A stretch of 28,636 nt of DNA from Planctomycetota bacterium. Its GTDB lineage: Bacteria > Planctomycetota > SZUA-567 > H5-PLA8 > CALKMO01. How positions within the stretch are numbered: the first letter of the stretch is position 1; every line of letters starts with the position of its first letter. The position numbers were made by a program, and so were the translations under genes. Positions 1 through 28,636 of this stretch are shown here, one piece after another. The stretch covers positions 2,460 to 31,095 of the forward strand of contig JAOACM010000001.1 of assembly GCA_026417845.1 (NCBI GenBank). Reading direction: 5' to 3'. The notes below the pieces were generated by a model, which made no database searches, had not been told where the DNA came from, and worked only from the letters and a program-made list of their open reading frames with translations.

Positions 1-502
1 ACACATTGTTGGCGTCTCCTATGTATGCGACCTTGATCCCTTCTAGCCTGCCCAGCTTCTCACGTATGGTCATGACGTCGCCCAGCGCCTGGCATGGATG
101 CCGCTCGTCCGACAGGCCGTTTATTACCGGCTTGTCGCAGAATCGCGCGATCTCTACGATAGTTTCGTGCCTGTACGTCCGGAGAACGAGGCAGTCGAGA
201 TATCTGGCCGCGACCCGGGCGAGGTCCTTTATAGCCTCCCGCTCGCCCAGACGCCCCGACTCGGGGCCGACAAATACCGTCTGGCCTCCAAGCTGGTACG
301 TGGCGACCTCGAAGCTGAGTCGCGTGCGCATCGAGGCCTTCTCGAAGAACAGTCCGACGACGCGACCGGTAAGGGGTCTGGCGTAGCGGTAGACGCCGGG
401 GTCCTCTTTCTGGCGGAACGCAAGGTCCAGTATCTCCGCGAGCTCATCGCGGCTCCAGTTGTCCATCGAAATGAAATCCCTGCGCTTAGGACTCGTCGCC
501 AT
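1..502 (-). CDS. argF: Ornithine carbamoyltransferase, N-terminal part (runs off window start; missing from the ORF track)
   Basis: Manual minus-strand translation from ATG at 502: MATSPKRRDFISMD...FFEKASMRTRLSFEVATYQLGG...KDLARV...VINGLSDERHPCQALGDVMTI...AYIGDANNV. Carbamoyl-phosphate and HPCQ motifs present; SD-like GGGGGAGG upstream; follows argD. Confidence 0.93.
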   Translation of the reverse strand, partial: MATSPKRRDFISMDNWSRDELAEILDLAFRQKEDPGVYRYARPLTGRVVGLFFEKASMRTRLSFEVATYQLGGQTVFVGPESGRLGEREAIKDLARVAARYLDCLVLRTYRHETIVEIARFCDKPVINGLSDERHPCQALGDVMTIREKLGRLEGIKVAYIGDANNV

Positions 503-799
503 CGTCTCAGCCTCCCCCTTTTCGCGCCTCCGATGCGCCTGCTCCAGCGGCGATTTCAGGCGCCTGTCCGAAAACGCCCCCGGCGGCCAGGGCCTCCGCG
601 GCGTTCCGCCCGGTCCATTTTTTGAAGGTCTGGACGGAATCTCAGCGCCACCGGCCGAGGTGGCCCGTCAGCCTTCAGACCGTCTCGTGCCGGGCGTTCC
701 GTCCGGGAATGTCCCATCCCCGGATATCCAGCGGATGGATGCGTTCGGCCCCGTTTCCTCCTTCTTCTGCCCCGTTCGCCGGCTTAGCAGAGGTCCTTT

Positions 800-2002
800 T
801 CAGGCTCCTGTCTGCCGGGTTATTTCCAGCGCCCTGTCGAAGATGGCCAGCCCTTCCTCGATCTGTTCCCGCGTTACTATCAGCGCCGGCAGAAAGCGGA
901 CGGTTATATCGTGCGTGGAATTGACCAGCAGCCCCAGCTCCACACACCGCTCCACCACCCCGGCCGATGGCCCGTTAAGGTCCACGGCGGCCATCAGACC
1001 GCACTGCCTCACGGCGACGATGCGTCCGGCGTGCTTCTCCTTCAGGCGCCTCAGCCCATCCCCCAGGACCGGCGCCATGGCGCGCGCGTTTTCGATAAGG
1101 CGTTCCTTCTCGATGGCCTCGATCGCCGCCAGCCCTGCCGCGCAGACTATCGGATTGCCTCCGAACGTGCTCCCGTGCGTCCCCGGGACGAACGCCTCCG
1201 CCACGCGCTCCTTCGCTATTATCGCGCCGGCCGGCAATCCTCCTCCGAGCGGTTTGGCGAGGGCCATGATGTCCGGCTCCGGGCCTCCGAGCGTCCTGTA
1301 GGCGAACCAGTCGCCGGTGCGGCCCAGACCCGACTGGCACTCGTCGTATATGACCAGGGCGCCGGCAGAGTCGGCTATCCTCCGCGCCTCGCGCAGATAT
1401 TCCCCGATCAGCGGGAATATTCCGCCCTCCCCCTGAACGGGCTCCACTATTATCCCGGCCGTTCGGGGACCGACCGCCTTCGCGAGCGCCCCGATGTCTC
1501 CGAACGGCACATACCGGAAGCCCGGCACGAGCGGTTCGAACCCGGCATGGAATTTCGCCTGCGAGGTGGCCGACAGGGCGCCATAGGTGCGTCCGTGGAA
1601 ACAGTTCTCCAGGCTGACGAATTCAGTTCTCCCCTCCTTCATGCCGTAACGTCTGGCCAGCTTGATCGCCGCCTCCATAGCCTCCGCGCCCGAATTGCAG
1701 AAGAACACCTTCCCAGGGAAGGACCGCTCAACGAGCGCCTTGGCAAGCAGCCCCTGCGATTCCCAGTAGTAATTGTTGTGAACGTGTATCAGCTGCCCGG
1801 CCTGCGCCTTTATCGCGGCCACGATGCGGGGGTGGCAGTGGCCAAGCGCGCCGACACCGAGGCCCGGCAGCAGATCGAGGTACCGCCTGCCCCCGGCGTC
1901 CCACAGATAACATCCCTCGCCGCGGACAAAGGCAACGCCATACCTGCGATAGTTTCCGATGACGTACCGGTCGAAAAGTTCACGTATCCCGGCCATGTTC
2001 AT
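800..2002 (-). CDS. argD: Acetylornithine aminotransferase (class III PLP enzyme)
   Basis: FFCNSGAEAMEAAIKLAR, FHGRTYG, IVEPVQGEGG, DECQSGLGRTG, AKPLGGG and HGSTFGGNP motifs. Start placed at ATG 2002 (MNMAGIRELFDRY) rather than the ORF-track start, which overlaps argB. Confidence 0.93.
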   Translation of the reverse strand: MNMAGIRELFDRYVIGNYRRYGVAFVRGEGCYLWDAGGRRYLDLLPGLGVGALGHCHPRIVAAIKAQAGQLIHVHNNYYWESQGLLAKALVERSFPGKVFFCNSGAEAMEAAIKLARRYGMKEGRTEFVSLENCFHGRTYGALSATSQAKFHAGFEPLVPGFRYVPFGDIGALAKAVGPRTAGIIVEPVQGEGGIFPLIGEYLREARRIADSAGALVIYDECQSGLGRTGDWFAYRTLGGPEPDIMALAKPLGGGLPAGAIIAKERVAEAFVPGTHGSTFGGNPIVCAAGLAAIEAIEKERLIENARAMAPVLGDGLRRLKEKHAGRIVAVRQCGLMAAVDLNGPSAGVVERCVELGLLVNSTHDITVRFLPALIVTREQIEEGLAIFDRALEITRQTGA

Positions 2003-2061
2003 GTCTGGCGGCTTCCCTCTGCTATGCCCTCCAGGCGGAATCTCCCGGGCGGAGAGGCGGT

Positions 2062-2931
2062 TCAGGCGCGTATCTCGGTCCCGATGCCCCTGTCCGTGAA
2101 TATCTCCAGCAGCATCGCGTGCGGCGTCAGGGCGTTGATTATGTGCGCCTTGCGAACGCCTCCCTTGAGCGCCGACAGGCACGCCTGCACCTTGGGTATC
2201 ATCCCTCCAGTAACGATCTTTTCACGGATCAGCCGCTCTGCCTCGCTCATGTCCATCGTCGAGAGAACGGAAGAAGGATCGCTCATATCTCTCATCACGC
2301 CGTCAACGTTCGAGAGGAACACGATCTTCTCGGCCCTGATCTCCGCGGCTACCTTCCACGCCACCGAATCGGCGTTGACGTTGTAAAGCCGTCCATCCGG
2401 GCCGCGGGCTATCGGAGCGACCACTGGTATGACGCTGCCCTCGGAGAGCCTGGCGCACAGTTCGGCGTCCACCGCCGTGATCTCCCCGACATAACCGAGG
2501 TCTATGTCGGGCCGGTCCTTCAGGCGGAGCTTCTCGCAGCGGAGGAAGTTGCTGCCGCGCCCATTCAGCGGTATCGCCTTGCCGTCGGCCTCCTCTATCG
2601 CCCGGCAGACCGCAAAGGATATCTCGTCTATCAGGACGCGGTGGGCTATTTCGATCGTCGCCTCGTCCGTCACCCTCCGCCCCTCGACGAAAACCGGTTT
2701 GATGCCGGCCTTCTCCATGGCGGCCGTTATCCTTGGCCCGCCGCCATGCACCAGCACCGGCCACATCCCCGCCTGTTCGAGAAAGACCACGTCGGTAATG
2801 ACGGACCTGAAGACGGCGGGGTCCTCCATCGCGCTCCCGCCCAGCTTTATGATCACGAACTTTCTGTCGAAGGCCTTCAGGTAGGGAAGCGCCTCTATCA
2901 GGACCGCGGCCTTCTCGCCGGCTGCGTTCAT
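2062..2931 (-). CDS. argB: N-acetylglutamate kinase
   Basis: VIIKLGGSAM, VHGGGPRI, GRRVTD, YNVNADSVA, TGGMIPKV and EIFTDRGIGT motifs; SD GAGGAG. Confidence 0.96.
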   Translation of the reverse strand: MNAAGEKAAVLIEALPYLKAFDRKFVIIKLGGSAMEDPAVFRSVITDVVFLEQAGMWPVLVHGGGPRITAAMEKAGIKPVFVEGRRVTDEATIEIAHRVLIDEISFAVCRAIEEADGKAIPLNGRGSNFLRCEKLRLKDRPDIDLGYVGEITAVDAELCARLSEGSVIPVVAPIARGPDGRLYNVNADSVAWKVAAEIRAEKIVFLSNVDGVMRDMSDPSSVLSTMDMSEAERLIREKIVTGGMIPKVQACLSALKGGVRKAHIINALTPHAMLLEIFTDRGIGTEIRA

Positions 2932-3036
2932 CTCCTCTTCTCCCCCCCCTCCATCCGGTTGCCCCGCGCGGCGCCGCCGTCCCGCCCGCCCGGCCCCTCG
3001 CGCGTTTCCCGCGACCGCGCGCCGGCGAGCAGCGCT

Positions 3037-4284
3037 TCAGGTATGGTACTCCGCGTTTATGGTTATGTAGCCGTGCGTCAGGTCGCACGTATACATTCGA
3101 AAGGCTCCGGGACCGCTGCCGGCCATGAGCAATATCGAAACCTCCTTGCGCGCCAGCAGGCGCCTCATCTCCTTCCTGTCGAATTCTACCGGTTCGCCGT
3201 TCCTGAAGACATCGCGCCCGCATATCTGCACCGTCGCGCGCCGCTCATCGAACCTGGCTCCCGACCGGCCCGCCGCCGCGATTATCCGCCCCCAGTTGGG
3301 GTCGCAGCCGGCCATCGCCGTCTTTACCAGAGGAGACTCGGCTATGGCGCGCGCGGCCTTTTCGGCGTCGCGTCTGGAAGCGGCCCCCCCCACGGCTACC
3401 GTGATCAGCTTCCCCGCGCCCTCGCCGTCCGCCGCAATCTGTCTGGCCAGCGAATCGCACACATCGAGGAGCGCGTCCCTGAACGATCCGTAGGCGGGCC
3501 CCCTTGGCGCAGAGATAAGGGGGATGCCGGCGAGGCCGCTTGCGAGTATCAGCGCCGTGTCGTTCGTGGATGTATCCCCGTCGACGGTCACGGCGTTGAA
3601 GGTATCCGCCGCGCCATCCCGGAGCGCCGAGCGGAGGGCGGCAGGCGAAATACGCGCGTCGGTGACGATGAAGGCCAGCATCGTCGCCATGCGCGGCGCT
3701 ATCATGCCCGATCCTTTGCACGCCCCAACTATCCGCACCGTCGCGCCGCTGCGTCCGGCGCGCCAGGAGGTCGCGGCGGTCTTCGGAACCAGGTCGGTCG
3801 TCATTATTGCGCGTTCGAAATCGCCGGTGCACTTCCTCTCGGCAATACAGCCGGCCAGAACCTCTATCCCGGGCAGAATCCTGTCCATTGGCAGGCGCCG
3901 GCCTATGACGCCGGTGGATGCGACCAGGACGCGGGCTGGCGGCACGCCCAGTCTCTCCCCGGCGCACCGGCACATCGCAAGCGCGTCAGCCATCCCACCA
4001 TCGCCCGTGCACGCGTTAGCGCAACCGGCATTGACTACCACCGCGCGCACCCGGCCGCCCCCAGCTTCGATATGTCTCCGACTGACCTTTACCGGCGCCG
4101 CACAAACGGCGTTGGTGGTGAAGACTCCGGCCGCGGCGGCATCCTGTTCGCAATACAGTATCGCCAGGTCGGGAGGTCTGGCTGGGGCGGTCTTAAGCCC
4201 GCAGTGCATCGCCGCGGTACGGAAACCGGGAACCTCGGAAAGCCGGAAGCAGACTCCCCCGCTTCCGCGCGTGTCGGATGCCAC
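3037..4284 (-). CDS. argJ: Ornithine acetyltransferase / N-acetylglutamate synthase (ArgJ)
   Basis: AGVFTTN, NAGCANACTG, KGSGMIAPRMA|TML autocleavage site, VDGDTSTNDT, ADGEGA, DPNWGRI and DLTHGYITINAEYHT; GTG start. Confidence 0.95.
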   Translation of the reverse strand: MASDTRGSGGVCFRLSEVPGFRTAAMHCGLKTAPARPPDLAILYCEQDAAAAGVFTTNAVCAAPVKVSRRHIEAGGGRVRAVVVNAGCANACTGDGGMADALAMCRCAGERLGVPPARVLVASTGVIGRRLPMDRILPGIEVLAGCIAERKCTGDFERAIMTTDLVPKTAATSWRAGRSGATVRIVGACKGSGMIAPRMATMLAFIVTDARISPAALRSALRDGAADTFNAVTVDGDTSTNDTALILASGLAGIPLISAPRGPAYGSFRDALLDVCDSLARQIAADGEGAGKLITVAVGGAASRRDAEKAARAIAESPLVKTAMAGCDPNWGRIIAAAGRSGARFDERRATVQICGRDVFRNGEPVEFDRKEMRRLLARKEVSILLMAGSGPGAFRMYTCDLTHGYITINAEYHT

Positions 4285-4361
4285 CGGAACCGCCTCCGGT
4301 TTTTACTCCCCACAGCCCCCGGCGCGCGAGGCCACGCCCGGGAAAGGGCGGACATCGTGGG

Positions 4362-4393
4362 AAAACAACGGCGCGCGGGGCGTCCCGCGCGCC
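4362..4393 (-). terminator. Intrinsic-terminator-like hairpin after rpsI
   Basis: Minus strand GGCGCGCGGG-ACGC-CCCGCGCGCC (perfect 10-bp stem) followed by GTTGTTTT, 18 nt after the rpsI stop. Confidence 0.6.
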
Positions 4394-4411
4394 ACGCCGG
4401 AAAGCGAACGA

Positions 4412-4822
4412 TCAGCGCTTCGAGTACTGGAACCTCTTCCGCGCGCCCGGCCGGCCGTACTTCTTCCGTTCGACCTTGCGGGGATCCCTGGTGAGATAGC
4501 CTTCCTCCCTGAGCCCCTTCTCAAGGTTCTGGTCGTATTCGACCAGCGCCCTGGCTACGCCTAGCCTTATAGCCTCCGCCTGCCCGGTCGTTCCCCCGCC
4601 GCGCACGTTGACGAAAACGTCGAAGGTATTTTCCATCTTGACAAAGGTCAGCGGCGATATGGCAGCCTTGCGGCAGACCTCGGTTGGGAAATATTCCTTG
4701 AGAGGACGTCCGTTAATCACGAACTGCCCCTGGCCGGGCCTGATGCGAACTCTCGCGGTCGCCGTCTTGCGCCGTCCCGTTCCCCAGATGTAACCCGCGG
4801 TTTTCCTGTCAGCCGGAGCCAA
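4412..4822 (-). CDS. rpsI: 30S ribosomal protein S9
   Basis: GTGRRKTATARV, GGGTTGQAEAIRLG and LTRDPRKVERKKYGRPGARKRFQYSKR; TTG start with AAGGAGG SD. Confidence 0.98.
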   Translation of the reverse strand: MAPADRKTAGYIWGTGRRKTATARVRIRPGQGQFVINGRPLKEYFPTEVCRKAAISPLTFVKMENTFDVFVNVRGGGTTGQAEAIRLGVARALVEYDQNLEKGLREEGYLTRDPRKVERKKYGRPGARKRFQYSKR

Positions 4823-4842
4823 TGGACTATCCCTCCTTCCTG

Positions 4843-5265
4843 CTAGATTGCGAGCGGCTTGGGCTGCTGGGCCGCATGCGGATGTTTATCGGACTCGTAG
4901 ACCTTGAGCTTGCGCAGCATCTTCTTCGCCAGCAGATTCTTTGGCAGCATGCGCCTCACGGCATTTCGCACTGCGAAGACGGGCTTCTTCGCCACAAGCT
5001 CGTGGAAAGGGATCTCCTTCAACCCGCCGGGATAGCCGGACCAGTGCGTATAAACCTTGGCGGTGTTCTGCACCTTCACCTTGGCCGCGTTGACTATTAT
5101 TACGTAATCGCCGCCATCTATGTGCGGCGTGTACGTGGGTTTATCCTTGCCCATCAGTTTGACGGCCACCTTGGCGGCCATGCGCCCCAGTGATTTGCCT
5201 GAGGCATCTACCACCCACCAGTCCCTCTTCACCTCAGCCGGTTTCTGCATGTATGTTCTTTTCAT
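4843..5265 (-). CDS. rplM: 50S ribosomal protein L13
   Basis: WWVVDASGKSLGR, KPTYTPHIDGGDYVIIVNA, HWSGYPGGLK, AVRRMLPKN and KLKVY...HPHAAQQP. Confidence 0.98.
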   Translation of the reverse strand: MKRTYMQKPAEVKRDWWVVDASGKSLGRMAAKVAVKLMGKDKPTYTPHIDGGDYVIIVNAAKVKVQNTAKVYTHWSGYPGGLKEIPFHELVAKKPVFAVRNAVRRMLPKNLLAKKMLRKLKVYESDKHPHAAQQPKPLAI

Positions 5266-5351
5266 GGCTCAGCCAGCACCCCCGGGAAACGCTTGTCTTT
5301 CAGCCCCCGATCTCTCCTGAACCTGAAATGTGCGGTCGGGGAAAGGAAACA

Positions 5352-5379
5352 TATGTATTCCCGGCGGCACCTTTGTCAA
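5352..5379 (-). promoter_or_regulatory. Possible sigma70-type promoter for rplM-rpsI
   Basis: Minus strand TTGACA-16 nt-TACATA(T); the -10 element is a weak match. Confidence 0.35.
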
Positions 5380-5400
5380 GTCCGAACCGCGGCCGATGGC

Positions 5401-5587
5401 CGGTGGGCCGGTGCTGGTGCATGGCCGTAACTGCGGAGTTCGAAATGCATGGGGTCTGGAGTCCTGATTCGCTTTCTTCGTCCGCCCGGTTCAAAGGGCG
5501 CGGACCGGATATGTGTACCCGTAGCGCGTCTCCTGCGGATCGCTCCAGAACCCTGCATTTACGGCAATGCACCAGATGGCCCTGCCG
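5401..5587. ncRNA. Candidate structured RNA or long imperfect inverted-repeat element (strand and family unresolved)
   Basis: Nested complementary arms: 5405-09/5578-82, CTGGTGCAT 5414-22/ATGCACCAG 5567-75, GCCGT 5424-28/ACGGC 5561-65, AAATGCA 5443-49/TGCATTT 5554-60, GGG/CCC, TCTGGAG 5455-61/CTCCAGA 5543-49. Apical hairpin at 5480-5505. Confidence 0.5.
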
Positions 5588-5601
5588 TATTTTCCGGACG
5601 A

Positions 5602-5631
5602 TTGACATCGGTCCGGGATCGCGGTTAGAAT
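5602..5631 (+). promoter_or_regulatory. Sigma70-type promoter for the FHA gene
   Basis: TTGACA (5602-07), 18-nt spacer, TAGAAT (5626-31). Confidence 0.7.
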
Positions 5632-5778
5632 GAAGCGCGGATCGGATTTCTCCCCGCATGGGCGCGACTGGATTGGACCCCGTGCGGAAGGGCCGGAGAA
5701 GCCGTAAGAGTGGCGCCGGGGGTATGGACTCCGGCCCCGGCGGATCCGGCCCCCCGGCGGATTTATCGAGGACGGAGC

Positions 5779-6375
5779 ATGCCGGCTACCGTAACGATCA
5801 TATTCGGGGGTCAGGAGCAGCAGACGTTCGCTCTGGAAAAACCCTCTACCGTAGTGGGACGCGACCCTACCTGCGATATCCAGATAGACAATCTCGGAAT
5901 ATCGCGGAACCACTGCCAGTTCCTCAGGCGCGGATCCGCCTACGTTGTGCAGGACATGAACTCGTCGAACGGCACCTTCGTCAACGGGAAGCGAATCGCC
6001 GAACATTATCTGAACGATCAGGACGAGGTAGTCATAGGCAAATACACACTGAAGTTCCGCAACGACGAGCAGGCGGCGCAGGCGCAGGCCGCGGAGAAGA
6101 AGGAAGTCCCCGACACGCTCAACACCTATGTCATGGACGGCGCCAAGATACAGGAGCAACTCGCCAGGATGCGCGGCCAGACCGCCCCGGCGCCTGGACG
6201 GCCCGCAGGGCCTATGACGGCCAGGGACTTCGCGAAGGCCATGGACGGCGTCGCTCCGCCTTCGGCCGCAGCCGCCGCAAAGGTCCAGCTGTACCAGACG
6301 CTGTTCGCAATATCGTTCATCGTTAACATACTGCTTGTCACGTTGCTGATCATGAAGGTCGCCGGCGTGTTCTGA
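5779..6375 (+). CDS. FHA-domain protein with a C-terminal transmembrane anchor
   Basis: FHA signature GRDPTCDIQI-DNLGISRNH-DMNSSNGTFVNG, then a Gln/Ala/Pro linker and terminal hydrophobic helix TLFAISFIVNILLVTLLIMKVAGVF. ATG 5779 has a GGAG SD. Confidence 0.88.
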   Translation: MPATVTIIFGGQEQQTFALEKPSTVVGRDPTCDIQIDNLGISRNHCQFLRRGSAYVVQDMNSSNGTFVNGKRIAEHYLNDQDEVVIGKYTLKFRNDEQAAQAQAAEKKEVPDTLNTYVMDGAKIQEQLARMRGQTAPAPGRPAGPMTARDFAKAMDGVAPPSAAAAAKVQLYQTLFAISFIVNILLVTLLIMKVAGVF

Positions 6376-6421
6376 ATTTCGCAGGTGGCCGGAAGGATCT
6401 CGAAACATTATCTGCATCCGG

Positions 6422-7972
6422 TCAATGTGTCATGCCGTATATGAGTATGTTCATGCCGAGGCGCCTGGCGTCGGCCTTTTCGTAGCCGAGGCAGTAGGGG
6501 CAGTCGGCATCCTCCAGCCCGCAGCCGATATCGTAAGGACTGTAAATCACGCAGGTCGCGCCGGCGAGTGTTATTCCTTCGAGCGTCGGGGCGTCCATGT
6601 CGGGCTTCGACTTCCTGAGCCTGGGCGAGTATTCCGCCCTGGCCACCTTACCGGCCCCGGCGGCGGAGTAGACCGGGTGGTCGGAGGGCAGCGCCTCCAG
6701 CTTCGCCCCCGGCAGGACCCTGACAATCTCCCGCCTGAATGCCGCGTCGAAGGCCTTCCTGCCGCAGCAGGCGTCTGCCAGCAGGAAGCCGCCGTTCTTC
6801 AGGTGGCGGCGCAGCGCGGCGACCTCCTCTTCGGAAAATTTGAACTCATCGTGCCCCGTAATATAGAGGAGCGGGAGCCTGAAGGCATCGAGCTTTCCCA
6901 GGTCCACGGGCACTTTCTTGAACTTGACCTCCAGCGCCGTGTTGGCCGCGGAAAACTTCATCAGGTTGGCCGCGGCGTTCGGATCGGGATCCCAGTCGCC
7001 CTCGTGGACGATCTGACCCCAGACGAATTTCTCCTCGCTCGATTCCTCCGCGTCCCTATATACCTTGGCCGACGCGAGCTGCCTGCCCTGCTGGTAACAT
7101 GCGAGAGCGCAGGCGATCATATTGATACCGATGCACACCGCATCGTCTCCACCCCTGGCGTCCGACCAGACCCTGCGTCCCTGGTCGTGGCGGTGGCCGT
7201 CCCATCCGCAGCTCAGGTCGTAAGGCGAGAACAAAACCGCCGTCCGGCAGTACATATCTATGCCATGTATGACCGGTCTGCTCTTGAATGGCTTCTGATC
7301 CTCCCCGATCATACCGACCTGCTCTATGTTATAGAAGGCCGCGAACAGCGGATGGTCGGGCGGGAGGATTTCCATCTTCTTCCGGGGGAATATCGCGTTC
7401 ATCTCACGCATGAACGATTCGAGGTATTCCTTCTTCCCGCAACAGGCCTCGCCGATCAGGCAGCCGCCGTCCTGGAGGAACCAGTAGAGCTTTTTCCTCA
7501 GGTTCCCGTCGAATTCGAACCCCTCGTGGCCGGTCAGGTACAACATTGGAGTTTCGGCCGGGCTCCATGAGAACGTATCCAGCGTCACGGGGACGCCGCG
7601 GTAATCGAGGTTGAGGGCGCGCTTAGCCTTTTCCATCAGCGAGGGGATGTCGGAGGGATCGGTCGTCCAGTCCCTGTATGTATAGACGTTCCCCCTCTCA
7701 TCAGTTCCTTTCACTATCTTCCCGTATTCTATCTTCCCTATCAGTGCCGGGGGGGCAGGCGGTCGCTTCTTCTCGCTCCGCCTGAGCGGCGTGACCGGCA
7801 GCGGCAGCGGCGCGAAGGATTCTCCGCCGGTCACGCGGTGCGGCTTGGCCTTCGGTGGCGGCCCGCAGCTGCCAGCCTCAGCCTTCACGGCGCCCGCTAT
7901 CGCGCCGACCGTCATCCCCGCAAGGAGTCCGCAGAACTCCCGCCGCCCATGTTTGGCTTCGTCGCAACCCAT
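6422..7972 (-). CDS. Tandem DUF4159-domain protein with a twin-arginine (Tat)-like signal peptide
   Basis: Two homologous halves (LYLTGH..GGCLIGEACCG..LPPDHP..SPYDLSCG and LYITGH..GGFLLADACCG..LPSDHP..SPYDIGCG). N-terminus GRREFCGLLAGMTVGAIAGAVKAEA. Start placed at ATG 7972. Family named from recalled motifs. Confidence 0.78.
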   Translation of the reverse strand: MGCDEAKHGRREFCGLLAGMTVGAIAGAVKAEAGSCGPPPKAKPHRVTGGESFAPLPLPVTPLRRSEKKRPPAPPALIGKIEYGKIVKGTDERGNVYTYRDWTTDPSDIPSLMEKAKRALNLDYRGVPVTLDTFSWSPAETPMLYLTGHEGFEFDGNLRKKLYWFLQDGGCLIGEACCGKKEYLESFMREMNAIFPRKKMEILPPDHPLFAAFYNIEQVGMIGEDQKPFKSRPVIHGIDMYCRTAVLFSPYDLSCGWDGHRHDQGRRVWSDARGGDDAVCIGINMIACALACYQQGRQLASAKVYRDAEESSEEKFVWGQIVHEGDWDPDPNAAANLMKFSAANTALEVKFKKVPVDLGKLDAFRLPLLYITGHDEFKFSEEEVAALRRHLKNGGFLLADACCGRKAFDAAFRREIVRVLPGAKLEALPSDHPVYSAAGAGKVARAEYSPRLRKSKPDMDAPTLEGITLAGATCVIYSPYDIGCGLEDADCPYCLGYEKADARRLGMNILIYGMTH

Positions 7973-8178
7973 TTTACTACAATCCTTTGCGCACTTACAC
8001 CCGGCATCCAGATCGAGAAACCCCGACCGCATGCACTATGTGCGCCAACTGTCGTTCGGCTTTGTGCCCCTCCTCGCATTCCCATTGAGCGGAGCTTCTT
8101 CCCTGTCATTAAGACGCCATCTAATTATCTTTTTAATGCACGGAGCGTATTTTTTTCAGATCGCATGCGGTACGCCCG

Positions 8179-10146
8179 TCAGAATCTGATTATGATCGTC
8201 CTGTGGCGACGCACATCCTCGACGGGCACCGTCAGGATGTTGCCGGCAAGGCGGAACTTTTCTTTCCGCTCAGGCCACTTTTCCTCCTTATCGTCTATCG
8301 AGATGGAAACCGCGCTCTTTGGCGGTTTGGGAACCTCGACCAAAATATCCGCCCTGGCCATCTTCGGCGGGTATTCGAGGTTTATCAGGTGGACGAGCCA
8401 TTCGCCAGTGTCGCGCCGTTCCGCGAAGTGCGCATATATCTTGCTGTGAGTATCCACTTTGAAGCCGAGGCCGCCAGGGACCAGCCACTCCATTACCGAG
8501 TCTATGGCCGTGGCGTTTCCGGGCAGCATGAACCAGTCGAAGCCTATCATCCAGTTTTCCGGTGTGCGGGGGAGCTTATCCACTTCCATCTGACGTATCC
8601 ATGCCGCCCGCCCTTTGCCGACCTTGCGCCTGATTATCGTCTGGTCGGAACCGAGCGGATCGGGACCTATCAGCTCGTGGAAGGCATTCAGGGGCTTCTG
8701 CGCTTCCTCATAATCTTTCATGTTTCTGATGCATGCAACTTTTCGTCTCCGGATACGATAGTATCTGTCGTAGACGCCGGACGCCCCCGTCAGAAGCACC
8801 GAACCGCCGTTTTTGGCGAAACTTACGATCGAATCCCTGACATCATCCGGCATTACTTCGGCACCGGCCACGATAAGCACCTTGTAGCGCGGATCGAGGG
8901 CGTTCAGCTGACCGTTGTGCACGATGTCGAATGGTATCCGGCGCTCTATCAGATACTGCTCTATCGCCAGTGTTTCCTCGTATGGGTCCCAGCGGTTGTA
9001 AGCCAGGCTGTGCCGTTCGCGCAGGACCGCCACGCGGGCGCGAGAAACGGCCCGCAGCTGATATTCCTTGTACTTCTTCCAGAAGCCGTACGGCGCCCTG
9101 GACATGGCGAGGTCTTCGCAGAAATCGTATTCTTCGCCCTCGGCCCAATGGGCGCAGCCGTAGGCTCGGGCCCATTTCTTCATACGGAAAGGTCCGACGA
9201 TCGCTCCCTTTGCGTTCAGTCGCGGGGCCCCGTTGCCTTCGTCGCAGACCAGCTCGAGTTTCGGAAACATCAGGCTGTAATCGTTCCCGCGCCAGAAGGC
9301 GACCGCGAAACCGTCGCCTTCGCAGGCGTTCATTTCAACGAAGCAATCCGGATTCTTCTTGTGAACGAAATCCGTCAGACGCTGGGCGGCGGAGCCGAGC
9401 ACGTGGCATTTGAAATCTATCCACGCCCAATGGTGAGGCGCCATCGCCCTCCAGAATTTTCCCGCCGGATTGTGCTGGTTGAACCACGGCACCGTCGCCT
9501 GGGAGAAATCGCGTATACCGAATATCTCCTCGCCGAGGTCTCCTCCATAGTTTTTCTGGAGATATTCGCGGAACAGGCGCGTGCACCGTTCGCAGTGGCA
9601 CGCCTCAGGCTCGGCCTGCATCCCTATGTTGTCGAAGTGTATGCCGTCGGCCCCCGCATCTATCGCGCGCGCCAGCACTTTCTCCATATACGACAGGTAC
9701 CCGTCGGAGGAGAAGCACGGGCGGCGGCGGAAACACTGGTACGTGACCTGACAGCTCGTGGGCTGGCCCATCTGCGTCCTGGCGATCCAGTCGGTCGCCT
9801 CCGGCTCCTCCAGGAGGAGCGTGTCGAACGTCAGCGATCCGAACGAGCAGTAGCAGACGGCCCTCATGCCGAGCTTATGGCACTCGGGGAAGAGCTTCGC
9901 GACCTGGTCCTGGCATTCCTTCTCGTGCTTCAGTCCATAGCCCTTCCACCAGTTGAACCAGACCTGGTTGACGCCCTTGTCGGCGAGGTGTTTCAGGAAA
10001 GTCTTTGAACGCTTGAAGTCGTAGATCAGCTTCTGGTTGTCTCCGACGAAGCCCCGCATCCGTTCGAAGTAGATCGGCTCCCACATCCCGAAGACCCGGA
10101 TGCCTTCCTCGAATATCCACTTCGCGCTCTTGGCGTGCGTATCCAT
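8179..10146 (-). CDS. Glycoside-hydrolase-like protein (TIM barrel plus GH42-type trimerisation/class I GATase-like domain), family unassigned
   Basis: LADKGVNQVWF, DGIHFDN, CHCERC (GH42-like Cys cluster), then RIPFDIVH...YKVLIVAGAEVMPD...FAKNGGSVLLTG. ATG 10146 has a GGGAGG SD; no signal peptide. Confidence 0.7.
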   Translation of the reverse strand: MDTHAKSAKWIFEEGIRVFGMWEPIYFERMRGFVGDNQKLIYDFKRSKTFLKHLADKGVNQVWFNWWKGYGLKHEKECQDQVAKLFPECHKLGMRAVCYCSFGSLTFDTLLLEEPEATDWIARTQMGQPTSCQVTYQCFRRRPCFSSDGYLSYMEKVLARAIDAGADGIHFDNIGMQAEPEACHCERCTRLFREYLQKNYGGDLGEEIFGIRDFSQATVPWFNQHNPAGKFWRAMAPHHWAWIDFKCHVLGSAAQRLTDFVHKKNPDCFVEMNACEGDGFAVAFWRGNDYSLMFPKLELVCDEGNGAPRLNAKGAIVGPFRMKKWARAYGCAHWAEGEEYDFCEDLAMSRAPYGFWKKYKEYQLRAVSRARVAVLRERHSLAYNRWDPYEETLAIEQYLIERRIPFDIVHNGQLNALDPRYKVLIVAGAEVMPDDVRDSIVSFAKNGGSVLLTGASGVYDRYYRIRRRKVACIRNMKDYEEAQKPLNAFHELIGPDPLGSDQTIIRRKVGKGRAAWIRQMEVDKLPRTPENWMIGFDWFMLPGNATAIDSVMEWLVPGGLGFKVDTHSKIYAHFAERRDTGEWLVHLINLEYPPKMARADILVEVPKPPKSAVSISIDDKEEKWPERKEKFRLAGNILTVPVEDVRRHRTIIIRF

Positions 10147-10389
10147 CTTTTCATCCCTCCCCGCCTCCGCGGCTCCCATCGTCCGTTCTTCCACCACTTC
10201 CCCGGCCGGCATCGCCCGGCGGACCTGCCCGTCTTCGGCGCGACGGCTGGCATCTCATGAAGCCGCGCCGCGGCGTCCGGCGCGACCTCGCGGCACCCGT
10301 AGCCGCCTCCCTGCGTCCGGCGCCCCACCACCCCGGCACCGGTGCCCGTCGCCGGTTCGGAGTCACCTGACTCGCCGTATCCCGCTGAG

Positions 10390-10419
10390 ATTATACGGCG
10401 CGCTATGCCGCCGTGTTAA
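10390..10419 (-). promoter_or_regulatory. Sigma70-type promoter upstream of the GH-like gene
   Basis: Minus strand TTAACA (10419-14), 18-nt spacer, TATAAT (10395-90). Confidence 0.65.
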
Positions 10420-10484
10420 GCGCCGGAAACGCTGCGGGCGGGCGGCTTGGCGGCGGGTGCGCGGGATTCAGGGGCGAGGGGCAG

Positions 10485-10538
10485 GGGCGGGCTATCCCCG
10501 CCCATCCGCTCCGGATGGGCGGGACCCAACCCACCCAT
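10485..10538. repeat. Cluster of overlapping GC palindromes
   Basis: CCCGCCCATCCG 10497-508 / CGGATGGGCGGG 10512-23 forms a perfect 12-bp stem. It is flanked by alternative partners GGGCGGG 10485-91 and CCCACCCAT 10530-38. Confidence 0.5.
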
Positions 10539-10815
10539 GCAAAAGCACGCCCCCTAAAACGGCGGGGGATCGGCCCCTCCCACTCCTCACCCCAAAAACC
10601 GCCCCTCAACTCTCAAAAACGATCCTTTTTCGCTTAAGATTCCCCCGCGGTTTGCCGATCACAATGAACGGAGGAGTTTTGCAGCGGGGCCCCGGCCGTG
10701 TGTCACCGCCCGGGATTCGCGGGAGGGGCGGGGGTTAAGCCGGCTGCGGGGGCGCGGTGCCGGGGGGTGCTCGCGCAGGCCGCGACGCCGAGAGCGATGG
10801 GGAGGGGTTCAAATC

Positions 10816-11868
10816 ATGCTGCTGGATGCCGTTCTGGGAGCCTTGTCCAAGGACCTTGGGATAGATCTTGGCACCGCAAATACGCTCGTGACGGCCAGGG
10901 GCGAGGGGATCATATTGATGGAGCCTTCCGTGGTCGCCGTCAAGAAGGGCACCAACCAGGTGCTGATGAACGGCGAGGCCGTTGGAGAGAAGGCCAAGCA
11001 GATGCTGGGCAAGACGCACGGCAGCATCCAAGCGATCCGCCCCATGAAGGACGGCGTGATAGCCGACTTCGAGATAACTGAGGCGATGCTGTCGTATTTC
11101 ATCCGCAAGGCGCACGGCAGGTCGCGGTTCATCCGCCCGAGGGTCATAATAGCCGTCCCGTCGGGAATAACGACGGTGGAGAAGCGGGCCGTGATCAACT
11201 CTGCGGAAAGGGCGGGGGCGCGGGATGTCAGGTTGATCGAGGAGCCGATGGCGGCGGCGCTCGGCGTCGGCCTGCCGGTCTCCGAACCCCGCGGTTCGAT
11301 GATCGTGGACATAGGCGGCGGCACCTGCGAGGTGGCCGTCATAAGCCTGCTGGGGATAGTGTGCAGCAAGAGCGTAAGGACGGCGGGAGACGAGTTCGAC
11401 CAGGCGATAATCGAGCACATGAAGCACAGGTACAACCTGCAGATCGGCGAGGCAACGGCCGAGCGGATCAAGATCGAGATAGGATCGGCCTACCCCATGG
11501 AGGAAGAGAAGACGCTGGAGGTCAAGGGCCGCGACACGCTGGCCGGGCTGCCCAGGTCGGTGGTGGTGTCGAGCGAGGAGATACGCGAGGCGTTGAGGCC
11601 CGCGGTGGATGAGATAATCGGGGCGATACGCGAGGTGCTTGAGAAGTGCCCGCCGGAGCTGGCCAGCGACCTGATAGATAACGGGATCACCATGGCCGGC
11701 GGCGGTTCGCTGCTGCGCGGCATAGACAAGCTGGTCGCCCGCGAGACCGGATTGCCGGTCAAGCGTGCGGACGATCCTCTTACCGCGGTCGCGCGCGGCA
11801 CCGGCGTGGTCCTCGAACAGATAGACGAACTCTGGCCGGTCCTGGCCAATGGCAGGGATCTTGAATGA
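10816..11868 (+). CDS. mreB: Rod-shape-determining actin-like protein MreB
   Basis: DLGIDLGTANT, EPSVVA, RPMKDGVIADF, IAVPSGITTVEKRAV, EEPMAAALG, VDIGGGT, AGDEFD, TAERIK and AGGGSLLRG. Confidence 0.97.
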   Translation: MLLDAVLGALSKDLGIDLGTANTLVTARGEGIILMEPSVVAVKKGTNQVLMNGEAVGEKAKQMLGKTHGSIQAIRPMKDGVIADFEITEAMLSYFIRKAHGRSRFIRPRVIIAVPSGITTVEKRAVINSAERAGARDVRLIEEPMAAALGVGLPVSEPRGSMIVDIGGGTCEVAVISLLGIVCSKSVRTAGDEFDQAIIEHMKHRYNLQIGEATAERIKIEIGSAYPMEEEKTLEVKGRDTLAGLPRSVVVSSEEIREALRPAVDEIIGAIREVLEKCPPELASDLIDNGITMAGGGSLLRGIDKLVARETGLPVKRADDPLTAVARGTGVVLEQIDELWPVLANGRDLE

Positions 11869-12222
11869 CATAGGAGCCGGCCTTCGGTGTCGCCGGGGAT
11901 GCCGGGGGCGCATAACCGCGGTCCGCTCCGTGCGCGCCGTGTCCGTTTGACCGTCCGACCGGAGATCCGCATTACTCCTTCGAAAAGAGCGTTCGCGAAC
12001 CTTCACGGGCGGGAGAACCGCGGCGATGTCGGGAGTCCCCCTCCAAGACCCGGTCCCCGGGCGCAGGATTCTCCTGCAAGATGTCCGCCTGACGGGACCG
12101 AACTTACCCCCTGGCTCGCAAACGCAGGATCATCCGCGATCTCCTTTGCCGGATACTCCCTTGGCACCTCGGCCCCGGATCAGGAGTGGAACGGCCTTTC
12201 CTGCGAAAAGCGAAAAACACCG

Positions 12223-12250
12223 TTGACGCGGGAGATAGCGGCAATAGAAT
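12223..12250 (+). promoter_or_regulatory. Sigma70-type promoter for the rplD-initiated ribosomal protein cluster
   Basis: TTGACG (12223-28), 16-nt spacer, TAGAAT (12245-50), with A-rich GAAAAGCGAAAAAC immediately upstream. Confidence 0.7.
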
Positions 12251-12339
12251 GTCTGTTAACCCTACGTGGGTCGGATGTACCCCTTAAGGGCTCGCAGGCG
12301 GAAGAAACCGCGACTGAAAGCCTTGGGGCCATTGACGAC

Positions 12340-12449
12340 GCGGGGAGTAGAAGGTTCCGGGCCGGGGGCGTTCCGGCCGCTGCTTCCTGGGGGGAGAAGC
12401 AGGTGGCCCGCCCGAAGGAACGGCCGCAGCCTTCTACTCCTCGTTGTTT
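12340..12449 (+). promoter_or_regulatory. Long hairpin in the rplD 5' leader (candidate ribosomal leader/attenuator)
   Basis: CGGGGAGTAGAAGG 12341-54 pairs with CCTTCTACTCCTCG 12430-43. Inner stems: CGTTCC/GGAACG, GGCCG/TGGCC, CTGCTTC/GAAGCAG. The 3' arm continues into TTGTTTG. Confidence 0.55.
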
Positions 12450-12484
12450 GTCGAAAGGGATTGGAACTCTGAAGGGCGGACGAG

Positions 12485-13111
12485 ATGATCGAGCTTCCCG
12501 TATATAACGAATCCGGGCAGGAGGTCGGGAAGGTGCAGCTCGACGAAAAGCTGCTCGGGGAGAAGATCCGCCGGCGGCTGATGCATCAGGCGGTGGTGCA
12601 GGCCGAGGCCGACCGGCGCCAGGGCACGCACTCGACCAAAACCAAGGGCGAACGGGCCGGGTCCGGGAAGAAGCCTTGGAGGCAGAAGCACACCGGCCGC
12701 GCGCGGGCCGGAATGAAAAGGTCGCCCCTGTGGGTCAAGGGCGGCAGGATATTCGGGCCCAAGCCGCGGGACTATACGCAGAGGATGCCCGCCCGTTCCC
12801 GCCGGGAGGCGTTGAAAAGCGCCCTGCTTTCCAAGTTCCTCGACAAGGAAGTCAAGGTGATAGATGCCCTGGCGTTCGACCGTCCGAAGACGGCACGGTT
12901 GAACAGGACGCTCAAGGCGCTCGGCATGGAAGGGACCACGCTGGTGGCCGTCCGCGAGGCGACCGAGGCGCTGGTCAAGAGCGCGAGGAACATGGCAACC
13001 TGTCGGCTCCTGAGGGCGCGCGACATGAACGCCTACGATGTCCTCAGACACAAGAACCTCCTGTTCACCAGGGATGTGATAGAAAACTTCCGGGAGGTAA
13101 TCCACGCATGA
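12485..13111 (+). CDS. rplD: 50S ribosomal protein L4
   Basis: RQGTHSTKTKGE, GKKPWRQKHTGRARAG, SPLWVKGGRIFGPKPRDY and NAYDVLRH. Confidence 0.98.
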   Translation: MIELPVYNESGQEVGKVQLDEKLLGEKIRRRLMHQAVVQAEADRRQGTHSTKTKGERAGSGKKPWRQKHTGRARAGMKRSPLWVKGGRIFGPKPRDYTQRMPARSRREALKSALLSKFLDKEVKVIDALAFDRPKTARLNRTLKALGMEGTTLVAVREATEALVKSARNMATCRLLRARDMNAYDVLRHKNLLFTRDVIENFREVIHA

Positions 13112-13404
13112 TCTCGGATCCTTACGCCGTCATAAGGCGTCCCATAATGACGGAGAAGAGCCATTCGATCCGGAAGGATCGGAACCAGTATACGTTCGAG
13201 ATACACAGGAGCGCGACGAAGGACGATGTGAAGCGCGCCGTGGAAAAGCTGTTCAACGTGAAGGTTGCGGCGGTGCGCACGATGAACATCAAGCCCAGGA
13301 CGAAGGTCTTCCGCAGGCTCAGGGGCAAACCGGGCAAGACGCGCGGATGGAAGAAGGCGATCATTACGCTGGCGCCGGGTTCCCCCGGCATAGACGTGTT
13401 GTAG
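13108..13404 (+). CDS. rplW: 50S ribosomal protein L23
   Basis: RPIMTEKS, YTFEI, AVEKLFNVKV and GWKKAIITL; ATG overlaps the rplD stop (ATGA). Confidence 0.96.
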   Translation: MISDPYAVIRRPIMTEKSHSIRKDRNQYTFEIHRSATKDDVKRAVEKLFNVKVAAVRTMNIKPRTKVFRRLRGKPGKTRGWKKAIITLAPGSPGIDVL

Positions 13405-13435
13405 CGGGCGGGGCGCGGGGCGATGCCGGCCGGAG

Positions 13436-14092
13436 ATGTCGGGCATGGAGGCAGGATCCGAGCGGACGGAGAAGGGCGGGGGGACGCTTCCGAAGGAGAA
13501 GGCCGGAGGACCGGGGAGGGGAGCTGAGACCGGGGCGGAGGGTACGGAGGGAGAGAAGGAAGGCGGGGAACGCGTCGGATCCAGGCTGCGGGGATGGGTG
13601 GACTTGGCGGTACGGGCCGGATTCTGGGCCCTGGTAATCTACATGTTCGTCTTCCAGGTCTCCGTCGTCTACGGCATCTCGATGCTCCCGAACTTCGACA
13701 CGAACGACCGGCTGGTGGTGGACAAGATATCCTGCCGGGTGGGAGTAATTAACAGGTTCGACGTGGTGGTTTTCGAGGCGGTAGTTTGCGAGAAGGGGCA
13801 GTACCGGAGGAAGGATTTCATCAAGCGCGTGATAGGGCTGCCCGGGGAAAGGGTGGAGATAAAAGGGGGATGCATACTGATAAACGGCGAGCCTCTGAAC
13901 GAGGAGTACCGGACGCTGGGCCGGTGCGAAGACGGAGTCTGGGAGGTCCCCGAGGGCCGGTACTTTGTGCTGGGAGACAACCGTTCGGTAAGCAACGACA
14001 GCCGGAGATACATAGGATTGGTGGCGGACTCGCAGATCAAGGGAAAGGTGAGGTTGAGGTTCTGGCCCTGGGAGAAACGGAGCTGGTTTTAA
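13436..14092 (+). CDS. lepB: Signal peptidase I (S26 family)
   Basis: One TM helix, then catalytic Ser box GISMLPN, DRLVVDK, catalytic Lys box DFIKRVIGLPGE, YFVLGDNRSVSNDSR and IKGKVRLRFWP. Confidence 0.94.
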   Translation: MSGMEAGSERTEKGGGTLPKEKAGGPGRGAETGAEGTEGEKEGGERVGSRLRGWVDLAVRAGFWALVIYMFVFQVSVVYGISMLPNFDTNDRLVVDKISCRVGVINRFDVVVFEAVVCEKGQYRRKDFIKRVIGLPGERVEIKGGCILINGEPLNEEYRTLGRCEDGVWEVPEGRYFVLGDNRSVSNDSRRYIGLVADSQIKGKVRLRFWPWEKRSWF

Positions 14093-14298
14093 AGCCTGTC
14101 CGAAAACTTCCGGCGCGTGGCTTATACGCCAGCGATCCCCACTGCCCGGAATGGGAGTTTTTGGGCTCTCAGGCGCGCCGTTCGGAGGCGTTCCGCATGG
14201 AGGGGGTCTCCGATGCGGGGCGCGGATCGCGATGGGCTGGACAAAAGCATGAGGGCGCGACCGGATTGCGCGCGAAGGGCTGGCGCGGAGATTGAGAT

Positions 14299-15138
14299 AT
14301 GGGCATCAGGGAATACAAGCCGACGACTCCAGGTCGCAGGGCGGGAAACGTCCTGGACTTCGCCGAGATAACCAAGACGGAGCCCGAGAAGGGGCTCATC
14401 GAGATGCTCCACCGCACCGGCGGACGCAATTGCCATGGGCGGATCACGTGCCGCGGCATGGGCGGAGGCCACAAGCGCTATTACAGGAAAATAGACTTCA
14501 AGCGCGACAAGGATGGCGTGAAGGGAAAGGTCGAGGCGATCGAGTATGATCCCTACCGGTCTGCCTTCATAGCGCTGATAAAATACGAGGATGGGGAGAA
14601 GCGGTATATCCTCTGCCCGCTCGGCCTGAAGGTGGGCGACACGGTCGAGTCCGGCGAGCATGTGGACCCGGAGACCGGCAACTGCATGCCGCTCCAGAAC
14701 ATCCCCTTGGGTCTCGTGGTCCACAACATCGAGATGGAACCCGGAGGCGGCGGGAAACTGTGCCGGGCTGCCGGGTGCGAGGCCAGACTGCTTGCCAAAG
14801 AGGGGCGATACGCCCACATAGCTCTGCCGTCCGGCGAGATGCGGATGGTTAACATACGCTGCCGCGCGACCATAGGACAGGTAGGCAACCTGGATCATCA
14901 GAACGTTTCGCTGGGGAAGGCCGGCAGGAGCCGCTGGCTGGGGATCCGGCCGATATGTCGCGGGATAGCCAGAAACCCGGTGGATCATCCGATGGGCGGC
15001 GGTTCGGCGAAGGGGAAGGGACATATACCTCAATCGCCGACTGGGGTGCTCGCCAAGGGGGGGAAGACGCGGAGCCCCAGGGCGGGATCGAACAAATTCA
15101 TCCTCAGGCGGCGGAAGGGGAAGGAGACAACGGCGTAA
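14299..15138 (+). CDS. rplB: 50S ribosomal protein L2
   Basis: [49 protein letters not shown] and [10 protein letters not shown]. Confidence 0.98.
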
Positions 15139-15204
15139 ACGGCTGTTTGCGCGACGCGTTCATATCGGGCGGCAGAGGAGTATGAAGGAGGAGAGAGAGG
15201 AAAC

Positions 15205-15510
15205 ATGAGCCGTTCTCTGAAGAAGGGACCATACGTTGATGCGAAGCTGATAAAGAAGGTGGAGAAGCTTCGCGCAACAGGGAGCCGCGAACCGGTAAAG
15301 ACCTGGGCCAGGGCGTGCACGGTGGTCCCCGATTTCGTAGGGTATACCTTCATGGTGCACAATGGGAGGACGTTTACGAAGGTGTTCGTGACGGAGGACA
15401 TGGTGGGACACAAGCTGGGCGAATTCAGTCCGACGAGGATATTCCGGGGGCATTCGGGCGTGAAGTCCGCACAGCAACCAGCGGAAGGCGGCGGGCAGAA
15501 AGGCAAATAG
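15205..15510 (+). CDS. rpsS: 30S ribosomal protein S19
   Basis: [22 protein letters not shown] and [15 protein letters not shown]. Confidence 0.98.
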
Positions 15511-15568
15511 CGGATCAACCCGGCCTGGGGCAGTTGGGGTCTGAGGGAAGATTGACGGAGCAGGTGGA

Positions 15569-16000
15569 ATGGGTCAGGTAAGGCACGGCAAAGCCATAAG
15601 CTCAACGAGGCTGGTCCAGGGACACCCGAAGGCGACGAAGCTGTCCTATCCGGGTGGCTGCTACGGCGCAACGCTGCGCCATGTAAGGGAGAGCGCGCAG
15701 AAGGTCCGGCTCGTGGCCGACATGATCCGGAACAGGCCGGTTAACGAAGCCAAGACCATACTGGCTGCCTCGAAAAAACGGGCGGCATATTTTGTCGACC
15801 GGGTCCTCACCTCCGCGTTGGGAAACGCCGACGACAAAAGCGGCGGGAAGGCCAATCCGGACAACATGTACGTATCCCACGTGCGGGTGGATGAAGGAAC
15901 GAGGATGAAGCGGTGGAAGGCCGGGCCGATGGGCCGCGTGCGGCCGATATTGAGGAGGACGTGCCACATAACGGTGGAGATAAGCGGCGCCTCCCGCTGA
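15569..16000 (+). CDS. rplV: 50S ribosomal protein L22 (N-terminal extension; start uncertain)
   Basis: [23 protein letters not shown] and RRTCHITV; lies between rpsS and rpsC. Confidence 0.94.
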
Positions 16001-16145
16001 GCCGGCATCGGACATCCGGCGGCGTCGCAAGCGGCGAATTTTGAAGAGACAGCGAGGGAGTATTGCGGGGCGTCGCGATAGATGCCGTGCGCCGGCGAGG
16101 TGCCGGCGGAGAGGCGGGGGCGCATTCGCGGGGCGGAGGAAAAAA

Positions 16146-16811
16146 GTGGGTCAGAAGGTTCATCCTTACGGATTCCGGGTGGGCATAACGCTTCCATGGA
16201 CATCGCGCTGGTTCGCGCGGAAGAAGGAATACGGGGCGCTGCTGATAGAAGATCAGACGATAAAGAGACTGGTCAGGGCGCGGTTGCGCGGCGGGCTTTC
16301 GAAGGTGGAGATAGAGAGGGCGGGCAGTGAAGTCCGGGTCATACTGCACACCAGCCGTCCCGGCGTGGTCATAGGCCGTCGCGGGGCGGAGGTGGACCGT
16401 CTGAAGCAGGACATCGAGGCGCTCCTCGGCGGAGGCCGGCAGGTCGCGGTGAACATCCGCGAGATAACGAAGCCCGAGCTGGATGCGCAGCTCGTCGCCG
16501 AGAACGTGGCAGAGCAGATATTGAAGCGGACCAGCTACCGGAGGGCGATGAAGAAGGCAGTCGAGACGGCGATGGGCGCCGGGGCCATCGGCATCAAGGT
16601 GATATGTTCGGGGCGCCTGGCCGGGGCCGAGATAGCGCGCAGCGAGCAGTGCATGGAGGGTTCTCTGCCGCTCCATACCCTGACGGCCGATGTGGATTAT
16701 GGGTTTGCGGAAGCCAAGACGGGCTACGGAGTGATAGGCGTCAAGGTCTGGATCTACAAGGGGACGATACCCGAGGATCGGAAACATGCCGTTGCAGCCC
16801 AAGAGAGTTAA
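16146..16811 (+). CDS. rpsC: 30S ribosomal protein S3
   Basis: [53 protein letters not shown] and [10 protein letters not shown]; GGAGG SD before GTG 16146. Confidence 0.97.
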
Positions 16812-17205
16812 GTACAGGAAGAACCAGCGGGGGATGATCCGCGGCGTGGCCACGCGGGGCAATTACGTCGCCTTCGGCGATTACGGCCTGATGGCGATGG
16901 AACCCGCCGTGGTTCCCGCGCGGGCGATCGAGGCGGCGCGCGTGGTGTGCAGCCGGTTTCTCGGTTCCGAGGGGAGATACTGGGTCAGAGTCTTTCCCCA
17001 TAAGGGATTCACGGCCACCGCCGCGGAGACGCGCATGGGGAAAGGCAAGGGAGACGTGGAGTACTGGGCGGCGATCGTCAAGCCCGGCACCATCCTGTTC
17101 GAGATAGGCGGGGTGTCCGAGGACATGGCGCGGGAGGCATTCAGGCGCCAGGCCGGCAAGCTGCCCGTGAAGGTCCGGATGGTGAAGCGGAGGGCGACGG
17201 TATGA
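16786..17205 (+). CDS. rplP: 50S ribosomal protein L16
   Basis: [32 protein letters not shown] and AGKLPVK. Confidence 0.98.
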
Positions 17206-17552
17206 AGGCGAAGGATCTCCGCGAGAAGTCCTCGGAGGAACTGCGCGCGCAGCTGCTCCAGGTGAAAAGAAGCCTGTTCGATTTTTACCTGAAGGGGGCC
17301 TCCGGGGAAAAAGTGGACCCCGGGCAGAAAAGGACTGCGCGCAGGGACATAGCGCGCATCCTGACGGTGCTCAGGGAAAGGGATGTGCGCCGGGATCTGG
17401 AGAAACGCGAGTCCGAGCTGGAGGCTGCGCAGGCCGCCGGCGGCAGGGCCGCAGGGAAAGGGAAAGAGATCGCGGCCCGCCAGATCCGTGAGATCCGCCG
17501 TCTAAAGGCGGCGATTGTCAGGGAAGATCCCGGTCTTGTCCGGGATGCATGA
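17202..17552 (+). CDS. rpmC: 50S ribosomal protein L29 with a ~55-aa C-terminal extension
   Basis: [14 protein letters not shown]...RRDIARILTVLRE core; ATGA overlap with rplP. Confidence 0.92.
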   Translation: MKAKDLREKSSEELRAQLLQVKRSLFDFYLKGASGEKVDPGQKRTARRDIARILTVLRERDVRRDLEKRESELEAAQAAGGRAAGKGKEIAARQIREIRRLKAAIVREDPGLVRDA

Positions 17553-17615
17553 CGGACGGAGTGCTTTTGCGGGCAGGGTTGGGTTAACCGGGAGACGCAG
17601 GCGAAAGGGACGGGC

Positions 17616-18098
17616 ATGTCCATAACGGGAACGGGATCCTCGTCAGGAAAGTCCGTGGAACGATCGAAAGGCCGCGGCAGGAGGCGCGTCGAGATCGGCG
17701 TAGTGGCTTCGGACAAGTGCGACAAGACGATCGTGGTGGTGGTGAACCGTCTCGTTAAGCATCCGCGCTATAAGAAGTATATACTGCGGAGGACCAGGTA
17801 CTACGCGCACGACGAGAAGAAAGAGGCGCGCCGGGGCGACCGGGTGGAGATAATGGAGACCAGGCCGCTGTCGAAGCTCAAGCGCTGGCGGCTGGTGAGG
17901 GTCGTGGAGCGCGCGCGGCAGATCGGGGAGGCGATACCCGGATCGGAGCCGCCCTTGGCAGTTACTGCCGCCAGCTCCTCCGGGACAGACGCTTCACCCG
18001 CCGCGCCGGACGCCGGGGACGGTGGGGCCGCGGGGCGCGCTCCGGATAAGGGGGAAACGCCGGGAGATGCCGGAGCAGTGGGGGGAGAGCGACGGTGA
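17616..18098 (+). CDS. rpsQ: 30S ribosomal protein S17 with a C-terminal low-complexity tail
   Basis: [45 protein letters not shown]. Confidence 0.95.
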
Positions 18099-18220
18099 GG
18101 CGGCGGGGAACAATCCTGCGCCGGACAGGGGGAGACGGGATCGGATGAGAGTTGACGCGCCGCGGCAGACAGGCTGCCTGACGGTCCGCGGGGCGCGATT
18201 GAAGCGGTTCGGAGCGCAAG

Positions 18221-18610
18221 ATGATCCAGCAGGAGACAGTTGTTGACGTGGCGGACAATACGGGAGCCCGCACCGCCCTGTGCATACGCGTCCTCGGCGG
18301 AGCGCGGAAGCGATATGCGACCGTAGGCGACGTGATAGTGGTGGCGGTGAAGAAGGCGCAGCCCGGCTCCGATTTCGCGGTTTCGTCCAAGCGGGAGAAG
18401 AAAAAGCTGATACAGCGCGGGGTGGTCGTCAGGACGCGCCACCCCGTGAAGAGGCCGGACGGCTCCTCAGTCCGGTTCGACGGGAACGCCGTGGTACTGA
18501 TAAACAACGCCGGCGAGCCGATAGGCACGCGCGTCTTCGGGCCGGTGGCGCGCGAACTCCGCCAGAAGGGATTCGTCAAGATACTTCAGATGGCCGCGGA
18601 AGTGGTGTGA
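18221..18610 (+). CDS. rplN: 50S ribosomal protein L14
   Basis: [35 protein letters not shown] and [12 protein letters not shown]; short insertion after AQPG. Confidence 0.97.
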
Positions 18611-18637
18611 CCGCCCGGCAGACGGACGGAGCCTCGC

Positions 18638-19036
18638 ATGGGAATAACGATAAGGAAGAACGACAGGATAGTGCTGCGACGCGGGGAGGCCGCGCATTAC
18701 CTCCGGGGGCCGGACGGCAAGCCCGCCCAAGGTACGGTGATCGAGGTGGATCGCGCGAGGGGGACGGCTCTGGTGGAATTCCCCAGACCGAAAACGCCGC
18801 GGGGGGAGAAGGAGAAGCCCATACGGGGGGTGGAGGTGTACAAGACGGTCCGCTATAACCCCCGCCTCGGAGAAATGGGCGGACTCAAGATAGAAAAGAG
18901 GCCGATCCCGCTGTGCAACCTGGCGCTCGTCTGTCCCGATTGCGGCGGCATGAAATTCCGGCGCGAGGTGGAGCGGCTGGAGGGCGACAGGAAGAAGGTC
19001 TGGCGGGTGTGCAAAAAGTGCAGCCGCAGGATCTGA
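18638..19036 (+). CDS. rplX: 50S ribosomal protein L24 (divergent, CxxC..CxxC type)
   Basis: IRKNDRIV, GTVIEV, GG..EKRPI..NLAL, CPDC...KKVWRVCKKC; lies between rplN and rplE. Confidence 0.88.
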   Translation: MGITIRKNDRIVLRRGEAAHYLRGPDGKPAQGTVIEVDRARGTALVEFPRPKTPRGEKEKPIRGVEVYKTVRYNPRLGEMGGLKIEKRPIPLCNLALVCPDCGGMKFRREVERLEGDRKKVWRVCKKCSRRI

Positions 19037-19046
19037 CTCGCGGCGA

Positions 19047-20150
19047 ATGGCGAAGGATTTTTCGGCGATGAGCGAGGATAAGAAAAACGCAGGACCGGGC
19101 GCTCCGAAGGGCGGCCCAGTTTCCGAGGCCGGCGGCGGATCCGGCGCCGGCGCTCGAACCGGGCCTGCAGGGGATGCGCTCGAACGGCGCGAAAGGCCCG
19201 CCGGGGCCGGCGGGAAGGCGGCCGGAACCGGCGAGCCCACCGGGAAGACCGGCAAGGGCGGTAGGAAGGAAGGCGCCGCCCCGGCGGAAGGCAAAAAACC
19301 CGGGAGACCGGAAAAGCCGGGGGATGGGAAGTCCGGGGATCAGAAGGCGACGGGGGCTGGCGTCGAGACCGCGGGAGTGAAACCGCAGGAGGAGGCGAAG
19401 GCCGGGGACAAGAAGGCGGCTCAGGAGGCCGGAGCCGGGAAACCGGGCGAGGGCGAAAAGCCGAAGGGCGAGAAAGCCGCCAAGGCAAAGAAAGACGGAG
19501 GGGCAGCGGCCGAGGGCGCGGCGGATCAGAAATCCCGAAAGGGCGAGCTGGTACTGGAGGAGGGCAGGCCGCGTGCCCCGAAGGAGACACCGCGCCTCCT
19601 GGTGAAGTACCGGAAAGAAGTCCTGCCGAAGTTGAAGGAGAAATACGGCCACAAGAACGATCTGGCCTGCGCCAGGCTCAGGAAGATATGTGTGAACATT
19701 GGTATCGGCAAGATGCTCGGATCGGTCGCCAACGAGGCGGACAAGACGAAGATAATAGAGGAATCGCTGCGCGATCTGGCGCTCATAACCGGGCAGAAAG
19801 CCGTGGTTACCCTCGCCAGGAAGTCCGTGTCGAACTTCAAGGTCCGGAAAGGGTTCAGAGTTGGCGTACGCGCGACCCTTCGCGGAGCAAGGATGTATGA
19901 ATTTTTCGACAGGCTGGTGAGCGTGGCGATACCGAGGATACGCGACTTCAGGGGGATATCGCCGCGGTCCTTCGACGGCCGCGGGAACTTTTCGCTGGGG
20001 CTTCAGGAGAAGACGATATTTCCCGAGGTGGACGTGGACAAGGTGAATTACCACCAAGGGCTGCAGGTCACCATAGTAACGACGGCGAAGACGGATGAGG
20101 AGGCGAGGGACCTGCTCAGGGGGCTTGGCATGCCATTCCGGGAGAACTGA
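19047..20150 (+). CDS. rplE: 50S ribosomal protein L5 with a ~180-aa N-terminal low-complexity extension
   Basis: Core from about residue 183: [60 protein letters not shown] and EKTIFPE. Confidence 0.95.
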
Positions 20151-20211
20151 CCGGGGCGGCAAGGCTGGCGGCGGGAATCGCCGCCCACCGGAAGGATGGA
20201 CGGGGGATGCG

Positions 20212-20397
20212 ATGGCGAAGACGTGCCTGAGGGTCAAACAGCTTCGACCTCCCAAGTACAAGGTCCGGCGCTACAACCGCTGTTCGCTCTGCGGGCGGCC
20301 CAGGGGATACTATCGGAAGTTCAGGATATGCCGCTGCTGCTTCCGGATGCTGGCGCACCGCGGGGAGATACCAGGCGTCAGGAAGGCGAGCTGGTAG
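20212..20397 (+). CDS. rpsZ: 30S ribosomal protein S14, zinc-binding (type Z, 61 aa)
   Basis: MAKT...[27 protein letters not shown]...[11 protein letters not shown]. Confidence 0.96.
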
Positions 20398-20529
20398 GGT
20401 GGGGTGGAGCGTGACGGAACGGAAGTGCTGGCGGCAAAGAGAGCTGAGGCGAAGGGACGGGCAGCGCGGGCGGAACCGTTCGGAGCCGCGGGCGGAGACC
20501 GGGGGAGGCGGATAGCGGAGAGGAGCCGG

Positions 20530-20928
20530 ATGAACTCGACGGACCCAATAGCCGACATGTTGACCGTGATCAGGAACGGGGTGCGGGTGAGGCGCGGGGA
20601 AGTGACCGTCCCCGCATCCAGGATCAAGACGGCCGTGGTGGAAGTGTTGAAGCGCGAGGGCTTCATAGCGGGTTTCGAGATCGAGAAACACAGGCCGCAG
20701 GACAGACTGAGGATCCGCCTGAAGTATGGAAACTCCGGGGAAAGCGCGATAACCGCGATCCGTCGAATCAGCAAGCCGGGCAGGAGGGTGTACTGGGGGA
20801 AGGACGACATCCAGCCGGTGTTGAGGGGGATTGGCATCTCGATCATATCCACCCCGAAAGGAGTGCTGTCAGATCGCGAGGCGAGGAAGGCCAGCGTCGG
20901 CGGCGAGGTGATCTGCCAGGTATGGTAG
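20530..20928 (+). CDS. rpsH: 30S ribosomal protein S8
   Basis: TDPIADMLTVIRN, LKREGFI, RISKPGRRVY, GISIISTPKGV and GGEVICQVW; AGGAG SD before ATG 20530. Confidence 0.97.
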   Translation: MNSTDPIADMLTVIRNGVRVRRGEVTVPASRIKTAVVEVLKREGFIAGFEIEKHRPQDRLRIRLKYGNSGESAITAIRRISKPGRRVYWGKDDIQPVLRGIGISIISTPKGVLSDREARKASVGGEVICQVW

Positions 20929-20986
20929 CGCGGGCAATGCGCCGCCGCGGCTCAAGGCGGCGCGCGGCGACGATGGAGGCGGGAAG

Positions 20987-21568
20987 ATGTCCCGGATAGG
21001 CAAAAAACCGATCCCGATTCCCAAGGGCGTGAGCGTAGCGGTGGAGGGGAGCAGGGTCGTGGTGAAGGGGCCGAAGGGGTCCCTGCAGCTCGAGCTTACC
21101 GGAAGCATATCGGCTGACGTGGACCAGGGCGCCGGCTCGGTCGTGGTGAGGCGCGGTTCCGACGAGCGCGAGGACCGGGCGAAGCACGGCCTGTACAGAG
21201 CGCTGATAAACAACATGGTCGTAGGGGTCACGCAGGGATTTGAGAAGCGCGTTGAGCTTGTCGGAAAAGACTACAACGCCAAATTGCAGGGCCGGAAACT
21301 GCTGCTTAACATCGGATACAACTCCGAACATCCGGAGGTATTCGAGGTGCCGCAGGGCATAACGGTAACGCTCTCTCCAACTCAGTCGAAGGAGATCACG
21401 GAGATCGTCGTGCAGGGGATAGACAAGCAACTGGTGGGGCAGGTGGCTGCGTCTATCCGTCAGATGAGGCGGGCGGACCCCTACCAGGGAAAGGGTTTCA
21501 GGTACAAGGGCGAGAAGGTCAGGAAGCTGCCGGGCAAGCAGATGGCCACCGGCGCCGCTGCATCGTAG
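20987..21568 (+). CDS. rplF: 50S ribosomal protein L6
   Basis: MSRIGKKPI, VKGPKG, HGLYRALINNMVVGV, GIDKQLVGQVAA and DPYQGKG. Confidence 0.97.
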   Translation: MSRIGKKPIPIPKGVSVAVEGSRVVVKGPKGSLQLELTGSISADVDQGAGSVVVRRGSDEREDRAKHGLYRALINNMVVGVTQGFEKRVELVGKDYNAKLQGRKLLLNIGYNSEHPEVFEVPQGITVTLSPTQSKEITEIVVQGIDKQLVGQVAASIRQMRRADPYQGKGFRYKGEKVRKLPGKQMATGAAAS

Positions 21569-21598
21569 CGGCGCGCATGCCCGGCCGGGGTGCGGACG

Positions 21599-21967
21599 AT
21601 GAATCCAAACAAGGCAAAGGCGCTCTCGCGGAAAGCCAGGCACGAGCGGGTCAGGAAGAAGGTCTTCGGGACGCCGGAGAGGCCGCGGCTTAACGTTTTC
21701 CGGAGTCTCAAGCATTTTTACTGTCAGCTAGTTGACGATACGAACGGCAGGACTCTGCTTACCCTCTCGACGCTGAGTCCCGAGGCAAGGGGAGCTCTGA
21801 AGAATACGGGCAACAGGGAGGCTGCCGGGACGCTGGGGAAGCTGCTGGCGGAAAAGGCGAAGGGCATCGGTGTGACAGCCGTTGTGTTCGATCGTGGCGG
21901 GTACAAGTACCACGGCAGGGTGAAGGAGTTCGCCGAGGCGGCGCGGAAGGGCGGTCTGGCGTTCTGA
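21599..21967 (+). CDS. rplR: 50S ribosomal protein L18
   Basis: [23 protein letters not shown] and [27 protein letters not shown]. Confidence 0.97.
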
Positions 21968-22010
21968 ACGCGACCCGTCCGGTCCAGAGCGGAAAGGAGG
22001 AGATCCGGCC

Positions 22011-22889
22011 TTGCGGGAAGCGGCTGAGGAAACCACGGATCGCCAGCTCGAGGAGCGGGTGATAGATATCTGGCGGTGCGCCTGCGTCGTGAAGGGCGGA
22101 CGCCGGTTTTCCTTCGCGGCGATGGCCGTCGTGGGCGACGGCAACGGGCGCGCCGGGGTCGGATACGGGAAGGCGCGAGAGGTGCCGGCCGCGATCGAAA
22201 AGGCCGTAAAGGATGCGAAGAAGCACATGGAGCGCTTCCCGATAGTTAACGGGACGATCCCGCATGAGGTCCGGGGACACTTCGGCTCCGCCGATGTGCT
22301 TCTCATACCGGCGATGCCGGGGACCGGCGTGATAGCCGGAGAGGTCGTGCGGGCGGTGGCGGAGGCGCTGGGGATCAAGAACCTGCTCAGCAAATCCTTC
22401 GGCAGGAACAACGCCAAAAACCTGGTCCGCGCCACGTTCGAGGCCTTCAGGAAGTTGAGGGTATACGAGCAGGTCCGCGAGTTGCGCGGAGTGGATTTCG
22501 AATATCGGCAGATCAAGGCGGATCGCGGAGGCGTACCGCCAGCCAGGGGACCAGAGGCGACGCCCGTCGCGGGCCGGGCCGGCGAGCCGGAAGCGGCCGC
22601 CCCGGGCGAATCGTCTTGGGGAGAGGAGCGGCGCGGCCCCGGCGGGAAAGGCCCACGCGGTGGGAGGTGGCGGAAAGGATCGAGGGACGCGAAGGGGCGG
22701 GCGGAAGGGAGCGAACGACCGGGCGATCCCGGGGCGCGGCCGTCCAAAGAAGGCGCGGGAGGCGGACCGGAGCCGGCCGGAGGAGAGACGGCGGCTGGAG
22801 ATTCGCAGGCTGGAACGTCCCGATCCGACGGAACGGCGTCGAACGGCGGACGGGAAACCGGAGATTCCGGACCGGAGAACAAAGCGTAG
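22011..22889 (+). CDS. rpsE: 30S ribosomal protein S5 with a ~130-aa C-terminal extension
   Basis: VVKGGRRFSF, VVGDGNG, GYGKAREVP, GTIPHEV, PGTGVIAG and NLVRAT; TTG start with AAGGAGG SD. Confidence 0.96.
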   Translation: MREAAEETTDRQLEERVIDIWRCACVVKGGRRFSFAAMAVVGDGNGRAGVGYGKAREVPAAIEKAVKDAKKHMERFPIVNGTIPHEVRGHFGSADVLLIPAMPGTGVIAGEVVRAVAEALGIKNLLSKSFGRNNAKNLVRATFEAFRKLRVYEQVRELRGVDFEYRQIKADRGGVPPARGPEATPVAGRAGEPEAAAPGESSWGEERRGPGGKGPRGGRWRKGSRDAKGRAEGSERPGDPGARPSKEGAGGGPEPAGGETAAGDSQAGTSRSDGTASNGGRETGDSGPENKA

Positions 22890-23196
22890 GGGCTTCCGGA
22901 GGAGATCGGGTCTCCGGGGCCGGAGAGGCTTCGGCATCCTCGACTTTACGAGGACGACGATGCGGAGGCCGGGGATGGTTCGCGCGGCGACGGATCAACC
23001 CCCGCATCCGTGAACAGCCGGGCTGTTCCCGGAAGATGCAGTAACCGTCCGGCAGATTGACGGATCGGCGGGAGGCGTCTTTCTGCTTCGGTATCGCCCC
23101 CCCTGTTCCGGGGAGGAGGGTGTTGGAGGCGGGGATCGCCTGTCGCGAGCTGCCGAACGGCCGTGGCGCGGTCAACTTTGAGGGAGATGCCGAAAG

Positions 23197-23802
23197 ATGC
23201 AGCTCCATGAAGCGCTTCAAAAAGCCGGTATATATCGCAAGAAAAAAGTGAGGGTCGGACGGGGACCAGGGTCCGGCATAGGGAAGACGTGCGGTCGCGG
23301 CGGCAAGGGCGCTACGGCCCGCTCCGGGTATCGCATGCCCGCCACCTATGCCGGCGGACAGATGCCCCTGTTCCGCAGGTTGCCGAAGCGCGGATTTACC
23401 AACGCGACGTTCAAGACGACATATCAGGTCGTCAACGTGGGGGACCTAGCGCGTTTTGGCGCGGGCGAGACCGTGACGGTGGAGAAGCTGGCGGAATGCG
23501 GGCTTGCGACCAGATCCCGGCTGCCGGTGAAGGTCCTCGGAAACGGGGAACTGTCTCATGCGCTGACAGTGAGGGCGCACGCATTTTCCGAGTCCGCGAG
23601 GGCTAAGATAGAAAAGACCGGGGGCAGGGTCGAAACTCCGGACGGCAAACCTTTCCCGGTCCGCAAGAAGCCGCCGCCCCCCAGGACCGCATCGGGGGCC
23701 GGGAAGGGCGGGGCTGCCGGGGATGGGAAGGGCCGCGGGGAGGAAAGCGGAGAGAAAGGGAAATCCGCCGGCCCCGACCGGACTGGCGGGAAGAAGGCCT
23801 GA
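23197..23802 (+). CDS. rplO: 50S ribosomal protein L15 with a ~50-aa C-terminal tail
   Basis: [44 protein letters not shown] and [11 protein letters not shown]. Confidence 0.96.
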
Positions 23803-23887
23803 GGCGGACCGGCAGCCGGCGGATCCGGCGCGCGGCTTGCCGGCGTTGCCGCCATCTCGTCGCGCGGCGCGGCGCGGCCGGTCCGCC
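23803..23887. repeat. 11-bp perfect inverted repeat directly after rplO
   Basis: GGCGGACCGGC 23803-13 and GCCGGTCCGCC 23877-87 enclose 63 nt of GC-rich sequence. Confidence 0.45.
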
Positions 23888-24079
23888 ACCGCGAATCGCA
23901 GGTGCGGTATCAAGACCTTGACAGGTGCGGGGCGCGCTCGAAGGCGTCGGAGGGCCGGGTCGCCGGCGTGGTGCCTTGCGATATTCCCCCGGCAGGGCCG
24001 GGTGCGTGGTGCCTGCCGTCGCTCCGGCTGGCGGTCGTAAGGCGGATGGGTGCGCCCGCGTGGGCTTTGGGGGCCTGGC

Positions 24080-25429
24080 ATGTTTTCCGCCTTCTCGAAT
24101 ATCCTGAAGATTCCCGACTTGCGCAGAAAGGCGCTCTGGACGGTCGGCCTGCTTGCGCTTGCCCGCGTTGGCGTTTTCATCCCGATGCCGGGCATAGACG
24201 TCAGCGTGGTACAGGCTCAAATCGAGCAGACGCACGGTACGGCCTACGGCAGACTGCTCGGCATACTCGATATGTTCGCAGGCGGCGGTTTGCGGAACGC
24301 CTCCATATTCGCCCTCGGCATAATGCCCTACATCTCCGCGTCAATCATCTTCCAGTTGCTTACTGCCATCGTCCCGGCGCTCAACAAGATAGCCAAGGAA
24401 GGCGAATCCGGCCGCAGGAAGATCATCCAGTGGACGCGGTATTCGACGGTGCTCCTGTGCGTCGTTCAGGCCGTCATAATATGTTCCGGTCTGCAGGATC
24501 TGCGGCCCGGGGGACGGCCTATAGTCGTCGGTGGCGGCGGTCCGCTCTTTCTGGCCGGCGCGGCGATCACGCTCACGGCCGGCACGGTCTTCCTGATGTG
24601 GCTGGGCGAGCAGATAGACGAATTCGGACTCGGCAACGGCGGGTCGCTGATAATAATGGTAGGCATAGTCTCGCGCCTGCCGGTTGCGCTCTATGAGGTC
24701 GGCAAGCAGTTCGACCCGGCGATAGATTCCACCTCTCCGGCCGCCATAGGCCCCGGGCAGCTTCTCCTCCTGCTGGTCTGCTTCGTGGCGATGGTCGTCG
24801 CCGTGATAGTGGTGACGCAGGCGACCCGTCGGATTCCGATGCAGACGCCCAAGCGCACGCCCATCGGTTTCCGCCAGCAGCATTTTCTCCCGCTGAAGCT
24901 GAACGCCTCCGGCGTGATAGCGATAATCTTCGCTCAGGCCCTCATGGTGGTCTTCCCGGTGCTGGCGATGCTCCCATGGGATACATGGCGCGCCTTTCTC
25001 GCGTTCTTCATGCCGTGGGCGTTCCCCTACGTGACGATCTACCTCCTGCTGATCATATTCTTCTCGTACTTCTACACGGCGATACTCTTCGATCCGAAGG
25101 AGCATGCGGAAAACTTCAAGCAGTATGGGATATTCATACCCGGCATACGTCCCGGAGCTGACACGCGGGAGTATCTCGAGACGGTGCTGAACCGCATAAC
25201 GCTGGCCGGAGCGGTGTTCATAGCGATCATCGCGATAGTCCCGCAGATCATCCAGTATTCGCTCAACGTGAGTTACACGGTGTCCGACTTCTTCGGCGGG
25301 ACGGGACTGCTGATAGTGGTGGGCGTGGCACTGGACGTAGTGAACAGGATCGAGTCGCATCTGCTGATGCAGCACTACGAAGGGTTCCTGAAGGGCGGCG
25401 GACGCATCAGGGGCCGGAGAGGCATATGA
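24080..25429 (+). CDS. secY: Preprotein translocase subunit SecY
   Basis: SIFALGIMPYISASII, GRRKIIQWTRY, MWLGEQI..GLGNG.SLII, PLKLNASGVIAIIFA, IPGIRPG and GGTGLLIVVGV; about ten hydrophobic segments. Confidence 0.98.
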   Translation: MFSAFSNILKIPDLRRKALWTVGLLALARVGVFIPMPGIDVSVVQAQIEQTHGTAYGRLLGILDMFAGGGLRNASIFALGIMPYISASIIFQLLTAIVPALNKIAKEGESGRRKIIQWTRYSTVLLCVVQAVIICSGLQDLRPGGRPIVVGGGGPLFLAGAAITLTAGTVFLMWLGEQIDEFGLGNGGSLIIMVGIVSRLPVALYEVGKQFDPAIDSTSPAAIGPGQLLLLLVCFVAMVVAVIVVTQATRRIPMQTPKRTPIGFRQQHFLPLKLNASGVIAIIFAQALMVVFPVLAMLPWDTWRAFLAFFMPWAFPYVTIYLLLIIFFSYFYTAILFDPKEHAENFKQYGIFIPGIRPGADTREYLETVLNRITLAGAVFIAIIAIVPQIIQYSLNVSYTVSDFFGGTGLLIVVGVALDVVNRIESHLLMQHYEGFLKGGGRIRGRRGI

Positions 25430-26070
25430 GGATCGTGTTTCTGGGGCCGCCCGGCGCCGGCAAGGGGACGCAGGCGAAGATGCTGGCGCGGCGCAGGAAC
25501 CTCGCGCACCTTTCGACCGGAGACATGCTTCGGGCGGCGGTGGCCGGCAAGACCGTCGTCGGCCTCGTGGCGCAGGGGTATATGGAGCGCGGGGCGCTGG
25601 TTCCCGACGATGTGGTTCTGGGCGTGATAGAAGAGCATCTCGCGGACGGTAAGGCCGCGGGCGGTTTCGTGCTTGATGGATTCCCCAGAACCCTTGCCCA
25701 GGCGACGCGGCTGGACGAGATGCTGGTATCCCGCGGCGCCCCCATAGATCGCGTTCTGCTCATAGATTGTCCGATGGAGGAGGTCGTACGAAGGCTTTCG
25801 GGGCGCAGGAGCTGCCGGAAGTGCGGAGCGGTATATCATATCGAGACTATGCCTTCGAAAAAGGATGGGGTCTGCGACCGGTGCGGGGGCGAACTGTACG
25901 TTCGCGACGACGACCGGGAGGATGTCATAAAGAGACGTTTCGAGGCTTATAACCGGAGCACGCTCCCGTTGATCGAGTATTACGAGAAAAAAGGCATCCT
26001 GATCAGGATAGACGGAACCGCCCCCCCGGATGCTGTAGCGACCGCAGTAGAAAAGGCCGTGGCCGGTTGA
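25426..26070 (+). CDS. adk: Adenylate kinase (Zn-LID type)
   Basis: GPPGAGKGTQA, STGDMLR, LVPDDV, LDGFPRT, LID CRKC...CDRC and RDDDRE; ATGA overlap with secY. Confidence 0.97.
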   Translation: MRIVFLGPPGAGKGTQAKMLARRRNLAHLSTGDMLRAAVAGKTVVGLVAQGYMERGALVPDDVVLGVIEEHLADGKAAGGFVLDGFPRTLAQATRLDEMLVSRGAPIDRVLLIDCPMEEVVRRLSGRRSCRKCGAVYHIETMPSKKDGVCDRCGGELYVRDDDREDVIKRRFEAYNRSTLPLIEYYEKKGILIRIDGTAPPDAVATAVEKAVAG

Positions 26071-26085
26071 CCCCGCACGTGCTTC

Positions 26086-26114
26086 CCGCGGCTGCCTGCA
26101 GCCGGGTTTCTTTT
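26086..26114 (+). terminator. Weak intrinsic-terminator-like hairpin between adk and map
   Basis: CGGCTG-CCTG-CAGCCG followed by GGTTTCTTTT. Confidence 0.35.
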
Positions 26115-26236
26115 GCGGGAGGATCGTACCGCCGGCAGCTGCTCCCGGTTTTTCCGTTCGGCCTTTTGTGATATTGCGGGGGCAGCTGCTATTTTGCCGT
26201 AAGCCGGCGGGGTTGGAAGGAGCGAAGGGGTTCCGC

Positions 26237-27019
26237 TTGGCGGGGTGGATACTCAAATCCGACAGGCAGATTGAGCTGATCCGCGAGGCTGGGCGGATAG
26301 TGGCCGAATGTCTGAAGCTGGCCGGGGATATGTGCGTTCCCGGCATCACGACGCGGGCGATAGACCAGGCCGTCGAGAGGCATATCCTGAAGCGCGCGGG
26401 CCGGCCGGCGTTCAAGGGATACTGCATGAGCGGCAAGGCGCCGTTTCCGGCCAGCATCTGCGCCTCCGCGAACGACATCGTCGTGCACGGCATACCGAAC
26501 GACGAGCCGCTGCGCGAAGGCGACATACTGTCCGTGGACGTGGGGGTGCTGCGCGAAGGCGTATATGGCGACGCGGCGTGGACTTTCCCGGTTGGCAGGG
26601 TGCCTCCGGAGGCGCGGCGGCTGCTCGATGCCGGCGAAGAGGCATTGAAGGCCGGCGTAGCGGCGGTCAGACCCGGCGGTTTCCTTCACGAAATTTCCGA
26701 GGCCATTCAGAGTACGGCCGAGTCGCTGGGGTATTCGGTGGTTCGCGAGTTCGTCGGGCACGGGATCGGTTTGAACCTCCATGAGGAGCCTCAGGTGCCC
26801 AACTATGTGAGCATACAGGATCGCCTGCCGGGTCGCAGGTTCACGCTGAAGCCCGGGCTGGTCCTGGCCATCGAGCCGATGCTCAACGCCGGCGGCGGCG
26901 AGGTGGCATCCAGACCTTCGGAATGGCCGGTAAGGACGAAGGACGGCTCGCTGTCGGTGCACTTCGAACATACCGTGGCCGTGTTGAAGGACAGGGCGGA
27001 GATAATGAGTCTTCCCTGA
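26237..27019 (+). CDS. map: Methionine aminopeptidase type I
   Basis: Metal-ligand motifs SVDVG, GDAAWT, GHGIG..HEEP, AIEPM and HFEHTV. Start placed at in-frame TTG 26237 with an AAGGGG SD. Confidence 0.95.
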   Translation: MAGWILKSDRQIELIREAGRIVAECLKLAGDMCVPGITTRAIDQAVERHILKRAGRPAFKGYCMSGKAPFPASICASANDIVVHGIPNDEPLREGDILSVDVGVLREGVYGDAAWTFPVGRVPPEARRLLDAGEEALKAGVAAVRPGGFLHEISEAIQSTAESLGYSVVREFVGHGIGLNLHEEPQVPNYVSIQDRLPGRRFTLKPGLVLAIEPMLNAGGGEVASRPSEWPVRTKDGSLSVHFEHTVAVLKDRAEIMSLP

Positions 27020-27049
27020 GACCCGCGGAGAACCGGGCTGTGTATATAT

Positions 27050-28627
27050 ATGTGGCGCGCGGGTTTCGAAAGGGGGTGTGCCGTGCCTTCCGGTCTGAGG
27101 ACGTTCGGTGGGACGGTGATTCCAGTCATCGCCCTTTCGTGGGGACTTCGACTCGCCGCCTGTTCCGATTTTCCCGTTTCGCCATCCAAGAAGAGAGTTT
27201 CCGCCGTAACGGTCGGGGCTGGATCAGACAGGTTTCTCGCGGCATGGATAGACCTCAGCGCCGGATCCGGCTCGCCGGCCCTGTACTGCGCCACGGTGAC
27301 GACGGGCGGACTTGTCGGGCAGCCGGATGGAGTGCTGCTGTCGGCCGGCACGGCATCCAGACCGGAGCTGGCCGTTCCGGCGCGGAACCAGATCGCGTTC
27401 GACGGGACCAACTTCCTGGTCGTCTGGCGCGACTCGAGGGCCTCATATCCGGGCGCGAACGCCAAGGCGACGGCGAACATAGTGGCGGCGCTCGTCGGGC
27501 AGGACGGTTCCGTGGTCAAGGGGGAATTTTTAATAGGCACGGGCGAAGGGGACCGGACGGATCCGCGGGTCGTGTTCAACGGGGAGTCGTTCGTCGCCGC
27601 GTGGACGGATTCGCGCGGCGGATCCTCCACCGGCAAGGACATATACTGGACGTTCATCTCCTCCGCCGGCAACCCCGACCCAGCGATGGGCAAGGCGTGG
27701 CAGGCCTTTTCCAGGGATCAGGTGCTGGAGGTTCTGGCGGCCGGTGCGTCGGGCGAGGTCATGTGCGTGTATCTCGATTCGGGAAGTTCCCCTCCCTGCG
27801 TCAGGGCCAGCCGGCTGACAAAGGCCGGCACGGTAAGGGATCCGCTGGGCATAAAGCTGCTGGCGCATCCCGTGACGGCGGGCGACATGGGACTCGCCGC
27901 ATCCGCTACCTCCAGCGGCGGCGATTACTACGTGCTGACCGCCAGCCGCAAAGACGACAATTTCTACCAGCATAAAGTGCTGGCGGACGGCACGGTGCAG
28001 GCGGCCACTGCCGATTCGCCGCTTTTCAATTTTGGCGGGACCGAGGCCGCTTACGCCTCGGGGACCTTCGTGTCGGCGACCGCCGGCGGCTGGATCGCCG
28101 CGAGGGCGCAGCCGGATTCGAGCATAAGGGCCAAGCGTGTGGCCTTTAACGGTACGGATTCCGACCCTGCGCTCCTGCTCCTGAACGATGCGCCGGTCTC
28201 CGGGGGAAGGTCCTCGCCGGCCGGCGCCGCGATGGGAACATGGTATTTTGCTGCGTGGTTAGACGGCCGGACGAACAATTCGGCATGGAGCGTATATGGG
28301 AGGGTATTTGATCTCAGCATGGCCGGGTCAGGCGATCCGGCCGTCCCGGTGCCGAGGATATCGGTCAGTCCGGCGACTGGCGCACCGCCTCTCGATGTCG
28401 CACTCGATGGAACCTCCTCGAGCGGGAACATAACTGCATGGGAGTGGGATTTCGGCGACAACAGCACGAAAGAGTATACTGCCGCCGCGGATCACACGTA
28501 CGCGAATGCAGGAGTGTACACCGCGAGGCTCAAGGTCTCCTACGGCGCATACGTCGCCTGCGATTCGGCTGTCATCGTAGTATCGGCGGGGGGGGGGGGG
28601 GGGGGGCCAGTTCCTCCGCCTGATTGA
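27050..28627 (+). CDS. Probable secreted/surface protein: degenerate beta-repeat region plus PKD domain (C-terminus uncertain)
   Basis: Repeats such as IAFDGTNFLVVWRDSR, VFNGESFVAAWTDSR and WYFAAWLDGR. PKD motif PLDVALDG.SS..I..WEWDFGD...HTY...GVYTARLKVS. Hydrophobic N-region ending LAAC. Confidence 0.78.
   Translation: MWRAGFERGCAVPSGLRTFGGTVIPVIALSWGLRLAACSDFPVSPSKKRVSAVTVGAGSDRFLAAWIDLSAGSGSPALYCATVTTGGLVGQPDGVLLSAGTASRPELAVPARNQIAFDGTNFLVVWRDSRASYPGANAKATANIVAALVGQDGSVVKGEFLIGTGEGDRTDPRVVFNGESFVAAWTDSRGGSSTGKDIYWTFISSAGNPDPAMGKAWQAFSRDQVLEVLAAGASGEVMCVYLDSGSSPPCVRASRLTKAGTVRDPLGIKLLAHPVTAGDMGLAASATSSGGDYYVLTASRKDDNFYQHKVLADGTVQAATADSPLFNFGGTEAAYASGTFVSATAGGWIAARAQPDSSIRAKRVAFNGTDSDPALLLLNDAPVSGGRSSPAGAAMGTWYFAAWLDGRTNNSAWSVYGRVFDLSMAGSGDPAVPVPRISVSPATGAPPLDVALDGTSSSGNITAWEWDFGDNSTKEYTAAADHTYANAGVYTARLKVSYGAYVACDSAVIVVSAGGGGGGPVPPPD
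28588..28606 (+). repeat. G19 homopolymer tract inside the CDS
   Basis: 19 consecutive G counted directly, 18 nt upstream of the TGA at 28625-27. Confidence 0.9.
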
Positions 28628-28636
28628 ACCCTCTGC

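Follow-up and report, generated by a model that had tools for sequence, protein, structure and literature searches.

In the 28,636-nt stretch of Planctomycetota DNA analysed here (the window), a gap of 617 nt separates mreB (10816–11868, + strand) from rplD (12485–13111, + strand), the product of which matches the Pfam family Ribosomal_L4 (1.5e-60). The next ribosomal protein, L23 (rplW), was read from the frame that ends at 13404, and a signal peptidase I gene (Pfam S26, 4e-40; 13436–14092) lies between rplW and rplB within the ribosomal operon. In the same assembly, which is 80% complete, the genes for S10 (rpsJ) and L3 (rplC) are located on contigs C34 and C41, respectively, and the operon thus begins at rplD. 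The split of the operon was likewise observed in all 29 relatives of the class that were examined (loci L005–L033), in none of which was L3 found within 1.5 kb upstream of L4.

The gap upstream of rplD contains a promoter followed by a structured leader of ∼230 nt that extends to the rplD start codon (Table 1), as the first-pass annotation of this DNA had described. The promoter is the sole sigma-70-like site within 11700–12700, where shuffled sequences predict 0.1 such sites, and its geometry predicts a transcription start at ∼12257, about 7 nt past the TAGAAT element. A further near-consensus promoter (TTGACA-18-TAGAAT, 11 of 12 matches; window 5602–5631) was noted in the upstream region of rplM.

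Three helices, P0, P1 and P2, follow one another in the leader. The small 5' hairpins of the earlier description correspond to P0, which is not significant as a fold on its own, and to P1, a conserved hairpin that we presume to be a protein-binding module. The rod of ∼105 nt reported there is the same object as P2, which proves to be 103 nt long; its helix count of 14+6+5+7 bp is only approximate, the predicted fold having a perfect basal duplex of 16 bp (GGGGAGUAGAAGG.../...CCUUCUACUCC) and, further up, helices of 3+2+5+6+6+2 bp. None of 200 shuffled sequences folds as well as P2.

Table 1. Promoter, structural elements and spacers of the rplD leader, numbered from the first nucleotide of the window.
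Feature	Position	Strand	Description
Sigma-70-type promoter	12223–12250	+	TTGACG (-35), 16-nt spacer, TAGAAT (-10)
P0, small 5'-proximal hairpin	12259–12271	+	ACCC-UACGU-GGGU, 4 bp; fold alone not significant
P1, conserved 49-nt hairpin	12280–12328	+	Presumed protein-binding module; -24.7 kcal/mol, z -2.4
P1–P2 linker	12329–12340	+	
P2, 103-nt rod	12341–12443	+	Terminator-like hairpin; -66.8 kcal/mol, z -4.65
U-rich tail	12444–12451	+	UUGUUUGU, directly after P2; predicted 3' end of the attenuated transcript
Spacer before the rplD ATG	12452–12484	+	Contains Shine-Dalgarno-like GAAGGG (12471–12476)

The end of P2 and its tail read CUC-GUUGUUUGUC (12440–12452), and 41 nt separate the end of P2 from the rplD ATG. 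With 6 U in 10 positions the tail is combined with a very strong hairpin, and a simple terminator scanner skips this structure, the loop of P2 being larger than the limit of the program. A comparable tail is found elsewhere in the window, downstream of rpsI (4412–4822, - strand; Pfam S9), where a 12-bp GC hairpin (4368–4395, - strand) is followed by CCGT-TGTTTTCC (GUUGUUUU). This is the same interrupted U tail as that of the rplD leader, a resemblance already pointed out in the first-pass annotation, and its presence at the rpsI terminator counts in favour of termination at the leader.

When the leader is folded to its minimum free energy, its U-rich tail is paired with GGGCGGACG near the Shine-Dalgarno-like site (within the spacer of Table 1), and it is possible that such pairing would have an additional effect on translation in transcripts that read through.

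Conservation of the leader upstream of rplD in related genomes

A blastn search with the leader against 60 relatives returned nothing useful. The regions upstream of rplD in 29 relatives were taken by tblastn and read, and a covariance model of P1, referred to here as R1, was then built. The same layout of P1, P2 and U-tract precedes rplD in all 17 genomes of a sister family (f2), with L4 proteins that are 57–64% identical; the closest relatives of the L4 of the window are P0002, P0003 and P0004 (88%, 85% and 72% identity, respectively). Within the order, R1 finds exactly one match per genome in 18 of the 20 genomes, each of them upstream of rplD. The two genomes that give no match are G001, which is 61% complete and in which L4 was also not found, and G003, an unpublished genome, so that the absence of the motif from family f3 is an absence from this one genome. 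In the genome of the window the leader is present as a single copy, and the match in the window (12276–12331; 40.9 bits, E 4e-8 for the genome) is the sole match.

A pattern scan of JGI metagenomes yielded 56 stretches, of which 18 score 58–73 bits with R1, and all 18 of these lie directly before an L4 gene. Altogether, orientation and position are constant, as each of the 31 elements lies directly before rplD. Outside the order, R1 has no match in 42 further genomes of the class, and in a sample of 151 genomes of the phylum its matches fall in members of the order, except for two weak matches in a distant Planctomycetota genome (G185). These two matches belong to a short repeat, GGGCUGAAAGCCCG..UCAUAGCCCAGGGCAGAGCGAAGCGUCGCCCUGGG, that is present there in at least two copies (L191 16–62, - strand, and L192 1501–1547, + strand). 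The repeat, whose likeness to P1 is weak (29–34 bits), was set aside as unrelated to rplD, which was not seen beside either copy in the stretches read.

The neighbours on the upstream side vary: mreB precedes the leader in the window and in none of the relatives, and a tRNA gene precedes it in G004 and G010. By comparison, the promoter stays at a fixed distance from the structured element. In 27 of 31 leaders it consists of a TTGAC-like -35 element (mostly TTGACG), a spacer of exactly 16 nt and TAnnnT, and the remaining 4 carry near-consensus variants; the distance from promoter to P1 is 20–28 nt, or 48 nt in one leader. The combination of a fixed promoter distance and varying neighbours indicates that the element moves together with rplD and does not serve a gene further upstream as its terminator. 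Among the relatives, a CCCU...GGGG hairpin occupies the place of P0 in almost all cases, and the linkers between P1 and P2 measure ∼10–16 nt in most when judged by eye, two of them having an inserted hairpin. The U-tract begins 22 to 150 nt before the ATG.

Structural conservation among relatives, on which the first-pass annotation had made its reading of the leader depend, is present, and both P1 and the base of P2 covary. The P1 consensus of the sister family, read by eye, is CC.YAGRGCUYGAAAGCGG...CCGYAAG.UCARAGCYCRAGG. Across 31 distinct sequences, 95% of the cells of the P1 alignment are paired and 10 of 17 base pairs have changes on both sides, which is reached by none of 500 shuffles, and control alignments in which the partner strand was slid collapse to 17–53% paired. 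For the base of P2 (GGG(AG)UCGAAG.../...CUUCGGCU(CCC) by eye in the sister family; 14 bp, 30 sequences), 88.6% of the cells are paired and both partners have changed in 7 of 14 pairs, again matched by none of 500 shuffles, with 31–53% paired in the slid-partner controls. As the compared genomes are related to one another, these shuffle statistics overstate the independence of the changes. At one position of the P2 base the pair is G-C in 12 sequences, U-A in 12 and C-G in 2. The basal helix of P2 in the window is homologous to GGGAGUCGAAGG/CCUUCGGCUCCC of the relatives and adds a swap from C-G to A-U. G.U pairs are frequent in the P2 base and would read as C.A mismatches on the opposite strand, which places the structure on the sense (+) strand of rplD.

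Terminator variants and the diverged copy in the window

Of 32 leaders, 31 have a U-tract after P2. Most of these tails have 7–9 U in 10 positions, being of the UUUUUUGUUU (9 of 10 U) or the UUGUGUUUGG type, and the P2 of most relatives runs out into UUUUUUGUUUU, which gives it the form of a canonical intrinsic terminator. The leader family therefore has the form of an intrinsic terminator, with a GC-rich hairpin and then a U-tract between promoter and start codon. Two subtypes of rod can be distinguished. Type A rods are weaker (-34 to -44 kcal/mol), contain an inner GGAAAGG...CCUUAACC module and mostly have a canonical tail, UUUUUUGUUU in most cases. Type B rods are stronger (-37 to -60 kcal/mol) and have interrupted tails (UUGUGUUUGG, UCGUUGUUUG); most members carry a GGGGGA-like G-run in the upper part of the rod, which lies in the apical loop in the window; in several relatives of type B a comparable run, judged by eye, remains unpaired along the 3' side of the upper rod. 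The possibility that the inner part of the type A rod is a duplicated P1 module was dropped, there being one weak match to R1 only (10.1 bits, E 0.48), and a comparison of the type B G-run with the 23S rRNA segment GGGGGGACCACCCCCC was rejected since the pairing context differs.

In the alignment and the table of tails, a stronger P2 stem generally goes with a poorer U-tract, and vice versa. This trade-off looks like compensation that keeps the efficiency of termination intermediate.

The copy in the window is the most diverged of the family, with the lowest R1 score (the others score 49–73 bits), and it represents an extreme of type B: no other P2 stem is as strong, and few U-tracts are as weak. 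The helices of P1 are kept, for example through the replacement of a 3-bp GAA/UUC by CAG/CUG. In the relatives, P1 contains a near-invariant GAAAG/GUAAG internal loop, with AG on the 5' side and UAAG on the 3' side; in the window this loop is missing, reduced to a 2-nt GA bulge. Given the reduced loop of P1, the strongest stem and the weak U-tract, the regulation of the window copy may be weaker or differently tuned.

The opposite change is seen in a relative of low GC content (G013; L011 2116–2226, - strand), where promoter, P0 and P1 are kept and the P2 rod with its terminator has been lost. P1 ends there ∼20 nt before the ATG of rplD, beside the Shine-Dalgarno sequence. Retention of P1 in a leader that has no P2 points to P1 as the core functional module of the family, and its location suggests that control in G013 may be purely translational.

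Proposed attenuation mechanism and its alternatives

The leader is a covarying 5' UTR structure specific to one ribosomal-protein operon, the combination that characterizes autogenous ribosomal-protein leaders. It is therefore probable that it functions as a lineage-specific ribosomal-protein leader that controls the operon by autogenous transcription attenuation at rplD, a role that the first-pass annotation had suggested and that gains support from the conservation of promoter, P0, P1, P2 and U-tract upstream of rplD across 31 distinct sequences. In the mechanism that we propose, transcription would start at the predicted site ∼7 nt past TAGAAT, and the nascent RNA would fold P0, next P1 and next P2, the 3' arm of which runs into the U-rich tract and would thus form an intrinsic terminator before the first gene. 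A ribosomal protein of the operon, when in excess over free rRNA, would bind P1 beside P2 and increase termination at the U-tract; when this protein is scarce, the polymerase would read through into rplD. L4 would be the favoured candidate for the protein that binds P1, from the position of the leader and by analogy with the precedent in Escherichia coli.

The similar 5' arms CCUCCAGGGCUUGAA and CUCCAGGGAGUCGAA prompted us to consider a two-state switch in which P1 would pair through its 3' arm with the 5' arm of P2 as an antiterminator. The fold energies of this pairing are no better than those of shuffled sequences (z from -2.2 to +1.6, centred near 0) and do not support it. Consequently, any switch would have to be driven by a protein or another factor and not by a simple two-state fold.

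Several other functions could be assigned to a structured leader at this position. It could be a constitutive structural 5' UTR that acts without feedback, in which P0 and P2 shield the polycistronic mRNA from decay at its 5' end, or in which P2 is an RNase III-type site, the tail being incidental. We regard this as unlikely. P0 does lie at the very 5' end, like hairpins that stabilize mRNA, the P2 duplex of the window is perfect over 16 bp, and both the weak U-tract of the window and the negative result of the antiterminator analysis are compatible with a purely structural role; however, the near-invariant unpaired nucleotides of P1 (GAAAG/GUAAG), the canonical UUUUUUGUUUU after the 3' arm of P2 in most relatives and the retention of P1 where P2 is lost, as in G013, would all be left unexplained.

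The possession of a conserved promoter of its own and of a terminator-like end would also be expected of an independent gene for a trans-acting small RNA of ∼190 nt, from which rplD would be transcribed by read-through only, and the G-rich apical loop of the window rod, or the unpaired G-run of type B relatives, could then pair with targets. The invariable placement of the element, which in all 31 cases lies immediately ahead of rplD and never in the reverse orientation, and its occurrence as one copy per genome make such a gene very unlikely, as do the lack of a second promoter-like site between leader and rplD in the window and the G013 leader, whose P1 abuts the Shine-Dalgarno sequence and is not followed by a terminator.

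We consider it highly improbable that attenuation here is riboswitch-like or factor-dependent and responds to a signal other than a ribosomal protein, be it a metabolite, an alarmone or some general transcription factor. As a simple hairpin, P1 has no multi-helix junction or pocket of the kind usual for metabolite aptamers, and occurrence as one copy per genome, only before a ribosomal-protein operon, is the signature of an autogenous leader (PMC7247131), although a conserved hairpin with an invariant internal loop next to a terminator would suit such a sensor and L4 is a candidate ligand only. Ribosome-mediated attenuation through a leader peptide can practically be discarded: a 68-codon GTG frame (12266–12472) overlaps the leader of the window, but no conserved short ORF exists in the leaders, 9 of 31 having no ATG and the others having ATGs that are not conserved in position or length, the loop of P1 varies by 1, 2 or 3 nt between leaders, and the overlapping ORFs have no Pfam match.

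With regard to the origin of the attenuator that we propose, the first-pass annotation had suggested an acquisition of the leader at the time of the split at rplD. The operon does begin at rplD, as noted above; the timing of the acquisition may have been different, as the split is found in all 29 relatives of the class and the RNA in two families only, so that the leader looks younger than the split.

Relation to known ribosomal-protein leaders

The closest functional parallel is the S10 leader of E. coli, which comprises dispensable 5' hairpins, a hairpin implicated in the binding of L4 (HD) and a long bulged hairpin with a U run (HE), at which L4 and NusA enhance termination, and which also mediates translational repression (PMC3616713). 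The regulatory RNAs of E. coli ribosomal proteins are mostly confined to Gammaproteobacteria (PMC3616713), and the gammaproteobacterial S10 leader and the rplD leader share a narrow phylogenetic range in addition to being the 5' leaders of operons that encode L4. The two are also alike in general architecture, with variable 5' hairpins, a conserved hairpin and a long imperfect hairpin with a U run before the first gene, and neither has an obvious antiterminator. They differ in that the rplD leader precedes rplD and not rpsJ, S10 and L3 being encoded elsewhere, and in that it has no counterpart of HG, the hairpin that overlaps the start codon in the S10 leader. Termination in the S10 leader is stimulated by L4 acting with NusA; L4 binding and NusA dependence of the rplD leader would be by analogy only. 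A search of Rfam 15 with cmscan, proposed as a check in the first-pass annotation, returned no family for the window or its relatives at gathering or permissive thresholds and no ribosomal-leader match at E up to 10, in a collection that may include no S10-leader model.

In the L20 leader, the terminator and antiterminator folds are mutually exclusive, whereas no antiterminator is detectable in the rplD leader. Otherwise the leaders of the Bacillus subtilis type, exemplified by that of L20 upstream of infC-rpmI-rplT (PMC1865079) and by those of L10, L13, L19 and L21 in Rfam, resemble it in that a structured 5' region and an intrinsic terminator are placed ahead of the genes of a ribosomal-protein operon. 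Feedback by the encoded ribosomal protein is presumed in both, and the structure of the rplD leader is unrelated to these families, none of which was matched by cmscan. The evidence presented here is of the same kind as that used by Eckert and Weinberg (2020) for ribosomal-leader candidates identified by comparative genomics, namely a covarying structure upstream of ribosomal-protein genes with a ligand proposed from precedent or proximity (PMC7247131). Their L4 candidate precedes rplC-rplD and is from Archaeoglobi, and the main text of that study contains no motif from Planctomycetes ('Planctomyc' occurs 0 times).

A full-text literature search found no paper on an L4 leader in Planctomycetota, and no leader of any ribosomal protein described for this phylum was found in Rfam 15 or in the literature searched. 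The rplD leader thus represents an RNA family not described before; its functional kind is well known, and in the searches made here it occurs in two families of a single Planctomycetota order only. How the synthesis of ribosomal proteins is controlled by feedback is understood in just a handful of model bacteria, and the rplD leader offers a concrete candidate with a defined promoter, 31 natural variants, a putative binding hairpin and a terminator. The two rod subtypes, the version that has lost its terminator and the diverged copy of the window constitute natural 'experiments' that could show how feedback circuits re-arise after an operon is split, and R1 provides a practical means of annotating the rplD leaders of the order in metagenomic sequences.

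The similarities to the S10 leader allow a more specific reading, which we put forward tentatively as a possibility that falls short of being likely: after the S10 operon broke up, this lineage may have built an attenuator of the L4/NusA style anew, converging with an unrelated RNA on the logic of the E. coli S10 leader. Such convergence would be seen in the placing of a protein-binding hairpin beside a long terminator hairpin with no antiterminator; the two P2 subtypes would trade stem strength against the quality of the U-tract, and one lineage would keep P1 alone at the ribosome-binding site. A more unusual variant of this convergence is that P1 would imitate the apex of 23S rRNA helix 101 and be recognized by some protein that is not L4. 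When the 23S rRNA of G002 was scanned with R1, the highest-scoring match was this apex, which is not known to be an L4 site: AAGCGGGG-UAA-CCCGUAAGC (nt 2891–2910 of the 23S rRNA; L190 1535–1554, - strand), a weak match of 10.5 bits (E 0.065) that aligns with the P1 consensus AAGCGGG...CCCGUAAG at the nucleotides flanking the loop. The likeness is suggestive but weak, and may reflect either mimicry of rRNA or chance.

A different conserved leader occurs in four genomes of another family of the same class (f5; L022–L025), in the ∼200 nt upstream of rplD. Its promoter is of the TTGACA type and is followed by a region of several stems that contains GCGGCCAAGGCA, and then by a GC hairpin and 7–8 consecutive U just before the Shine-Dalgarno sequence. 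Leaders of rplD that bear a terminator may thus have arisen more than once in this class.

Follow-up and report, generated by a model that had tools for sequence, protein, structure and literature searches.

A type I signal peptidase gene between rplW and rplB in the ribosomal-protein gene block of an order of Planctomycetota

In the genome of a member of the Planctomycetota (assembly GCA_026417845.1), the ribosomal-protein genes rplW and rplB have a type I signal peptidase gene, lepB, between them on the same strand. The window analysed here is a stretch of 28,636 nucleotides of contig JAOACM010000001.1, and all coordinates refer to it. The order rplD-rplW-rplB-rpsS is among the most stable bacterial gene orders. 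The insertion is a stable, fixed feature of the window's order plus its sister family, and the same arrangement occurs in two further planctomycete lineages. A search of the open literature found no description of lepB in the S10 operon or between rplW and rplB. We consider it fairly probable that lepB, fixed in the ribosomal block, is read through in a polycistron extending from rplD to map and is thereby made in step with the ribosomes.

The lepB gene and its ribosomal neighbourhood

The lepB ORF (13436..14092, + strand, 218 aa) matches the Pfam family Peptidase_S26 (PF10502) with 137.9 bits (cut-off 22.9, E-value 4e-40) over profile positions 2-168 of 168, and its product matches the NCBIfam model TIGR02227 'signal peptidase I' with 133.7 bits compared to a cut-off of 47. 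Full-length family matches above the curated thresholds place the protein among the type I signal peptidases (MEROPS S26A); in the NCBI records the gene is annotated merely as 'signal peptidase I'. Within the S26 catalytic domain (13655..14089, +) the nucleophile Ser82 (codon 13679-13681) lies in the box B motif GISMLP (S-M-x-P) and the general base Lys130 (codon 13823-13825) in the box D motif FIKRVIGLPGE. Ser82, Lys130 and the adjacent Arg131 are invariant in 18 orthologs of the order. Box E reads GDNRSVSNDSR (aa 180-190, 13973-14005), and its residues G180, D181, R183, S186, D188, S189 and R190 are unchanged across the same 18 orthologs. The intact lepB with the SMLP serine, the IKRV lysine and the GDN..S.DSR box, which the sequence-only reading had recognized, is therefore upheld by the Pfam and NCBIfam matches and by the residues in place.

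The true start of lepB is probably the second ATG at 13445, giving a protein of 215 aa, because a GGAG sequence is found 9 nt upstream of it, the public gene call is 215 aa long, and the orthologs of the order begin with M-E/D-D/E.

An AlphaFold model built on the 18 orthologs shows disordered residues 1-44, a helix at residues 46-73 (pLDDT about 90) and a beta-rich S26 domain behind it. The helix (13571..13654, +), which contains the conserved motif ..W..L.VRAGFWAL.IY.F.FQVS, is thus predicted to anchor the product in the membrane ahead of the catalytic domain. In a fold search with this model the top 26 PDB matches were all SPase I or SipA structures (SpsB, EF3073, SipA, LepB). SpsB was the best structural match with 32-34% identity, and the solved structure closest by sequence is the SPase I of Bacillus anthracis (4NV4, 7.5e-24). 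With its active-site residues complete, lepB is predicted to encode a catalytically intact, membrane-anchored short type I signal peptidase of the Gram-positive-like kind.

In front of the anchor helix the protein carries a low-complexity tail rich in G, E and K (13436..13570, +; aa 1-45), predicted to be disordered and cytoplasmic, with pLDDT values below 50 for residues 10-44. All 18 orthologs of the order have such a charged low-complexity tail of 30-90 aa, differing by many in-frame indels, and a weak DGR(L/T) motif recurs in the tails of some genera only. In congeneric pairs dN/dS amounts to 0.2-0.66 for the tail and to 0.03-0.29 for the catalytic core; the embedded lepB is under purifying selection. 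The embedded copies of the two other lineages, family f13 and genome G078, lack the tail, so it is not tied to the position in the operon. In the f13 copies the N-terminus is plain, short and basic; the G078 copy shares the membrane motif KEW..LL.KA and FQ(I/V)SVV with the copies of the order. The tail of about 45 aa noticed in the sequence-only reading is accordingly real and predicted to be disordered, but it is hypervariable and shows no link to the operon position.

The gene lies in a same-strand block that begins with rplD (12485..13111, +; Ribosomal_L4, 1.5e-60) and rplW (13108..13404, +; Ribosomal_L23, 1.9e-29). From the end of rplW at 13404 there are, as originally stated, 31 bp to lepB on the same strand. 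Behind lepB follow rplB (14299..15138, +; Pfam Ribosomal_L2_N and Ribosomal_L2_C) and rpsS (15205..15510, +; Pfam Ribosomal_S19), then rplV, rpsC, rplP, rpmC, rpsQ, rplN and rplX (+, named by ORF order only). The same-strand block ends with secY-adk-map (24050..27019, +; Pfam SecY, ADK and Peptidase_M24). The genes rpsJ and rplC do not precede rplD. In their place there are mreB (10816-11868, +) and a gap of 616 bp, rplC (L3) is found on another contig (C41), and an Rfam search in evalue mode of 11800-15300 gave no match and hence no Rfam leader. For these reasons the local unit is a block initiated by rplD and not a classical S10 operon. The proposed location of lepB inside the S10 operon is thus confirmed as to the position between rplW and rplB, but it has to be modified in that the block lacks rpsJ-rplC and starts at rplD.

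The GC content of lepB (0.61) and its GC3 (0.79) resemble those of the neighbouring genes. Judged by this composition lepB does not appear to be recently foreign, and any transfer would be old. Codon-usage distances from lepB to ribosomal and to non-ribosomal genes were also compared, but were set aside, since the small size of the gene dominated them.

The junctions of lepB with its neighbours were checked against sequencing data. A search of public runs with a 1.8-kb stretch and with lepB alone listed no RNA run and a single DNA run, X1, from a hot springs metagenome of 2014, which may be the window's own source sample. Two Logan contigs of X1 cover 12900-13520 (record 1) and 13522-14556 (record 4), and a two-allele bubble at 13521 links them. 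As they span 12900-14556 via this bubble, both lepB junctions are bridged by a separate assembly. With 72-74% identity, the closest relatives of the protein are encoded on contigs of three other samples (ENA ERZ6864144, JGI 3300060601 and JGI 3300043540). On these contigs the order is L4-L23-S26-(L2), S26-L2, and S26 with an unannotated cut ORF behind it. The rplW-lepB-rplB junctions are real.

Distribution and origin of the arrangement

The synteny survey of rplW-lepB-rplB that the sequence-only reading had called for revealed conservation throughout the order. Each of the 19 genomes from the window's order (families f1-f3, window included) has an S26 gene directly upstream of rplB. The orthologs of the 18 relatives are 36-54% identical to that of the window, and 16 of these relatives show rplW upstream. 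Of the remaining two, one is cut off by a contig edge; in G013, the second, rplD-rplW is gone and a CN-hydrolase gene stands upstream, lepB-rplB-rpsS being still together. The only genome of the same genus, G001, is uninformative, since its contig starts inside rplB. An ortholog-bearing genome among the matches listed is 'Planctomycetota bacterium SMAG_U12015' (DASPJR010000067.1).

In the sister family f6, represented by one genome (G022), the evidence is partial. The contig starts inside the C-terminus of an S26 protein (IIGDNLEASRDSRRFG), and this fragment at the contig edge ends just before rplB. As f6 is sister to the order in a tree of five ribosomal proteins and has S26 before its rplB, the insertion predates the split between the order and f6.

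The rest of the class (f4, f5 and f7; 19 genomes) contains no embedded S26 gene, and rplW and rplB are separated there by 4-77 bp. Outside the window's class, all three genomes of family f13 and the single genome of G078, the sole species of its class, share the order rplW-lepB-rplB. The family and class names are anonymised kinship labels based on GTDB, and the statement that the arrangement occurs in three classes rests on them. About 95 genomes of other Planctomycetota have no embedded S26 gene and gaps of 120 bp or less. Altogether rplW and rplB were found adjacent in 115 genomes from about 70 families, with a median gap of 20 bp in the last 63 examined. A sample of 300 genomes of the phylum included 56 with a short LepB (E <=1e-15), and the gene was embedded only in the order, in G078 and in G208 (f13). 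Among the matches listed from outside the phylum (Bacillota, Cyanobacteria, Actinomycetota and others), none of 79 SPase I loci had L23 or L2 within 3 kb. The claim of a stable, lineage-specific marker thus holds with regard to 19 of 19 genomes in the order and none of 19 in the rest of the class, but it is limited by the recurrence in two other lineages.

One genome of the family f70 (G134), which belongs to the class of f13, has no embedded S26 gene and carries an unrelated ORF of 188 aa in the junction. Its N-terminus resembles a signal peptide, pointing to a secreted or membrane protein. A degraded S26 gene was considered for this ORF and rejected (phmmer E above 2, no Pfam match).

The embedded gene is not the only signal peptidase gene of its genome. 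A profile search of the MAG contigs detected at least three S26 genes. Beside the embedded short form there are a long form on C107 and C110 and a divergent form of 160 aa on C302. The long form is split into two fragments that complement each other, each at a contig edge (C107, profile 3-97; C110, profile 113-168), and is probably one gene. The link of SPase I dosage with ribosome synthesis that the sequence-only reading had proposed is plausible; because there are at least two further S26 paralogs, however, the total SPase I dosage is not set by the embedded copy alone. The relatives in the order carry long forms, too, as well as a second short form distributed over the class, which forms a clade with 100% support (f5, f6, f2). 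An additional S26 form specific for f2 reads HMPP in the serine motif.

The order's embedded copies are monophyletic in the LepB phylogeny (SH-aLRT 82-87). They fall together with the copy of G078 and the short LepBs from further classes of planctomycetes (f49, f9, f69, f48 and f11), apart from the class-wide second paralog, Bacillota and Cyanobacteria. One LepB tree was built without L148, L146, L098 and two thirds of the Bacillota rows, and its row L003 (wrong frame, E 0.53) was disregarded. By its placement the embedded gene can be assigned to the canonical planctomycete short LepB. At E <=1e-15 no member of this subfamily was found in f4, f5 and f7. It is possible that an ancestor of the order moved its ancestral copy into the operon and the relatives in the class lost theirs; acquisition of the gene from another planctomycete lineage is possible as well. 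In an AU test, one clade comprising every embedded copy was compatible with the LepB tree (p 0.545), as was one clade of all insert-bearing genomes with the tree of five ribosomal proteins (762 columns; p 0.43). As neither test rejects the single clade, the trees cannot separate one origin with losses or transfer from three captures. The proposed phylogeny and search for other SPase I copies yielded a planctomycete subfamily and at least two further paralogs.

Expression of lepB and competing explanations

The 31-bp spacer between rplW and lepB (13405..13435, +) contains a GGAG at 13432-13435 and no promoter or terminator match. The spacer between lepB and rplB (14093..14298, +) comprises 206 bp and is the longest among the relatives, the range of which is 4-176 bp, with 70 and 92 bp in the nearest ones. 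Seven relatives have lepB-rplB spacers of 4, 10, 17, 18, 27, 33 and 34 bp, and some others of 79-176 bp. The rplW-lepB spacers of the relatives are mostly 16-40 bp long; about 90-260 bp were found in a few, with uncertain start codons. A consensus scan of 11800-15300 detected no promoter- or terminator-like site on the + strand in either lepB spacer. The only promoter-like site in this region is a sigma-70-like match, TTGACG-16-TAGAAT, at 12223..12250 (+) upstream of rplD, a consensus match only; the scan was crude and used the sigma-70 consensus, which promoters of Planctomycetota may not fit. Spacers of 4-34 bp would be too short for a separate terminator plus promoter. Because such spacers are found in several relatives and no terminator is predicted, lepB is likely co-transcribed with the ribosomal genes.

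Directly after the lepB stop codon the window contains a palindromic dispersed repeat of about 85 nt forming a long imperfect hairpin (14091..14175, +). Eight copies of it within three mismatches are present in the MAG and none in a reversed control. Additional X1 contigs pile up on 14093-14130, i.e. within the repeat. Since the spacers of the nearest relatives measure only 70 and 92 bp, the repeat looks like a recent arrival in the window's spacer. With -35 kcal/mol and z -1.4, its hairpin might define an RNA 3' end or influence RNA stability, and might terminate or process the RNA; the fold of the whole lepB-rplB spacer is no better than that of shuffled sequences (z -0.57).

According to the explanation we favour, lepB has become a fixed resident exactly between rplW and rplB in the order-level clade plus its sister family. 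A promoter upstream of rplD would drive a long polycistron from rplD to map including lepB, and one of at least three S26 paralogs would thus be made constitutively and in parallel with the ribosomes, in the manner of secY and map in the spc operon. The parts of this explanation that we infer are the joint transcription and a possible selective advantage of the coupling. In weighing the polycistron, the retention of lepB beside rplB in G013 was counted in its favour. Counted against it were the window's 206-bp spacer opening with the palindromic repeat, the spacers of 90-176 bp, which leave room for internal signals, the possible misfit of planctomycete promoters to the sigma-70 consensus, the further S26 paralogs (C107/C110, C302 and the second short form of relatives), and the unrelated ORF at the G134 junction, as the junction may simply tolerate insertions.

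This last point leads to an explanation we regard as unlikely, yet deserving consideration. It might be that lepB is a frozen accident at a permissive junction, i.e. that a rare rearrangement or transfer brought in a useful or essential gene which is hard to excise, and that its coupling to the ribosomal genes has no selected benefit. The 188-aa ORF of G134 with its signal peptide-like N-terminus at the very same junction would fit such a history, as would the unconserved spacer length (4 to 206 bp), the entry of a mobile palindromic repeat into the window's spacer and the variable contexts of other short LepBs of the phylum (HDOD protein, SDR, AdoHcy hydrolase, M1/M24 peptidases). However, with thousands of genes and sites available, the same gene family stands at the same junction in three lineages labelled as different classes, there are no losses among the 19 genomes of the order plus the sister family, and lepB stays with rplB where rplD-rplW moved away.

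An expression of lepB independent of its neighbours, brought about by a promoter of its own or by a terminator or processing site after lepB, is rather improbable. Such signals would find space in the 206-bp spacer with its hairpin-forming repeat, in the 79-176 bp spacers of relatives and in the few rplW-lepB gaps of up to about 90-260 bp (start codons uncertain), and the consensus scan may miss planctomycete promoters. On the other hand, there is no room for them in the seven relatives with 4-34 bp on the rplB side or in the mostly 16-40 bp on the rplW side, the window's spacers contain no terminator-like site on the + strand, and rplB would need its own promoter in every genome.

A similarly small chance is given to the assumption that SPase I was captured at the rplW|rplB junction repeatedly and independently, with selection for its production together with L23. 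L23 lies at the ribosomal tunnel exit, the docking place of SRP, trigger factor and SecYEG, and Planctomycetota have very large secretomes. Under repeated capture, the disordered cytoplasmic tail of the order-level copies could mediate contact with the ribosome or the translocon; if this was true, lepB would form, with secY and map downstream, a ribosome-linked 'export and processing' expression module.

That the contig is a chimera, in which assembly or binning joined an unrelated lepB to ribosomal-protein genes, is hardly conceivable. The source MAG is indeed fragmented (881 contigs, 80.5% completeness), but the independent X1 assembly bridging both junctions, the same order in 18 other genomes, including the near-closed G002 (8 contigs) and G010 (6 contigs), and the agreeing contigs from three other samples refute it.

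Returning to lepB as a probably co-expressed resident of the ribosomal block, a secretion-pathway enzyme has stayed within the operon through an order-level radiation, and two further lineages of planctomycetes show the same solution. A functional coupling would extend the logic of secY and map, by which export capacity is linked with ribosome number, to the cleavage of signal peptides. It would also offer a natural system for studying why some non-ribosomal genes join ribosomal operons. At the least, the insertion is a clean rare genomic change marking the order and its sister family, which can help to place MAGs.

Comparison with known systems

The canonical context of lepB is that of E. coli, lepA-lepB-rnc-era, in which lepB is co-transcribed with the translation factor gene lepA. 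The E. coli LepB (1B12) belongs to the same enzyme family and shares the catalytic mechanism with the window's protein. It differs by a second membrane helix and a large additional beta domain as well as by its genomic context, and only the C-terminal box aligns with the window's LepB (1.8e-8). The long-form paralog of the window's genome (C107/C110) is of the E. coli LepB kind.

The embedded enzyme is closer to the short Gram-positive SPases I of known structure (4NV4; SpsB of S. aureus, 4WVG-4WVJ; EF3073 of E. faecalis, 4ME8). These have in common with it the S26A fold, a catalytic domain of about 170 aa, one N-terminal membrane helix, the Ser/Lys dyad and the conserved boxes. In contrast to them, the planctomycete enzyme has a disordered acidic or Gly-rich tail of 45 aa (30-90 aa in orthologs), and in the trees the window's lepB groups with LepBs of Planctomycetota.

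For the break-up of the str-S10-spc-alpha cluster an 'invasion-separation' course is described in the available parts of two articles, with genes invading between the operons and separation following (Brandis 2021, PMC8046335; Brandis et al. 2019, PMC6735719). The entry routes proposed in these parts are duplication, transposon-directed recombination and horizontal transfer (PMC8046335; PMC6735719), and transposable elements are noted to integrate 'within the operon cluster' (PMC8046335). As far as these parts describe it, the course resembles our case in that foreign genes enter a conserved ribosomal-protein cluster; it differs in that the window shows a single gene inside S10, the flanks of which have remained together through an order-level radiation.

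The closest functional parallel are the passengers of the spc operon. The genes secY, adk, map and infA are non-ribosomal members of spc in E. coli, B. subtilis and most bacteria, and in the Sec pathway the step carried out by the secY product is followed by that of the lepB product. Like these passengers, the window's lepB is a gene for export or nascent-chain processing on the same strand of a ribosomal polycistron, conserved in a deep clade and presumably co-expressed. Whereas secY, adk and map are located distally in spc and are near-universal, this lepB resides in the S10 core and in a few lineages of Planctomycetota; and the co-transcription of spc is established in model organisms, whereas that of the window's lepB is predicted from the gene arrangement. 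With lepB between rplW and rplB, the known theme of 'secY/map in the spc operon' thus appears in a previously undescribed variant.

Head of the ribosomal-protein block

The ribosomal-protein block of the window begins with rplD. The genes rpsJ-rplC are not found upstream of it, and their place is taken by mreB and a gap of 616 bp (11869-12484). The gene encoding L3 is located on a separate contig, C41, of the window's own MAG, G000 (L245, G000:C41:3917-7168). In a scan of positions 11800-15300 with a sigma-70-like consensus, from which Planctomycetota promoters may differ, the sole promoter-like site was detected at 12223-12250. Further downstream, rplE (19047-20150) encodes an L5 protein of 367 aa, in which the Pfam L5 domains span residues 210-364 only, leaving an N-terminal extension of about 200 aa.

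Sequence variation and a dispersed repeat at lepB

In the Logan contigs, the independent assembly of hot-springs metagenome run X1, a G/A polymorphism at position 13521 within the N-tail of the signal peptidase gene lepB (13436-14092, + strand) appears as a two-branch bubble (depths 3.8 and 3.3), which is a sign of strain heterogeneity within the sample. Eight more differences are located at the 3' end of rplD (12952-13039).

Directly 3' of the lepB stop codon there is a copy (14091-14175) of a dispersed palindromic repeat of about 85 nt, whose consensus ends are AGAGCCTGTCCGAAAAC.TCCGGCGC and GGGAAGTTTTTGGGCAGGCTCT. At least 8 copies are present in the 4.6-Mb MAG G000, the further ones on contigs C523, C558, C12, C236, C369, C570 and C815 (L238-L244). 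This repeat is a REP- or MITE-like element.

The rplW-rplB junction in other genomes

In genome G013, a carbon-nitrogen hydrolase gene (L008, G013:C105:11889-15437; ORF 2641-3549, - strand) lies upstream of lepB instead of rplW. Here rplD-rplW is split off, while lepB-rplB-rpsS is still contiguous. G134 (family f70) carries an unrelated gene in the rplW-rplB junction (L177:918-1484), encoding 188 aa with an N-terminus of signal-peptide or membrane type; searches against Pfam and S26 gave no match and no S26 similarity.

Other forms of LepB

Two S26 fragments were detected at contig edges of G000, both on the - strand: L002 (G000:C107:3-1112; profile positions 3-97, with a long insertion) and L004 (C110, ORF 1471-1794; profile positions 113-168). 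They represent complementary halves of the profile and are probably a single long-form LepB broken by an assembly gap. An R/G/D-rich low-complexity tail is present at its N-terminus, too. The non-embedded short-type LepB of G042 (family f9; L106:631-1980, open frame of 449 aa in total) has, by open frame, an N-terminal extension of about 280 aa ahead of the S26 domain. Long N-extensions of LepB are common across Planctomycetota.

A second S26 paralog is specific for family f2 (L314-L317 and L320; genomes G010, G002, G004, G006 and G005). It exhibits H-M-P/S-P in place of the nucleophile motif S-M-x-P. Possibly, this paralog is a signal-peptidase homologue without catalytic activity, similar to SipA.
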